A program made the position numbers and the translations under genes. A DNA stretch of 64,000 nt, from positions 4,032,001-4,096,000 of the forward strand of contig OZ244653.1 of NCBI GenBank assembly GCA_965218795.1. The letters are read 5' to 3'. Source of the DNA: a bacterium. Its GTDB lineage: Bacteria > UBA8248 > JACPRG01 > G963555815. Below the pieces are notes generated by a model. It ran no database searches. It saw only the letters and a program-made list of their open reading frames with translations, and was not told where the DNA came from. Positions 1 through 64,000 of this stretch are shown piece after piece (positions within the stretch are counted from its first letter, which is position 1; the number at the start of each line of letters is the position of its first letter).

Positions 1-46
1 CAGGTCTTTTCCCCGAATGTGTCGAACCTTCAGGAGGTGTGACGAA

Positions 47-511
47 GTGGAAGAAGGCGCAGCGAAATTTTTCGAGGATTACCAGGTCGGAGAGCGTTTC
101 ACGACGAACGGCCGTACGGTGACCGAATTCGACGTGATGACCTACGTCACCCTGGTCGGTTACCTCGAACCGCTTTTTATCGACGAGGAGTACATCCGGG
201 AGGAGAGCGGGTTCGGAAGCCGGATCGCGCCGGGCCTTCTCACCACCTCGCTGGCCGACGCGCTGATCGCTCAGACCGGCATCCTTCACGGAACCGGCAT
301 GGCCCTGTTGGAAGTCAACGGACTGAAAATGAAGGCTCCCGTGCGGGTGGGAGACACGATCCGGGTGGATGTCGAAATCACCGAAAAGCGCGAGACGTCG
401 CTGCCCGACCGAGGGGTCGTTTCCTCCAAGCAAGTCGTACGCAACCACCGCGGCGAGGCCGTCGTGGAGTATGCAGTCAGCCGTTTTATCCGCCTGCGGG
501 AGGCGAAATAG
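47..511 (+). CDS. MaoC/PaaZ-like hotdog-fold dehydratase
   Basis: FFEDYQVGERFTT..RTVTEFD, PLFIDEEY..SGFGSRIAPG and PVRVGDTI motifs. GTG at 47 follows AGGAGG (32-37); the ORF track starts at 17. Confidence 0.85.
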   Translation: MEEGAAKFFEDYQVGERFTTNGRTVTEFDVMTYVTLVGYLEPLFIDEEYIREESGFGSRIAPGLLTTSLADALIAQTGILHGTGMALLEVNGLKMKAPVRVGDTIRVDVEITEKRETSLPDRGVVSSKQVVRNHRGEAVVEYAVSRFIRLREAK

Positions 512-532
512 GATTATGGGGACATTTTTGTT

Positions 533-777
533 TTGGGGGGACATTTTGAAAATTGTCCCCCCAACCCCCCCTCAAAAACTTTCATCTCGCGATGGAGGAC
601 CGCCCATGTACATGGGCGGTCCTCCATCGCAACAGCTTTTTTCATTGTTCGTGTTCCGCGCCGGCAGACCCGTGGTCAGCGAACCCGCCCACACCGCGAG
701 CAGGCCGAGCGTTCGCTCGGCAGTCGAAAGTTTCTCGGGGGGTCGAGGGGGGCGGCTTTTCAAAGAAGCCCCCTCGA
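533..777. repeat. REP/MITE-like palindromic element: two inverted hairpin arms around a perfect 42-bp palindrome
   Basis: Left arm TTGGGGGGACA..TGTCCCCCCAA..AAACTTTC (533-583) is the inverted counterpart of right arm GAAAGTTT..TCGAGGGGG..CCCCCTCGA (726-777). Positions 589-630 are their own reverse complement. Confidence 0.8.
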
Positions 778-811
778 AATTACCCTTTCCGTCGGATTTC
801 AGTTGGGAATC

Positions 812-1729
812 TCAGGCCTGAACCCACCCCGTTTCCTGATGGCCGAACCGGTAGCTCTCGGGGTGAATGATCTCCGCCAGGATTTCCAGGGATTCCGCCA
901 GCCGGGGGCCGGGCCGGTTGAAGTACTGGTTGCCGTCGGTGACGTACACCCGGCCCGACTTCACCGCGTTGAGGTCGGTCCACCCGGGCTTGCGCGTCAG
1001 GACCGGCATCTCACGTCGTGTCTTTTCGATATCGTAACCGCAGGGCATGGTGACGATGATGTCCGGGTCCGCGTCTCGAAGCTCCTCCCAGGTCATCCAC
1101 GGGGCGTGCTCGTTTTCCTTGCCGAAGAGGTTGAGCCCGCCCGCCATCTTGACCAGGGTCGGCACCCAGTTGCCCGCGGCCATCAACGGTTCCACCCATT
1201 CGATGCAGGCGACGGTTGGACGCGCGCTCATTTCCGAGGCTTTGTCGGCGATCTCCCTCATGCGGCGCTGAAGGCCTTCGATCAATTCATCCGCCTGAGG
1301 CGCGGCGTCGAGCGCTTGGGCGACGCTCCGAATGTCCGCCCAGACGTCCTCCAGGCCGTTGGGCTCCAGGGGGACGATGGTCGGATTCAGTCCTCCCGTG
1401 AAATGGCACACGGCTTCCTCCACGTCCTTCAGGCTGACCGCGCACACCTCGCACTGAGTCTGGGTCAGGATGACGTCGGGGTGCAGGCGCTCGAGCTCCC
1501 CGGCATCGACGCGGTAGACGGACAGGGCATCTTGAATGATCGCCTTGATCCGCTGGTCGATTTCATACGACGTGCCGTCCGGGTTGATCTTCGATTCCGT
1601 GAGAACGGGAAGATCTTCGACAGACGGCGGATAATCGCACTCATGCGAGCGACCGACCAGCTGGTCCTCGAACCCCAACGCGCAGACAATCTCCGTGCTG
1701 CTGGCGATTAATGAGACAATCCGTTTCAT
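812..1729 (-). CDS. BtuF-like cobalamin/iron-chelate binding protein
   Basis: MKRIVSLIASSTEIVCALG..LVGRSHECDYP and YFNRPGPRL motifs. ATG at 1729; no signal peptide visible. Confidence 0.85.
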   Translation of the reverse strand: MKRIVSLIASSTEIVCALGFEDQLVGRSHECDYPPSVEDLPVLTESKINPDGTSYEIDQRIKAIIQDALSVYRVDAGELERLHPDVILTQTQCEVCAVSLKDVEEAVCHFTGGLNPTIVPLEPNGLEDVWADIRSVAQALDAAPQADELIEGLQRRMREIADKASEMSARPTVACIEWVEPLMAAGNWVPTLVKMAGGLNLFGKENEHAPWMTWEELRDADPDIIVTMPCGYDIEKTRREMPVLTRKPGWTDLNAVKSGRVYVTDGNQYFNRPGPRLAESLEILAEIIHPESYRFGHQETGWVQA

Positions 1730-2202
1730 GGCCCCCCGCAAACCCACATCTCTTCAGCAGCGGTAGCGATATGATTTCTACTCTACCAAACGGAGGCGTC
1801 GCGTGTCGTCCCCGTGGTGGTCCGAGAACCTTTTCATCTCAAGCCGGGGGACCCACCCTGAAATGGGATGCATCCAACCTGACCGGCGGCACCCGCAATC
1901 TTGTTCAACGCGGCAAGCAAGACCTTCTTCTGAAGTATCCCTATAATGTGTTACAGGATGGTATCGGAATTCGTTCACGGACCTGCGTGGAATCTCCCGG
2001 CCTCTCACGTCCGCAGATAAGGGGGAGATGTCACGACGGTCGGGAGCTTCGCGGGGGAAAGGATGTCGTGGCCTGGATGAAAGGACGCCTCCGAATCTTG
2101 GCTTGTCTCATGAGTTTCGCCTTCTGCCCGGAATTGCGCAATCAGGCGGGGATCGTCTTTTCCAAGCGGGGTTCTGCGGCGTTAATCGACTGAGGGGAAG
2201 CC

Positions 2203-4308
2203 ATGCCATACATCATCGGGGTGGATGTCGGAGGAACGTTTACGGACGTTGTGGCCCTTGACGAGGAGGGGACAGTCACGATCGGCAAGGCCCTCTCGAC
2301 GCCTCGGGACTTCTCGGTCGGGGTGCTGGACTCCATTCAGACTGCGGGTGAGGCCCTGGGGCTGGGTCTGGAGGAGGTGCTTTTTCAGGCGAGCGTCATC
2401 CTCCTGGCCACGACCGCGGCGGAAAACGCCATCATCACCGGTCAATTGGCCCGGGTGGGTCTTCTCATGACCAGGGGATTCGAGGATGTTTTGATCCTCG
2501 CGCGGGGCGGGTACGGACGCTGGAGCGGACTCTCGGACGAGGAGATCATTCACCCGGTCATGACGAACAAGCCGCCGCCCATCGTTCCCCGCACCGATAT
2601 CGAAGGAGTCAGCGAGCGGACGAACAGCGACGGTGAGATCCTGGTCTCCCTGGACAGGCCGAACGCCGAAAATGCGCTGAAGTCCTTGATGGATCGAGGC
2701 GTGGAATCCCTCGGAGTCTGCTTCCTGTGGTCCTTCGTAAACCCGGAGAACGAGCAAAAGATGGCGGAGATCATCCGGGAGCTTTACCCCCGGGTTTCTG
2801 TCACGCTTTCCAGCGAGCTGGCCCCCCGTATTGGTGAGTATGAACGAACCTCAACCGTGACCCTGAATGCCGCGTTGTCCCCCACCTTGTCACAATCCTT
2901 GCGGAATTTAGAGAGACTGACGGGCGAAAAGGGATTCCATAAGAGTCTCCTCGTGATGCAGGGATATGGGGGGCTTCTCACGGTTCCCCAAGCCACCTCG
3001 CGAGCCGTGGGACTGATTGAATCGGGGCCGGCCGGAGGAATTATCGGAAGCCAGTTCGTGGGTGATCTGGCGGGGATGAAGAACGTCATCGGTTGCGACA
3101 TGGGGGGAACGAGCTTCAAGGTGGGGGTCCTCACGAATGGGGCATTTGAATACGCCTGGGAGTCGACAATACTCCGTTATCACTCGATGATTCCCAAAAT
3201 CGACATCGTCTCAATCGGAGCGGGCGGCGGGAGCATCGTTTGGATCGAGCCGAGAACGGGCCTTCCCCGAATCGGCCCGCAGAGCGCGGGTTCATCCCCC
3301 GGCCCGGTATGTTATGACCTGGGCGGATTGGAGCCGACTCTCACGGATGTCAACCTGATTCTCGGTTACGTGGATCCGGATTACTTCCTCGGTGGAAGGA
3401 TGAGGCTCAATCCGGAAAAGGCTTTGGAGCAATTCAAGAGAAAGATCGCCGACCCTTTGGGGATGGATCCGGCGGCGGCGGCGAGCTCGGTCTACCAGCT
3501 GGCCAACTCCCAGATGTCCGACCTGGTTCGGCGCGTGACCATCGAGAGGGGGCTGGATCCGAAAGATTATGTGCTCTTTGCCTATGGAGGCGCGGCGGCC
3601 ATCCATGCCGGTGCTTTCGCTCCCCAACTGGGCGTTCAGAAGGTGGTCGTGCCCTTTACGGCGTCGGTGAACGGAGCGTTTGGAATTGTGGCCTCGGACG
3701 TGATTCACGAACACTCGTTGACAAGGCATGTTCCGGTTCCGGCCGACGAAAAGACGGTCAACGAGATATTTTCCAGGTTGGAGGAAAAGGCCGTCGAGGA
3801 CCTGAAGGGGGAGGGTTTTTCGGAGACGGACATTCGACTCCATCGCTCAGTGGGGATGCAGTTCCGGCTTCAGGTGCACGAGGTGAATACCCCCATCCCC
3901 GTCGCCGGCCTCCTGAAGGAGGAAGACCTGGAAGAGACCTATCGGCGTTTCGAGCGACTGTATGAGCAAAAACACGGCAAAGGCTCAGCCTACAAGGAAG
4001 CCGGTATGGAGATGACGAGTTTCCATTTGACGGCGGTGGGGGTGCTGACCAAGCCCGCTCTTCAGGTTCACGAGACGGGAGGACCCGAGGCGGCGGGCGG
4101 CCTCATCGGCAGCCGGGAGGTCTCCTTTGAGGGGGCGCTCCACCACACGGAAATTTACCGGTTCGACGCGCTGCGTAGCGAAAACCATGTCGCCGGCCCC
4201 GCCATCATCCTGACGCCTGTGACGACCATTGTGATTCAGCCCGGACAGACGGCCGATGTGGACTCTTACAAAAACGTCATCATCCGGTTCGGGGAGAGCG
4301 GAGCATGA
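2203..4308 (+). CDS. Hydantoinase A / 5-oxoprolinase family ATP-binding subunit (acetone/acetophenone carboxylase-like)
   Basis: IGVDVGGTFTD, ESGPAGG, DMGGTSF, IGAGGGSI, SAGSSPGPVCY and YGGAAAIHA motifs. Confidence 0.93.
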   Translation: MPYIIGVDVGGTFTDVVALDEEGTVTIGKALSTPRDFSVGVLDSIQTAGEALGLGLEEVLFQASVILLATTAAENAIITGQLARVGLLMTRGFEDVLILARGGYGRWSGLSDEEIIHPVMTNKPPPIVPRTDIEGVSERTNSDGEILVSLDRPNAENALKSLMDRGVESLGVCFLWSFVNPENEQKMAEIIRELYPRVSVTLSSELAPRIGEYERTSTVTLNAALSPTLSQSLRNLERLTGEKGFHKSLLVMQGYGGLLTVPQATSRAVGLIESGPAGGIIGSQFVGDLAGMKNVIGCDMGGTSFKVGVLTNGAFEYAWESTILRYHSMIPKIDIVSIGAGGGSIVWIEPRTGLPRIGPQSAGSSPGPVCYDLGGLEPTLTDVNLILGYVDPDYFLGGRMRLNPEKALEQFKRKIADPLGMDPAAAASSVYQLANSQMSDLVRRVTIERGLDPKDYVLFAYGGAAAIHAGAFAPQLGVQKVVVPFTASVNGAFGIVASDVIHEHSLTRHVPVPADEKTVNEIFSRLEEKAVEDLKGEGFSETDIRLHRSVGMQFRLQVHEVNTPIPVAGLLKEEDLEETYRRFERLYEQKHGKGSAYKEAGMEMTSFHLTAVGVLTKPALQVHETGGPEAAGGLIGSREVSFEGALHHTEIYRFDALRSENHVAGPAIILTPVTTIVIQPGQTADVDSYKNVIIRFGESGA

Positions 4309-6491
4309 GCGTCGATCCCTTCGTGTTCGAGATCATCCGCCACAAATTCATGCGTGTCATCGACGAAGCCGTGATCACGCTGAAACACATCTCCGGCTCC
4401 TCGGCGACGACAGAGGGCCACGATCTCATTATGGCCCTCTACCGGACGGACGGAAGCCTCCTGATGGGGGTCCTGGGTTACTTGCACGCTCTTCCAGGCG
4501 CGGGGGAAGCCTGCCGGCACATCATTCGGGAATATTCCGAGAACCCGGGAATCAACGACGGGGACGTCTTCTTATTGAACGACCCCTATATCGCGGCCCT
4601 TCACAGTTCGGACACGTATATGGTCTCCCCCATTTTCTATGAGGAAAGGCTCGTGGCGTGGAGCGCCAACTTCGTCCACCTTCGCGACATCGGCGCCATC
4701 AATCCGGGGGGCTTCGCGCCGGATTCCAGGGAGATCTATCACGAGGGGATCATGTGTCCCGGAATCAAGCTCATGGAGAAGGGAGTCCTGCGGAAAGACG
4801 TCTGGAAAACGGTCCTCAACATGGTCAGAACGCCGGAAATCGTCGCGCTGGATCTCTATTCGCAGATGGCGGCCAACATCACAGCAAGAGAGCGGCTGGT
4901 TGAATTGATGGACAAGTACGGTCCGGACGTGGTGGACGAGGTGGCGGGGGGGATCATCGACCAGTCCGAATCTCTTTTGCGTCAAAGACTCGGGCAGATG
5001 CCCAACGGCACGTGGAAGACGCGCCAGTATCTGGAAGCCCTGGGGGAGATCTATACGGTCAACCTGGCCATGACCAAAGAGGACGATTCCCTCCATTTCG
5101 ACTTCACCGGGACCAGCGAGCAGGCGCCCGTTGGATTCAACGTTGCCTACTGGGGGACTTTGGGCGCCCTGATGGCCCCGCTGTTTCCGCTCCTGGGCTT
5201 CGACATGATGTGGAACGACGGGCTGCTGAAGCCCGTCACGATGTCTGCCCCGGAAGGTTGCCTCGTCAACTGCAAGCGGCCGGCGCCCAATTGCCTGGCG
5301 ACCATCACAGGAATTGCAGTGGTGAACAATGTGTCGCTGGAAGCGATTTCCAAGATGATGCTGGCCAGCGACGAGTATCGGAAAGAGGCGACCGCCGTCT
5401 GGCAGGGGGCGCACTGCCCCATCACCGTGGCGGGATACAAAGGCTCCAATTATGTCGTGACCCTCCTCACGCAGGAATTCGGCGGGAGCGGGGGCGCCCG
5501 CACGTTCGACGACGGTGTCGACCTGGCGGGGACCATACCGAACCCCCTGAACCGGACCCCCAATATCGAGACGGAGGAGAAGAACGCTCCTGTCCTTTAC
5601 CTTTTCTGTCGTTTTCTGAGGGATTCAGCGGGAGCGGGCCTGTTCCGCGGAGGATTGTCGAACGAATATTCCATTACATCGAACGCCGACGGGGATGGTT
5701 TGGTGGACGTCGTTATCTACGGGACGGGGACGGAGTATACGCAATGCCAGGGTTTTTCCGGCGGGTACCCTGGGAGCAACACGGGTTTCGTCCTCTACCG
5801 GGGAAAGGACATGCTCGAAATCCTGCGCAACGGGGGCTTCCCGGAGAAGGTGGAGGAAATCGGGGGTTCGCAGGAGCATGCGGTTTGGGGGACCTACAAA
5901 CTTGGAAGGGGGGAGATGCTGCACATGTGGATGATGGGCGGGGGAGGCTATGGCGACCCTCTGGAGCGAGACCCGGAACGGGTGAGGTCGGACGTCATCC
6001 AGCGGATGGTCTCTCAGGGATGCGCCCGAAACGTCTACGGGGTGGTTCTGAATCAGAGCCTGGAGGTCGATTCCGGGAGCACCGAAAGCCTGAGGGAAGA
6101 TATGGTTCGTCAGAGGTTGCGGGGCTGGGAAAGGGAGTCCGACCTGTCTTCTCGAGACGAACGCTCAGAGCCGGCTGCCGACCCGACAGCAGACACTGAA
6201 GAAGAGACTGCATCATACAACTTGAGCGGCAACCTGAAAGCCATCAAAGGGTCAAAGGGTGCGCACATTCACTGTATGAGATGCCGCCATCGGCTCTCGC
6301 CGTTGGACGAACCCTGGAAACAACGTGCAACCCTCGTGCGTTCGCCTTTAACCCGTTCGGGTCCAAGGCGGTCGGAGAGCGGCAGGTTCGAGATGCGGCT
6401 CTATCTCTGCCCAAGCTGCGGCAGGTCGCTGGATGTGGAGGTGGCTCTGCCGGAAGACCCGCCCCTGCACGATTCGATTTCTGTATTCTGA
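4305..6491 (+). CDS. Hydantoinase B / oxoprolinase family subunit fused to an acetone-carboxylase-gamma-like Zn-finger domain
   Basis: LNDPY...HSSD, HLRDIG, YHEG, GGSGGAR and GGGGYGDPLERDP motifs. C-terminal CMRC...CPSCG..L.VE. ATGA overlap with the upstream gene. Confidence 0.9.
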   Translation: MSVDPFVFEIIRHKFMRVIDEAVITLKHISGSSATTEGHDLIMALYRTDGSLLMGVLGYLHALPGAGEACRHIIREYSENPGINDGDVFLLNDPYIAALHSSDTYMVSPIFYEERLVAWSANFVHLRDIGAINPGGFAPDSREIYHEGIMCPGIKLMEKGVLRKDVWKTVLNMVRTPEIVALDLYSQMAANITARERLVELMDKYGPDVVDEVAGGIIDQSESLLRQRLGQMPNGTWKTRQYLEALGEIYTVNLAMTKEDDSLHFDFTGTSEQAPVGFNVAYWGTLGALMAPLFPLLGFDMMWNDGLLKPVTMSAPEGCLVNCKRPAPNCLATITGIAVVNNVSLEAISKMMLASDEYRKEATAVWQGAHCPITVAGYKGSNYVVTLLTQEFGGSGGARTFDDGVDLAGTIPNPLNRTPNIETEEKNAPVLYLFCRFLRDSAGAGLFRGGLSNEYSITSNADGDGLVDVVIYGTGTEYTQCQGFSGGYPGSNTGFVLYRGKDMLEILRNGGFPEKVEEIGGSQEHAVWGTYKLGRGEMLHMWMMGGGGYGDPLERDPERVRSDVIQRMVSQGCARNVYGVVLNQSLEVDSGSTESLREDMVRQRLRGWERESDLSSRDERSEPAADPTADTEEETASYNLSGNLKAIKGSKGAHIHCMRCRHRLSPLDEPWKQRATLVRSPLTRSGPRRSESGRFEMRLYLCPSCGRSLDVEVALPEDPPLHDSISVF

Positions 6492-6569
6492 GGACCGGAC
6501 GGAATCAGAACCGTCATCGTCTCGCTCTCTTTCGGGCGTCATCCGCGAAATCCGGGTTGACCGGCCGGG

Positions 6570-6620
6570 AAAAAAGGGAGGGCCCGGGATCAATCGAGTC
6601 CCAAGCCCTCCCCGTGTTTT
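6570..6620. terminator. Probable bidirectional intrinsic terminator
   Basis: AAAAAA GGGAGGGC..GGGA / TCCC..GCCCTCCC GTGTTTT between convergent genes. Confidence 0.6.
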
Positions 6621-6651
6621 CCAGAAGGCAAGCCAGGTGGAATCGTGTGCC

Positions 6652-7656
6652 CTACTTCAGGAAGCGGTTCGTATACGCATCCTCGAGTTTGACCGAACAG
6701 GGATTCTTGCCGAACGCAGTCAAAACAATATCCCTCGTCCGCTTCATTTTTTCCTTGGTCATATAGCCGATGCCGTTCTTCTTGGCCGCCGGAGTCAGAA
6801 CCAGGATGTCCTTGAGAAGGGCGATGGTCTCCCGGGAGATCTTCGCGTCCAGGTGCGGCTGGGCCTTGAGCAGGATCCGAGTCGCCTCCTCCGGGTTGTC
6901 GAACGTAAACTGATAGGACTTGAGGATGGCCTGCATGAATCCCCGAACAGAAGTCGGGTTCGCTTCGATGAACTTGTCCATGCCCACGATGCCGTTGCTG
7001 TAAATATCCACGCCGTGGTCTGAATACATGATCTTGTTGTAACCGCCGAATTTCTTGGTCGTCTTGTCCAATATCGGATCCAGCGTGACGAAAAAGACGA
7101 CGGCGTCTGCCTTTCCGGAGAGAAAGGTAGAGAGTTTATGGGAAGGCTGAACGATCACCCAGTCGATCTTGCTCTGGTCAATCCCCGTCGCTTTGGCGAG
7201 GGGGGTGAACAGTGTTTTATTGACGTCCGCGGCCGCTGACGCAATCTTCTTGCCTTCCAGATCCTTGGGCTTGGTCAGGCCGCTGTTCTTTTTCGTGTAG
7301 ATCAGGAACGGAGCCTGCTCATACATGACCCCGACGAGCACGGCGTTGTGCCCCTTGGCCCTGCCGAGCATCGTCCCCCCGGCATCTCCAAAGCCCAAGT
7401 CATTCGTTCCAGCCACCAATTCCTTGAGGACACCGCTGGACCCGTAGCCGCGCGACATCTTCACCTTGAGGCCCTGTTCTTGATAGAACCCCTTCTCCTG
7501 AGCCACGAAGAAGGGGGCGTGTACGCCGTAGAACGCCCAGTCGGCTCCGAAGTTGAGGTTTGTTTTCTCCGCGCCTGCCGGTTGGGCCGCGAACATCGAA
7601 AAGACTCCCAGCACGCATATCGCAGCTACAGTACGAAACCGTCTGCCCTTCCTCAT
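6652..7656 (-). CDS. NMT1/THI5-like (NitT/TauT) ABC substrate-binding protein
   Basis: Signal peptide, DWAFYGVHAPFFVAQEKGFY, GYGS and KPKDLEGKKI motifs. ATG 7656 has an AGGAGG RBS; 7695 is an alternative start. Confidence 0.88.
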   Translation of the reverse strand: MRKGRRFRTVAAICVLGVFSMFAAQPAGAEKTNLNFGADWAFYGVHAPFFVAQEKGFYQEQGLKVKMSRGYGSSGVLKELVAGTNDLGFGDAGGTMLGRAKGHNAVLVGVMYEQAPFLIYTKKNSGLTKPKDLEGKKIASAAADVNKTLFTPLAKATGIDQSKIDWVIVQPSHKLSTFLSGKADAVVFFVTLDPILDKTTKKFGGYNKIMYSDHGVDIYSNGIVGMDKFIEANPTSVRGFMQAILKSYQFTFDNPEEATRILLKAQPHLDAKISRETIALLKDILVLTPAAKKNGIGYMTKEKMKRTRDIVLTAFGKNPCSVKLEDAYTNRFLK

Positions 7657-7795
7657 GCTCTCCCTCCTTCGCTGGATTGAAGTCAAAAGGGGCATCGCCC
7701 CCTCCTGTTTAACCTTAGTTCGATCAATGAGTTGCAGAATTCTACCACAATTCCCGGAGGGTTCCGGCACTTTTCAGGAGCGGCGCTCGAGGTCC

Positions 7796-10099
7796 CTAGC
7801 CGTTCACCCCCGCTTTGGCGTTCAACCCGTCCAGCACCTTCTCCGCGGTGACCGGAAGGTCATGGATTCGGACGCCGACGGCGTCGTACACGGCGCTTGC
7901 AATGGCCGCCGCCGTGGGGACCAGGACGGCCTCCGAGAATCCTTTCGCGCCGAAGGGTCCCGTCGGCTCCGGTTCCTCGACGAAATCATGCACAATCGCC
8001 GGCATGTCCAGGATGTTCGGGATCTTATAATCCACGAGACTAGGATTCTCGATGACCCCGCCCGAATAGCGGACTTCCTCTATCAATGCGTAGCCGAGCC
8101 CCTGAATCACGCCGCCCTGCAGCTGGCCGATGATTCCGCCGAGGTTGATGACCTGGCCAACGTCATGGGAGCAGATCAGACGGGTGACCTCCACCTCTCC
8201 GGTCTCCTCGTCGACCTCGACCTCGGCGATATGGGTGCAGAAACTCATCGACGCAACACCCGGTCGGGGGTTGCCGTCCATGCAATCCACGTTCACCGGC
8301 GGGCCTTCGGCCTGGAAAACGCCGCGCGCCAGAATCGGTCCGCTCTTGTTCGGGACCCTGGCCTTCGTGAGCTGGGCGAAGGTCATGGATCGCTCGGGCG
8401 CGCCCGGCATAAAGACCTTCTTGTCGGCGACGGCCAGATCCTCGACCGGAACCTCCATCACGTGGGCGGCTCGCTCAAGAAGTTGGTTCTTCGCGTCCGC
8501 GGCGGCCAGGCGGACGACGTTGCCGACGTTGAACGTGACCCGACTGGCGGCCGTGTAATATTCGAAGGGCGTCCCGTCGGTGTCAGCCGAAATGACCCGG
8601 ATGTCGTCCACGGATACGCCGAGCTCTTCCGCGGCCACCATGGCGGCCATCGTCACCTGTCCCGCCCCGATCTCGATCACGCCGGAGCAGACCTGCACGG
8701 TTCCGTCGTCCATAATCTTGATGTTCGCCGAGGAGCTGAGCCCGCCCGAGACGTGCATTCCGGAGGCGATGCCCCGACCCCTCTTCCTGCCGTTGGCGGA
8801 AGCCGGCCGGCGCGTCTCCCAGCCCGCGTGGCGGGCCGCGTTGTCGAGGGTTTTCTTCAGCCAGACCTCCTCCAGCTTCTGCCCGTTGACCAGGGTATCC
8901 CCGTGGTCCATCCCGTTCATCCGGCGGAGCTCGATCGGCTCGATTCCGAGCTCGTTCGCGATGATGTCCATGTGTGATTCGACGGCGAAGGTGGCCTGGG
9001 GACAGCCGTAGCCGCGAAAGGCGCTGGAGATGGTTTTGTTGGTGTAGACCGTGTACGCCTTGATGTCTGCGTTCGGGATGTTGTACACCCCTCTGGCGTA
9101 GAATGCGCCGCCCGCGGCGATCGTGGGGCCGTGGTCCGAATAGGCGCCGGTGTCGTAGTACAGCCTGGCCTGACGTGCAACGACGCGGCCGTCGCGCATG
9201 ACCCCGCTCTTGATCCGGGTCACGGTCGGGTGGCGGGGAAGTCCCGCGATGAAATCCTCATCCCGCGTGAACTGCACCAGGACGGGTTTCCCCGACGCCA
9301 TCGCCATCGCTGCGGCGTACATGTCCGTTCTTGGTTTTTTCCCGCCGAACCCTCCGCCGACAGTCGAGCCGATGACGCGGACTTTCGTCATGGAGATCTC
9401 CAAGACTTTGGCGATCAGGGTCTGAACCGTAAAGACCCCTTGTGTGCTCGACCAGATCGTGAGTCCGCCCTGGCCGTCCGGCTGTGCGAGTGAGGCGTGA
9501 GGCTCGAGATAGGTCTGGTGGTTCTGATGCGTCGAGAAGTTGTGCTCGAAGACCTCATCGGACTCCGCGAAACCCTTCTCCACGTCGCCGTGGCCGAACC
9601 AGGTCGTACAAGCGACGTTCCCCTCGCGCCCCGCCACCTCAAAGGTGGATGCGTATTGGCTGGAGTCTTCGTGGACCATGGGTGCGTCCGGCTCGAGAGC
9701 CTCGAGGGGATCAAAAACGGCGGGGAGCTCTTCGTACTCCACATCGATGAGGGAGAGCGCCTCCTCCGCGATATCCGAATCCGTAGCCGCGACGGCGGCC
9801 ACTTCGTCCCCCAGATAGCGAACCTTTTCAGGGTCGAAAAGCATCTGGTCGAATATCGTGGTTCCATAATAAACGAGCGGGATGTTCTTCGAGGAGATGA
9901 CCGCCTTCACGCCGGGAAGCCCTTCGGCCCTGGACGTATCGATGTTGAGAATTCGCGCGTGCGGATAGCGGCTGCGAAGGATCCGGCCGACGAGCGTGCC
10001 GTGAATGTTCATGTCCGCCGTATAGATGGCGTTGCCCGAGGCCTTCGGCAGACCGTCGATTCTGGGAATGTCTTTGCCAAGCACTTTGTAATCGGACAT
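7796..10099 (-). CDS. Xanthine dehydrogenase family molybdopterin-binding large subunit
   Basis: LRSRYPHARI, GGGFGGK, AFRGYG, EIGAGQ, ASR, GQLQGGVIQGLG and GPFGAKGFSE motifs. Start taken at MSDY. Confidence 0.93.
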   Translation of the reverse strand: MSDYKVLGKDIPRIDGLPKASGNAIYTADMNIHGTLVGRILRSRYPHARILNIDTSRAEGLPGVKAVISSKNIPLVYYGTTIFDQMLFDPEKVRYLGDEVAAVAATDSDIAEEALSLIDVEYEELPAVFDPLEALEPDAPMVHEDSSQYASTFEVAGREGNVACTTWFGHGDVEKGFAESDEVFEHNFSTHQNHQTYLEPHASLAQPDGQGGLTIWSSTQGVFTVQTLIAKVLEISMTKVRVIGSTVGGGFGGKKPRTDMYAAAMAMASGKPVLVQFTRDEDFIAGLPRHPTVTRIKSGVMRDGRVVARQARLYYDTGAYSDHGPTIAAGGAFYARGVYNIPNADIKAYTVYTNKTISSAFRGYGCPQATFAVESHMDIIANELGIEPIELRRMNGMDHGDTLVNGQKLEEVWLKKTLDNAARHAGWETRRPASANGRKRGRGIASGMHVSGGLSSSANIKIMDDGTVQVCSGVIEIGAGQVTMAAMVAAEELGVSVDDIRVISADTDGTPFEYYTAASRVTFNVGNVVRLAAADAKNQLLERAAHVMEVPVEDLAVADKKVFMPGAPERSMTFAQLTKARVPNKSGPILARGVFQAEGPPVNVDCMDGNPRPGVASMSFCTHIAEVEVDEETGEVEVTRLICSHDVGQVINLGGIIGQLQGGVIQGLGYALIEEVRYSGGVIENPSLVDYKIPNILDMPAIVHDFVEEPEPTGPFGAKGFSEAVLVPTAAAIASAVYDAVGVRIHDLPVTAEKVLDGLNAKAGVNG

Positions 10100-10346
10100 A
10101 TGGAAACAAGTCTCCCCCGTGATCGTCAATCATCTCCACGTTGTGAGATCCATTCGTGTCCTCACAGTGTACCATGATGGCGGGACTCAAGGGGCTCAGA
10201 AGGGCTGAGGCCCTGGGGTTCGGGCCGCCCGAGTGCTTTACAGGTTCCCGTCGGAATCGTAGATTGAGTTGGCCTGACTCATTGATGACACGTGTGCGGT
10301 TGGGGCGTTGATTTCCGATTGTCTTTTCGATCCGTGGAGCATTTCA

Positions 10347-11003
10347 TTGTCCAGGTTATTTGCCGTCGGCGACATTCACGGTTGTCACACGCATCTCGCC
10401 CGGATGATCGAAACCGTCCGGTTCGACTCCAAAGACCGGATCGTTTTCATCGGGGACTATATCGATCGCGGCCCCGATTCCCGAAGCGTTGTCGATTTCC
10501 TGCTGGATTTCCGGGAAACCTTCCCTCGCTCAGTGTTTCTGCGCGGCAACCATGAGGAGATGTTCGAGGACTACCTCCAGGAGTCGCCCCGGTTCGGCCT
10601 GGGGACGTATACATGGAACGGAGGGCGGGAGAATCTGATCTCGTATGAGGTAGACCCCCTGGAAACGGTCGGCCGCTCGGATTTTCCCGATGCACATCTG
10701 GGATTCCTATTTGGAACCGAGTTGATGTTTCAGGAAGGAGAATATCTATTCGTTCACGCCGGAATTCGCCCGGGCGTCCCATTGGAAGAGCAGTCCCGTG
10801 AGGACCTTCTGTGGATACGCGACGAGTTCTTCACGCATGAACATGATTTGGGATTGACGGTTGTCTTCGGGCACACTCCTTTCCGGGACGTTTTCCAAAA
10901 CCCCCCTTTTTGCATCGGCATCGATACAGGCGCCGTGTACGGAGGGCGGCTGACCTGCGTGGAATTGGCCGACGGCAGGGTTCGCAATATCCACCAGGCG
11001 TGA
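10347..11003 (+). CDS. Metallophosphoesterase, PPP Ser/Thr phosphatase (PrpA/ApaH-like)
   Basis: GDIHG, GDYIDRG, RGNHE, VHAG, GHTP and IDTG motifs. TTG start after GGAG; the ORF track starts at 10308. Confidence 0.9.
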   Translation: MSRLFAVGDIHGCHTHLARMIETVRFDSKDRIVFIGDYIDRGPDSRSVVDFLLDFRETFPRSVFLRGNHEEMFEDYLQESPRFGLGTYTWNGGRENLISYEVDPLETVGRSDFPDAHLGFLFGTELMFQEGEYLFVHAGIRPGVPLEEQSREDLLWIRDEFFTHEHDLGLTVVFGHTPFRDVFQNPPFCIGIDTGAVYGGRLTCVELADGRVRNIHQA

Positions 11004-11009
11004 GCGCCT

Positions 11010-13460
11010 TTGAGCCTCGACCCTGATGAGGACGTCATGATCCCCAGCCCTGAAGATATCCGTGTCTACCTTTCGAGCCATGCAGGCAAGACGGCCGCCA
11101 TGCGCGAGATCATCAGGCATTTTGGCGTCTCCGAGTCCGATCGGCCGGCCTTCCGGCGGATGGTGAAGGACCTGGCCCAGGAAGGCTTCCTGGTCCGGGG
11201 CCGCGGCGGCCGTTACGCCTCGCCCGGGTCCATGAATCTCGTCGAGGGGACCCTTCAGGCCCACCCGGACGGCTACGGCTTCGTCAGTCCCTCGGATCGA
11301 GAAAAACCTCCGGAGGGGGACCGCATCCTGGAAGACATCTTCGTTCCTGCGGCCAGGCGGAGCACCGCGCTGCATGGAGACCGGGTCCTGGTCAGAGCTG
11401 GACGCGGGTTGCGGGGAGGATGGGAAGGGGAGGTCATCCGCGTTCTGGAACGAGGGACGGACCGGATCATCGGCAGGATTGAAGGGAAGGCGGGCCGCCG
11501 ATGGCTCGTCCCGCTCGACCGCCGATTCGGGGAGAGCATGACCTTCGCAAAGGGAGGGGATGACCCCGAGGCCCGGCGGGGAATGGTCGTCCTGTTCCAG
11601 ATGACCGGCTACCCGACCGGCATGGGGGCTGTGCGGCGCAGACGCAGGGCCGCCTCTCCTCCGCAACCCGCGGCAACGGGCAAAATCGTTCGAGTGATCG
11701 GGTATCCCGAAGATCCGCGGGTCGTCATCGATATGATCTGCGCGGAATTCGGCATTCGGACGGAGTATCCGAAAAATGTCCTCCAGGAAGCCGAGACCCG
11801 GCAATCGCCGGATGCCCGTGAACTCAGCCGCCGGGAAGACTTGCGAGACCTGCTGACCGCAACCATCGACGGCGAAACGGCGCACGATTTTGATGACGCC
11901 GTGTCGCTGGAAACCCTGGCCGGTGGCAAACGTCGGCTCGGTGTTCACATCGCGGACGTCAGCCACTACGTGACCGAAGGCTCGGAACTGGACGAAGAGG
12001 CGCGTCAGCGGGGAACGAGCGTTTACTTCCCGGGGGCCGCCATCCAGATGCTGCCGCCCGATCTCAGCGGAGACCTCTGCAGCCTGCTTCCGGAGCAAGA
12101 CCGGCTCGCCGTGACAGTGTTGATGGATTACGACAAGACGGGCCGCAGGACTTCCGTCCGCATCACCCACTCGGCCATCCGCAGCCACGCCCGCCTGACC
12201 TTTTCTGGCGTATCCGGATTTCTGGAAGGCGAAGCCGAATCCCATGGATCCGCCGCCCTCCCTCCCGACGTCACGCCGCCCGGGCGGTATTCTGAAATCC
12301 CGGGTCTGGAAAAGACCCTCCGCGAGATGGCCAAGCTCGCAAGGCAATTGCGGGAGCGCCGGCTGTCCGAGGGCGGTCTCGACCTGGACATCCCCGATGC
12401 GGAGGTTTTGGTCGACAACATGGGCCGCGTCACGGAGCTTCGCCGGGCCCCCCGGCTGATTGCGCATGAGATTGTCGAAGATTTCATGCTCGCCGCCAAC
12501 CGGGCGGTCGCGGAGCTCCTGACCGGCCCGTCCAAATCAAATCAAAAAGACCCGTCGGGCGGAACCGCTGAAGGGGAAGAGGCCGGGGCGGGGATGTTTC
12601 GGGTTCACGAGCCGCCCGCCCCTTCCAAATTGGAGGAGGTTGCATTCTTCCTGCGGAACCTTCACCACCGAGTCCCCGGACTATCGTCCGCGTCTCCCGA
12701 GGGGCTTCGGCTGGCCCTGGAGGCCACCCGCGGACTTCCCGAAGACGCCCTGGTCAACATGGCCATCCTCCGCGCCATGAAGCTGGCCCGGTACGATTCC
12801 GACAACCTCGGCCACTACGGCCTGGGGTTTACCCACTACACCCATTTCACCTCGCCCATCCGCAGGTATCCTGACCTCCTCGTCCACCGGCTGCTTCGTG
12901 CGCGCGGCCTGACCGGGTTGAGGAAGACGGGCCGCCGCCGGCTTCAGAGCCTTGAGGGCAGGCTTCCGGCCTTGGCGGAGGAAGCCTCCCGTCTTGAGCG
13001 CAGCGCCGCGGGCGCCGAGCGGGCGATGTTGGATTACAAACGGGCGCAGTTCATGCAGGACCACGTCGGTAAAGTCTACGACGGAAAGGTCAGCGGAATC
13101 ATCCCGGCCGGTTTCTTCGTCACCCTGGATGAACATTTCGTAGACGGATTTGTGCCGCTCGCCGACTTGTCGGATGATGATTACGAGTTCATCGAGGAAG
13201 ATTACGAATTGACCGGCCGGCGGACGAAGCGAGTCATCCGGCTCGGGGATGCGGTCACGGTCCGCGTGGTCCGTGCCGATCTCGACCGACGCCGAATCGA
13301 TTTCTCTTGGGTCGATCCGACCAGCAGCGTTGGACGGCGAACGACCTCGAAGACCGGGAAAGGGAAGGCGTCTCCAAAATCCGGCCGCCGGTTTTCGGGC
13401 TCCCGAAGACCTCCCCGGAAACCCAAAGGAGCGGGTCGGGGGCGCGGCCGGGGATCGTGA
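11010..13460 (+). CDS. rnr: Ribonuclease R
   Basis: N-terminal HTH, cold-shock HPDGYGFV, RNB catalytic TIDGETAHDFDDA, HFTSPIRRYPD, S1 domain and basic tail; adjacent to smpB. Confidence 0.95.
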   Translation: MSLDPDEDVMIPSPEDIRVYLSSHAGKTAAMREIIRHFGVSESDRPAFRRMVKDLAQEGFLVRGRGGRYASPGSMNLVEGTLQAHPDGYGFVSPSDREKPPEGDRILEDIFVPAARRSTALHGDRVLVRAGRGLRGGWEGEVIRVLERGTDRIIGRIEGKAGRRWLVPLDRRFGESMTFAKGGDDPEARRGMVVLFQMTGYPTGMGAVRRRRRAASPPQPAATGKIVRVIGYPEDPRVVIDMICAEFGIRTEYPKNVLQEAETRQSPDARELSRREDLRDLLTATIDGETAHDFDDAVSLETLAGGKRRLGVHIADVSHYVTEGSELDEEARQRGTSVYFPGAAIQMLPPDLSGDLCSLLPEQDRLAVTVLMDYDKTGRRTSVRITHSAIRSHARLTFSGVSGFLEGEAESHGSAALPPDVTPPGRYSEIPGLEKTLREMAKLARQLRERRLSEGGLDLDIPDAEVLVDNMGRVTELRRAPRLIAHEIVEDFMLAANRAVAELLTGPSKSNQKDPSGGTAEGEEAGAGMFRVHEPPAPSKLEEVAFFLRNLHHRVPGLSSASPEGLRLALEATRGLPEDALVNMAILRAMKLARYDSDNLGHYGLGFTHYTHFTSPIRRYPDLLVHRLLRARGLTGLRKTGRRRLQSLEGRLPALAEEASRLERSAAGAERAMLDYKRAQFMQDHVGKVYDGKVSGIIPAGFFVTLDEHFVDGFVPLADLSDDDYEFIEEDYELTGRRTKRVIRLGDAVTVRVVRADLDRRRIDFSWVDPTSSVGRRTTSKTGKGKASPKSGRRFSGSRRPPRKPKGAGRGRGRGS

Positions 13461-13520
13461 TCCAAGCCGCCGCTGATGGCGAAGACCGGAATCCGTGTGA
13501 CAAGGAAGGAGGTTCGAGTG

Positions 13521-13832
13521 ATGAGCGCGAATCCCACATACACAATTGTCGATGTGGACATCAAAGACCCGGAATTGTTTGAGCAATACCTGGACGGGTA
13601 CATGCCGACGGTCGAGCAGTACGGAGGCCGGTTCCTCGTCTCACCGCGGGGGAGCGAATGCAGAACCCTGAACGGCGATTGGGAGCCGAAGAGGCTGTTC
13701 ATCGTTCAATGGCCGGATGCGGAAAGTTATGATCGGTGGCGTCATTCGGAGGAGTACCGGCCCTGGAATGAGCTTCGCCGCAAAGCGGCCGAACCGAATA
13801 TCGTTCTCGTCGAGGGGTTGCCTGTCTCCTGA
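13521..13832 (+). CDS. DUF1330 family protein
   Basis: Y.IVDVDIKDPE..YGGRFLV..GDWEPKRLFIVQWP..W.HSEEY; AAGGAGGT RBS. Confidence 0.85.
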   Translation: MSANPTYTIVDVDIKDPELFEQYLDGYMPTVEQYGGRFLVSPRGSECRTLNGDWEPKRLFIVQWPDAESYDRWRHSEEYRPWNELRRKAAEPNIVLVEGLPVS

Positions 13833-13851
13833 TATCAGGGGAGAAAGGCGG

Positions 13852-14025
13852 ATGGCGAATTTCCTGATCGCGTCGGCAAGCGGCGTCTGGCTGGCAGATT
13901 CATCACGAGCCGAATCCGCGGGTTTGGAAGAGGAGCGGATCACGGCCCTGGCCGCCGGCTTCCCGCCCCTGGATGGAAAGGCCCGGAGCCGGTTGACCGG
14001 AGCGTTCTTGCGGAACGGCCTCTGA
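13852..14025 (+). CDS. Small hypothetical ORF (57 aa), possibly a gene remnant
   Basis: ATG with a GGAGAAAGG RBS; MANFLIASASGVWLAD...; family not recognised with confidence. Confidence 0.3.
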   Translation: MANFLIASASGVWLADSSRAESAGLEEERITALAAGFPPLDGKARSRLTGAFLRNGL

Positions 14026-14110
14026 GTATCTATCTTTACATGATTGAGAGAAGAGTTCCGGTGCTTTCGACCATGAGACGATTTCATGGAAATTGCGAGG
14101 GATCGGCCGG

Positions 14111-14581
14111 ATGACCGGCGGAATCAAGATAATTTGTGAAAACCGCAAGGCCCGGTACGACTACACCATCGAGGATGTCCTCGAGGCGGGCTTGGCTCTG
14201 AAAGGGTCCGAGGTGAAGTCCCTGCGGGCGGGGCGAGCCAATCTTAAGGACAGCTACGCCGATATCCGGAACCATGAGGTCTACCTGGTCGGGACGCACA
14301 TCAGCCCCTATGACCCGGCCAGCCACCTGAACCACGACCCGGAGCGGGAGCGGAAACTCCTTCTTCACAAGAAGGAGATTGGCAAGCTGATCGGGAAGGT
14401 GAATGAACGGGGCCTGACCCTCATACCGCTCAAGATGTATTTCAAGCGGGGAAAGGCCAAGGTGGAGCTGGCCCTGGCCAAGGGGAAGCGGAGCTACGAC
14501 AAACGCGAAACGCTCAAACGGAAAGAGGCCCATCGGGAAATGGAGCGGGCCATCAAATCGGCCGGGCCTGATAAAGACTGA
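14111..14581 (+). CDS. smpB: SsrA-binding protein SmpB
   Basis: ENRKARYDY, EAGLALKGSEVKSLR, RERKLLLHKKEI and GKRSYDKRE motifs. Confidence 0.98.
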   Translation: MTGGIKIICENRKARYDYTIEDVLEAGLALKGSEVKSLRAGRANLKDSYADIRNHEVYLVGTHISPYDPASHLNHDPERERKLLLHKKEIGKLIGKVNERGLTLIPLKMYFKRGKAKVELALAKGKRSYDKRETLKRKEAHREMERAIKSAGPDKD

Positions 14582-14706
14582 GGTGGTGATGGATTTCCGT
14601 ACCATCGGAAGTGTTTTTTGAACGTCGGAATTCCCGACGAGGAAGATAAGGAGGTGAGCGAGAGGACAATTTTCAACCCAGCTCGCGTTCGATGATGTTC
14701 CCATAG

Positions 14707-15067
14707 GGGGGTGACATGGATTCGACGGGGGTATTTGACGTCCGGGTTGCATGCCGAGGTGCCGTTGGCCTCGTTAAACCACGGCAAACCAACATCTGCC
14801 GACCAAGAGTTGGCCCTCGCCGCTTAATTAGCGGGTGAGCGCCCTTCCGGGCCGCGCCCGTAGGCCCGGGTCAGGGTGTCAGAAAATCGGGATAGTCCGT
14901 TGCGTCGCGCCTCGGGGCAGCAGCGGGTGAAACCGCACTGAGGCTGGCGCTCTCTCGTCCCCGCCGGGGGGATTCGGGGGGCGCGAGAATGAAAACCCCG
15001 GCTAAGCATGTAGAAGCTCGGTTCGGAAGGCCTTCGGACGGGGGTTCGATTCCCCCCGCCTCCACCA
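14707..15067 (+). ncRNA. ssrA: tmRNA; tag peptide (A)ADQELALAA encoded at 14798-14827
   Basis: 5' GGGGGTGACATGGATTCGAC and 3' GGGGGTTCGATTCCCCCCGCCTCCACCA; G3-U acceptor pair; tag ORF ending LAA-TAA; downstream of smpB. Confidence 0.97.
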
Positions 15068-15074
15068 TCCGTTC

Positions 15075-15112
15075 CAAAGCCCCGTGGCGGTCCCGCGGGG
15101 CTTTGTTGTTTT
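15075..15112 (+). terminator. Intrinsic terminator after tmRNA
   Basis: CAAAGCCCCGTGG..CCGCGGGGCTTTG followed by TTGTTTT. Confidence 0.8.
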
Positions 15113-15181
15113 AGCTGTAGGGAGGGCGCGTGGATTCTTTGGATCGGGAGGTAAGAAAACCGGCATGAGGAGCGGAATGAA

Positions 15182-15598
15182 ATGAACGAAGAAAAATATG
15201 ATGAGAAGGGATTGGCCCGCTGCGCGGCGCAATACGGGGAGGAGTACGCGAAGCGGCTGTTCGACCGGGTGGCCGAACACGATGAAGAATACTCGCTGGA
15301 GTTTCAGAAGTTCGTCTTCGGGTTCCTCTACGACCGGAAGGTGCTGGATCAGAAAACCAGAGAACTCTGCGCTTTGGCGGCCCTCATGATGGCCGGTCTG
15401 CCGGGCCAGCTCCGCGTCCACTTCACCGGCTGCCAAAGCTACGGAGCAACGGATGCGGAAATCCGGGAGGTGATCCTCCAGACGGTCGTTTACGGCGGCA
15501 TCGCCCGCGGCATGTGGGCCCTGGCCGAGTATGAAAAGTGGAAAAAGGAGGGGGTCCTCGGTTTCGGAGACCCAAGGGTGGGGGCTTCTGAGGAATGA
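15182..15598 (+). CDS. Carboxymuconolactone decarboxylase (CMD/AhpD-like) family protein
   Basis: FG.LY.R..LDQKTRELC.LAAL..G...QLRVH..GAT..EI.E..Q..VYGG motif. Confidence 0.88.
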   Translation: MNEEKYDEKGLARCAAQYGEEYAKRLFDRVAEHDEEYSLEFQKFVFGFLYDRKVLDQKTRELCALAALMMAGLPGQLRVHFTGCQSYGATDAEIREVILQTVVYGGIARGMWALAEYEKWKKEGVLGFGDPRVGASEE

Positions 15599-15608
15599 GA
15601 TCGTTGCC

Positions 15609-15653
15609 GGAAGGGCTTCTTGAAAGACGCCCTCCCAGAAAAAACGCTCTTTC
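15609..15653 (-). repeat. Degenerate solo copy of the 726-777 hairpin arm
   Basis: Reverse complement reads GAAAG...GGGAGGGCGTCTTTCAAGAAGCCCTTCC, versus GAAAG...GGGGGCGGCTTTTCAAAGAAGCCCCCTC at 726-775. Confidence 0.5.
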
Positions 15654-15663
15654 AAAAGGATGA

Positions 15664-15692
15664 TTGACGGATTCTTTTCGAGGACTTATTTT
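15664..15692 (+). promoter_or_regulatory. Sigma70-type promoter for panB
   Basis: TTGACG-17 bp-TATTTT immediately before the pan hairpin. Confidence 0.6.
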
Positions 15693-15703
15693 GTAGAGAC
15701 ATA

Positions 15704-15734
15704 CCGCTTGGATCCTGATGAAGGACCGAGACGG
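15704..15734 (+). ncRNA. pan RNA motif (cis-regulatory hairpin with two bulged A's)
   Basis: CCGCTTGG(A)TCCT-GATGA-AGGACCGAG(A)CGG in the panB leader, followed by a terminator; this matches the described pan motif architecture. Confidence 0.75.
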
Positions 15735-15808
15735 GACATGGTGAGAGGGTGTTGAAGGCGATGGAGACCGGGCGACGCCGGTACGATTCGTCGCTTTCCA
15801 AAGTTTGT

Positions 15809-15842
15809 GGCCCCGGAACTATGTTCCGGGGTTTCTCTTTTT
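15809..15842 (+). terminator. Attenuator terminator in the panB leader
   Basis: GGCCCCGGAAC-TAT-GTTCCGGGGTT then TCTCTTTTT, ending 13 nt before the ATG. Confidence 0.8.
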
Positions 15843-15855
15843 GGGGGGGGATGTC

Positions 15856-16734
15856 ATGGACACCGCCACAAAGAAGGTCACCACCGCGGAGATTTTCGCC
15901 CGGAAGAAATCCCGGAAACCGGGGACGGGCGGTCCCCAAGACCGTTCCAAATCGGAAGGGGCGAACGGAAACGGTCACGACCCACGCAAGATCGCGGCCA
16001 TCACCGCATACGATTACACCTTCGCCCGACTGGTGGACGCCGCCGGCGTGGACGTGATTCTGGTCGGAGACTCCCTGGGTATGGTGATGATGGGTCTGCC
16101 GAACACCGTGGGCGTTACCGTGGAGGACATGCTCCACTACACCAGGTCCGTCGCCCGGGCCAAGCCCCGCGCGCTCCTAGTGGCCGACCTGCCGTTTCTC
16201 TCTTATCACGGAAACGTCGACAAGGCGCTCTCGAACGCGGGCCGGTTCCTTCAGGAGGCCGGGGCCGAGGCCGTGAAGCTGGAAGGCGGTGTCCTGGTGG
16301 CAGAAACCATACGGGCCCTCGTGGGCGCGAACATCCCCGTGATGGGCCATGTGGGCCTGACGCCCCAGGCCGTCCACCGGTTTGGCGGGTTCAAGGTTCA
16401 GGGCCGCGGTGCGGACGCGGAGCAGGTTTTCGAGGATGCCGTGGCCGTGGCCGTGGCGGGCGCGTTCTCAATCGTTCTGGAAGGCATTCCCGCGAAGCTC
16501 GCCGAACGGATCACCGAGGCCGTCCACGTCCCGACCATCGGCATCGGTGCGGGCCCTCACTGCGACGGCCAGATTCTCGTCCTGCAGGATCTTCTGGGCC
16601 TCTACGAGGACATCACGCCCAAGTTCGCCAAGGTCTATGCGCCGCTCGGGCGGCAGGTTCGGGAGGCGGTCTCGCAATACGTGGAAGAGGTCGCCTCGGG
16701 CACGTTCCCCACTGATAAGCATTCGTTCTCCTGA
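15856..16734 (+). CDS. panB: 3-methyl-2-oxobutanoate hydroxymethyltransferase
   Basis: TAYD, LVGDSLG, ADLPF, VKLEGG, GHVGLTPQ and IGIGAG..CDGQILV motifs. Confidence 0.97.
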   Translation: MDTATKKVTTAEIFARKKSRKPGTGGPQDRSKSEGANGNGHDPRKIAAITAYDYTFARLVDAAGVDVILVGDSLGMVMMGLPNTVGVTVEDMLHYTRSVARAKPRALLVADLPFLSYHGNVDKALSNAGRFLQEAGAEAVKLEGGVLVAETIRALVGANIPVMGHVGLTPQAVHRFGGFKVQGRGADAEQVFEDAVAVAVAGAFSIVLEGIPAKLAERITEAVHVPTIGIGAGPHCDGQILVLQDLLGLYEDITPKFAKVYAPLGRQVREAVSQYVEEVASGTFPTDKHSFS

Positions 16735-16830
16735 TCGGAGGTTTTCCGTCCGGCGTTCAATCCATCCATCCTTGGCCCTCAGAATTGATACCACAGAGCC
16801 ATCGGATGGGACTGCCCGTGTTCGATGGGT

Positions 16831-17187
16831 TCACCCTTTCGCCCCGGGGTTCTCGGGCGCGCGTTCCCAAAGATCGAGGAATTCCTCCGCCATCTTCGAG
16901 GAGTGCAGGCTGGCGTAACGGGTCACCTGACACCCGACGTTCTCCACCCGTTTTTCCAGTTCGGCATCCTTCATGGTTCCGTCTTCGTTGAACGCGTTCC
17001 AGGCCTTGGAGATGGAGGCCTGCTCGGGGATGACCCAGGTGTGAAGGGAACGGCCGATTTCGCGCAAGCTGTTCAAGGCGCTGTATGCCCCCATCATGCC
17101 TCCGGAGACGCCGACCAACCCGATCATCTTCCCCTCGAATTCATCGAAGCCCATCAGGTCCAGGGCATTCTTCAGCACCCCGCTAAA
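16831..17187 (-). pseudogene. 5'-truncated NADPH-dependent FMN reductase
   Basis: Begins mid-protein at FSGVLKNALD..F.GK..G..SGG..GA; the N-terminal GS.R and TPEY region is absent. Confidence 0.8.
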
Positions 17188-17245
17188 GCAATTTTGAGAT
17201 AGGTTCTACTGAAGGAGGTTCGATTTTTAGGCAGCAGGATAACAG

Positions 17246-17286
17246 GCCTGAGCAAATCCTAAGTCTGTTATTGGATTTGCTCAGGC
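17246..17286. repeat. Perfect 14-bp inverted repeat within a larger imperfect hairpin
   Basis: GCCTGAGCAAATCC (17246-17259) / GGATTTGCTCAGGC (17273-17286); outer arms TTAGGCAGCAGG / CCTGCTCTGCTAA. Confidence 0.75.
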
Positions 17287-17369
17287 ATTGCGAGTTGAAA
17301 CCTGCTCTGCTAAGGGACAAAAATAGCGATCTCAATCAGTATAACGGTCTCGAAGAACTGAACCCTGAT

Positions 17370-18065
17370 AAGCGCGAGAGAGCGCGGGCCCGAGGCGCAG
17401 GAAGCGGTAGCCGCCAAAAGCTTAGGAGAGAGAAGATTGAAAAGGCTTGGGATGATTCTCAGAAAGAGGAGGAAGCCCGCCTCAATAAAATTGACATTGT
17501 GGAAGAAGGTGCTGTTTTCGGTCATTGCCTTTCTGCTCTTCTTTCTGCTCGTCGAGGGTTATTCCCGCTTCAAGACCTACCTCGATACGGGAGGCGTTGG
17601 GAGGGTCGACCACCTTCGGGTGAGGGATTGAATCGGACGACGATACCTGGCCCGCTCGCTTGGAAGCGAGTCTGAACAGGGAGTCCTCCGGGGCTCGCAT
17701 CGAGGTGATGAATTTTGGGGAGAATCACGCTACGTCGACCACCGTCTTGAAAAGCCGCCTTCCACTCGCAAGACGCTACGCCCCCGATTTCTATATTCTG
17801 TTCAGCGGATACAACGACTATGATAAAGCTCTGCGGAAGATGACCGTCGGTCCATCCGAATCGAAAAGTCGGTCCGCGGTCAAACCCGAACCGTCCGGGG
17901 AGGCAGCGGTCGGAATCCTCGAACGGGAGGACATCATCGAGCGGATCACGCTCTTTTTTCTGAGCTACGGCGTCTTCGCCCATCGCCTGCGCGAGTGGAT
18001 CGCGAAGGTCTGGTACAAGGACATCGATTATTTCTACAAGCGCGAGAGAGCGCGGGCCCGAGGCG
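17370..18065 (+). repeat. Identical 28-bp direct repeat (17370-17397 and 18038-18065)
   Basis: AAGCGCGAGAGAGCGCGGGCCCGAGGCG occurs twice. Confidence 0.9.
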
Positions 18066-18228
18066 AAGAAAGCAAGCCGCGATCGATTTGGATGCGGTTC
18101 TCAAGATGTTTCGGGAAAACCTCGGACAGATAATCGATCGTGTCCGGAAGGATGGGGCGGATATTATGCTGATGACTTTACCGGTCCACTGGAATCACCC
18201 CGGCGCCCGTCACATTCTCGAAATTTGA
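17437..18228 (+). pseudogene. Fragmented membrane-anchored SGNH/GDSL hydrolase
   Basis: TM anchor, a frameshift, then LGGSTTFG*GIESDDDTWPARLE (TGA 17621), EVMNFG, SGYND, a second frameshift, FRENL and VHWNHPG. Confidence 0.8.
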
Positions 18229-18307
18229 ATCAGCCCGTGGGTCATCCAAGGGTCTTGAATGCCCCCGTCCGTGTCTTCCATTGTTCGATGAATCCTGGAA
18301 ACCTTCA

Positions 18308-19447
18308 TTGAACATCCTGCTCACCGCCAGCACATATCCGCCCGCCGCAGGCGGTGTCGAAACATACGCCTTTGAGATGGTCCGGCACCTGGAATCATTC
18401 GGCGAACAGCTCAACGTCGTGGCCCGATCTTCGACGAAGCAATGGCATGGCGACCGGGAAATCCGAAACGGCAAGGTCCAGCGAGCCCGCTCCAAACCGA
18501 TTCTCTGGACGCGATTTCACCGGTGCCTGCGCACGGGCCCCGATGTTTTATTTCTCACCCACCGTGCGGATTTCCTGACCTGGGCCCTCGCGGCAAAACG
18601 GAGCCGGGGCGTGCCGGTCGCTCTCACGGTCCACGGAAATGAAGTGTATGGCCACCGGGACCTGGGGCGCATCATCGATCAGATCAACCAGACCGACACC
18701 GTATTCGCAGTCAGCCGATACGCCGAAGGCCGGTTGCGTGAATTGGGCGTCAGGCCGGAGATATTGCACACGGTTCCGCACGGAGTGGCACTGGACAAAT
18801 TCACACTTGGCGCGTCGGCCGATTCCGGGACCGCGTTGGCCGGATGGGAGGGTCTCGACGACGCTCCGATCATCCTTTCCGCGGGAAGGTTTCGGGCGGT
18901 CAAGGGATATGATCGCATGATTCGCGCCCTGTCCGCCGTGGTGTCCCAGGTGCCCCGGGTTCGGTATGTCATCATCGGGAGCGGTCCGGAGGAGCTGCGC
19001 TGGAAGGCCCTCGCCCGCGAGCTGGGTGTGGAGGACCGCATCCTCTGGCTGCCTCCCGTTCCCTACGACCAATGGGGCGATTCGGCTTACGCCTACTACA
19101 ACGCCTGCGATGTATTCGTTGGTCCCAGCGTCCCGGACCCGGAGACCGGCGACGTGGAAGCCTTCGGGATTGCCTCCCTCGAGGCCGCGGCTTGTGGGCG
19201 GCCCGTCGTTGTGGGACGATGCGGCGGCGCGCCGGAGACCATCCAGGATGGTAAGACCGGATGGGTCGTAGACGCGGAAGACCCGGAGGCTTTGGCGGGT
19301 GCGGTCATTCGGCTGTTGAAGGATCCCGGCCTGAGAGCGAGGATGGGCGAGGCCGGACGAAAGCGGGTGGTGCAGGAATACGATTGGAGGATGTCCGCCC
19401 GTGGCGTGCGTCATGTCTTGAAGGATCTCGCCGAGCGCCGGCGTTGA
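18308..19447 (+). CDS. Glycosyltransferase family 4
   Basis: YPPAAGGVE, GRF..KGYD and EAFGIASLEAAACGRPVV motifs; TTG start inferred (ORF track 18281). Confidence 0.9.
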   Translation: MNILLTASTYPPAAGGVETYAFEMVRHLESFGEQLNVVARSSTKQWHGDREIRNGKVQRARSKPILWTRFHRCLRTGPDVLFLTHRADFLTWALAAKRSRGVPVALTVHGNEVYGHRDLGRIIDQINQTDTVFAVSRYAEGRLRELGVRPEILHTVPHGVALDKFTLGASADSGTALAGWEGLDDAPIILSAGRFRAVKGYDRMIRALSAVVSQVPRVRYVIIGSGPEELRWKALARELGVEDRILWLPPVPYDQWGDSAYAYYNACDVFVGPSVPDPETGDVEAFGIASLEAAACGRPVVVGRCGGAPETIQDGKTGWVVDAEDPEALAGAVIRLLKDPGLRARMGEAGRKRVVQEYDWRMSARGVRHVLKDLAERRR

Positions 19448-20393
19448 AGGATTTCCGGACTGAAGAAACTGCTGTTGGTGTTGTGTGCGGCCCTTCCGAC
19501 TTTCTTGGTGGGAGAAAGGCGCCGCGCGGCGGTTCTTCCGGCACAAGAATTCTCTGCGGTGGCAGGCCGCTGTGATCCGGTACAAGGCGGATCCCTGCTT
19601 TGGCTGGAAAGTCATCCCGGGAGAGTACGAATGCTCTCTGGAGGTGATCCGCATCAACAAGCTGGGACCAGGGGACCCGAAATTCCGAAACGAAAGCCCT
19701 TTGGCGAGATTCGAATTCTCGTCCTGGGAGGCTCATCAACATTCAATAGCAATTCGGAGAGGGGGCAAACGTGGCCGGCTCTGTTGGAAAAAAGACTGTT
19801 GCAGAAGTTCGGCTCCGGTATCCGGGTGATGAACGCCGGAACGCCCGGATATAGTAACTTTCATTCGGTCAGAAGGCTCAGGTGTGAGTTGCTCGCCTTT
19901 TCGCCGGTATTTGATGAGTTGACCCGGTGGTCTCAGCTCCTGACACGGCTGCGCTTCGCCCTGATCAAGCTGATCCGGCACTTCAGGAAGGTCAGCGACG
20001 AGGACCGGGAAAAGGACAACCTGGATCTGCGAATCCACCCGAACGGCGTGAGGTTCTACCGCAACAACCTGCTGAAAATTCGATCGCTGCTGGCGGGACG
20101 AAAGACCCCCTGATCATCGTCAAGCAACCCCTGCCCGTCCGGCCGGACAACACGCCCGAGGAAAGAAAGCAGATACGGTACGGATACTCCGGATTTGCAC
20201 ACGACACCTTGATCAAGGCCATCCGGCTCGGCTGGCGGTCAACGACGAGGTTTGCGGCCTGGAAGGGGTCCATTGTATCCCGGCCCATCGAAGAGTTCCG
20301 TCGCCCCTGGAGTACTTTCACGACCATGTTCATCCCTCGGCCAGAGGGCGACGGGCGATTGCAGATGCAGTTTTTTCGGAAGTTGCAAAGTAA
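19444..20393 (+). pseudogene. Second fragmented SGNH/GDSL hydrolase
   Basis: Pieces in different frames: TM anchor, DPCFGW, LGGSSTF..TWPALLE, VMNAGTPGY and YFHDHVHPSARG (TAA 20391-20393). Confidence 0.78.
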
Positions 20394-20495
20394 AGTGGCC
20401 GATATGAAGTCTTCCAAAATTCCGCCACTCCCCGCCGAGCGTTAGGCGTTGCGGGTGTATCCGGCGCGAATGGAGCGGTCCGAAGTGGAGGATGC

Positions 20496-21740
20496 ATGAC
20501 GACCGATACGGTGAGGGAGAAGTCTCTGAACGGAGCTTCGCCCGGGAAAGGGGCATTGCTCTGGGCCCGCCGCGTCAGTCGTTGGGCGTTGGTGGGGTTC
20601 GTCGTTCTGGACCCGATATCCATCTCCCTCTCCCAATTCTGTGTGGCCGTTGGAGTGCTCGCCGGCGCGACGGCCTGGGCCTTCAACCGGAGAGCGGGAA
20701 GGGCGCAGGACGAGTTTCCGCTGTGGATACCGATTGTTTCCTTCACCATCCTGACGCTGTTGTCCGCTCTCTTTTCGAACGATGTGCCGCGCAGCCTGCT
20801 GGATTCCAAGCAGCTGTTGCAGTTTTTCATCCTGTATTGGACCTTGGGCGCGGTCCCTGATACGCCATGGGCCAGAAGGCTTCTGCACCTGTTTATCCTG
20901 GTGGCGGCCGTACTGTCCCTTGTGGGGATTGGGCAGTTTTTTCTCAGCGAAGGCCCTGTGCTGACCCGGCGGCCGTACGGTATGTTGAGTCATTTCCAAA
21001 CGTTCGCGGGTGTATTGCTGCTTGGGACCCTTCCGGCTGTCTCTCTGGCGACGGCGAAGAGCGTACCGCGGAGCGAAAGGATCTTTGGCGTCCTGACCTC
21101 CCTTGTGTTGATTTTCGGTCTGCTGGTCTCGCTGACCCGGGGCGCATGGATTGGACTGTTTGTCGGCGTTGCGGTTCTCCTGGTCATTCAAGGCCGGGCG
21201 AAGTGGCTCTTGTTTCTTCCGATGATTGTCGTCGGCCTCTACATCGTCGGCCCGACGGATTTCAAGCAGAGGCTGCTCAATACTGTCCGGTTTGATGAGA
21301 ATGCCTCGGGAGAACGTCTTCGGATGTGGAAGGCAGGGTATCGGATCATTGGTTCGCATCCCGTTTTCGGGGTGGGGATCAACATGATCCGCCGGGAATA
21401 CCCGCAGTTCCGCGTAGAGGGCGCCACCAGGCTGTGGACTGGGCACCTTCATTCGAATCTGATTCATCTGGGCGCGGAGCGGGGCCTGCCCGCACTGGCG
21501 GCCTGGATCTGGATCTGGGCGGCATTCTTTTATCGGGGAGCCAAAGCGCTGCGGCAACGATTGGCTGGGGGAGAATGGACCCCTCCGGCGGAGATGGCTT
21601 CGGCCGGGCTCGCCGCTGTCGCCGGGTTCTTGACGGCGGGACTGTTCGAATACAACTTTGGTGACTCCGAGGTCGTCATGGTGGTCTATTGGATGATGGC
21701 GTTCCCATTCATTACGGGCCGGGGCATCCGGCGCGCCTAG
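20496..21740 (+). CDS. O-antigen ligase (WaaL/Wzy_C) family membrane protein
   Basis: Multi-TM; SLTRGAW, ERLRMW..G...I..HPVFGVG and HLHSN..H..AERG motifs. Confidence 0.9.
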   Translation: MTTDTVREKSLNGASPGKGALLWARRVSRWALVGFVVLDPISISLSQFCVAVGVLAGATAWAFNRRAGRAQDEFPLWIPIVSFTILTLLSALFSNDVPRSLLDSKQLLQFFILYWTLGAVPDTPWARRLLHLFILVAAVLSLVGIGQFFLSEGPVLTRRPYGMLSHFQTFAGVLLLGTLPAVSLATAKSVPRSERIFGVLTSLVLIFGLLVSLTRGAWIGLFVGVAVLLVIQGRAKWLLFLPMIVVGLYIVGPTDFKQRLLNTVRFDENASGERLRMWKAGYRIIGSHPVFGVGINMIRREYPQFRVEGATRLWTGHLHSNLIHLGAERGLPALAAWIWIWAAFFYRGAKALRQRLAGGEWTPPAEMASAGLAAVAGFLTAGLFEYNFGDSEVVMVVYWMMAFPFITGRGIRRA

Positions 21741-21873
21741 CGTTTGCTTTTTGAAGCTTCGGGGAATGGGATAGACGGTCGCCGGTACGGTTGGCCGGAG
21801 CCCCCCCGGGCGGACCTGGGTCACAAGACGCCGGTGAGCGAGGAACGAAGAACAGGATCGAAAGGAATCAGAA

Positions 21874-22905
21874 TTGAGCCGGGTCTTAATAACAGGAGGC
21901 ACCGGGTTCATCGGCTGCATCACGGCCAAACGATTCATGGACCGGGGCGATGAGGTAGTGGTGGTCGATAACCTTTCGCGAAAGGGAACGAATTGGAACC
22001 TGGAGTGGCTGAAAACCCAGGGGCCGTTTGATTTTGTGCAAGCCGATATCCGGAACCCGGAGGAGATGCGGGAAGCCATCGGCCGTTATCCGGACCTGAT
22101 GGCCATTTTGCACCTCGCCGCCCAGGTGGCCGTCACCACGTCGGTGTCCGATCCCCGGGAGGATTTCGACATCAACGCCTTGGGCACGTTCAACATTCTT
22201 GAAGCGGCGCGGGAGGCCCCCTGCGCCCCGCTCGTTCTCTACGCCTCCACCAATAAGGTGTACGGAGGGATGGAAGATGTGGAGGTGGTCGAGAGGGAAG
22301 GCCGATACGCGTACAAGGATTTAACGGGCGGCGTCCCGGAGTCACGGTGTCTTGATTTCCACTCCCCGTACGGTTGCTCCAAGGGCGCGGCTGATCAATA
22401 CGTGAGGGATTATGAGCGGATCTACGGGCTGAAGACGACGGTCTTTCGGCAGTCCTGCATATACGGCTACCGGCAGTTGGGGGTCGAGGATCAGGGTTGG
22501 GTGGCCTGGTTCACCATCGCCTCGGTTCTGGGGAGGCCCCTCACGATTTACGGAGACGGCAAACAAGTGCGTGATGTGCTCTTTATCGACGACCTTGTGG
22601 ATGCCTACGCCCTCGCCGTGGATGACCCGGACCGCGTCTCCGGCAAGATTTTCAATATCGGCGGAGGTCCTGGAAACGTCATGTCCCTCCTGGAGCTGTT
22701 GGACATTCTCAAAGACCTGAACGGCCGGGAGATCGAATGGTCCAACGATGACTGGAGACCGGGAGATCAGCGAGTCTTCGTCTGCGATATCGACCACGCC
22801 CGAAAGGTGATGGGCTGGGACCCCAAGGTGACGCCCGCCGAAGGGGTTGAAAGGCTTCACGGGTGGGTGATGCAGCACAAGCAGATGCTGGAGAATATCT
22901 TCTGA
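21874..22905 (+). CDS. NAD-dependent epimerase, CDP-paratose 2-epimerase (Tyv)-like
   Basis: TGGTGFIG, AAQVAVTTS, STNKVYG, DFHSPYGCSKG and EDQGWVAWF motifs. Confidence 0.88.
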   Translation: MSRVLITGGTGFIGCITAKRFMDRGDEVVVVDNLSRKGTNWNLEWLKTQGPFDFVQADIRNPEEMREAIGRYPDLMAILHLAAQVAVTTSVSDPREDFDINALGTFNILEAAREAPCAPLVLYASTNKVYGGMEDVEVVEREGRYAYKDLTGGVPESRCLDFHSPYGCSKGAADQYVRDYERIYGLKTTVFRQSCIYGYRQLGVEDQGWVAWFTIASVLGRPLTIYGDGKQVRDVLFIDDLVDAYALAVDDPDRVSGKIFNIGGGPGNVMSLLELLDILKDLNGREIEWSNDDWRPGDQRVFVCDIDHARKVMGWDPKVTPAEGVERLHGWVMQHKQMLENIF

Positions 22906-22957
22906 TTTCGTTATTTCCTGGTCGGATTCCCGCCTCAGTTGCTCTACTGCGCGCGTT

Positions 22958-24361
22958 ATGAGCAATTTCGTCCGGGCTGGGTTGCGACCGCAAGTGAGTC
23001 GTCGTTGGATGTGGTGGATCGTCGCCCTGGCGTTGGGGTTGCGACTGTGGGTCGCCTTTGACGCCGGTAACGCTCCCCCGGTATCAGATGGCATCGAGTA
23101 TGACGGATACGCCGTTAACCTGCTTTCGGGGAAGGGTTATCAATATTTACACGAGGGAACCCTCCGCCGGTCCGACCGACTTCCCCTCTATCCCCTGCTG
23201 CTGGCGTCTTCCTATTCCATCTTCGGCCGGTGGTTCCTCCCCATCCGAGTCCTTCAAGCCATCCTGGGGGCCCTCACCGTATGGCTCCTGATCCGGTTGG
23301 CCGACCGAATATTTTCCGATCCGACTCCGCTCTTGGGAGGCCTTCTGGCGGCGGTGTATCCGGCCCTCTTGTGGTACTACGGACCCGGGTTCATCCTCAC
23401 GGAGACGGTCTTCATTTTCACGGTGATCCTGGCGGTCGAACGCGCCTCGGCGCTGCGGGAGGATCCCGCGGCGGGCCGCGCAATCGGTCTGGGGTTTGCA
23501 CTGGCGGCTTGCTCGCTCACCAAGGGCATGGGCAATCTGCTGGCCGTTTTCGTTTTCGGCTATCTGGCGCTCAGTTGTCCTTGGTCTTGGCGGATGAAGG
23601 GAGCGAGGCTGGGACTATCCGTTTTGATTATGATCGTGTGCCTCGCGCCCTGGGTGGTCCGCAATTACGATCTTCACGGCGGTCTGGTTTACAGCACGAA
23701 AGGAGGGCATGTCTTTTGGGAATCCAACAACCCGACGGCCCGAGGCGGGTGGGCGCCCGTCAATCTCCAGGACCAGGACCGGCGAGCCGATCTGTCCAAA
23801 CGCCAAAGGGCCTATCTTGCGGAGCGGCGGGAGCGCGTTCGCGCGGTTGCCCATGAAATCCGGGTCATTGAGGCACGGCATCCCTCCGAAGGGTTATCGG
23901 AGATCGAAGGAGACAGGGCCGCCCTGGCGAAGGGTTTGGATTTTCTGTCAAGCTATCCGTCGCGGATTCCCAGGTTATTCTTCCGAAAGCTGGCGCTCTT
24001 GTGGAACCCCATCGGGTCGGAGTTTTTCCTGGGTTATGCGCTTGTTCTGCCCTATGCGCTCTTGGGTTTATGGGCTGCGCGTCGGGTCTCCGGCGTAGGT
24101 ATCCTGTGGACCGGGATTTTATACTTCAATTTCATGGCGCTGGTCTTTTACGGACACCCCCGGTTTCGTCTCTATCTTGAGCCGTTCCTGATTCTCGCCG
24201 CGGCTGCGGGTCTATGGACCGCGGCGCGGGGTTGCCAAAGAAGGCCGGCCATTCTGGCGGCTCCCCTCGCACTATTGACTGTGACGCTCTGGGTCGCGAT
24301 GGACGTCGACGGGGCCCAGAGGATGCTCCAAGGCGCATTTTCCATCTTGGGATTGAGATGA
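22958..24361 (+). CDS. ArnT/PMT-like GT-C membrane glycosyltransferase
   Basis: DGIEY, R.PLYP, ILTET, PWVVRNY and PRFR motifs; many TM helices. Confidence 0.82.
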   Translation: MSNFVRAGLRPQVSRRWMWWIVALALGLRLWVAFDAGNAPPVSDGIEYDGYAVNLLSGKGYQYLHEGTLRRSDRLPLYPLLLASSYSIFGRWFLPIRVLQAILGALTVWLLIRLADRIFSDPTPLLGGLLAAVYPALLWYYGPGFILTETVFIFTVILAVERASALREDPAAGRAIGLGFALAACSLTKGMGNLLAVFVFGYLALSCPWSWRMKGARLGLSVLIMIVCLAPWVVRNYDLHGGLVYSTKGGHVFWESNNPTARGGWAPVNLQDQDRRADLSKRQRAYLAERRERVRAVAHEIRVIEARHPSEGLSEIEGDRAALAKGLDFLSSYPSRIPRLFFRKLALLWNPIGSEFFLGYALVLPYALLGLWAARRVSGVGILWTGILYFNFMALVFYGHPRFRLYLEPFLILAAAAGLWTAARGCQRRPAILAAPLALLTVTLWVAMDVDGAQRMLQGAFSILGLR

Positions 24362-26004
24362 CCGACCGGCCAATTCCGCCTGATCCACCGGGGGCTCCGG
24401 GGCCAGAGTTTGGAGAGACCGGAGAGGGAGGCCTGGAGCGTCCGTGGCGTGCCGCGCAGTCCGTCAGCGGCGTCACCCTCATCTCCGGACTGGGCGCCGC
24501 CGTCGGACTCGTGTCCAATGCCCTCATCGCTTTTCACTTCGGCGCCGGCCGGTTGACCGACGCCTTCTTTTTGGCCCAATCCATCCCGATCGTACTGGCG
24601 CATCTCCTCCAAAGCGGTCCACTGCCGAGCGTGTTCATGCCTGTCTTCGTCCGAATCCGGACCGAAGCCGGCCCCGAGGCGGCGTGGCGGTTTTTCAATA
24701 ATCTGCTGAACCTTGTCCTGGTGCTGAGTCTGCTTCTCTCGGCGCTGGGTTTCCTCCTGGCGCCATGGATCGTCCGCTGGGTGGGCGCGGGATTCGACGG
24801 GCACACGTGGGAGACGAGTATCCGCGTGCTCCGTTTCCTTATCTTTACGATCCTGTCTCATACGCTTTCGGGCCTGCTGATCATTGCGCTGAACGCGCTG
24901 AACCTGTTTGTTCTTCCGGCCGCCCTCAGCTTGCTTCCGACGTTGGGCGTTGTGGTCTGCATGGCTGTGTTCGCGCCATCGATGGGGTTGGATGCCTGGA
25001 TACTGGGGAACCTGGCCGGCTCCGCCGTGTTTTTGTCGGCCCTCGGGGCGGCCCTTTGGAGTCAGGGTTGCCGCTATCGTCCTGTCCTGGAGTTCCGACA
25101 GCCGGAATTGCGGGAGGTGCTCCGTCGGGTTTCCCGATTCTTCATCAGTTCGGCGTTCACTCAGGGTCAGATCTTGAGTACGAAGTTCGTGGCCTCCCTT
25201 CTGGCCCCCGGAAGCCTTTCGGCGCTTGCGTACGCGGAACGGTTGTTCCTGGCGGCCTCCGCCCTGTTTACCATTCCCCTGCCCAACGTGATATTTCCGG
25301 AATTGGTGCGGATGAAGGTGGCCGACCGCCTGGCGGATTTGAAGGACTTGCTGTTCAAGGCGTCGCGGGTCCTTGTCCTTTTTCTTCTTCCGATTTCTTT
25401 GGGCATGATGGTCATCAGCGGCCTAGTGGTCGCCGTCTTGCTTCAGCGTGGCGCATTCGGCCCGGAGGACGCGTTCCGGACGAGTTGGTCGATGGTTCTG
25501 TACTTCATCGCCATCGTGCCTCTGGGATACAAGATGCTCTTCACCAATACTCATCACGCCTTGGGGAAGACTCGGGTTGTCGTGACTGGCCTGTGCGCTG
25601 CACAGGGAACCATCATCATCGGCAATTTTCTTTTCGCTTGGTGGTTCGACTATCTCGGCATTCCCGTTGCCCACGTCTTGGGACAACTGGTGCTTGTGGG
25701 CGTGCATGTTCACTCCCTCAAGCAGTCTTTCGAGCTGAAAGGGATATTCTGGAACCCTTCCAATCGCCGGGCCCTCCTCGCCGCGGTCCTGATGGGACTC
25801 GTCGCTATCGTCTTTCAGGTGTTCTGGCCGGAGGGGCTTTCCGGCACCCTCGTCGGCAGAGGGGGAATGCTGGCGACGGTTATCCTGGTGGCAGCCATCG
25901 CGTATTCAGGTCTGGTCCTTGGATTCGGGGTCCCGGAGGTCAGGGAGGTCATCGCTCAAGTGAGGGAGCGGATGCGGGGGGAGCCGGCACAACCCGGCGC
26001 CTGA
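24358..26004 (+). CDS. MurJ/MviN-like MOP flippase
   Basis: FGAGRLTDAFFLA, VFMPVF, LAYAERL and LLQRGAF motifs; ATGA overlap with the upstream gene. Confidence 0.88.
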   Translation: MTDRPIPPDPPGAPGPEFGETGEGGLERPWRAAQSVSGVTLISGLGAAVGLVSNALIAFHFGAGRLTDAFFLAQSIPIVLAHLLQSGPLPSVFMPVFVRIRTEAGPEAAWRFFNNLLNLVLVLSLLLSALGFLLAPWIVRWVGAGFDGHTWETSIRVLRFLIFTILSHTLSGLLIIALNALNLFVLPAALSLLPTLGVVVCMAVFAPSMGLDAWILGNLAGSAVFLSALGAALWSQGCRYRPVLEFRQPELREVLRRVSRFFISSAFTQGQILSTKFVASLLAPGSLSALAYAERLFLAASALFTIPLPNVIFPELVRMKVADRLADLKDLLFKASRVLVLFLLPISLGMMVISGLVVAVLLQRGAFGPEDAFRTSWSMVLYFIAIVPLGYKMLFTNTHHALGKTRVVVTGLCAAQGTIIIGNFLFAWWFDYLGIPVAHVLGQLVLVGVHVHSLKQSFELKGIFWNPSNRRALLAAVLMGLVAIVFQVFWPEGLSGTLVGRGGMLATVILVAAIAYSGLVLGFGVPEVREVIAQVRERMRGEPAQPGA

Positions 26005-26061
26005 GTTGCGCCGGGAACGAATGTGCTATCCCGTCATCGAGGGGAGGCGTCCGCCGTTCGA

Positions 26062-27213
26062 TCAACGATTCTCTTGTCTTGGGAGTCTCGGAGTAAAGTT
26101 AAAATCTTCCCGTTTCGCGGTGAACTGGTAAGCTTGATTTGGACGCTTTGGGGAGCTTCCGGTCCAGTAGAGGTAATTCCACATGTGGTTGTAATGGCGC
26201 AAATGCCAAATCGGATATTGATAAACGAGATAATCGCTCCGGAGCGCAACGCCGAATGCCGCGAATGCCGAATGGCTCATGTCCCCGATGGCGCCTCCAG
26301 AGATGACGTCTTTGATCCGGTCGGAGGGGATTCGCGCCGGTAAGGACCTGGGCCCGCCCTTCGGTTCTATTCCAACTCGACGGTAAAAATTCTCAATCGT
26401 ACCCAGAGCCTTACGGAAAACGTCCTCGCTGGTTCCCGTGCTCTGATGAATGACCTGATCAAGCTCGTGGTGGTAGGCCTCGGGCTTGCGTCCGGTCTTT
26501 GAGTAGAAGGCCTGCGTCAACTCAAGAAAGCTCAGAGGAATCCCTCCGCGTTCGTAATGGGCGTTGTACAGGGGATCCATCAACACCCACTTTCGATGAT
26601 CGGACGACCAGGCCTCCGCCGTTATGTGACGGTATCCAATCACCTCGCGGGCTGGAATTCCGACCACGCCGGCCGCCTGCACGAATAGCGTCGCCGCCTC
26701 CCCGCACATCATCCGCTCGTTTCTTTGTATCCCCCGCAGGAGTGTGAAGCCTCCCTTGCCCTCACGGGTCAGCGAGTACGGAATCTTCGAGAGTGTCAGG
26801 GGCCAAACCTTTTCGTGCGTCCACTGACGAATACGAATGGCCTTGTTGAAATTGGAAGTCGTGGAAGCGACCAGGGCATCCAGTTTGTTCTGCTTGCGAA
26901 AGGCGACCGCCGACGGGTGGCTTGGGTCCAGCAAGTCGAAGCCCACGCTTGAACCGGACCTGACGGGTCGGATTCCCTCTTTCCAGTCGAACAGATAACT
27001 TGTCAGAACATTCTTTCGGAAGGCCAGATACCCCTTCAGGGGATTTTCGAAATAAGCGGCAAAATGCGCATAGGAAATGTTTGGATAATTTCCCCGGTAG
27101 TCGAGTCCGAAGAATGTAGACAATCCGACCAAGGCCAACAGGGTAATGGAGAGAAGCAGGCGTCTGCGGCTCGATCCGCTGGAAAGAAAAGCCGCATCGG
27201 ATTCATCGTTCAA
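26062..27213 (-). CDS. Membrane-anchored transglutaminase-like protein
   Basis: N-terminal TM; CGEAA..F......GIPAR...H...E......WVLMDP gives a Cys-His-Asp triad. Confidence 0.75.
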   Translation of the reverse strand: MNDESDAAFLSSGSSRRRLLLSITLLALVGLSTFFGLDYRGNYPNISYAHFAAYFENPLKGYLAFRKNVLTSYLFDWKEGIRPVRSGSSVGFDLLDPSHPSAVAFRKQNKLDALVASTTSNFNKAIRIRQWTHEKVWPLTLSKIPYSLTREGKGGFTLLRGIQRNERMMCGEAATLFVQAAGVVGIPAREVIGYRHITAEAWSSDHRKWVLMDPLYNAHYERGGIPLSFLELTQAFYSKTGRKPEAYHHELDQVIHQSTGTSEDVFRKALGTIENFYRRVGIEPKGGPRSLPARIPSDRIKDVISGGAIGDMSHSAFAAFGVALRSDYLVYQYPIWHLRHYNHMWNYLYWTGSSPKRPNQAYQFTAKREDFNFTPRLPRQENR

Positions 27214-27341
27214 TTCACTTCTCAGCTCTCAGCTTCTCGTACCCGGGTTTCTTGCAATCTTCATCGCAACGGCCGATTTTGTATTATAGCCTGGTTTCAC
27301 TCTGGAGGGGGTGGAGCCCAGCTGACCTCATGGAATCCGCC

Positions 27342-27370
27342 TTGACAGCGTGGACAGCCGGAATTAAGGT
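27342..27370 (+). promoter_or_regulatory. Sigma70-type promoter upstream of the neuB-like operon, flanked by CATGGAATCC direct repeats
   Basis: TTGACA-17 bp-TAAGGT; CATGGAATCC at 27329-27338 and 27385-27394. Confidence 0.55.
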
Positions 27371-27568
27371 TTCTCTGATAGATACATGGAATCCAATGGC
27401 TCATCAATTGAGCGGATTGAAGGTTTGCGCGAAGTGGGCAGCCCTTCAGGATAGCGATTGATCATCCCGCGCGTCCCTTCGGCGATAGGGGGCGAAGCCG
27501 CCCTCCTCCCATCCCGCCTGTGACGGCGCGGGTCCCTTGGCTGAGTCAAAATCAATCCTGTCAACGAA

Positions 27569-28591
27569 ATGAGCGAAATACCGATCGAACCCATTCGCTG
27601 CATTCTCGCGGCGGAAATCGGGACCAATCACAACGGCGACCCCGAACGCGCCCGAAGGCTGATGGAAGTTGCCGCCGATTGCGGGTGTGATGCGGTAAAC
27701 TTCCACAAGCGGTCCCCGGACGCGGCATCCGGACAGGAGGCCCTCTGGCGAGCCCACGCCGCATTTCCTGAGCTGGGTTCGAACGCCCGGGAAGTGGTGC
27801 GCCGGTTGGGTTTGGATACGGAGGCGTTTCAGCGACTTCGGAATATGGCCAGGGGCCGCCTCGCATTTTGGGGAACCCCCATGGATATCGACTCCCTGGA
27901 GTTTCTGGATCCGATGGAGGTCGACGGATTTTTCGTTCCCGCGGGTTGCAATACGGACTTTCCGCTCCTCGAAGCGATATGCAGTCGAAATCGGCCAGTG
28001 TATGTTTCCACGGGCGCCTGTGACGCGGAGGAGGTTTCCGAAATCGTCCGTTTGGCCGGGAATTGCGAGTTCTTCCTGTTGCACGGCGTGGCCTGCTTTC
28101 CAACCCAGGCGGAAGAGAGCCAGCTGCAAATGCTCGGCTGGCTGAAGCAATTCGGGATGCCGCTGGGGTATGACGATCACGAGGATGGACATCTGACGGC
28201 TCCCGTGGCGGTGGCCAGAGGGGCGAGGGTCCTTCAAAAGCCTCTCACGTTGGACCGCCGGCTTCCCGGGGCGAATCACGTTTACAGCTGCGAGCCGGAC
28301 CAGTTGAAGCGATGGGTCGAGGCCGTCCGGCGAATCGAACAGGCCTTGTCGGGCGAAGCGGACAAGCGGCTGCTCCCCATAGAGATGGAATCATTCGACG
28401 ATGACCGCAGGGCCGTGGTCGCGGCGGTGGACATCCAGCAGGGATCGGTTCTGACGCGGGAGATGCTTTCTACCAAACCCCCTCTTCGGGGTCTGACCCC
28501 GCGGTTGCTTCCCAGGCTGTTGGGCCGAAAGACCTTGTACGACATCCGCAAGGATGAGCCGATCACCTTTGGTCTGGTAGAGGTGAAATGA
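27569..28591 (+). CDS. NeuB/SpsE-family protein with SAF domain and degenerate active site
   Basis: AEIGTNHNG, VSTG, TLDR and the SAF domain are present, but it reads AVNFH, FVPAG, GYDDH, LQKPLT, GANH and TKPP. Confidence 0.88.
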   Translation: MSEIPIEPIRCILAAEIGTNHNGDPERARRLMEVAADCGCDAVNFHKRSPDAASGQEALWRAHAAFPELGSNAREVVRRLGLDTEAFQRLRNMARGRLAFWGTPMDIDSLEFLDPMEVDGFFVPAGCNTDFPLLEAICSRNRPVYVSTGACDAEEVSEIVRLAGNCEFFLLHGVACFPTQAEESQLQMLGWLKQFGMPLGYDDHEDGHLTAPVAVARGARVLQKPLTLDRRLPGANHVYSCEPDQLKRWVEAVRRIEQALSGEADKRLLPIEMESFDDDRRAVVAAVDIQQGSVLTREMLSTKPPLRGLTPRLLPRLLGRKTLYDIRKDEPITFGLVEVK

Positions 28592-29286
28592 GCGGCCAGC
28601 CTCTGATTTCAATCGTCATCCGGGCCAAGAACGAGTCGGAGTGGCTCCGTCGCTGCCTTACGGCCGCCTCCCTGCAAGACTACCCCCGGCGGGAAATCAT
28701 TGTGGTGGATAACGAGTCGGACGACGGGACGGATGGAATCGCCCGCGATTACGACTGCCGGCTCATCACCATTCGTGAAAAGGAGTTCAGTTACGGGCGA
28801 GCGCTGAATGTGGGCGTTCAGGCATCGAAGGGTGAACTCATGGTCTGTCTGTCCGCGCATTGCGTGCCCGTCCATAACAAGTGGCTGGACCGCATGGTGG
28901 TCAATTTCGATCGACCGCAGGTTGCAGCGGTCTACGGCCGACAGGAACCGCTGCCGGATTCGCATATCTTCGACAAGCGGGATCTTTGGAACACGTTCGG
29001 CCTGGACCGGAAGATTCAGGTCAAGGACTCCTTTTTCCACAACGCCAATGCCATGCTTCGGCGGAGCGTCTGGGAGCGTATCCCCTTTGACGAAGAGCTG
29101 AACGGCGTGGAAGACCGGGACTGGGCCAAGAAGGTCATCGCGTCGGGCTATCACATCGTGTATGAGCCGCAGGCGAGCGTGTATCACCACCATGGCATCC
29201 ACCAGACGATGGATGTCGCGCGGGCGGAGCGGGTCGTTAAGATGATCGAGCTGATCAACGGTCGCGAACCCCTGTTCGATGATTGA
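28588..29286 (+). CDS. Glycosyltransferase family 2
   Basis: ISIVIRAKNE, VVDNESDDGT, LSAH, VYGRQ and VEDRDW motifs. Confidence 0.88.
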   Translation: MSGQPLISIVIRAKNESEWLRRCLTAASLQDYPRREIIVVDNESDDGTDGIARDYDCRLITIREKEFSYGRALNVGVQASKGELMVCLSAHCVPVHNKWLDRMVVNFDRPQVAAVYGRQEPLPDSHIFDKRDLWNTFGLDRKIQVKDSFFHNANAMLRRSVWERIPFDEELNGVEDRDWAKKVIASGYHIVYEPQASVYHHHGIHQTMDVARAERVVKMIELINGREPLFDD

Positions 29287-29416
29287 GGGGAGGCGGACCG
29301 AGCCGACCGCCCCGCCGTCTGCCTTCCATCCCGTTCGTCCCGTCTTTGATGAGACCTTCTCCTTCTCCCATGAATCGACTGCATAAACTTCCTTTTCAGG
29401 GTGCGCGGAGGGAACA

Positions 29417-30175
29417 GTGAGCAAAGGGTCTGTGGTCGCGGTCATTCCCGCTCGAGGCGGGTCGAAAGGTCTCCCGAGAAAAAACCTCCTGCCTTTGGCT
29501 GGTCAACCCCTCATTGCCCACACCATTCAGGCGGCCGTCCGGGCCGAGCGCGTGGAACGGGTCATCGTCACGACGGATGATGAGGAGATCGCGGGGGTAG
29601 CGCGTGAATGGGGAGCCGAAACGCCGTTTCTGAGGCCGGAGAGCTACACCACCCCCTCGGGGATGACCGTCGAGTTGACTTCCGACCTGGCCACGACCGA
29701 AGACACCCTCGCCCATGCCTGCCACTGGTTCGCCGGACACGAAGGCGTGCCCATCGACATTTTGGTTTATCTCCAAACGACCGATGTCTTTCGCCGCCCG
29801 GGTTGGATCGATGAGGTCGTCCGGCGGCTCCAGGAGCATCCGGAGCTTGAGACGGCTTTTGCGGCGTTGAAGACCCACAAGAATTTTTGGCGTGGCGGGG
29901 AGGAAGGTGGCTTCGAGCCGCTGGGCGCATATGCGGGTCACGGCTCCCGCCAAACCAAAAAACCGACGTACCGGGAGGATACCGGCTTGGCCTGCGCCAC
30001 CCGGGCACGCCTACTGATGGAGGACCCGCCGCGACGGGTCGGGAAGGCGGTGGACATCCTCTGGTATGACGACCCCGCCGCCAATATCGACATTCATGAT
30101 GAGTTCGATCTGTGGCTGGCCGAGAAAGTCCTGACCGAATGGAAAGGGGCCGAGGGCTATGACATCGCCCGCTGA
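29417..30175 (+). CDS. Acylneuraminate cytidylyltransferase (NeuA/KdsB family)
   Basis: IPARGGSKGLPRKN, TTDD, PFLRP, SRQ and IDIHDEFD motifs. Confidence 0.92.
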   Translation: MSKGSVVAVIPARGGSKGLPRKNLLPLAGQPLIAHTIQAAVRAERVERVIVTTDDEEIAGVAREWGAETPFLRPESYTTPSGMTVELTSDLATTEDTLAHACHWFAGHEGVPIDILVYLQTTDVFRRPGWIDEVVRRLQEHPELETAFAALKTHKNFWRGGEEGGFEPLGAYAGHGSRQTKKPTYREDTGLACATRARLLMEDPPRRVGKAVDILWYDDPAANIDIHDEFDLWLAEKVLTEWKGAEGYDIAR

Positions 30176-30896
30176 GGATCCCAAGCGGCAGGTGATTGCG
30201 CTCGTGCCCGTTCGCGGAAGGCCGCTCTTCCGCGAATCACTGGGGAAGAAGCCGCTGCTGGTTCACACATTGGACGCGGCAAAGGAAAGCCAACGCGTCG
30301 AGAGAATTCTGGTGACGACCGAGGATCCGGAGATTGCGGATTTGGCGCGCAGGGGAGGCGCCGAAGCGCCATTTCTCCGGCCTCCGGATCTCGCCGAACC
30401 GGGCACTCCGCTGGAACGCGTGCTTCAGCATGCCGTCGCGTGGCTGGAAGACAATGAAGGCCGACCAGTCGATGTGGCCGTCCTTTTGGAGGTCTCGCAC
30501 CCCTTCCGGCCGCCCGGTCTGATCGATCGGATTGTGGACAGCCTTGTGGACCAGGATCTGGATTCCGTGTTCGTGGCGGTCGAGGAAACCGCGAATTTCT
30601 GGTACCAGGACAATCGGGGACTGACACCTATCGGAGAGAGCGGCCACGCTCCCAGGTCGGAACGGAAACCCATCTATCGTGAAATCAGCGGGATGGTTTG
30701 CGCGACGAAGGGCGAGGTGATCAAGCACGGGGACCGGCTGGGGAGGTTCGTGGGCATGGTCCCCATTCGGGGAATGGCGGGGCGGGTGGACGTCCGATCC
30801 CGTCTGGATCTGAAAATCGCCGAGACGCTTCTCCCTGCATGGGAGGCCGCGCTGGAGCGGGAGGCCGATGAAGATCCCTCCCTTGGAGTGCAGTAA
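30159..30896 (+). CDS. Degenerate cytidylyltransferase-like protein
   Basis: KPLL..T, VTTED, APFLRP and HPFR are retained; the ARGGSK..KN loop is replaced by VRGRPLFRES. Confidence 0.82.
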   Translation: MTSPAEDPKRQVIALVPVRGRPLFRESLGKKPLLVHTLDAAKESQRVERILVTTEDPEIADLARRGGAEAPFLRPPDLAEPGTPLERVLQHAVAWLEDNEGRPVDVAVLLEVSHPFRPPGLIDRIVDSLVDQDLDSVFVAVEETANFWYQDNRGLTPIGESGHAPRSERKPIYREISGMVCATKGEVIKHGDRLGRFVGMVPIRGMAGRVDVRSRLDLKIAETLLPAWEAALEREADEDPSLGVQ

Positions 30897-30898
30897 GA

Positions 30899-32266
30899 TT
30901 GAACGTCCACGACCTCAAACGGGAATGCCTGTTCATTCTGAAGGCCTACGCCTACCTGCCCGTTACTTTCTTGCGACGTGTGGTGCTTGGGAAGGACCCC
31001 TATTTTCGGCGGCTCTTCTGGAGCCGGTGGGGATTTCTGCCCAAGGAGCTGAAGAGGCTGGCGCAGAGCCGCCCGACCATCTGGATCGAGGCTCTTTCCG
31101 GTGGAGAAAACACTCAGATCGTTACCTTCGTCAAACGGTTGAGGGGCCTCTTTCCCGACGTCAACCTGATTCTTTCCACCAATAACCGTTATTCCTTTGA
31201 ATTTTCAAGCAAGCGGAAGGATCTGGATTTTGTATTTGACAGCCCGTGGGATCTGAGACACGTTGTCCGGAGGGGACTCCGGACGCTACGGCCCGCGGCG
31301 CTTCTCTTTATCGAAAATTGCAGCTATCCGGTCCTCTGCCGGGAGGCCCGGCGGGCCGGGGTGCGGACCATTCTCCTCAGCGGATTCATGAGCCACGGCT
31401 ACGAGCGGCATGAAATCGTCGCCCGCTCCATTCCCCGGGGCTTCCACCGGTTTCTCGACGACATTGGCGTAAAATCGGAGGCCGACGCGGACGGGTACCG
31501 CCGCCTCGGCGCACCGCCTAGAAAGATCCGGGTGGTCGGTGAGATGAAGTACGATCTGGATTTTCTCTGGCTGTCCGAGGAAGAGCGAAGGACGATGCGG
31601 GCCGATCTAGGGATCCGACCGGATGCCCCCGTTTTCGTCGCGGGGAGCATACGGGCCGGAGAGGACGAGATCATCCTCGAAGCATTCCGTCGCGTGCGGG
31701 AGGAATTCCCGGAATTCCGGCTGCTCATGGCCCCCAGTTATTACGGCAACACAATGAAGATGAAAGATGTTTTCCTCAAGGCCGGATTCGATTATCAGCG
31801 AAAGACCGCCCTGGATGCGGGCGAGCTGCCCAAAGATGCCGTCTTGATTGTCGACACCTTTGGTGAGTTGGCCCGCCTCTATGGTATCGGAACCGTCAAT
31901 TTTATCGGGGCGAGCATCATCCCGAAGGGGAAGCTGGCCTTCGGCCATAACCCCATTGAGCCCTTGATTCACGGACGGCCGCTATTGTTCGGGCCGCACA
32001 TGAATCACTGGGGGGAGATCACGGAAATCCTTCTTGATGCCGACCCGGGCCTTCAGGTTCGGACGGCTGAGGAAATGGCGGGCACGATCCTTCGCCTCTT
32101 GCGGGACCCGAATGCCATGCGGCGGGTCTGCCAAGCCGCGGATCAAGTGGTGGCACCGAATGCCGATGCGGTGGAAACCAACCTCGCGTTCGCAATTGAA
32201 AAAATCGGCGAGGCCGGGATTACGGCTCAGCCGGCCGAAGCGGTTGCCGGGCCTGTCTCTCCATAA
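30899..32266 (+). CDS. WaaA/KdtA-like (GT30) CMP-ulosonate transferase, divergent
   Basis: IWIEALSGGE, PWD, GEMKYD, DTFGEL, GHNPIEP and FGPHM motifs. Confidence 0.85.
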   Translation: MNVHDLKRECLFILKAYAYLPVTFLRRVVLGKDPYFRRLFWSRWGFLPKELKRLAQSRPTIWIEALSGGENTQIVTFVKRLRGLFPDVNLILSTNNRYSFEFSSKRKDLDFVFDSPWDLRHVVRRGLRTLRPAALLFIENCSYPVLCREARRAGVRTILLSGFMSHGYERHEIVARSIPRGFHRFLDDIGVKSEADADGYRRLGAPPRKIRVVGEMKYDLDFLWLSEEERRTMRADLGIRPDAPVFVAGSIRAGEDEIILEAFRRVREEFPEFRLLMAPSYYGNTMKMKDVFLKAGFDYQRKTALDAGELPKDAVLIVDTFGELARLYGIGTVNFIGASIIPKGKLAFGHNPIEPLIHGRPLLFGPHMNHWGEITEILLDADPGLQVRTAEEMAGTILRLLRDPNAMRRVCQAADQVVAPNADAVETNLAFAIEKIGEAGITAQPAEAVAGPVSP

Positions 32267-32328
32267 CGCCCGATGGGCTGACCGCCTGTGGAATGTGACC
32301 CGCTTTTCGAAGAGGGACCAGTAGCGTA

Positions 32329-34299
32329 GTGTGCGGAATCGTCGGAATCTATCATCGGGAAGGCGCGCCAGTGGATGTGGAGGCGTTGGTCCGGATGAAT
32401 GACGCCATCTCCCATCGGGGGCCGGATGGGGAAGGATTCGTCTTCCTGGATCCGTCCGGTGCAGATCCGCCCCAGTTTGAAGCTCGGCCCTCCCCGGCCG
32501 ACACGTCCTTCCGCCCGTTGGGTCTCGCCAACCGCCGTCTCAGCATCATCGATCTTTCAGGACACGGCACCCAGCCCATGTGCAACGAGGACGGGTCGGT
32601 CTGGGTGGTCTTTAACGGCGAGATTTACAACCATGTGGAGCTTGCGGAGCAGCTGAAGACTCGTGGGCATCAATTCCGCAGCCGTTGCGACACCGAGGTG
32701 ATCCTTCATGCCTACGAGGAGTGGGGGGAGGCGTGCCTCGACCGATTCAACGGGATGTGGGGATTCGCCCTGTGGGATGGGCGTTCCAAGAGGCTTTTCT
32801 GCGCGCGGGATCGCTTGGGAATTAAGCCGTTCTATTACTTCGACGACGGCGCGCGCTTCATATTCGCTTCGGAGATCAAGGCTATCCTGCTGCATCCGGA
32901 GATCCCCCGGAAGCCGCATGGTCCCACCATCTATCGGTATCTGGCCACTGGCTCCGGATTAATGGATTTCACGGATGCCACATTTTTCGAAGGAATTTCC
33001 CAGCTTCCGCCCTCGCATTACTTGATCCTTCAAGACGGCCGGATGCAGGTTCGGCGGTATTGGGACATTGAGCGGTCCAAGAACGGCGAGATCCCGAAGA
33101 CGGACGCCGAAGCGGCCGAGCGCTTTCGCGAACTTTTTTCCGATGCCGTCCGGCTTCGCCTGCGCAGCGACGTTCCCTTGGGTGTCTGCCTCAGCGGGGG
33201 ACTCGATTCTTCCTCCATCGCTTGCGTCGCCGCGGAGGAGATTCGGCCGTCCCGGCTCAGAACGTTTTCCTCCTGTTTTGACGATCCCCAATACGACGAG
33301 CGGGACTTCATACAGCCGGTCGTAGAACACACGGGCGCGGAAGCCCACTATGTGTTCCCGCAAGTGGGCGAACTTTTCGATCAGCTCTCTCACATCATCT
33401 GGTTTCAAGATGAGCCCTTTCACAACCTGAATCAATTCGCGCAGTGGTACGTTATGCGCTCGGTCCGCGGGCAGGGCGTCAAGGTGGTCCTCAGCGGCCA
33501 CGGGGGGGATGAACTTCTGAACGGCTACCCGCAGGACTTCGTCTACCACTTCGCCGACCTCCTCGGGGCCGGCAGGTGGAGTTCGCTGGCGAGGGAGCTG
33601 AAGGCTTACCAGTCGGCGGGGTGGGGCGGTGCGGGTTCCGCGATGGTATCGGCCGTCCGGGTCTTGGCCAGCCTGAAAACGCCCGAGGGCTGGAAGCGGT
33701 CGCTCAAACGAAACGGTACCGGGTTCCGCGGAATTCTCCACCCCGACTTCGTCCGGAAGCATACCGCGCCGGAGACCATGGGGCTTCGGGGGGGGGCGGC
33801 CCTGCGGACCTGCTCCTACATGGGCCTGCGAATGTATCCCGTCCCAGGATGGCTTCACTTCGAAGATCGAAATAGCATGGCCTTTTCCGTAGAATCCAGA
33901 ATTCCGTTTCTGGACTATCGTCTCGTAGAGTACGCCTACGGCCTGCCGGGGAATCAAAAGATTCGGGAAGGGCGGACGAAGGTTGTCCTTCGCAACGCGA
34001 TGAAGGGTACCCTGCCGGAGATCATCCGCAACCGAACGGACAAGAAAGGCTTTCTCGCCCCGACCGACCTCTGGATGAAAACAGATATGCGGGAGACCGT
34101 TCAGGACTTGTTCCGTTCAGAATCCTTCCGCTCCAGAAACATTTTCAACCCGGAGGCCGTCCTTCGGGAATACGAGAGGCATTGCCGGGGGGAGCAGAAC
34201 ATCCGGCTGGCGCTCTGGAGCTGGGTGAACCTCGAGCTCTGGATGCGGAGGATGACGGATGGTCCCCTCATCCCGTCTACCGCTCCTGTCGCCGTCTGA
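32329..34299 (+). CDS. asnB: Asparagine synthase-like glutamine amidotransferase (glycan amidation)
   Basis: MCGI, HRGPD, RRLSIID, FNGEIYN, RDRLGIKP, LSGGLDSS and SGHGGDE motifs. Confidence 0.92.
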   Translation: MCGIVGIYHREGAPVDVEALVRMNDAISHRGPDGEGFVFLDPSGADPPQFEARPSPADTSFRPLGLANRRLSIIDLSGHGTQPMCNEDGSVWVVFNGEIYNHVELAEQLKTRGHQFRSRCDTEVILHAYEEWGEACLDRFNGMWGFALWDGRSKRLFCARDRLGIKPFYYFDDGARFIFASEIKAILLHPEIPRKPHGPTIYRYLATGSGLMDFTDATFFEGISQLPPSHYLILQDGRMQVRRYWDIERSKNGEIPKTDAEAAERFRELFSDAVRLRLRSDVPLGVCLSGGLDSSSIACVAAEEIRPSRLRTFSSCFDDPQYDERDFIQPVVEHTGAEAHYVFPQVGELFDQLSHIIWFQDEPFHNLNQFAQWYVMRSVRGQGVKVVLSGHGGDELLNGYPQDFVYHFADLLGAGRWSSLARELKAYQSAGWGGAGSAMVSAVRVLASLKTPEGWKRSLKRNGTGFRGILHPDFVRKHTAPETMGLRGGAALRTCSYMGLRMYPVPGWLHFEDRNSMAFSVESRIPFLDYRLVEYAYGLPGNQKIREGRTKVVLRNAMKGTLPEIIRNRTDKKGFLAPTDLWMKTDMRETVQDLFRSESFRSRNIFNPEAVLREYERHCRGEQNIRLALWSWVNLELWMRRMTDGPLIPSTAPVAV

Positions 34300-34319
34300 G
34301 ACAAAGAATCGATTCGCCA

Positions 34320-35525
34320 ATGTCCGAACAAGGGAAGGATTCGCGGTCGAACGTCCGTCCGGATCGCACTCTCCGCGTCCTTCAGGTCATCGAGTCGCTT
34401 TCGCGAGGCGGGGCGGAGCGGCGGTTGGTCAATGACCTGACGTACCTCGGCGGGTTGGGCGTTGACAGCCGTGTCGTCCACGTCCTCCCCGCGGACGACC
34501 TTCGCGGAGAGGTGGAGGCCCTGGGCTGGGAGGTCGAATGGCTCGGCGTCTTCGGTCCCCGGAACCTTCCCGGAGGGATTGTTCGCCTCAAGCGCTTAAT
34601 CCGATCCTACCGGCCGGACATTGTCCACTCGCAGCTTTTCTTCGCCAATGTGTGCGCGCGCTTGGCCGGACGCTGGGCGGGAGGCGTGCCCGTCATGACC
34701 TCGATTCAGAACACCATGTATGAGCCCGATTGGAAGGGATTTTACGACCAGAGCAAACGGCTCATCCTGGATCGGTTCACGTCCAGGAGGTTTTGCCATC
34801 ACGCCGTCGCCGTCTCCCACCATGCCATGCGATCCGCCGTGCGGCTTCTGGGTTTTCGGCAAGAGCAGGTTACCGTCATCCACAACACGGTGGATACCGC
34901 TCGGTTCGACGCGCCCGATCCGGAGCTACGCAAGGCCGTCCGAGCGGAGCTGGGGGCGGCTCCGGATGAGTTTGTCGCCGTCAGCGCGGCCCGTTTCGTG
35001 CCGCAGAAAGGGTTTCACGTCATGGCGATGGCCATGCCATCTCTGATACGGGAGGTCCCCGGTGCACGGCTGTTCTTGGCGGGGGGAGGGGAGGAGGAGC
35101 CGCGTTTACGCGGTCTTTGCCGCGAACTGGGACTGGGCGATCGCGTCCAGTTTCTGGGCGTTCGAGACGACCTGCACCGCGTTTTCCAGGGGATGGATGC
35201 CTTCATCTTCGCCCCACTCGCTTCGGAGGGATTTCCGTTGGTCCTGCTGGAGGCGATGGCCTTGAGCGTCCCAGTCGTGGCTAGCCGAATCGAGCCGATG
35301 GGAGAGATGATTCACCACGGAAAAAGCGGCCTGCTCTTCTCTCCCGGCGACCCGGACGATCTAGCAGCCTCTCTGGCCGAACTTGCGAAGGATGGGGGCC
35401 GGAGGAAGCAGATCGCCGAGGCTGGCCGCAGACGGGCCCACGGCGAATTCAATGCGGGAAGAGGCGCTTGTCGTCTGGCGGAATGCTACCGGATAGTAGC
35501 GGATCGGCACGGAAAACGGGTTTGA
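34320..35525 (+). CDS. Glycosyltransferase family 4
   Basis: GGAER, RF..QKG and EGFPLVLLEAMA motifs. Confidence 0.92.
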   Translation: MSEQGKDSRSNVRPDRTLRVLQVIESLSRGGAERRLVNDLTYLGGLGVDSRVVHVLPADDLRGEVEALGWEVEWLGVFGPRNLPGGIVRLKRLIRSYRPDIVHSQLFFANVCARLAGRWAGGVPVMTSIQNTMYEPDWKGFYDQSKRLILDRFTSRRFCHHAVAVSHHAMRSAVRLLGFRQEQVTVIHNTVDTARFDAPDPELRKAVRAELGAAPDEFVAVSAARFVPQKGFHVMAMAMPSLIREVPGARLFLAGGGEEEPRLRGLCRELGLGDRVQFLGVRDDLHRVFQGMDAFIFAPLASEGFPLVLLEAMALSVPVVASRIEPMGEMIHHGKSGLLFSPGDPDDLAASLAELAKDGGRRKQIAEAGRRRAHGEFNAGRGACRLAECYRIVADRHGKRV

Positions 35526-35671
35526 GACTGCGATAAGCGGTCATCACGCCGCTTGACGGCTCAACGGGTTGTGTCGGGTTTGATTGAACGGTTGTGCAAT
35601 CGGCGCCGGTCCGGGAGATTGCAATCTGTTATCCTGGTCGGGCCGGCCCAAATGTTTCTTGTGAGAGGGTC

Positions 35672-36355
35672 ATGAAGCTCTCCATCGTAATGCCCGTATA
35701 CAATGAACGCCGGACGATCGAGGAGATCCTTCTGCAGGTCCGGTCCCTGGATTTCGAAAAGGAGATCATCGTCGTAGACGATTGCTCCACCGACGGAACT
35801 CGCGAATGGTTGACTGAGCAAGACGGGCAGGGGATTCGGGTATTGTTCCACGATCGAAACCGGGGCAAAGGCGCCGCGTTGCGGACGGGATTCGCCGAGG
35901 CGACGGGCGATGTCGTGGTTCCCCAGGATGCGGACCTGGAATACGATCCCCAGGACCTCAAGCGCCTACTCGTCCCGTTCGAGCGGGGAGTGGCAGACGC
36001 GGTGTATGGATCCCGGCTGATCGGTGGCGCGCCCCAGCGTGTGCACCTGTTCTGGCACCGGCTGGGGAACAATTTCCTCTCCTTTTTGACCAACCTGATG
36101 TACAACTCCACCCTCAGCGACATGGAAACCTGTTACAAGATGATCCGGGCCGACGTCCTGAAGGGCTTGAGCCTAACTTCCGAAGGGTTCTCCATCGAGC
36201 CGGAGATCACGGCGAAGATCCTCAAACAGAAGCTGCGGGTCTACGAGATACCCATCGCCTATTACGGCCGGACCTATGAGGAAGGCAAGAAGATCACCTG
36301 GAGGCACGGCTTCGGGGCGGTTTGGACGTTGTTCAAATACCGGTTTTCCATTTGA
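35672..36355 (+). CDS. DPM1-like GT2 (polyprenol-phosphate glycosyltransferase)
   Basis: PVYNE, VDDCSTDGT, NRGKGAA, QDADLEYDP, DMETCYK and EGKKITW motifs. Confidence 0.93.
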   Translation: MKLSIVMPVYNERRTIEEILLQVRSLDFEKEIIVVDDCSTDGTREWLTEQDGQGIRVLFHDRNRGKGAALRTGFAEATGDVVVPQDADLEYDPQDLKRLLVPFERGVADAVYGSRLIGGAPQRVHLFWHRLGNNFLSFLTNLMYNSTLSDMETCYKMIRADVLKGLSLTSEGFSIEPEITAKILKQKLRVYEIPIAYYGRTYEEGKKITWRHGFGAVWTLFKYRFSI

Positions 36356-36364
36356 GGGAACGAG

Positions 36365-37753
36365 TTGGTCTCTCTGTCGCAGGACGCAGGGCCGGATGGG
36401 CTCCCCTCAAGATATCGGGCCGGGCGGGCGCTGTTTCTGGACCTCTTCTCTCTGGCATTGCTGGTCCGGCTTCTTTTTTTGGTGCCGGTGCTGTTGGCAT
36501 TTGTCCGAGGCGATCCACCTTATCTCGGGGGCGATTGGGGGGCGTTTCATGATTGGGGGGAGAAGATCCTCTCAGGAGAGGGGATGGTCACGGACGGCCG
36601 GCCCACGGCCGAATACACCCCGCTGTACCCCTTGTTCATCGCGGGTGTCTATGCGATCACCGACTCCGCTCCCTGGGCGGTGCTCTTGGCGCAAACGGTC
36701 CTGGGTGCCCTGGCCTGTCCAATCGTAGCTGCGGCCGCGAAGGATCTGGTGGCGCATCCGGTCGGAGGACGGTACGCCGCAGCAACGGCGGGAATCCTGC
36801 ACGCTCTCTACCCGCCACTGATCAAGTCCGAGCAGCTTGTCATGACCGAGGCCCTGTTTGCTTTCTGGACGGCCATTTGCCTCTGGATTCTGATCCGGCT
36901 GGGACGCCGGATGACACTCGGTGGAATGGCGTTGCTGGGCTTGGTCGGTGCCCTGGGTTCGTTGACGAAGCCCTCCCTGGCGATTCTGCCGTTTGTGGCC
37001 GGCGGGGCCCTGGCCGTGAAGGATTGTATCCGGACCCGGCGCTTCGGGCCTTCATTCCTCAAGGTGTTGGTTCTGGTGGTTGTCTTCGCAGGCGTGCTCT
37101 CGCCATGGGTTGCGAGAAACTACAAGGCCTTCGGCCGCTTCGTGCCGCTCGGGACGGAGGGCGGCATCGTCTTTTATGACGGCTTGAACCTGAAGGAGGG
37201 CTGGAAACCGGGCTTCCGTACCCACGACCAGATCACAGCGCAGGCGGCGAAGATCGAGCCGGAGCCCGACCGCAGCGCCTTTCTGATGCGCGCCGGCTGG
37301 AAGAAACTCACGGCCAATCCGGGCCATTTGCCCTTGCTCATCGGTGTCAAGACGCTCTTTTTCTGGAGCCCATTCGACTGGGAGATCTTTCTGAACGGCG
37401 CGTACAGCTTCGGATTCGTTTTTCTCCTGCCCTTCGCCGTTTGCGCTTTCCTCCGGTTGGACTCCCCGGATCGGCCGGGCCGGGTGGACATGTGGAACCG
37501 CGTGGGCCTCTGGCCGGTTTGGGGCATGGTGGCCTACTTCTTCGCCCTCGGGATTGTCTTCATCGGTTCGCCCCGTTTGCGGCTGCCGTGTGAAATCGGC
37601 ATCCTGGTTCTGGCAGCGTTGGGGATGGTCAGGCTCATTCAGACGAAGACCCGGCGGACCTTTTGGACGGCATCCGCGGTTTGGCTGGCGGCAAACGTTG
37701 TGATGTTCTATTTGTCTGATGCACTTCGCTCATGGTTGAAGATCGCGTTATAA
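36365..37753 (+). CDS. ArnT/PMT-like GT-C membrane glycosyltransferase
   Basis: PLYP, MTEAL, PWVARNY and PRLRLP motifs; similar to 22958-24361. Confidence 0.82.
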   Translation: MVSLSQDAGPDGLPSRYRAGRALFLDLFSLALLVRLLFLVPVLLAFVRGDPPYLGGDWGAFHDWGEKILSGEGMVTDGRPTAEYTPLYPLFIAGVYAITDSAPWAVLLAQTVLGALACPIVAAAAKDLVAHPVGGRYAAATAGILHALYPPLIKSEQLVMTEALFAFWTAICLWILIRLGRRMTLGGMALLGLVGALGSLTKPSLAILPFVAGGALAVKDCIRTRRFGPSFLKVLVLVVVFAGVLSPWVARNYKAFGRFVPLGTEGGIVFYDGLNLKEGWKPGFRTHDQITAQAAKIEPEPDRSAFLMRAGWKKLTANPGHLPLLIGVKTLFFWSPFDWEIFLNGAYSFGFVFLLPFAVCAFLRLDSPDRPGRVDMWNRVGLWPVWGMVAYFFALGIVFIGSPRLRLPCEIGILVLAALGMVRLIQTKTRRTFWTASAVWLAANVVMFYLSDALRSWLKIAL

Positions 37754-37772
37754 ATGCCACTGAGGCCGCGAA

Positions 37773-38801
37773 ATGGCCGAGGCAATATTGCATGGGATGG
37801 GGGGTGGATCGCTGGGCTGGAAAAGGAAAAACGTCTTGGTGACCGGAGCCGGGGGATTCGTGGGAAGCCACCTGGTGGAGCTGCTGTTGCGGGAGGGTGC
37901 CCACGTCCGGGGACTCGTCCGCTACAACTCGCGGAATGCATCGGGCTTCCTGTCCGAATTTGCTGCGGATTATCCGGATACGCTGGAAATCACCGCCGGT
38001 GACCTGAACGCCGAGGAAACGATACGTGCGGCCATGAAGGGGCAGGAGGTGGTCTTTCATCTGGCGGCCCTGATCGGAATCCCGTACTCATACCTTCATC
38101 CGGCGGAGGTGGTCCAGACCAACGTCGTCGGAACGCTGAACGTGCTTTTGGCGGCCCGGGATGAAGGGGTGGAGCGCGTTGTTCACACTTCGACCAGCGA
38201 GGTCTATGGCTCTGCGATTTCCGTGCCCATCGCTGAAAGCCATCCCCTCCAGCCTCAGTCGCCTTATTCGGCGACTAAAATCGGCGCGGATGCCATTGCC
38301 CTGAGCTTCCACAACGCCTTCGATCTGCCTGTGGCCGTCATCCGACCGTTCAATGTGTACGGGCCCCGCCAGTCGGCTCGGGCGGTGATCCCGGCGATCA
38401 TTGTCCAGGCGCTGGCGAGGGACGTCGTCAGGCTGGGCGCGACGCATCCGCGGCGGGACCTGACGTTCGTGGAAGATACCGCGAGGGGCTTCCTGGCCGT
38501 GGGGGGATCGACCGAGGCCGTTGGGCAGGTCACCAACATCGGGTCGGGGTTCGAGATCACGATCGGCGAACTGGTGGAGAGGATCATCGATAGGATCGGC
38601 CGTCCCGTGAAGCTGGAGACCGAAGAATCCCGCCTGCGGCCCGGCAGGAGCGAAGTCACGCGTCTGTGGGCGTATACTAAGAAGGCCAAGGAATTATTGG
38701 GCTGGGAGCCGCAGGTTTCCCTCGACCAGGGCCTCGACCGGACCATTGCGTATATTCGGGAGCGCCTGCCTGAATACAATCCCGACCGTTACACTGTGTA
38801 G
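37773..38801 (+). CDS. NDP-sugar 4,6-dehydratase/epimerase (LegB-like)
   Basis: TGAGGFVG, LAALIGIPYSY, TSTSEVYG, PQSPYSATK and YGPRQSARAVIP motifs; start uncertain. Confidence 0.88.
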   Translation: MAEAILHGMGGGSLGWKRKNVLVTGAGGFVGSHLVELLLREGAHVRGLVRYNSRNASGFLSEFAADYPDTLEITAGDLNAEETIRAAMKGQEVVFHLAALIGIPYSYLHPAEVVQTNVVGTLNVLLAARDEGVERVVHTSTSEVYGSAISVPIAESHPLQPQSPYSATKIGADAIALSFHNAFDLPVAVIRPFNVYGPRQSARAVIPAIIVQALARDVVRLGATHPRRDLTFVEDTARGFLAVGGSTEAVGQVTNIGSGFEITIGELVERIIDRIGRPVKLETEESRLRPGRSEVTRLWAYTKKAKELLGWEPQVSLDQGLDRTIAYIRERLPEYNPDRYTV

Positions 38802-38913
38802 ACGGACGGGAGACTTTTTACGTCGAAGCTGGCATCGGGATATCGTGCCTCCCCATTGTTTGTCATGGAGGAAGTATCGATAGCCTTGTGCAATTTGTCC
38901 GATGCCGGCTTCC

Positions 38914-38942
38914 TTGAATCTGGAAATCCATGGATTTAGATT
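38914..38942 (+). promoter_or_regulatory. Promoter with a perfect 14-bp palindrome in its spacer
   Basis: TTGAAT-17 bp-TAGATT; AAATCCATGGATTT at 38924-38937. Confidence 0.45.
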
Positions 38943-39120
38943 GTGTTTGAGAATGTAGGATATCTCTTCGGGTTGTGGTGTGATCGAGTGGAGGATAATT
39001 GCGGCCAATCGGGCGGCCAAACGCGAGGGTGCCGGTTGCGTTGAAAAGCGGGCGACCCAGGCCTCCCTTCAGGGCGGGTCAGAGGTTGCTCCTCCAGGTT
39101 ATTTCCGTGGAAATCTCAAG

Positions 39121-39825
39121 ATGCGTGCGGTGATTCTGGCAGGCGGCCTCGGCACGAGACTCCGCCCTTTGACATTTTCCATTCCCAAACCGCTCCTTCC
39201 GGTGGGCGAACATCCGATCCTGGAGCTTATCCTCAATCGGCTGATGGAGTTTGACTTTGAGAATTTCATCTTCTCCGTTGGATATCGTGCGGAACTGATC
39301 GAGACCTACTTCGGCGACGGCTCCCGGTTTGGAATCCGCATTCACTACCTCAAAGAGGAAGAGCCTACGGGAACTGCAGGCTGCCTCGAACTGATGAGAC
39401 GAAATTTTGATGTGGCCGAAGATGAGACCTTTCTCCTCATGAACGGCGACATTCTGACCGAGCTCGATTTCAGCCGGTTCATTCATCATCACGCCAAAGA
39501 ACAATTTGAGTTGACCGTGGGAGTGAAGGAAATCGATAGGCAGCTTCCCTACGGCGTCTTAGAGGAAAAGGACGGCCTCGTCCGCCGAATCATTGAGAAG
39601 CCCGTGTCACGCTATCCTATATCCGCCGGCATCTATCTCCTCCAAGGGAGCACCCTCCCGTTCATTCCCGGGGATACGCACTTCACCATCCCGGATCTCG
39701 TGGAGAGCCTGGCTTCGAAGGGCCGGCGCGTGGGGAGTTACCTGATCGAAGAGTACTGGCTGGCCGTCGAGCATCAAGAAGACATGGAAAAGGCGCGGTC
39801 TCGCGTCGAGGGCGGTTCTGGATGA
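39121..39825 (+). CDS. Sugar-phosphate nucleotidyltransferase
   Basis: ILAGGLGTRLRPLT..PKPL, GTAG, MNGD and EKP motifs. Confidence 0.92.
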   Translation: MRAVILAGGLGTRLRPLTFSIPKPLLPVGEHPILELILNRLMEFDFENFIFSVGYRAELIETYFGDGSRFGIRIHYLKEEEPTGTAGCLELMRRNFDVAEDETFLLMNGDILTELDFSRFIHHHAKEQFELTVGVKEIDRQLPYGVLEEKDGLVRRIIEKPVSRYPISAGIYLLQGSTLPFIPGDTHFTIPDLVESLASKGRRVGSYLIEEYWLAVEHQEDMEKARSRVEGGSG

Positions 39826-40520
39826 CTTTCGAGCCGAAAAAGCTCACAGTCGTTATCCCCGTCTACAACGAGCGCAATACGATCGACGAAGTCATCCGCC
39901 GTGTACTGGAGGTGGACGTTGGTTTGGAGCTGGAATTGATCGTCTTGGATGGGAACTCGACCGACGGGACGCGGGAGTATCTTCATTCCTTGGAAGATCC
40001 CAGGATTCGGGTCATCCTGGAAGAGAAGCGCGGAGGGAAAGGGGCGGCCGTTCGCCTCGGCTACGAGCAGGCCACTGGAGACGTCGTGATCATCCAGGAC
40101 GCAGACCTCGAGCTGGACCCCGCCGAGTTTCCCAAGTTGCTGGCTCCCATCCTGGACGGGGAGGCCCAAGCCGTGTATGGAAGCCGATTCGCAAACGGCA
40201 GGGGCGCGACGCCGTTCGGCAGCTTCTTGGGCAACAAGGTCATCACGTGGGGAACCAATCTTCTGTTCTGTTCCCGCCTGACCGACATCGCCACCGCCTA
40301 CAAGGTCATCCGCAAGGACGTTCTCAATACGCTGCACCTGGTTTGCAACGGATTCGATTTCGATGCGGAAATCACTAACAAGCTGCTTATGAGCGGCATC
40401 CGAATCCGGGAAATCCCCGTCGCATATTCCCCCCGGGATCACGAGGCGGGGAAGAAGCTTCACTGGTCGGCCGGGTTCAGCGTCCTGCTCACCACCATCC
40501 GAAACCGGTTGAGCGGCTAA
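39822..40520 (+). CDS. DPM1-like GT2
   Basis: PVYNE, STDGT, GKGAA, QDADLE, VYGSRF and GKKL motifs. Confidence 0.9.
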   Translation: MTFEPKKLTVVIPVYNERNTIDEVIRRVLEVDVGLELELIVLDGNSTDGTREYLHSLEDPRIRVILEEKRGGKGAAVRLGYEQATGDVVIIQDADLELDPAEFPKLLAPILDGEAQAVYGSRFANGRGATPFGSFLGNKVITWGTNLLFCSRLTDIATAYKVIRKDVLNTLHLVCNGFDFDAEITNKLLMSGIRIREIPVAYSPRDHEAGKKLHWSAGFSVLLTTIRNRLSG

Positions 40521-40559
40521 TCCTCGGCATTTCCCTGAGCTGTGGAGCCGGAGTGAATC

Positions 40560-42515
40560 GTGATTCCAGAAGCCGGAGTTTCGTTCAGAGGGGTTGGCCG
40601 GGTGGATGAATGGCTTACCGAATGCCGAGTGGCCCGCTGGTTGGGGTTGAGCCAGCGGTTGCGCCGGTGGCGGGAGGGGGACGGATGGTTATCCCCGGCG
40701 ACTACGGAGCCGCCGGACCGAACCGAATGGCTGAGAGGCGGCGTCATTGTCTCCTCGCTTTTCTGGCTGATCCGGACATTCTTCTTGTGGCTTGGTCGGC
40801 AGGCGAGTGAGGGTCTTTGGGGCAGGGGGTGGCGCGCGTTGGCCGCCGGATTTGCCGTTGCACCACAACGGACGCTGGCGTCCTTCCTTCTTTCGGGACT
40901 CGGAGTCAACGGCGCTCTCCTCCTGATGACCGGGATTTCCGTACAATCCGAGGGGATTCTGGTCCGTGGCATCCTGATGATTCTTGGATTGTCGGCCGTC
41001 TGGTTCAAAGAAGGGGCCCTGGTCCGCTGGTGGCGGAGTTGGTGGGTCCGGCGTCTGTTTGGATCAAGGGACCGTGGGGAGGTAGCTCCTCCAACGGATT
41101 CGAAGGCTTCTTCTTCGAGCGATCCAGCTTCTTTCTTCGTACCGATTTTGGCCGGATCGTTGACCGGTCTTCTGTGGTGGTATTCCCCGGGCACCACGTT
41201 CATTGGGATACTGTTGGCCGGACTGGCGATTGGGTTGAAGAACAAAGGTCTCCGGGATAACGGGAGATATTTGACGCGCCTGTTTTGGGTGGCCCTTGGA
41301 TTACGGGTGGGTTTGGTGACGCTTGCCTACTTTTGGGCTGTTCTGACCGGGAGATTTTATCCGCACTCGGCCCTCGTTGATTTTCAGATTCAGATGCCGA
41401 TGCTCTTCGACGACGGCGGATACTTTTCGGCCCGGGCTTGGGCCACGAGTCAGCTTTGGCGGGGGGCGGAAGTCTGGCCCCATGCGTTGTTCGAGATCCG
41501 CCAAGTGTATGGGGCTTCTTCTTATCTCTATGTTCCGGCTCTGTTCTTTTACGTTTTCGGAGAGGATGCCCTCATTTCCGTACGGCTGATCAACGCCTTG
41601 CTCGGGGCCTGTCTGCCGCTCATGGTGTTTGGTTTGACCAGAGATTTGTTCGGAACCCGGGCCGCCCGGCTCGCGTCCGGAATCATGTGTGTATACCCTT
41701 CATTGGTGGTATGGAACCTGGATTTGCTCAAGGATTCGCTCTTCGTTACAATTTTTTTTGGTGTCATTTGGTGTTTGGTCCGGTTTCAACGGAAATACAG
41801 GACTGGCTACTACCTGGCATCACTGGCCGGAACCGCGATCTTGATGTCCATCCGTCTCAATCTCGGCGCGATCGCGTTGGGGGCGGCTCTTCTCGCGTGG
41901 ATTCCATTCCTTTGGAAATCGGTGATTTGCCGGAGTCCCACCCGGGTGTTGCTCGCCATCGTCCTTTTGGTGGGCGTGGTCCTTTCTCCGCCGATTCAAA
42001 GGGAGATGGGCGACTGGCTCTATCGGCTTTTCTCGGTGCAGCGAGGCGTGACTCAGACCCCAGGGCGCGCGAAGTACGCGCTTTGGGACAGAAGACTTTA
42101 TATTCATTCGGCCTCCGCCCCTTTCCTGGAGCAGATCCGGCCCGGCGAGGTGGTTCGCGCGTTTGCTCTCAGCCAGTATCATTTTTGGCTTGAACCGGTC
42201 CCGTGGGAACACCGTACGCGGATGCAACGACTGGTCCTCCCGCAAATGATTCTTTGGTACGGGATCTTGTTGATCGGCCTGGCGGGGGTCTGGCGTCTGA
42301 GGCGGGATCTCCAGGGCTTATGGATACTGTTGATGGTGACCGGCTTGCTGAGCTTCATCATCGGTATGGTCAGTGGAAGCGTGGGAACAGTCTTTCGTCA
42401 CCGCGATTTGTTGACGCCGATTTGGATCCTTCTGGCAGCCGGCGGGCTTGCCGGAAGAGTCATCCCGAGTGTCCGGGCCGCATCAGTTGATCCGGCAAAA
42501 CCGGAGACCTCCTGA
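40560..42515 (+). CDS. Large polytopic membrane protein, GT-C (GT39-like) transferase/polymerase
   Basis: Many TM helices; DDGGY, YPS.....LLKD and terminal FRHR motifs. Confidence 0.65.
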   Translation: MIPEAGVSFRGVGRVDEWLTECRVARWLGLSQRLRRWREGDGWLSPATTEPPDRTEWLRGGVIVSSLFWLIRTFFLWLGRQASEGLWGRGWRALAAGFAVAPQRTLASFLLSGLGVNGALLLMTGISVQSEGILVRGILMILGLSAVWFKEGALVRWWRSWWVRRLFGSRDRGEVAPPTDSKASSSSDPASFFVPILAGSLTGLLWWYSPGTTFIGILLAGLAIGLKNKGLRDNGRYLTRLFWVALGLRVGLVTLAYFWAVLTGRFYPHSALVDFQIQMPMLFDDGGYFSARAWATSQLWRGAEVWPHALFEIRQVYGASSYLYVPALFFYVFGEDALISVRLINALLGACLPLMVFGLTRDLFGTRAARLASGIMCVYPSLVVWNLDLLKDSLFVTIFFGVIWCLVRFQRKYRTGYYLASLAGTAILMSIRLNLGAIALGAALLAWIPFLWKSVICRSPTRVLLAIVLLVGVVLSPPIQREMGDWLYRLFSVQRGVTQTPGRAKYALWDRRLYIHSASAPFLEQIRPGEVVRAFALSQYHFWLEPVPWEHRTRMQRLVLPQMILWYGILLIGLAGVWRLRRDLQGLWILLMVTGLLSFIIGMVSGSVGTVFRHRDLLTPIWILLAAGGLAGRVIPSVRAASVDPAKPETS

Positions 42516-43818
42516 GCGGAGCGACCGCCTGAATTCCCTGGACCCAAAACAACCGGACGCAGAAGAACATACTGTCCCCCCGGAGTGGATTCCCCCGGAT
42601 TCTCCTCCCACCCTTCTGTTCTTGTCATATAACGGCATCCTGGAACCGTTGATGAAGTCTCAGGGCCTGTCTTATTTGCGGGGGCTCGCGCGTTGGGGGG
42701 TGAAGGTGCATCTTCTCACGTTCGAGAAAACCGCTTTCCCCGGGTCGCCGCCTGGGAGCGCGTTACGCCGGGATCTGATGCGCGAGGGTGTAGCCTGGAC
42801 CTGGCTGCGGTACCATAAGCGGCCGCCTTTCCTGTCCACCTTTTGCGATGTGATTCGGGCCTGGTACGCGGCCTCGCGAATTGTCCACCGCTCCGGGGTT
42901 GATATCATCGAGGCGCGGGGGACCATTCCCGCCGGAATCGGATATCCCCTGGCCCGCTTCTTTCACCGCCGTTTTCTCTTTAACGTGCGCGGGATACTGG
43001 CGGAGGAGAACATCGATGCGGGGAGGTGGCGGCGAAATCACCCCGTGGTCCGCTGGGTGAGCCGGTCAGAGAAGCAGTGGATCATGCGGGCTGACGCCGT
43101 CATCGTTCTCACCGGCGCGATGAAGCGGTTATTGGCCGGTATGGACTACCTCCCGCGACCGCGACGGGACCGCGTGACCGTCATCCCGTGCTGCGTGGAT
43201 TCTGACCGTTTTCTCCCGCCGTCCAACCCGAGCAACGCGATGGAGGATGGACCCGTATTCGTCTATGCGGGATCCCTGGGGGGATATTATCTGGTGCGGG
43301 AGATGTTCGATTTTTTCGCCGTTGCCGCGGACAGGTGGCCGCGCGCCCGGTTTCGTCTTCTGGTCAATGGTTTTGACGACGTTGCGAACGAGGCGGTGGA
43401 GGCGAGCGGCTTGGATCCTGAACGAATCGAGGTGGAAACGGTTGACCATGAGGCGGTTCCCGCGCGCTTGGCCGCCTCCAGCGTCGGGTTGATATTTGCC
43501 CGTCCTTCTTTTGCGAGAGTGGGGATGTCACCGACGAAGTTGGCGGAGTATCTCGCATGCGGTCTGCCGGTCGTCGCCACCCGGGAGATTGGCGACATCG
43601 ATAGCATTTTGGGAGAGGACCGGACCGGCGTAGTGGTTCAAAACCTGAACCGCGAGGCGTATGAGCAGGCATGTGAAAGACTCGCCGAACTGCTCGATGA
43701 AGGGCAGGCGTTATCTCAACGATGTCGTGAATCGGCTATCCGCCGATTCGGCATTCAAAGGGGTTTGAGCGCATATCGGGAGGTCCTGGGGAACCTGGGA
43801 TTTTCGCGTTGGAATTGA
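42448..43818 (+). CDS. Glycosyltransferase family 4 (true start probably downstream of 42515)
   Basis: SQGLSYL, VIPCCVD, YAGSLG and SPTKLAEYLACGLPVV motifs. Confidence 0.88.
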   Translation: MPEESSRVSGPHQLIRQNRRPPERSDRLNSLDPKQPDAEEHTVPPEWIPPDSPPTLLFLSYNGILEPLMKSQGLSYLRGLARWGVKVHLLTFEKTAFPGSPPGSALRRDLMREGVAWTWLRYHKRPPFLSTFCDVIRAWYAASRIVHRSGVDIIEARGTIPAGIGYPLARFFHRRFLFNVRGILAEENIDAGRWRRNHPVVRWVSRSEKQWIMRADAVIVLTGAMKRLLAGMDYLPRPRRDRVTVIPCCVDSDRFLPPSNPSNAMEDGPVFVYAGSLGGYYLVREMFDFFAVAADRWPRARFRLLVNGFDDVANEAVEASGLDPERIEVETVDHEAVPARLAASSVGLIFARPSFARVGMSPTKLAEYLACGLPVVATREIGDIDSILGEDRTGVVVQNLNREAYEQACERLAELLDEGQALSQRCRESAIRRFGIQRGLSAYREVLGNLGFSRWN

Positions 43819-44139
43819 GGATGGGCATACAGATTGCGAAACTTTCATGAATATGATGGAACATTCGGGATATCGGGCGTCAACCGGGCACAGGAGGCCG
43901 GACCTGATCCTGATGGATCTGTACATGCCTCGAATGGACGGGTTCGCGGCTATGCAGACCCTCCAGGAGAATCCTGACACGCGCGGGATATCCCGGTTGT
44001 CGCGATCTGTGCGGAAATGTCGAAGGCCACCGCAGAACGGGCCGTTCACGCGGGTTGCGTGGGTTACTTGGGAAAGCCGTTCGACGCGGAGAGCCTGCGG
44101 CACGAGGTGGAGCGCGCCATCCGGGCCGCAAAGCGATAA
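43814..44139 (+). pseudogene. Frameshifted CheY/DivK-like receiver domain
   Basis: IED..., PDLILMDLYMPRMDG, then a frameshift near 43988 into DIPVVAICA...GCVGYLGKPF. Confidence 0.8.
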
Positions 44140-44194
44140 GCCTCCTTCTTTTCCGGAAGAAGCAAACCCTCCGACGGCATCTCTTCTCGCTGAT

Positions 44195-45121
44195 TTACCC
44201 TGATCCTTGCGGTCGAGGGGAGGCTGCCTGCGGCGGCGCGCAGGCACCCCGCCGCGCCAGCGTCTCGGCGTTCTGGTAAGCGAGCTTTTTCGCGACGGAA
44301 GCCGGCAATTCCCGGAGCCACTGCCGATATCCATCGAGCGTGGCTGGCAGAAATTCCCACTGGTTCAGGTTCCATGTGTCTGTTCCGATGAGAAAGCGGT
44401 CCGGGTGACGGAGGAAAAGCCTTCTCCACTCCGGCTTCAAACCGTCGTGCGAGACGTCCCATCGAAGCGACAGCTCCGTCCACAGGTTGGGGAACCGGTC
44501 CAGGAGCCTGCTGATGACCTCAGGCCCCGCCGACATTCCGGCGTGTGCCCAGAGCACGCAGACGTCCTGACGGATCCCGGCGATCTTCGCAATGGTCACA
44601 TCATCCACATGGGCGTGAAGAAACAGGCTTCTCTTGGCGGCCAGTTCGATGATTTGACGGAAAATTTCTGAGTCCGCATCCTCACGCCCCATGTGGAACT
44701 CGCCGATGCCCCGGTAGACGTTTCTGTTTGTCCGGAGCCGGTCCTTGAGGTAAGCCAGGACATCCGCATTTCGAAACCAGTTCGTCCGGTCGGACCCGTC
44801 CCGGTACGGGCGGAGAACGGGAACGATGAACTGCGGCGCAATCCGATGGAGGGACAACGTCCCCTCATCCGGTGTGCTGGAGACGAACGCCCGCGTTACG
44901 CCGCCTTTTCTGAGGATGTTCAGGGCCGCATTGGGCGCGAGACTCTCCCATTGGGAGTGATTGTAATGGATATGTGCATCGAAGACAGGCAACCGTTGGG
45001 CCGATGCCGTGACCCCCGCAAAAACCCATCCGCAACCGAATGAAGCCAGAAGAACAGCCCGGCCCAGGCTGACGGAAAAGAGAACATTCCTTCGGCGAGA
45101 CCCCCGGGAGACGATCTTCAT
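44195..45121 (-). CDS. Exported amidohydrolase-family (TIM barrel) protein
   Basis: Signal peptide; DAHIH, GIGEFH, HAH, WAHAG and GTDT motifs. Confidence 0.82.
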   Translation of the reverse strand: MKIVSRGSRRRNVLFSVSLGRAVLLASFGCGWVFAGVTASAQRLPVFDAHIHYNHSQWESLAPNAALNILRKGGVTRAFVSSTPDEGTLSLHRIAPQFIVPVLRPYRDGSDRTNWFRNADVLAYLKDRLRTNRNVYRGIGEFHMGREDADSEIFRQIIELAAKRSLFLHAHVDDVTIAKIAGIRQDVCVLWAHAGMSAGPEVISRLLDRFPNLWTELSLRWDVSHDGLKPEWRRLFLRHPDRFLIGTDTWNLNQWEFLPATLDGYRQWLRELPASVAKKLAYQNAETLARRGACAPPQAASPRPQGSG

Positions 45122-45963
45122 GGTTCCGACTTCCCGTCCGAGCAGGTTTGCTCAACCATGATTCGCTCCACCCCCGCGGTTTCACCGTAGGTCGCGTTGA
45201 AGCCCGCTTTTCCATGGAAGACGAGAAAGAATCTATTCTTCCGTGACTCTGGGGAGTCTCCGAACCGGTCGCCTTCCATGAGTAACTTCACGAGTGCGCC
45301 GCCCTCCAGATAGGCCATGCGAAGCTTAATGGTTCTGGCGTTTCGCCTGTTGAAGATATCGGCTTCGCCCCGGATTTCCCGAAGAAGGGTCTCCAGAGAG
45401 ATGAAATGTCCCTCCCTCCTGTATTGACATAAGATATCCCGCACCGGCCGGCCGAACGTCGGAAAGGCGCTCAGGTTTCCGAACCGTTCCTCCAGGTACA
45501 CCGCCAGCCCTTCCGCCAGAAACCGGTTTCGGGAGGGCGCCAGGGAATGGGAAATTTCATGGATCAGATTGGCCTTTCCATCCCGGACCCGATGAACGGG
45601 CATCTCCATTCGGTTTTCACCCCTCCAGAGGAAGATCAGAGTGCGGGGGATTCGGAATTGCGGCCGGATGAACATGTGGATGCGCTTCACCTGGAGAAAT
45701 TCGTGTTCCTGCGGCGCCCCCAGGAATTCCATGACAGTCTCGTAGGCCTGATCGGCCGTCTTGCCGAAGGACAGGGCTTCAGGTTTTGAGATTTCCGTGT
45801 AATCGATCATAAGGTGTTTCGTGGTGACGGTCGCCGCCCCAGCGGGTGAATGAGGAGAAAGGAAGAGTACGGCAAGGAGAATACCGCCCAAATGGCAAGT
45901 CGGGTGATATGTCGGTTCAGAAGAATCAATTTGAATTCGCCTTCCTGAGAGAAATATCGGCAC
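45118..45963 (-). CDS. Gluzincin-like Zn metallopeptidase-domain protein
   Basis: HEISH followed by FLAEGLAVY; hydrophobic N-terminal segment; start uncertain. Confidence 0.6.
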   Translation of the reverse strand: MPIFLSGRRIQIDSSEPTYHPTCHLGGILLAVLFLSPHSPAGAATVTTKHLMIDYTEISKPEALSFGKTADQAYETVMEFLGAPQEHEFLQVKRIHMFIRPQFRIPRTLIFLWRGENRMEMPVHRVRDGKANLIHEISHSLAPSRNRFLAEGLAVYLEERFGNLSAFPTFGRPVRDILCQYRREGHFISLETLLREIRGEADIFNRRNARTIKLRMAYLEGGALVKLLMEGDRFGDSPESRKNRFFLVFHGKAGFNATYGETAGVERIMVEQTCSDGKSEP

Positions 45964-46070
45964 GGAACGGCGGATACCAAAAAGTCTGCTTTTATGTGTA
46001 CCCTGTAAGAATCATATCCGTTTGCGACGCAGAATGCGTCCGTACGGTCCCGCTCCGGAAAAAAATCCGC

Positions 46071-46099
46071 TTGACCCTGATACTTTCAGGCAATAGAGT
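46071..46099 (+). promoter_or_regulatory. Sigma70-type promoter of the TPP leader
   Basis: TTGACC-17 bp-TAGAGT, ending 13 nt upstream of the aptamer. Confidence 0.65.
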
Positions 46100-46112
46100 A
46101 GGCTTTCATGAA

Positions 46113-46195
46113 CCGCTAGGGGTGGCTTGGACTGAGAGTCAGTTACCTGACAACCCTTAGAACCTGATCTGGTTAATGCCAGCGTAGGGAAGCGG
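46113..46195 (+). ncRNA. TPP riboswitch
   Basis: AGGGGTG..CTGAGA..ACCC..GAACCTGATCTGGTTAATGCCAGCGTAGGGA with P1 CCGCT/AGCGG. Confidence 0.96.
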
Positions 46196-46255
46196 CCAAA
46201 AATGATGAGCGTTGCGCGGGAAGCGAAATCCGCCGCCCCGAATATTCGTTGCATC

Positions 46256-46289
46256 AGCCGTTTCCCTGAATGGGGAGACGGCTTTTTTT
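46256..46289 (+). terminator. Riboswitch expression-platform terminator
   Basis: AGCCGTTTCCC..GGGAGACGGCT followed by a T-run. Confidence 0.88.
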
Positions 46290-46314
46290 GTTGAAGACCG
46301 AAGGCTCCACCGCG

Positions 46315-47214
46315 ATGGTTCAAGTTCCGGGAACGGACGGCATCGGACCGCCGGGAGACGTTTCCGCTCGGCCTCACGGCCGGGGCGCGGATTCCGCCGA
46401 GCGGGCCAAGGGGTCCACGGTCGATTCGAGGGACGCTCAGCCGGCCGGCCGAATCGCATCCGCGTTCCGGGATTACGCCGCGCCGGCCCTGCTGCTTCTG
46501 GGCTTCCTGGTCGTCTGGCAGTTGGTGGTTCTCACCTTCAATCTCCCCCATTACATTCTTCCCTCCCCGCTGAGGGTCCTCCGGACCTTTGTTCAGGCGT
46601 GGGATATTCTTCTCCTCCATACGGGCCGCACCGTTCTCGAGGTCTTGGTGGGTTTTGCCCTAGCGCTGGTGTCGGGTTTCAGCCTGGCGGTGGGAATTTC
46701 GTCATCCCCGACCTTGCGGAGGGCGCTCTACCCGTTGGTCATCGCGTCCCAGACCGTTCCCGTCATCGCCATCGCCCCATTGCTCATTGTCTGGTTCGGA
46801 TACGATCTGACGCCCAAGGTGATCATGACGGCCCTGATCGCCTTCTTCCCCATCGTTGTCAATTCGGTGGACGGATTGGAGGCGACGGACCCGGAACTGA
46901 TTGATCTCATGCGACTTCTGCGCGCCGGATGGTGGCAGGGCTTTTGGAAGGTCCGATTTCCCGGGGCGTTGCCGTTTATTTTTTCCGGGATGAAGATCGC
47001 GGCGGCAGTCAGTGTGATCGGAGCCGTCGTTGGGGAATGGGTCGGCGCGGATGAAGGTCTCGGCTTCCTGATGATTCGGGCCAACGCCCAACTCAGGACC
47101 GATCTGGTCTTCGCCTCGATCGCCGTCCTGTCGGCGATGGGAATTTTATTGTTCCTGGGAGTCTGTGCGTTGGAGCGCATCAGCATGCCGTGGGAGAGAA
47201 GGGAGCAGGCGTGA
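46315..47214 (+). CDS. ABC permease, ThiX-like (NitT/TauT)
   Basis: ILPSP, QTVPVIAIAPL, FFPI and GAVVGEW..GLG motifs; under the TPP riboswitch. Confidence 0.9.
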   Translation: MVQVPGTDGIGPPGDVSARPHGRGADSAERAKGSTVDSRDAQPAGRIASAFRDYAAPALLLLGFLVVWQLVVLTFNLPHYILPSPLRVLRTFVQAWDILLLHTGRTVLEVLVGFALALVSGFSLAVGISSSPTLRRALYPLVIASQTVPVIAIAPLLIVWFGYDLTPKVIMTALIAFFPIVVNSVDGLEATDPELIDLMRLLRAGWWQGFWKVRFPGALPFIFSGMKIAAAVSVIGAVVGEWVGADEGLGFLMIRANAQLRTDLVFASIAVLSAMGILLFLGVCALERISMPWERREQA

Positions 47215-47288
47215 TGTCTCCGCCGCTTGCATGGATGGAGCGAAACGACCGGCTGGACATCCAGCCGGGTGCGAAAGGAGGGTTCGAT

Positions 47289-48284
47289 ATGCCGATACGC
47301 CGGATCAAGGGAATCGTGTTGGGTTTCATGGTTTTTCTGGGAATTGTTTGCGCGCAGGAAATCGCCGGGCCGGGCGCGGCGGCCGCCGCGGACCGCGTGA
47401 GCCTTCGTCTGGACTGGACGCCCTGGTCGCTCCACACGTTTCTGTTCGCGGCCAGGGAGAAGGGGTTTTTCCGGTCCGAGGACTTGGATGTTCGGCTCTA
47501 CACTCCGGCCAAGCCGCAGGACACGCTGAAGCTGGTCGGCGTGGGAAAGGATCACTTCGGTCTAAGTTATCAAACCGATACGATCATCGGGCGATCGGAG
47601 GACCTCCCCGTGGTGTCGGTCGCGGCAATCGTCCAGCACCCCCTGAACGTCATGCTGACGATGAAGGAGTCGGGTCTGACGCACCCCAAACAGCTCAAGG
47701 GGAAAAAGATCGGCTCCCCGATGATCCCATCCGACGATGCCTTTCTCCAGACCATCGCCCAGACTCACGGGATGACGATGAAGGATTTCCGGGTGGTCAA
47801 CGTGGGGTTCAACCTGGTTCCCCCGTTGTTGGCCGGTAAGGTGGATGCCGTCATCGGGACGTACTGGGTCTGGGAGAAGGTTCAGATCGAGCTCGAGGGG
47901 AAGCAGGTCAACGTTATCCGGCTCACCGACCACGGCGTTCCGGATTTCTACGAGTCGGTTCTGATCGCGAGCGACGGCCTGATCCGGAAGAATCCGAACA
48001 TCATCCGTCGATTCCTTCGGGCCGCGGATCGGGGGTGGAAGTTCGTCATCCGAGACCCCGAAGCGGCGTTGAACATACTGCTGAGAAAGAACAAAGACCT
48101 TCGGCCGGAGTTGGCGCGCCAGGCCATCCAATTGCTGATCCCGCTGGTGCGCAACGGTGTCCCGAAGATCGGCTGGCAGACGGAAGCCAAGTGGCGGGAG
48201 TTGCGCGATTACATGCTGGACAGTAAGTTGGTTCGGAAGAGCGTTCCCGTGAAGTCCCTCTTCACAACGTCCTTCCTCCCGTAA
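47289..48284 (+). CDS. ABC substrate-binding protein, ThiY-like (NMT1/THI5)
   Basis: LDWTP...HT, SYQ, VNVGFNL and HGVPDFYE motifs; AAGGAGG RBS. Confidence 0.88.
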   Translation: MPIRRIKGIVLGFMVFLGIVCAQEIAGPGAAAAADRVSLRLDWTPWSLHTFLFAAREKGFFRSEDLDVRLYTPAKPQDTLKLVGVGKDHFGLSYQTDTIIGRSEDLPVVSVAAIVQHPLNVMLTMKESGLTHPKQLKGKKIGSPMIPSDDAFLQTIAQTHGMTMKDFRVVNVGFNLVPPLLAGKVDAVIGTYWVWEKVQIELEGKQVNVIRLTDHGVPDFYESVLIASDGLIRKNPNIIRRFLRAADRGWKFVIRDPEAALNILLRKNKDLRPELARQAIQLLIPLVRNGVPKIGWQTEAKWRELRDYMLDSKLVRKSVPVKSLFTTSFLP

Positions 48285-48321
48285 GGCGCGAGGGGGGCGG
48301 CCGGCTGAAAGGAAACCGACC

Positions 48322-49479
48322 ATGAATGGCCCCCCCGCATCGGCCGATGGATCTCTGACCCCGGGCCTGGCTACGCCGGAGGGAACGGCCGCCTACCGGG
48401 ACCGATTCGCCGAGGCCACCGCCGAGGGACACTACCGGCCTTATCAGGACCTGTGGGTTTCCTCCATCGGAATCGGCACCTACCTGGGCGATGAGGACGA
48501 AGAGACCGACCGGTTGTACCGTGAGTCCGTGGCCCTCTGCCTGGACCTCGGATGCAACGTCATCGATACCGCGGTGAACTACCGTTGCCAGCGCAGCGAG
48601 CGGTCGATCGGTGAAGGTTTGCAGGATGCGTTTGTCAAGGGCGGGGTCCGTCGGGAAGAGGTCGTCGTGACCACAAAAGGCGGGTTCATCCCGTTTGACG
48701 GACAACAGCCCACAAGCCAGGATGATTTTCTGGGCTATGTCGTGAACACTTTTCTCGCGCCGGGCATTATCCAGAAGGAGGACATCGTTGCGGGCTGTCA
48801 CTGCATGGCGCCGGCCTACATCGAGCACCAACTGGAAACGAGCCGGAAAAATCTCGGCCTGGGCGGCTTGGACGTTTATTACATCCACAACCCGGAGACC
48901 CAGCTTCAGGAGGTCTCCCGGGAAGAGTTCCTCTCCCGCATTCGGGTCGCCTTCGAGACACTCGAGAAGAACGTCAGCGACGGCAAAATCAGCTATTACG
49001 GCACCGCCACCTGGTCGGGGTACCGCCAGAAGTCCGACGCGCAGGACTATCTATCCCTCGCCGAGCTGGTGGATGCCGCGAAAGAAGTGGCCGGAGCGGA
49101 TCATCACTTCAAGGCCATCCAGTTGCCTCTGAACCTGGGAATGCCCGAGGCTGTCGCGCTGGCCAACCAGCCGGTGAACGGCGAGACGACCTCCCTGTTG
49201 AACGCCGCGAACGAGTTCGGCATATCCCTGATGGCGAGCGCGTCGATCTTCCAGGGCCGCGTGGCGCAAAACCTGCCGGATTTCGTGGGGGAGGCCTTTC
49301 CCGGATTGCAGTCCGACGCCCAGCGCGCGCTGCAGTTCGTCCGGTCGACACCCGGCATGACCGTTGCCTTGATCGGGATGAAGCAGACGGCTCACGTGGA
49401 CGAGAACCTCGCCCTTGCCGGCGTCCCTCCAGCCTCCGTGGAAGACTACCAGAAGCTCTTCAAGCCGCAGGACGGTTGA
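48322..49479 (+). CDS. Aldo/keto reductase
   Basis: SSIGIGTYLG, IDTAVNY, VVTTKGG, LDVYYIHNPE and ALIGM motifs. Confidence 0.93.
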   Translation: MNGPPASADGSLTPGLATPEGTAAYRDRFAEATAEGHYRPYQDLWVSSIGIGTYLGDEDEETDRLYRESVALCLDLGCNVIDTAVNYRCQRSERSIGEGLQDAFVKGGVRREEVVVTTKGGFIPFDGQQPTSQDDFLGYVVNTFLAPGIIQKEDIVAGCHCMAPAYIEHQLETSRKNLGLGGLDVYYIHNPETQLQEVSREEFLSRIRVAFETLEKNVSDGKISYYGTATWSGYRQKSDAQDYLSLAELVDAAKEVAGADHHFKAIQLPLNLGMPEAVALANQPVNGETTSLLNAANEFGISLMASASIFQGRVAQNLPDFVGEAFPGLQSDAQRALQFVRSTPGMTVALIGMKQTAHVDENLALAGVPPASVEDYQKLFKPQDG

Positions 49480-49555
49480 TGACGAGCACGCTGTCCGGAG
49501 CGAAGGCGAACGCAATAGGGTCCGCCAATACACCGAGTACAACCCGCAGCAATGG

Positions 49556-49630
49556 GCAGTGGACAAAACTCCGCCCGTCCCGGCTGAGGACTACGTCAAG
49601 CTTTTCCAAAAGCCGGAGGAGGAGAGTTGA
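49556..49630 (+). repeat. Second, short copy of the AKR 3' end
   Basis: Encodes AVDKTPPVPAEDYVKLFQKPEEES*; 49556-49618 is 54/63 nt identical to 54581-54643. Confidence 0.8.
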
Positions 49631-49785
49631 TTTTGTGATCACAGATCGGGGAAACAACCGGCAGAGCCTGGACATTGGCCTCTCGGGTACTAGACGAGTT
49701 TCTTGGAACGTGTTTGAATTCAATCGTTCGGTCCCATGATACTCAATCGCGACAAAGTTCTTATCAATAGCCTGAGGAATGCTGG

Positions 49786-50544
49786 GTGGAGCTTGAGGGC
49801 AGGGTCGTCATCATTACCGGTGCCGCACGCGGAATCGGAAAGGTCTATGCCAAGGCTGTCGCAGCAGGAGGCGATAAAGTCGTTGTTTCTGACATTCTTG
49901 ATGGGGAGGAAGTTGCGGAGGAGATCTGCAAGGACGGCGGAGAAGCCATATTTGTTCAGACCGATGCGTCGGACGAGAAGAGTCTAAACGATCTCGCGAA
50001 AACCGCGCACAGACGGTATGGTCGCATCGATGGGTTGGTGAACAACGCCGCGATTTTCGCCAACATTCATTATTGTCCCTTCGATGAAATTACTGTGGAA
50101 GAGTGGGATGCCGTCATGTCGGTCAACGTCAAAGGCGTTTGGCTCGCTTCCAAGGCGGTCTATCCCTATATGAAGGTCCAGGGGTCGGGAAAGATCGTCA
50201 ACATTGCTTCAGGCGTCCCATTCAAGGGAACCCCTATCTTCGCACACTACACCGTATCAAAAGGGGCCGTGATGACGCTGACGAGGGTGTTGGCGAGGTC
50301 GATGGGAAAGGATGGTATCTGTGTCAATACGCTGGCCCCGGGCCTGACGCGCAGTGAGAGCCTGGCGGAATTGCATCTGGCCCGGCTGGACCGGGATGAT
50401 GCCATTGAAATTCAGTTGCGGGCAATCCCGCGCAGCGAGTATCCCGAGGACTTGGTGGGGGCCCTCGTATTCCTCCTCTCAGGGGCCGCCGATTTCATCA
50501 CGGGCCAGACCCTCCTGGTCGACGGCGGGTCCTTCATGAACTAG
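49786..50544 (+). CDS. Short-chain dehydrogenase/reductase
   Basis: TGAARGIG, NNA, YTVSK and ITGQTLLVDGG motifs; GTG start. Confidence 0.93.
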   Translation: MELEGRVVIITGAARGIGKVYAKAVAAGGDKVVVSDILDGEEVAEEICKDGGEAIFVQTDASDEKSLNDLAKTAHRRYGRIDGLVNNAAIFANIHYCPFDEITVEEWDAVMSVNVKGVWLASKAVYPYMKVQGSGKIVNIASGVPFKGTPIFAHYTVSKGAVMTLTRVLARSMGKDGICVNTLAPGLTRSESLAELHLARLDRDDAIEIQLRAIPRSEYPEDLVGALVFLLSGAADFITGQTLLVDGGSFMN

Positions 50545-50749
50545 GGACTCCCGTCCATGACCCATGCCTCATGGTGTCTTGGATTGAGCCCGACGTCTTT
50601 TCTTTTCTCGCCGACAATGGTCTAGAAAGGTCGGTTGGGTATCGGAGAGATAGTCCCCCCTGGCTCTGTTTGGTGGTAAACTCTTCTTCAATCAAAATGA
50701 CAGACAGTTTCATGAGAATGTTCGTGAACAATAGAGGGGGGGCTTCCCC

Positions 50750-51409
50750 ATGGTCATGGACAGCAAGGAATTCGCGATTCGCGTTATCTCCAATTCGGAC
50801 AAGTACGCCGGGCGTCTTAGCGAAAAGATCCTGGATCCTGTGACTTTCCTGGATCGGGATAATCTCGTGATGATCTACAAGCGGCGCATGTGGTACGAGT
50901 ACCACCTCGGGGTTCTGCCTCCTGCCAAACAGATCACCCAGCTCTCTTACGAGGATCTGGATCTTCGGTGGCTGCTAACCGAACAACTCGCGGAGGAATA
51001 CCATCATTCGCGGGTTTTCTCCGATTTGTTGAAAGAGATGGGAGAAGATTGGGATATTACCCACTTCGAGCCTCGGCCGGAATATATTGATGTTGTGCAT
51101 AACACCTTGGACTTTGACACGCCATGGGAGATTGCCGCGTCCCTTCAGGTGACTGGAGAAGTCATGCTGATCTCTATTCTCAAATGGCTGCAAACGCTCG
51201 TGGAGCCCCGGATCGCTCAGATCATCGAGGATGAGGTTCTCATTCACGAGGGAAAGCATATCCGGTTAGGGCGAATGATCCTGGAGCGGTTTGCGACCAC
51301 GGCGGAACGGCAAAGACGAGTCGTCGAGATTTCGGAGACGAAATTTGAAAGCCTCTGTGCAGCCCACGATGTCAGGTTCTATGGCACCATCAAGACGGAA
51401 GTGGACTAA
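50750..51409 (+). CDS. Ferritin-like di-iron four-helix-bundle protein
   Basis: WYE...EEYHH...TGE...HEGKH gives an E/ExxH/E/ExxH ligand pattern. Confidence 0.7.
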   Translation: MVMDSKEFAIRVISNSDKYAGRLSEKILDPVTFLDRDNLVMIYKRRMWYEYHLGVLPPAKQITQLSYEDLDLRWLLTEQLAEEYHHSRVFSDLLKEMGEDWDITHFEPRPEYIDVVHNTLDFDTPWEIAASLQVTGEVMLISILKWLQTLVEPRIAQIIEDEVLIHEGKHIRLGRMILERFATTAERQRRVVEISETKFESLCAAHDVRFYGTIKTEVD

Positions 51410-51441
51410 CCCAGTTTGCATCATGAAGAAGGGGGGGCACC

Positions 51442-51615
51442 ATGTGGGAGAGCGTCAAGGAGAAGATCGACCAGGCCGCCCAAATCCTGATGGAGCAGAT
51501 GGAGGCGTCTGGCAAGCCCTATCCCGCTGATGTCTATCTCCTCTGGAACGACTTAGCATTCCTGCAATACGTATTGGATGTGAAGGTCGAATATTGGGGC
51601 GCCAAGGAAAGGTGA
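51442..51615 (+). CDS. Small protein (57 aa) absent from the ORF track
   Basis: AAGGGGGGG RBS; ATG..TGA encodes MWESVKEKIDQAAQILMEQMEASGKPYPADVYLLWNDLAFLQYVLDVKVEYWGAKER; fills the operon gap. Confidence 0.7.
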   Translation: MWESVKEKIDQAAQILMEQMEASGKPYPADVYLLWNDLAFLQYVLDVKVEYWGAKER

Positions 51616-51723
51616 TTGTCCCCCCCTTCCGCCGACGGCACAATGAGGGAACCGAAAACCCTTTCGGGCCAAACGCAACAAGGAGATCAAAGCGGGACTC
51701 AAGAACCCATGGAGGACTATGTG

Positions 51724-52752
51724 ATGAAGCAATGCAGCGCTCAACCGATTGTAAGGCTTTTCCTGTGTGTGTTGGCTGTTCTTGTCTGGGGCCTGTCGAC
51801 CGGCGGTCTTACAGCGGCCGCGGCCGAGAAGGCCACCCTGCAAGCCGCCTGGATCATCGACTCGGGTCTCTCCGGAATGTATCTAGCCATCGACAAGGGA
51901 TATTTCAAAAAAGCGGACATTGATCTTTCCATAACGCGAGGCTTCGGTTCCTCTGACACGACCAAGAAAGTGGCCAGTGGAGCCGTGTTGTTCGGCCAGG
52001 CGGATACGGGTGCATTGGTGGTCGGCCGCAGCCAGGGGCTGAAGGCCAAGTCCTTGCTGATGTACTCCAACCACTCCATGTACGGCATCTGGGCGCTTAA
52101 AGGATCCGGGATCACGAAGCCGAAGGACCTGGTTGGCAAAAAGTGGGGAACGACGGCCGGGGACGTAACGCGAACGCTGTTTCCCGCTTTTGCCAGCGTG
52201 AATGGGTTTGACCCCAAAGCGGTTCATACCGTTCTGATGGACCCGGCGTCTCTGAGCGCGAGTTTGATAAGCGGGAAGGTCGACGCCATTGCCAGCTTCC
52301 TGGTTCGGGGTCCCGTCCTAAACTCAATGGCCGCCAAGCAAGGAAAGGGAGTGGTCTCTATCCCCTGGCATCAATGGGGTATCTCGATGTACTCGCTCGG
52401 ACTCATCGCGAGGGATGAGACCATCGCCTCTCGATCGGACTTCGTTCAGGGGTTCATTCGGGCGAGCCAAAAGGGGATCAAGCACGAGCTTGAAAATCCG
52501 AACGATGCGATCGCGGCGCTTCTCAAGCGTCATCCGGAGCGGAGTCGAGGTCTGGCGCGGAAGACTCTCGATATTTACCACGCCCATCTTGTCACTCCGT
52601 CCGTGAAAGAAAAGGGAATTGGCTTCATCGACCGAAAAAAGATGGAATACACCCGGGATCTCATCACAAGATATCGGAGTCTCAAGGTGACGGTCCCCGT
52701 TGACGACCTATTTACGAACCAGTTCCTCTCCCCCCTCAAGCCGAACATATAG
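51724..52752 (+). CDS. NMT1/THI5-like ABC substrate-binding protein
   Basis: Signal peptide; AIDKGYF, RGFGS, KPKDLVGK and FTNQFL motifs; GGAGGA RBS. Confidence 0.88.
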   Translation: MKQCSAQPIVRLFLCVLAVLVWGLSTGGLTAAAAEKATLQAAWIIDSGLSGMYLAIDKGYFKKADIDLSITRGFGSSDTTKKVASGAVLFGQADTGALVVGRSQGLKAKSLLMYSNHSMYGIWALKGSGITKPKDLVGKKWGTTAGDVTRTLFPAFASVNGFDPKAVHTVLMDPASLSASLISGKVDAIASFLVRGPVLNSMAAKQGKGVVSIPWHQWGISMYSLGLIARDETIASRSDFVQGFIRASQKGIKHELENPNDAIAALLKRHPERSRGLARKTLDIYHAHLVTPSVKEKGIGFIDRKKMEYTRDLITRYRSLKVTVPVDDLFTNQFLSPLKPNI

Positions 52753-53035
52753 GGAGGTGAAAAGGGACGGAATCGGAGAACTTCAAAGTCAAGGGAATGC
52801 CATGAAATCGAAGGAGAAATTCGAAGGGTATCGAATCGTATATTGAGCAAGGGGGAAAGGACGAAAGAGTGTTTGATTCCCCATTAGGATCCCCGACTCA
52901 CCTTTTGTGGTCGGTTTGAGGACTGCTCGCAAAGTCCGGACGGTGCGAGCAGTCCTTTCTTTTTTTTGCACAATTTGCCGTACATGAATGCCCCTGAAGT
53001 CCTTGGCCTCCTGAGCCGAGCCAGAGAGAAGCCGG

Positions 53036-54451
53036 ATGCCGAAAACAAAAGTTGATCTTCTCATCAAGCACGCCGTCATCATCACCATGAACAAAAACAG
53101 GGAAGTCTTGTGGGACGGGGCCATCGCGCTGCGGGCGAAAAGGATTGTCGACGTGGGATCCTCTTCTTCTCTGGTACGAAAGTACGAGGGAAAGATCGAA
53201 ATGGAGGCTCGCCAGAAGCTCGTTCTCCCCGGGCTTGTCAATGCCCACAATCATATGTTCGGCGCCCTGTGTCGGGGATTGGTCAACGACCATCCGCTGA
53301 TCCCCTGGCTGAAAAAGAAGGTGTACCTGACCTCGACCGGCCTGGATGAGGAAAGCTATTATCTGAGCACCCTCCTCCTCGGCATTGAGATGCTGAAGTC
53401 CGGCACCACTTGCGTCGTCGACTGCGGGACCATGCCCGGTCTTGAAACGAGCGCGGTTCACGCAATCGAGGAACTCGGGATGAAGGCCGTTCTCGCCCGG
53501 ACCATGGTGGACATCACGGGGGATGATTCCAGCCAGCCCTACCGAAAAAGGCAGACGACCCAGAAAATCCTTCGGGACTCAGAGCGGTTCGTACAGAAGC
53601 ACCACGGAGACGCCCAAGGGAGAATCCAGGCTTGGTTCTGCCCCATTCAGACCTGGTGTATATCGGACCCACTTTGCAAAAAGGCCTTGCGCCTGGCCGA
53701 ACAGTACGATTCAGGATTGGCCACACACGCTTCCGTGGACAGGGTGGAGGTGGAGCTCTGCAGGGAGCGTTTTGGCTACACGCCCATTGAGCGCTTTCAC
53801 CGATTGGGGGTTCTCGGCCCGCGCCTTCTCGCGGCGCACATGGGTTGGGTCACAGACAAGGAGATCAGTCTCATCCTCAAAACAGGGGCTCATATCGCCC
53901 ACTGTCCGGGTTCCAGTATGAAATGCGCTTCCGGGGCCTTAACGCACGGCCAGATTCCCTTGATGGAGGCATTGGGCGCCAACATCGCTCTTGGCACGGA
54001 CGGACCGGCCGCCGGCAATTACCAGGATATGTTCCGGGTCATGTATCTAGGAGCGGTCGGCCACAAGGAGGCACACCTGGACTCTCGTGCGATCCCCCCG
54101 GAGACCGTCCTGGAATGGGGGACCCTCAATGGCGCAAAGGCCGTGGGCTGGGGAGACCAGATGGGATCACTCGAGAAGGGGAAGCGGGCGGACTTGGTGA
54201 TCCTAAATCTCAAGCGGCCGGAATTCATTCCGCTTCACTCCGACACACTGCTCCCGAACCTCATCTACGCGGCCACCGGCAGCTGCGTAGAGACCGTTCT
54301 CGTGGATGGCAAGGTCCTGGTCGAAAACGGACGCGTAACGACCGTGGATGAAGATGAGGTCATCCACCGGATTTCGCATTTCACGGATCGCTTTGTCGGT
54401 CTCGCCCGGGATTGGGAAAGAAAGTACGCCAATGAAAATTTCATGGGTTGA
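53036..54451 (+). CDS. Amidohydrolase (MtaD/AtzB-like deaminase family)
   Basis: PGLVNAHNH, SGTT, THASV, AAH, HCPGS, LGTDG and GKRADL motifs. Confidence 0.9.
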   Translation: MPKTKVDLLIKHAVIITMNKNREVLWDGAIALRAKRIVDVGSSSSLVRKYEGKIEMEARQKLVLPGLVNAHNHMFGALCRGLVNDHPLIPWLKKKVYLTSTGLDEESYYLSTLLLGIEMLKSGTTCVVDCGTMPGLETSAVHAIEELGMKAVLARTMVDITGDDSSQPYRKRQTTQKILRDSERFVQKHHGDAQGRIQAWFCPIQTWCISDPLCKKALRLAEQYDSGLATHASVDRVEVELCRERFGYTPIERFHRLGVLGPRLLAAHMGWVTDKEISLILKTGAHIAHCPGSSMKCASGALTHGQIPLMEALGANIALGTDGPAAGNYQDMFRVMYLGAVGHKEAHLDSRAIPPETVLEWGTLNGAKAVGWGDQMGSLEKGKRADLVILNLKRPEFIPLHSDTLLPNLIYAATGSCVETVLVDGKVLVENGRVTTVDEDEVIHRISHFTDRFVGLARDWERKYANENFMG

Positions 54452-54459
54452 TTCGGAGC

Positions 54460-54658
54460 GAGGCCTTCCCAGGGTTCGAGACCGATGCCCCAGCGGGCCG
54501 TCCAGTTCGTCCGCTCCACGCCCGGGATGACCGTTGCCCTGATCGGGATGCGGCAGACCGCCCACGTCGAGGAAAACCTGGCCGTGGCCAAAACCCCGCC
54601 CACTCCGGCCGAGGACTACGTCAAGCTTTTTCAAACGCCGGAGGGAAAGGGATTGTGA
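54460..54658 (+). pseudogene. Third copy of the AKR 3' end, with a +1 frameshift
   Basis: EAFPGFETDA/QRAVQFVRSTPGMTVALIGMRQTAHVEENLAVAKTPPTPAEDYVKLF; 44/57 aa identical to the segment starting at 49291; extra C near 54490. Confidence 0.9.
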
Positions 54659-54670
54659 TTGGAAATCCCC

Positions 54671-57388
54671 CTAATGCGCCTCGTCCCAGTTGTTGCCGGA
54701 GTGGGTCTCGACGACCAGCGGGACGGACAGCTTCTCCGCGCCCTCCATCTCCTCCTGGACGAGCGCCGCGAGCTTTTTCATTTCCTTGGACGGTCCCTCG
54801 AAGACGAGCTCGTCGTGGACCTGCAGGATCATCCGGCTTTTGAATCCCTCCTTCTGCAGCCGAGGATGGATGTTGAGCATGGCCTGCTTGATGATGTCCG
54901 CCGCGGTCCCCTGCATCGGCGTGTTGATGGCCGTCCGTTCCGCGAAACCCCTGAGGTTCCGGTTGGAATGGTTGATGTCGGGGATCGGCCTCCGTCGTCC
55001 GCGGAGCGTCTCCACGTAGCCTTTCTTCCGGGCGTCCTCCAGCGTATCGTCAATGAATTTCTTCACCCCGGCATACCGCTCAAAATAGCCGTCGATGAAG
55101 CGCCGCGCCTCGTCCACGGGGACCCCGATGTTCTGGGACAACCCGAAGGGGCTCAGGCCGTACACGACGCCGTAGTTGACCGCCTTGGCCATCCTCCGCA
55201 TCTCGGGCGTGATGGTTCCCGGAAGAACCCCCGTCACCTCCAGCGCCGTGCGTTCATGGATATCCTCCCCCTTGCTGAACGCCTCCCGCAGGACCTTGTC
55301 GCCGGACATGTGGGCCAGGATCCGAAGCTCCACCTGCGAGTAGTCGGCCGAGAGCATCTTCCAGCCGGGTTCGGGGATGAACGCCTTGCGAATTTGCCGG
55401 CCCATCTCCGTCCGGATGGGAATGTTCTGTAGATTGGGATCGGCGGAGCTGAGACGGCCCGTCGCGGCGACGGTCTGGTTGAACGAGGTATGAATTCGGC
55501 CGGTCTCGGGATGGACGAGCTTCGGCAGGGCCTGGACATACGTGGACAAGAGCTTGGAGAGCTCCCGGTAGGCCAGGATTTCCTGCGGCAGCGGATGCAA
55601 CGGGGCGAGCTTTTCCAGGACCTCAGCACCCGTGGACATGCCGGTTTTCGTCTTTCGAATCGCGCCGGGCGGCGCCTGCTCGTGGAGCTGAAGCTCATCG
55701 AACAGAATCTCCCGAAGCTGGATGGGCGAGTTCGGGTTGAACGCCCGTCCCGCCACCTCGTGGATTCGCTGAAGAGCGACTTCCAACTGGGTCTCCAGCG
55801 ACTTGCCCAGATCGGCCATCAGGTCGAGGTCGATCAGGACGCCCGCCTCCTCCATGTCCGACAGGACGGGAATCAGGGGGACCTCCAACTCGTCGAAGAT
55901 TGGCCGGATTCCGCTCTCGTCCAGCTTGGGGCGCAGGATCTCCACGAGAGCGTACGTCACATCGGCGTCTTCAGCCGAGTAACGGGTGGCCGCTTCGATC
56001 TCGACCTGATTGAACGTCTTCTCGTTGACCCCGGTTCCCGCTACGTCCTTGTACGACATCGTCGGATAATTGAGATGCTCGCGGGAGAGTTCGTCCATGC
56101 CGTATCCTCGGCGCGCGGGGTTCAGAACGTAGCTCGCCAGCATGGTGTCGAACGTGACCCCTTCCATCCTGACCCCGGCCCGGTTCAGCACGATCATGTC
56201 GTACTTGATGTTCTGTCCGTACTTGGGGAGCTTGGGATCCGTCAGGAGCGGACCCAGCTTTTCCAGGACGTTTTGGAGAGACAACTGCTTCGGGACGCCT
56301 GCGTAGTCGTGTCTCACGGGCACGTAGTAGCCCTCTTCCGCTTTGGATGAGAGCGCGAAGCCTACAATCTCGGCCCACATCGGCTCCTTGTGCGTAGTCT
56401 CCAGGTCGATGGCGAAGCCGCCCGATTTCTTGAGCCGCTTGATGAGGGCGTCCAGATCCTTTCCGCTCAGGATCGTGATGTAGTTCTTGTCCGGGGCCGG
56501 TTCATGCTGCGCGCCGCCCAGGATCTCCTCGGCCAGGCTCCGGAACTCCAGTTCTTTCAGCAGATCGGCTGCGCTTTCGCGATCCACCGCTTCGACCTTC
56601 AGGGCGTCGATTCCGAAATGCATGGCCACGTCCGTATCGATGGTGACCAGCTCGACGCTCAGCCTCGCGAGGTCCACGTTTTCCTTCAGCCGTTCCCGCT
56701 GCTTTCCCGGCTTCAGCTCATCCAGCCGTCCGATCAGGGTCTCGACGTCGCCGAACTCCTGCATCAGCAGCTTGGCCGTTTTTTCCCCGATGCCCGGCAC
56801 GCCCGGCACGTTGTCCACGCTGTCCCCCATGAGACCCAGCACGTCCACGACGTGATCGGGCGGGACGCCGAACCGCTCTTTCACCTCCGGAATCCCGATC
56901 CGCCGGTCCTTCATGGTGTCCCACAGGTTAATGTGCGGTCCGACGAGTTGATAGAAGTCCTTGTCGGACGTGATGATCGTGACGTCGAATCCTTCGGCTT
57001 CGGCCTTCCGGGCTAGCGTACCGATGAGGTCGTCGGCCTCGATCCCCTCATCCTCAACGATCGCGACGCCGAGGGCCTGGGTCAGGTCCCGGCAGTAGGG
57101 CCATTGGATCTTGATTTCTTCGGGTGTTTCGGGCCGGTTGGCCTTGTACTCGGGATACAGTTCCAGCCGCTTGGCCGGCGGCCCCAGGTCGAAAGCCACG
57201 GCGCAGTGCGTCGGAACCTGATCCTTCAAGACCTTCCGGAGCATCTGGGTGTATCCATAGACGGCGTTTGTGGGCATGCCCTTGGAGTTGGACAGGCTCG
57301 ACCGGATGGCGTGATAGGCCCGAAAGATGTAGCCCGAGCCGTCGATCAGGTAGAGATGTGGGCGTTCTTTTTGTGGCTTTTTGACCAT
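54671..57388 (-). CDS. polA: DNA polymerase I
   Basis: 5'-3' exonuclease (LIDGS, EADD, GDSVDN), 3'-5' exonuclease (DLET, NIKYD, YSAED) and polymerase motifs (ADYSQVELR, AKAVNYG, QVHDE). Confidence 0.98.
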   Translation of the reverse strand: MVKKPQKERPHLYLIDGSGYIFRAYHAIRSSLSNSKGMPTNAVYGYTQMLRKVLKDQVPTHCAVAFDLGPPAKRLELYPEYKANRPETPEEIKIQWPYCRDLTQALGVAIVEDEGIEADDLIGTLARKAEAEGFDVTIITSDKDFYQLVGPHINLWDTMKDRRIGIPEVKERFGVPPDHVVDVLGLMGDSVDNVPGVPGIGEKTAKLLMQEFGDVETLIGRLDELKPGKQRERLKENVDLARLSVELVTIDTDVAMHFGIDALKVEAVDRESAADLLKELEFRSLAEEILGGAQHEPAPDKNYITILSGKDLDALIKRLKKSGGFAIDLETTHKEPMWAEIVGFALSSKAEEGYYVPVRHDYAGVPKQLSLQNVLEKLGPLLTDPKLPKYGQNIKYDMIVLNRAGVRMEGVTFDTMLASYVLNPARRGYGMDELSREHLNYPTMSYKDVAGTGVNEKTFNQVEIEAATRYSAEDADVTYALVEILRPKLDESGIRPIFDELEVPLIPVLSDMEEAGVLIDLDLMADLGKSLETQLEVALQRIHEVAGRAFNPNSPIQLREILFDELQLHEQAPPGAIRKTKTGMSTGAEVLEKLAPLHPLPQEILAYRELSKLLSTYVQALPKLVHPETGRIHTSFNQTVAATGRLSSADPNLQNIPIRTEMGRQIRKAFIPEPGWKMLSADYSQVELRILAHMSGDKVLREAFSKGEDIHERTALEVTGVLPGTITPEMRRMAKAVNYGVVYGLSPFGLSQNIGVPVDEARRFIDGYFERYAGVKKFIDDTLEDARKKGYVETLRGRRRPIPDINHSNRNLRGFAERTAINTPMQGTAADIIKQAMLNIHPRLQKEGFKSRMILQVHDELVFEGPSKEMKKLAALVQEEMEGAEKLSVPLVVETHSGNNWDEAH

Positions 57389-57506
57389 GGCGAATCACGA
57401 CCCCAAGAAGTCACCGGCATTATAACCGGGCCATTTCCCCAGAGACCGGCTGAACTCTCAGGCAGCTCTTTTCGCGTCACAATAGAAGCGAGCGGCCCGC
57501 AATACG

Positions 57507-58499
57507 TTACTCATGTCCGGGGCGGCGCACGTCCCGATAGTCCTGCGTCTGACGGGCTTCCATCTCCCGCTCCAGGTCGAGCTCGGTCCGCAGGCCCTTC
57601 TTGGAATGCAACAGGTCGTTGGCCTGTTCCAGTGAGCCGGCGTCCTTCACTGCGTGGGCAAGCGATGTCTCCCGGTCCACGACGACCCGGGGGTCGAGAT
57701 AAATCGTCACGGCGCAAACGGGGCTGAGACGGACGAAGCACGTGCCGCTCCGGATGGCCCGAAGACCCTGGGCGCCCCGGAAGCATTCGACCGGCAGCGC
57801 GCTTGCTTCGGTACCCACCTCCTGAGCCAGGATCTCCATCTCGTCCGCCACGTCGGCCGTGATACCCCATGCGCCCAGGAACCCGCCCGCAGCGGCCAGC
57901 TCGCTCACATTCCGATCGATTTCCTCCGGGCTCAGCTCGGCGTCGCTTCCGTAGCCTAGCACCCCCAGCATAGACGGCACCTCCAGTCCCGCCTCGGCCA
58001 AAGCGGCAACCAGAACCGAGTCGCACAGTGGGCTCCGGAGGTCCGGCTCCTCCCCCGTTGCGATAGCGTCTCCTCCCACGTCCACCCCGATGATGCGGTC
58101 GGCGTCCAGCTGGCGGGCGGCCTCCAAAAGACCTTCCGCCAGAGCTTTGGGACCCCCTCCCACGGTCACGAGAAGGGTGTCCCGGCCGCTTATCTCCGCC
58201 ACCTTGGCTTCGGTGAACCGGACGCCCGTCTTCGTCCGGGCTTCCTGACCCGCCCACCAGACCGTATCGTGAATCGGGCGGACCTCTTCCACCTCATCCA
58301 GCGTGCGGGCCCCGGGCTGCGCATCGAAGACCACGCGTTCCCAGGCGACGCCCCCGATGATCGTCTCCGCGCCGAACAACTCCATCAACCTGGCCGTCGG
58401 GAGGGTGCCCACCACGTCGCCGCCGCCGCCGATGCCGAGGACGATGGCGCGCTTGGCGCGGAGGAAATCGGTAAAGCCGTCAACGGAATCAAAGCTCAT
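57507..58499 (-). CDS. DUF1152 family protein
   Basis: GIGGGGDV, VDVGGD, LRSPLCD and G.DAEL motifs. Confidence 0.75.
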   Translation of the reverse strand: MSFDSVDGFTDFLRAKRAIVLGIGGGGDVVGTLPTARLMELFGAETIIGGVAWERVVFDAQPGARTLDEVEEVRPIHDTVWWAGQEARTKTGVRFTEAKVAEISGRDTLLVTVGGGPKALAEGLLEAARQLDADRIIGVDVGGDAIATGEEPDLRSPLCDSVLVAALAEAGLEVPSMLGVLGYGSDAELSPEEIDRNVSELAAAGGFLGAWGITADVADEMEILAQEVGTEASALPVECFRGAQGLRAIRSGTCFVRLSPVCAVTIYLDPRVVVDRETSLAHAVKDAGSLEQANDLLHSKKGLRTELDLEREMEARQTQDYRDVRRPGHE

Positions 58500-58574
58500 C
58501 GGTCAGACCCGGGCATGTACGGAGGGTCCCGGAATCGGGAAGGTTCCCGGAAGAATCGCGCGCGCGTCCGTCCA

Positions 58575-59852
58575 TCAACCCCTGCCGGGTCGGCGAATCT
58601 TACTGGGGGCGGCAAGCCAAACGAACCCGCAGGCCCCCGCGGTCGTCAAACCCACCACGACAAAGGCCCACTGATAACTTTGCATCGTGTCGAATATCCA
58701 GCCGCCGAGCCAGGGACCGAACGCGCCCCCCAAACCGAATCCCGCGGCGAGCGCTCCCATAATGGTGCCGAAACTTCGCCCCTGGAAAATGTCGGCGGAC
58801 ACCGACAGGAAAAGCGGGGCCCTCGACCCGAAGCCGAAGCCATAGAGGACGATAAATGCATAGAGGGGCCACATGACATCCCGTCCGAGGATCATCAACA
58901 TCCAAAGACCCGCCAGCATGACGAACGTGCTGTACAGAAACATCCATTCGCGTCCCCAGCGGTCCGACGCGGACCCCCAGAAGAACATGCCCGCGATGGA
59001 TGAAAAGTAAACGAATCCGAACGCCGATGCGGCCATGGGTTTTGAATAGCCCAAATCGACGATATGAGCGACTTGGTGGACGATCATCAATTCCCCCGAG
59101 ACGGATTGCAGGAAGCAGGCGATCAGCAGGTACCAGAAGACCCGCGTCTTGACAGCCTTACCGAGCGTCCAGGAAATTTCCGTCCAAGCCGTATTAACGA
59201 CTTCCAAAACGACCCGATGACCGCCCATCAGGGGTCGGGGCGCGTCGTAGCCCATGTCCTGGGGCCGCTGCCGCTGGAAGATCAGAATGATGGGGGTCAG
59301 AAAAAGAAAGCTCCCGACGCCGATGACGACGAATGCCGCGCGCCACCCAAAGCCGGAAATCAGGTATTGGGCCAGCGGCGTGATGAACAGGGCGCCGGTT
59401 CCCATCCCCATGAAGGCGATCCCCGAGGCCAGCCCGCGGCCTCCTTCGAACCATCGCGCGACGATGGCAGAGTGAGGGACGTATTCGATCATGACGATTC
59501 CTGCCGCAAGGACCACGCCCAACAGCAAGTAGAGCTGCCAGAGATTGTTGCTGATCGAGGCGAAACCGAATCCCGCCGCCACAACCGCCAGCGCGGCGGG
59601 CATCAGGCGCCTGGGGCCCCAGCGGTCGAGAAGCCAGCCGGAAGCCGGGGCCAGAGCCGCGTAGACGAGGCGGTGAACGGAGTAAATCCCCGCCGTTTCC
59701 GCCCGGCCCCATCCGAACTCCTCGAACAGGGCGACATAAAAGACGCTGAAGCAGTGCCGAAGCCCGAACCCGAACGTGAGGGTCAGCAGGCAGACCCCCA
59801 CGACGACCCAGCCGTAATAAAATCGCGATTCTGTAGGGGCGGAGGCGTCCAA
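58575..59852 (-). CDS. MFS transporter (OFA/MCT-like)
   Basis: YYGW, DRWGPR, WF...RGLA and SDRWGRE motifs; about 12 TM helices. Confidence 0.9.
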   Translation of the reverse strand: MDASAPTESRFYYGWVVVGVCLLTLTFGFGLRHCFSVFYVALFEEFGWGRAETAGIYSVHRLVYAALAPASGWLLDRWGPRRLMPAALAVVAAGFGFASISNNLWQLYLLLGVVLAAGIVMIEYVPHSAIVARWFEGGRGLASGIAFMGMGTGALFITPLAQYLISGFGWRAAFVVIGVGSFLFLTPIILIFQRQRPQDMGYDAPRPLMGGHRVVLEVVNTAWTEISWTLGKAVKTRVFWYLLIACFLQSVSGELMIVHQVAHIVDLGYSKPMAASAFGFVYFSSIAGMFFWGSASDRWGREWMFLYSTFVMLAGLWMLMILGRDVMWPLYAFIVLYGFGFGSRAPLFLSVSADIFQGRSFGTIMGALAAGFGLGGAFGPWLGGWIFDTMQSYQWAFVVVGLTTAGACGFVWLAAPSKIRRPGRG

Positions 59853-60066
59853 AGAACCCTTCCGATCAGGAGCCGGGGAATTCTATCCGTACGGAAATGG
59901 ATTGCGGCCCCGGCCGAGGGCCCCGGCCTTTGTGCACGGGCGGGAATCGGACTCAACCGAAGACAGCTGCGATCCTCTCATGCGGGCGGATGGGCGACAG
60001 GAATCCCTCATGGTTTCCGCCGGTCATAAGTCACACGGGGCGTTCTTCCGGTCTGGATGACCCGAA

Positions 60067-61068
60067 TCAGCCCACCCACTCGGACAGACTGATCGACCTG
60101 CCTTCCGCGGAAGACTTGACGATGGCCTCGACCGCGGCGATGGCCTGGATTCCTTCCACGCCTCCGACCTCGGGCCGGCCGCCGTCTCGCACGCACCGGC
60201 CGAACTCATCCATCTCCTCCACGAGGATATCGACCGGCTCGCCCAATTCCACCGGCTCGCGTTCCTCGCTTCCCTTTTTCTGGAGGAAAAGCCTCGCGCC
60301 CTCGGCCTCGGAAAAGACGTTGGCTTCCGTGCCGTACACATTGAGGTAGAAAATCCGGGGCGTCGCAAAGTTCGACCCCACATACCCCAGCGCACCTGAT
60401 TCGAACTCGGCGATGGCCGTCACCGTATCGTCGATGTCCACCGGAGAAATGAGCCGCTTGGAGAAGGCCGAGATCCGCTGAATCGGACCCAGCAGGTAGG
60501 CCAGGGTATCCAGGTGATGGATGCCCAGGCTGGTGAGGGGGCCGCCGGGGCTTTCCGTCCGGTTGGAGCGCCACATGGTGTCGTCCAGGGTGAAGGCCAG
60601 GCCGTAGGACAGGTTCGCCTCGGCCGTGATCACGGTGCCCAGCGTTCCGTCGTCGATCATGGCCTTGATCTTCCGCGCTGCCGTCTGGTGCCGCCGGCTG
60701 TGACCGACGGACAGGACCACCCCGGCCTCCTCACAAGCCGCCGCGGCCGCCTTGGCTTCCTTTACGGTGTGGGCCAACGGCTTTTCGACGAAAACGTGCT
60801 TCCCCGCGCGGGCGGAGTCTTCGATATTCTCCCGATGCGACGTGTGGGGCGTGGTCAGCAGGACGCCTTCCACCTCGGGATCGGACAGGACTTCTTCGTA
60901 GGTTTCCGCCTGCCGGCAGCCGTATTGTTCGGCAAAGCCCGCCCGCTTTTCGGGGTTCCGGGTAAAGCAGGTCACAATCTCCAGAGCGTCGGTCTGCGCG
61001 ACCGCGTCCGCCAACATTCCCGACCACCATCCAATACCAATACTCGCCACCTTCACGGGATTCGCCAT
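60067..61068 (-). CDS. Gfo/Idh/MocA oxidoreductase
   Basis: IGIGWW, TTP...H, GKHVFVEKP and GIHHLD motifs. Confidence 0.92.
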   Translation of the reverse strand: MANPVKVASIGIGWWSGMLADAVAQTDALEIVTCFTRNPEKRAGFAEQYGCRQAETYEEVLSDPEVEGVLLTTPHTSHRENIEDSARAGKHVFVEKPLAHTVKEAKAAAAACEEAGVVLSVGHSRRHQTAARKIKAMIDDGTLGTVITAEANLSYGLAFTLDDTMWRSNRTESPGGPLTSLGIHHLDTLAYLLGPIQRISAFSKRLISPVDIDDTVTAIAEFESGALGYVGSNFATPRIFYLNVYGTEANVFSEAEGARLFLQKKGSEEREPVELGEPVDILVEEMDEFGRCVRDGGRPEVGGVEGIQAIAAVEAIVKSSAEGRSISLSEWVG

Positions 61069-61198
61069 GGGCGCATTCCTCCGTTTCTCTCATGCCGGCC
61101 TCACCGGCCGTTGGGTCAATCGGTTGGGGGAACAAGGAGAATCCAACCGGATGGCAAAGAGCCGCGCATCTCCCGGCGCGGCCGTCTCCGGTCATGGC

Positions 61199-62641
61199 TC
61201 ACTCGGACAGCTTCTCTTTTATGATCTCCTGAACGACTTGCGGGTTAGCCTTACCGCCCGTCGCCTTCATGACTTGACCCATGAAGAACCCGAGCAGTTT
61301 GGTTTTTCCCGACTTGTATTGTTCAAGCTCTTTCGGATACCCAGCCAGCACCTCATCGACCGCGGACTCGAGCGCCCCCTCATCGGTGACCTGTTTGAGA
61401 CCTTTCGACTCCACGATTCCCGCCGGCTCGCCGCCCGTGGCGAACATCTCTTCGAAAACGGTCTTGGCGATCTTCCCGCTGATGGTGTCATCCTCGATCA
61501 GTTTCACCAGCGCCGCCAGATTCTCCGGTTGGACCGGAGATTCGCTGATGTCTTTTTTCGAATCCTTCAACGCGCCCATCAGGTCGCCCATCACCCAATT
61601 GCTGACTGGCTTGGGCGAGGGATGGGCCCGGACGGCCGCTTCGTAATAATCAGCCAATTCGCGGGATGTCGCCAGGATGCCCGCGTCATAGGCCGGAATC
61701 CCGTACTCCTCCACAAAGCGCTTCTTCTTTGCGTTCGGAAGCTCCGGCATGTCCGCCCGGATTTCATCCAGCCACTCCTGCCCGACGACGACGGGCACGA
61801 GGTCGGGGTCGGGGAAGTACCGGTAATCGTGGGCGTACTCCTTCGTCCGCATGGAGTGGGTGGTCCCCTGGGCTTGGTCCCACAGGCGCGTCTCCTGGAC
61901 GATTTGCCCGCCTTTTTCCAGGGTCCGGATCTGGCGGTCCCGCTCATATTCGAGAGCCCGCTGGAGGAACCGGAACGAGTTGATGTTTTTCAGCTCGGTC
62001 TTGGTCCCCAGTTCCTGAGCTCCCGCCGGACGGACGGACAGGTTGGCGTCCACGCGCAGACTGCCTTCTTCCATATTTCCGTCGCAGATGTCCAGATACT
62101 GAACCAGGGTTCGGAGCTTCTGGACGTATTCCCGGGCCTCCGCGGGAGTGGCCAGGTCCGGTTCGCTCACGAGCTCCAGCAGCGGAGTGCCGGCGCGGTT
62201 GAGATCCACGTAGCTGGCCTTGGGGTCGTCCAGGTTCTCACCGTGAATCAGCTTTCCGGCATCCTCCTCGATGTGGATGCGGACCAGCCGGATTCGCTTG
62301 GGTCCCCCGTCGACGTCGATGTCCACGTGCCCGCCCGTTGCGAGGGGAAGCTCGTATTGGGAGATTTGATAATCTTTGGGGAGGTCCGGATAGAAGTAGT
62401 TTTTCCGGGCGAAGCGGCTGCGGAGCTCAATTCGGCTCTCGGTCGCCAGAGCGAGACGGAGGAGAAATCCGATCGCCCGCTTGTTGAGGACCGGCAGCAC
62501 GCCCGGCATCCCCAGGCAGACCGGGCACGTATTGGCATTGGGCTCGGCCCCGAATGCCGTACTGCACCCGCAGAAAATTTTGGAGCGGGTTTTGAGCTGG
62601 GCGTGAACCTCAAGCCCGATGACGGTTTCGAAGTCGGCCAT
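61199..62641 (-). CDS. gatB: Asp/Glu-tRNA amidotransferase subunit B
   Basis: [29 protein letters not shown] and YRYFPDPDL motifs. Confidence 0.98.
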
Positions 62642-62651
62642 CCCGCGTGCC

Positions 62652-64000
62652 TCAAAGCTCCGGATGCATGCGATGAAAATCCGTTTCCCGAAGGTAGGCG
62701 TCCGAGACCCGGAGAATTGTTTCTTCGTCGAACGTCCGGCCGAGAAGCTGGAGCCCCACCGGAAGCCCCGCCGAAGTCAGCCCGCAGGGAATGCTGATAC
62801 CCGGCAGGCCGGCCATATTGCAAGGGATTGTGAACGCGTCGGAGAGGTACATGGTCAGGGGGTCCCCCATGCGCTCGCCGATCTTGAAGGCTGCGGTCGG
62901 AGCGGTCGCCGACAAGACGATGTCCACATCCCGGAAGGCCCGGTCGAAGTCCTCGCGAATGAGTGATCGGACCTTGAGGGCCTTCAGATAAAAGGCGTCG
63001 TAGTACCCGGAGCTCAGAACGTAGGTGCCGATCATGATACGCCGCTTCACCTCGGCGCCGAAGCCTTCGGCCCGCGTCTGCCGGTAGGTCTCGATGAGTT
63101 CCCCGGGCTCGAGGGTCCGGTAGCCGTACCGGACGCCGTCGTACCGCGCCAGGTTGCTTGAGGCCTCGGCAGGAGCGACGATGTGATAGGTGGCCACGCC
63201 GTACCGGCTGGAGGGGAGCGAGATCTCCTTCATCTCCGCCCCCATTCGGCGCAAAACATCGGTGGCCTCGTCGATCCGGGCCTGAACGTCCGGGTCCATC
63301 CCTTCGATGTTGAATTCCTTGGGCAGGCCGATCTTCAAGCCTTTGATGTTGCCGGTCAATGCCTCGGTGAAATCCGGCACGGGCACGTCGGAGGAGGTCG
63401 AATCAAGGGGGTCCTTGCCGCTGATGAAGTTGAGGAGGAGCGCCGCGTCGCGCGCGTCATGCGTCATCGGGCCGATCTGATCCAGAGAGGAGGCGAAAGC
63501 GATCAGACCAAAGCGCGACACCCGTCCGTAGGTCGGCTTGAGGCCGACAATCCCGCAGCAGGCGGCCGGCTGACGGATAGAGCCGCCCGTGTCCGAGCCC
63601 AGGGCGGCGGCGCACATCCCGGCCCCGACGGCCGCCGCGCTTCCGCCGCTCGATCCGCCCGGAATGGTCTCCGGGTTCCACGGGTTTTTGACGATGCCGA
63701 ACCAGGACGTCTCGTTGGAGGAGCCCATGGCGAATTCGTCCATGTTGGTCTTTCCCAGGAAGACGGCCCCGGCATCGCGCAGGCGGGTGACCACGGTGGC
63801 ATCGTATGGCGCGACGAAATTACTGAGGATTTTCGAGCCGCACGTCGTTTTCATGCCGTGCGTGCAGAGCAGGTCCTTGAGCGCAATAGGGACGCCCGTC
63901 AGGGGGGTCACCCCCTCGCCTTTCCGGCGCCGTTCGTCCGCCGCCCGCGCCATTCGCAGGACATCCTCTTCCTCCACTGTGATGTAGGAATTGATCTCCG
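62652..64000 (-). CDS. gatA: Asp/Glu-tRNA amidotransferase subunit A (5' end outside the window)
   Basis: [31 protein letters not shown] and SSNLARYDG motifs; the frame stays open to the window edge. Confidence 0.97.

Follow-up and report, generated by a model that had tools for sequence, protein, structure and literature searches.

What appears to be the first gene of an operon in the 64,000-nucleotide stretch of bacterial DNA analysed here (the window) encodes a NeuB-like protein (pseudo-NeuB) that has kept its fold and lost most of its active site. Degenerate NeuB look-alikes of this kind constitute a widespread family with a single origin. On balance, the sequence comparisons suggest that the dead NeuB has been kept because it serves the short GT2 protein encoded immediately downstream as an accessory subunit, within a CMP-ulosonate pathway.

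Pseudo-NeuB is encoded by a single open frame of 340 aa, in which Pfam recognised a NeuB domain (residues 31-262) and a SAF domain (residues 280-334; PF03102 and PF08666). A structure model (mean pLDDT 79.5) was obtained, and a Foldseek search with it returned PseI and NeuB as top matches; Pfam, the model and Foldseek thus all identified the TIM barrel and C-terminal SAF domain of a NeuB-family synthase. Fold and domain order are those of the NeuB/PseI/LegI/SpsE synthases (PDB 1xuu, 8h2c and 1vli), whose genes likewise have CMP-synthetase genes alongside. Pseudo-NeuB differs from these enzymes in lacking eight of 11 ligand residues, in carrying a new SAF motif and in scoring far under the NCBIfam cut-offs (TIGR03569 and TIGR03586; 206.5 against 399.65 for the NeuB model, 149.2 against 340.25 for the PseI model), and its surroundings differ from theirs in that no NeuC or PseG match was present among the scanned ORFs of the window and related loci. 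An intact sister, from locus L004, is also under the NCBIfam cut-off (267.8). The protein is 340-341 aa long in nine of the ten closest proteins, and its nearest named relative (74-76% identity) is labelled Nitrospinota. The stop codon overlaps the GT2 start as ATGA (28588-28591), and a search for a promoter-like site upstream of the gene found none. Using four intact NeuB homologues as tblastn queries, no second NeuB was found in the 64-kb window. An earlier, sequence-only reading of this DNA had described an unbroken, full-length NeuB homologue overlapping the next gene, with no canonical neuB in the window, and each of these points held. The features are listed below.

Table 1. Features of the window and of related loci (locus coordinates are those of each locus).
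Feature	Position	Strand	Remarks
Pseudo-NeuB, 340 aa, apparent first operon gene	27569..28591	+	Divergent neighbour 355 nt away
Degenerate TIM barrel, about aa 10-262	27596..28354	+	3/11 ligand residues left; purifying selection in the window lineage
SAF domain, proposed docking or lid module	28400..28588	+	Family-specific R307, Y324, T333-F334-G335
Short GT2, GT-A fold, 232 aa, proposed partner	28588..29286	+	S[AG]HC replaces DxD; invariant ED, HxHG
NeuA1, intact-looking CMP-ulosonate synthetase homologue	29417..30175	+	PARGGSKG..KN motif kept
NeuA2, second, degenerate cytidylyltransferase homologue	30159..30896	+	No GGSK..KN (CTP-binding) loop; GT2-fused in many other genomes
WaaA/KdtA-like (GT30-type) transferase, candidate CMP-ulosonate user	30899..32266	+	In 5/10 related loci
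DAHP-synthase-like, KPLTFPY	L010 2047-2931; L005 7977-8840; L006 9097-9960; L008 7958-8821		Inside glycan clusters
Shikimate-dehydrogenase-like	L005 8842-9957; L006 7285-8385; L008 8820-9890; L010 2925-4058		YAKSP at substrate loop; long insertion

Active-site residues are given in the N. meningitidis numbering of the sequence-only reading, which was verified by counting along PDB 4ipi in a profile alignment. Three of the 11 PEP, metal and sugar ligands remain in the window protein: E25 (E16), S154 (S147) and H215 (H204). The others are replaced (K53 by N44, Q55 by H46, K129 by F122, S132 by A125, S213 by D202, E234 by Q223, H236 by P225 and D247 by N236), as is R314 of the SAF domain (P304). 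H236, which with H215 binds the metal in NeuB according to an excerpt of PMC11339185, is therefore a proline here, and S154 alone is kept from the PEP ligands K53, K129, S132, S154 and S213. From the catalytic acids E25, E134 and E234 and the sugar ligands Q55 and D247 (roles as in an excerpt of PMC8208679), only E25 is left; E134 is gone from the window protein and the intact sisters alike. An excerpt of PMC6795526 was a further source for the ligand roles. With these replacements, pseudo-NeuB is very probably unable to condense PEP. The PEP, metal and sugar substitutions in the sequence-only reading were all recovered; its use of the R314 change (KRP to KPP) as evidence did not survive. R314 is missing from the window protein, from 5/5 intact sisters and from 56/193 other homologues, and eukaryotic NanS is another protein without it (PMC8208679, excerpt). 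Its loss is therefore uninformative on inactivation and was rejected as a sign of it.

Two homologue searches yielded 230 proteins, of which 30 degenerate ones clustered (FastTree support 0.99), or 29 once a fragment had been removed; the fragments P0016 and P0080 were left out of residue counts. In a tree built without the ligand columns and without residues 300 onwards, the degenerate set (25 of the 29 rows) formed one clade with support 96/91, its neighbours being five intact proteins and P0083. H236 was kept in 0/29 members of the clade, as against 195/195 other homologues and 5/5 intact sisters. Mean retention in the clade was 0.32 over the 11 ligand columns and 0.79 over 28 further columns conserved in the family (a purely descriptive Mann-Whitney test gave p=9e-5), a difference that points to more than drift. 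Replacements of H236 were scattered (R in 15, P in nine, G in two, and K, A and V), as were those at other sites. E25 and H215, which the sequence-only reading had correctly listed as kept in the window, were retained in only 5/28 and 8/29 members and are thus incidental rather than a family trait. Its proline at H236 and asparagine at D247 were likewise confirmed for the window protein but are atypical of its closest relatives, in which Arg and Asp prevail at these sites.

The closest intact relatives are a 'KFQKR / KIASHS / GFDH' NeuB subfamily (P0011-P0016, and L004) with 40-43% identity to pseudo-NeuB. This subfamily shares with pseudo-NeuB the SAF motif, the absence of R314 and E134 and the accompanying GT2-NeuA1-NeuA2 genes, and differs in having kept all 11 ligands (5/5 full-length proteins). 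Searches of plasmids for NeuB returned distant relatives only (<=39%), and an Atlas search returned generic NeuB and DAHP clusters only.

The dN/dS of pseudo-NeuB was 0.08-0.14 against four relatives and 0.08-0.18 in the seven of ten pairs for which it could be computed, three pairs with saturated dS being dropped. These values were in the range of the neighbouring genes, for which WaaA pairs with L009 were left out as invalid because of an indel. The SAF domain had a lower dN than the barrel in 10/10 pairs, although barrel dN was also low in the window lineage, which still conserves the barrel in full. A pseudoenzyme is expected to combine a selective loss of catalytic residues with a kept fold and purifying selection, and all three are seen here. 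The suggestion of a maintained pseudoenzyme made in the sequence-only reading is accordingly supported by residue loss, by the single 29-member clade and by the dN/dS comparison that it had called for.

The degenerate proteins and the intact sisters share SAF residues that are rare in other homologues: R307 (28/34 family members against 1% of other homologues), Y324 (31/33 against 1%) and F334 (33/33 against 6%), the last flanked by T333 and G335, which are also family-specific (TFG). A genome scan with the SAF motif, using a profile built from a 24-sequence alignment, matched 44 stretches, of which 11 were confirmed, giving 10 loci labelled across six or more phyla (the labels include Nitrospinota, Hyphomicrobiales, Gemmatimonadaceae, Planctomycetales, Methylomirabilia, Acidimicrobiia and the group of Omnitrophota). 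The window and L001, L002, L003 and L009 represent one lineage, and L004 is the only intact locus among those compared. A short GT2 gene lies directly 3' of the NeuB-like or SAF gene in 10/10 loci, with a stop/start overlap in 9/10; as the loci were selected by SAF motif, this linkage shows that the SAF implies the GT2 and not the reverse. NeuA1 is present in 9/10 loci and NeuA2 in 10/10. Two irregularities, a C-run frameshift at the GT2 start of L003 (11002-11030) and a split pseudo-NeuB in L008 (9947-10910), are probably sequencing errors in the bins. In L004 (1-206 and 9968-17637), the end of another NeuB gene, canonical in appearance, precedes the intact ITFG-type NeuB by about 10 kb, and nearby radical SAM, methyltransferase, acetyltransferase, carbamoyltransferase and sulfotransferase genes suggest a heavily decorated sugar.

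The GT2 proteins of the loci are 52-90% identical to that of the window and have no DxD, with S89 and H91 invariant. Fold and PDB searches grouped the window GT2 with GT-A enzymes (13-21% identity) but gave no hint of its function; plasmid searches gave distant relatives only (<=41%) and a phage search gave no match. Scoring of 8000 candidates gave 2824 long GT2 homologues at E<=1e-50. The best 120 of these comprised 94 GT2-NeuA2 fusions and 26 with NeuB-derived sequence in front, and 23 of the 26 had a SAF match behind a shrunken or unrecognisable barrel. The three excluded were P0259 and P0320, in which a frameshift seems to have garbled the SAF, and P0276, where a remnant of the barrel precedes the GT2 and no SAF match was obtained, a case that counts against the SAF being the part that GT2 needs. 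The 23 SAF-GT2 fusions occupied three positions in the tree of GT2 proteins, where the starred branches force at least three changes. The 36 SAF-linked GT2s formed one branch apart from 93 NeuA2-fused GT2s (support 98), a split that counts as one evolutionary event and not many. The model of one natural fusion, P0287 (23 sequences; pLDDT 85.5 and pTM 0.85 over 440 aa, about half of it GT2), is consistent with an N-terminal part that packs in a fixed way against the GT2, although a short covalent linker can itself raise pTM. Living genomes can be arranged as a series of barrel erosion, from the intact NeuB of L004 through the full-length dead copy of the window and the eroded barrels fused to GT2 to L010, where only an 88-aa SAF gene is left, overlapping the GT2 start. 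Fusions of NeuB with other partners were also seen: two barrels with a cytidylyltransferase in P0094, and a NeuA-like domain, a methyltransferase or an unrelated GT2 in P0088, P0095, P0096 and P0111.

Other degenerate lineages have a candidate replacement beside the dead copy. DAHP-synthase-like (DAHPS-like), shikimate-dehydrogenase-like (SDH-like) and Gfo/Idh/MocA genes lie just upstream in L005, L006, L008 and L010, the SDH-like gene of L006 being in one frame with a Gfo/Idh/MocA domain, and in L007 the tail of an SDH-like gene is visible at the contig edge. An SDH-like gene is thus upstream in 5/5 other degenerate lineages, four of which have the DAHPS-like gene too. Neither gene is present in the intact L004, or in the DNA compared for the window, L001, L002, L003 and L009, so that displacement of NeuB is visible in five of six degenerate lineages and not in that of the window. 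The DAHPS-like proteins of the other loci are 64-67% identical to that of L010, and plasmid searches found distant relatives only (<=52%). The L010 gene passes the cut-off for type I-beta DAHP synthase (TIGR01361; 308 against 267.75), as do the other three, and the protein keeps the PEP and metal motifs of DAHP synthase in alignment, residues whose roles are established in that enzyme. It differs in lying in a glycan cluster and in having KPLTFPY where A. pernix DAHPS (PDB 1vs1) has KPRTSPY. The KPRT arginine of DAHP synthase binds the aldose phosphate. As this arginine is missing, the DAHPS-like substrate is likely a non-phosphorylated aldose, as for NeuB. The DAHPS-like protein is a likely replacement catalyst for the dead NeuB. 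Since it passes the DAHP synthase family cut-off, the subfamily is probably misannotated as aromatic biosynthesis.

Judged by product names, DAHP and KDO8P synthases give the C4 configuration opposite to that given by NeuB, and C4 of an ulosonate corresponds topologically to the carbon that is oxidised in quinate. It can be speculated from these two points that the SDH-like and Gfo oxidoreductases fix C4, a speculation weakened by the finding that the Gfo genes of the loci fall into two subfamilies sharing about 29% identity, which also told against a single orthologous Gfo partner. A literature search on C4 stereochemistry and the role of KPRT found nothing usable.

The explanation we favour is that pseudo-NeuB persists as an accessory subunit, its SAF domain probably docking on or capping the GT2. 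In NeuB, a domain-swapped dimer, the SAF domain caps the active site of the other monomer (PMC6795526, excerpt), and the proposed capping of GT2 echoes this arrangement. The module of NeuB-like protein, short GT2, active NeuA1 and dead NeuA2 would make or use a CMP-activated ulosonic acid for a surface glycan. The SAF domain of an intact ancestor of the L004 type would have gained a new surface contacting GT2; the aldol step would later have passed to another enzyme, most plausibly the DAHPS-like protein of the four other lineages; the barrel active site would then have decayed, with the SAF kept as the part needed by GT2 and later fused to it or left as a lone gene. In the window lineage the whole barrel probably stays as a dimerising scaffold that presents the SAF, and its conservation there means that it may do more. 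NeuA1 and the WaaA-like transferase would make and transfer the CMP-ulosonate. NeuA2, whose CTP-binding loop was kept in 0/94 GT2-fused copies, would be a second dead enzyme of the same operon. The sequence-only reading had named neither the overlapping GT2 gene as the likely partner, nor NeuA2 as dead, nor the candidate replacement synthase of related loci.

PseG and NeuC are GT-fold hydrolases that, in known pathways, release the aldose on which the synthase acts. Their genes, like that of the window GT2, are linked to synthase and cytidylyltransferase genes, but their fold is GT-B and not GT-A. The GT2 may similarly free an aldose from a nucleotide sugar, or it may glycosylate an ulosonate held by NeuA2. 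A more extensive proposal can be offered only tentatively, and as a whole it is rather doubtful: an ulosonic-acid pathway, present in at least six phyla, where an offshoot of DAHP synthase acting on a non-phosphorylated aldose has taken the place of NeuB, where an SDH offshoot and a Gfo/Idh/MocA enzyme invert C4, and where the SAF of the dead NeuB forms the lid of a GT-A enzyme, which either releases the aldose from a nucleotide sugar or works on NeuA2-held CMP-ulosonate.

The partner of the pseudoenzyme could instead be NeuA1, NeuA2 or the DAHPS-like synthase, or the barrel could be a sugar-binding sensor. In favour of such readings are the presence of NeuA2 in all and of NeuA1 in nearly all loci, the lack of a SAF lid in DAHP synthases (PMC6795526, excerpt), the barrel conservation in the window lineage and the SAF-less P0276. 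All the NeuB/SAF fusions recovered are nevertheless to GT2 (the search query was itself GT2), the SAF motif is older than the DAHPS-like gene, being present in intact L004, and a barrel acting as sensor could not have been lost the way it was in L010. These alternatives are therefore considered unlikely.

The sequence-only reading had also allowed for an enzyme with new chemistry. A barrel enzyme independent of metal and PEP, at least in the window lineage, would account for the low barrel dN and for the residues shared by the eight closest proteins, all of which have N at K53 together with D at S213, and most of which have H46, Q223 and R225 (the set N44, H46, D202, Q223, R225). The window protein itself departs from this set with P225, and has N236, and H204 varies (H, R, Q, Y) even within the ten closest proteins. 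No new catalytic residue set shared across the degenerate clade emerged, and relatives have lost the barrel in part or altogether. Such scattered replacements fit a pseudoenzyme rather than new chemistry, which is very unlikely.

The other suggestion of that reading, a heterodimer in which pseudo-NeuB would be the inactive partner of an intact NeuB from another part of the genome, draws on the domain-swapped NeuB dimer in which each SAF caps the other monomer (PMC6795526, excerpt) and on the lack of a visible synthase in the window lineage. It is highly improbable: tblastn over the DNA of the window and of the degenerate loci found no intact NeuB (9/9 loci without one), and the GT2 fusions would be left unexplained. 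A functionless relic, decaying and kept only through translational coupling, might be read into the barrel erosion of relatives and into L008, where the gene may have a frameshift or a split start, but it is largely refuted by dN/dS values like those of the neighbouring genes, by the near-constant length of the closest proteins and by the new conserved SAF residues, and has next to no likelihood.

A full-text literature search, covering the best-ranked matches and few subscription journals, found no description of a dead NeuB family, a GT2-SAF link or a KPLTF synthase. Pseudoenzymes that act as partners are already known as a kind; a dead NeuB family with a GT2 link would be new. Unassigned CMP-ulosonates are reported in environmental bacteria in an excerpt of the SugarBase preprint, while an excerpt of PMC12531865 supplied background of a general kind. 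If the interpretation is correct, the ulosonate synthases include a defined pseudoenzyme family whose history is visible in living genomes, and the SAF domain gains a testable job outside NeuB catalysis. The conserved GT2 family and the DAHP-synthase variant would then be entry points to an acidic surface sugar, and the annotation 'sialic acid synthase', which several such genes carry, would wrongly predict sialic-acid synthesis.

Other genes of the window also concern glycans. Three PMT_2 (GT-C) membrane glycosyltransferases (22958-24361, 36365-37753 and 40560-42515, + strand), together with an O-antigen-ligase-like gene and a MurJ-like flippase, point to lipid-linked or protein glycosylation in the cluster. 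No LegC or NeuC match was found among the scanned window ORFs; a LegB-like 4,6-dehydratase (427 bits, cut-off 475) and a nucleotidyltransferase at 37773-39825 (+) are a possible source of precursor sugar. Divergent from the operon is a transglutaminase-like gene (26062-27213, - strand), a homologue of which (57%) has the same place in L001, and L002 has a PMT-like gene at this position.
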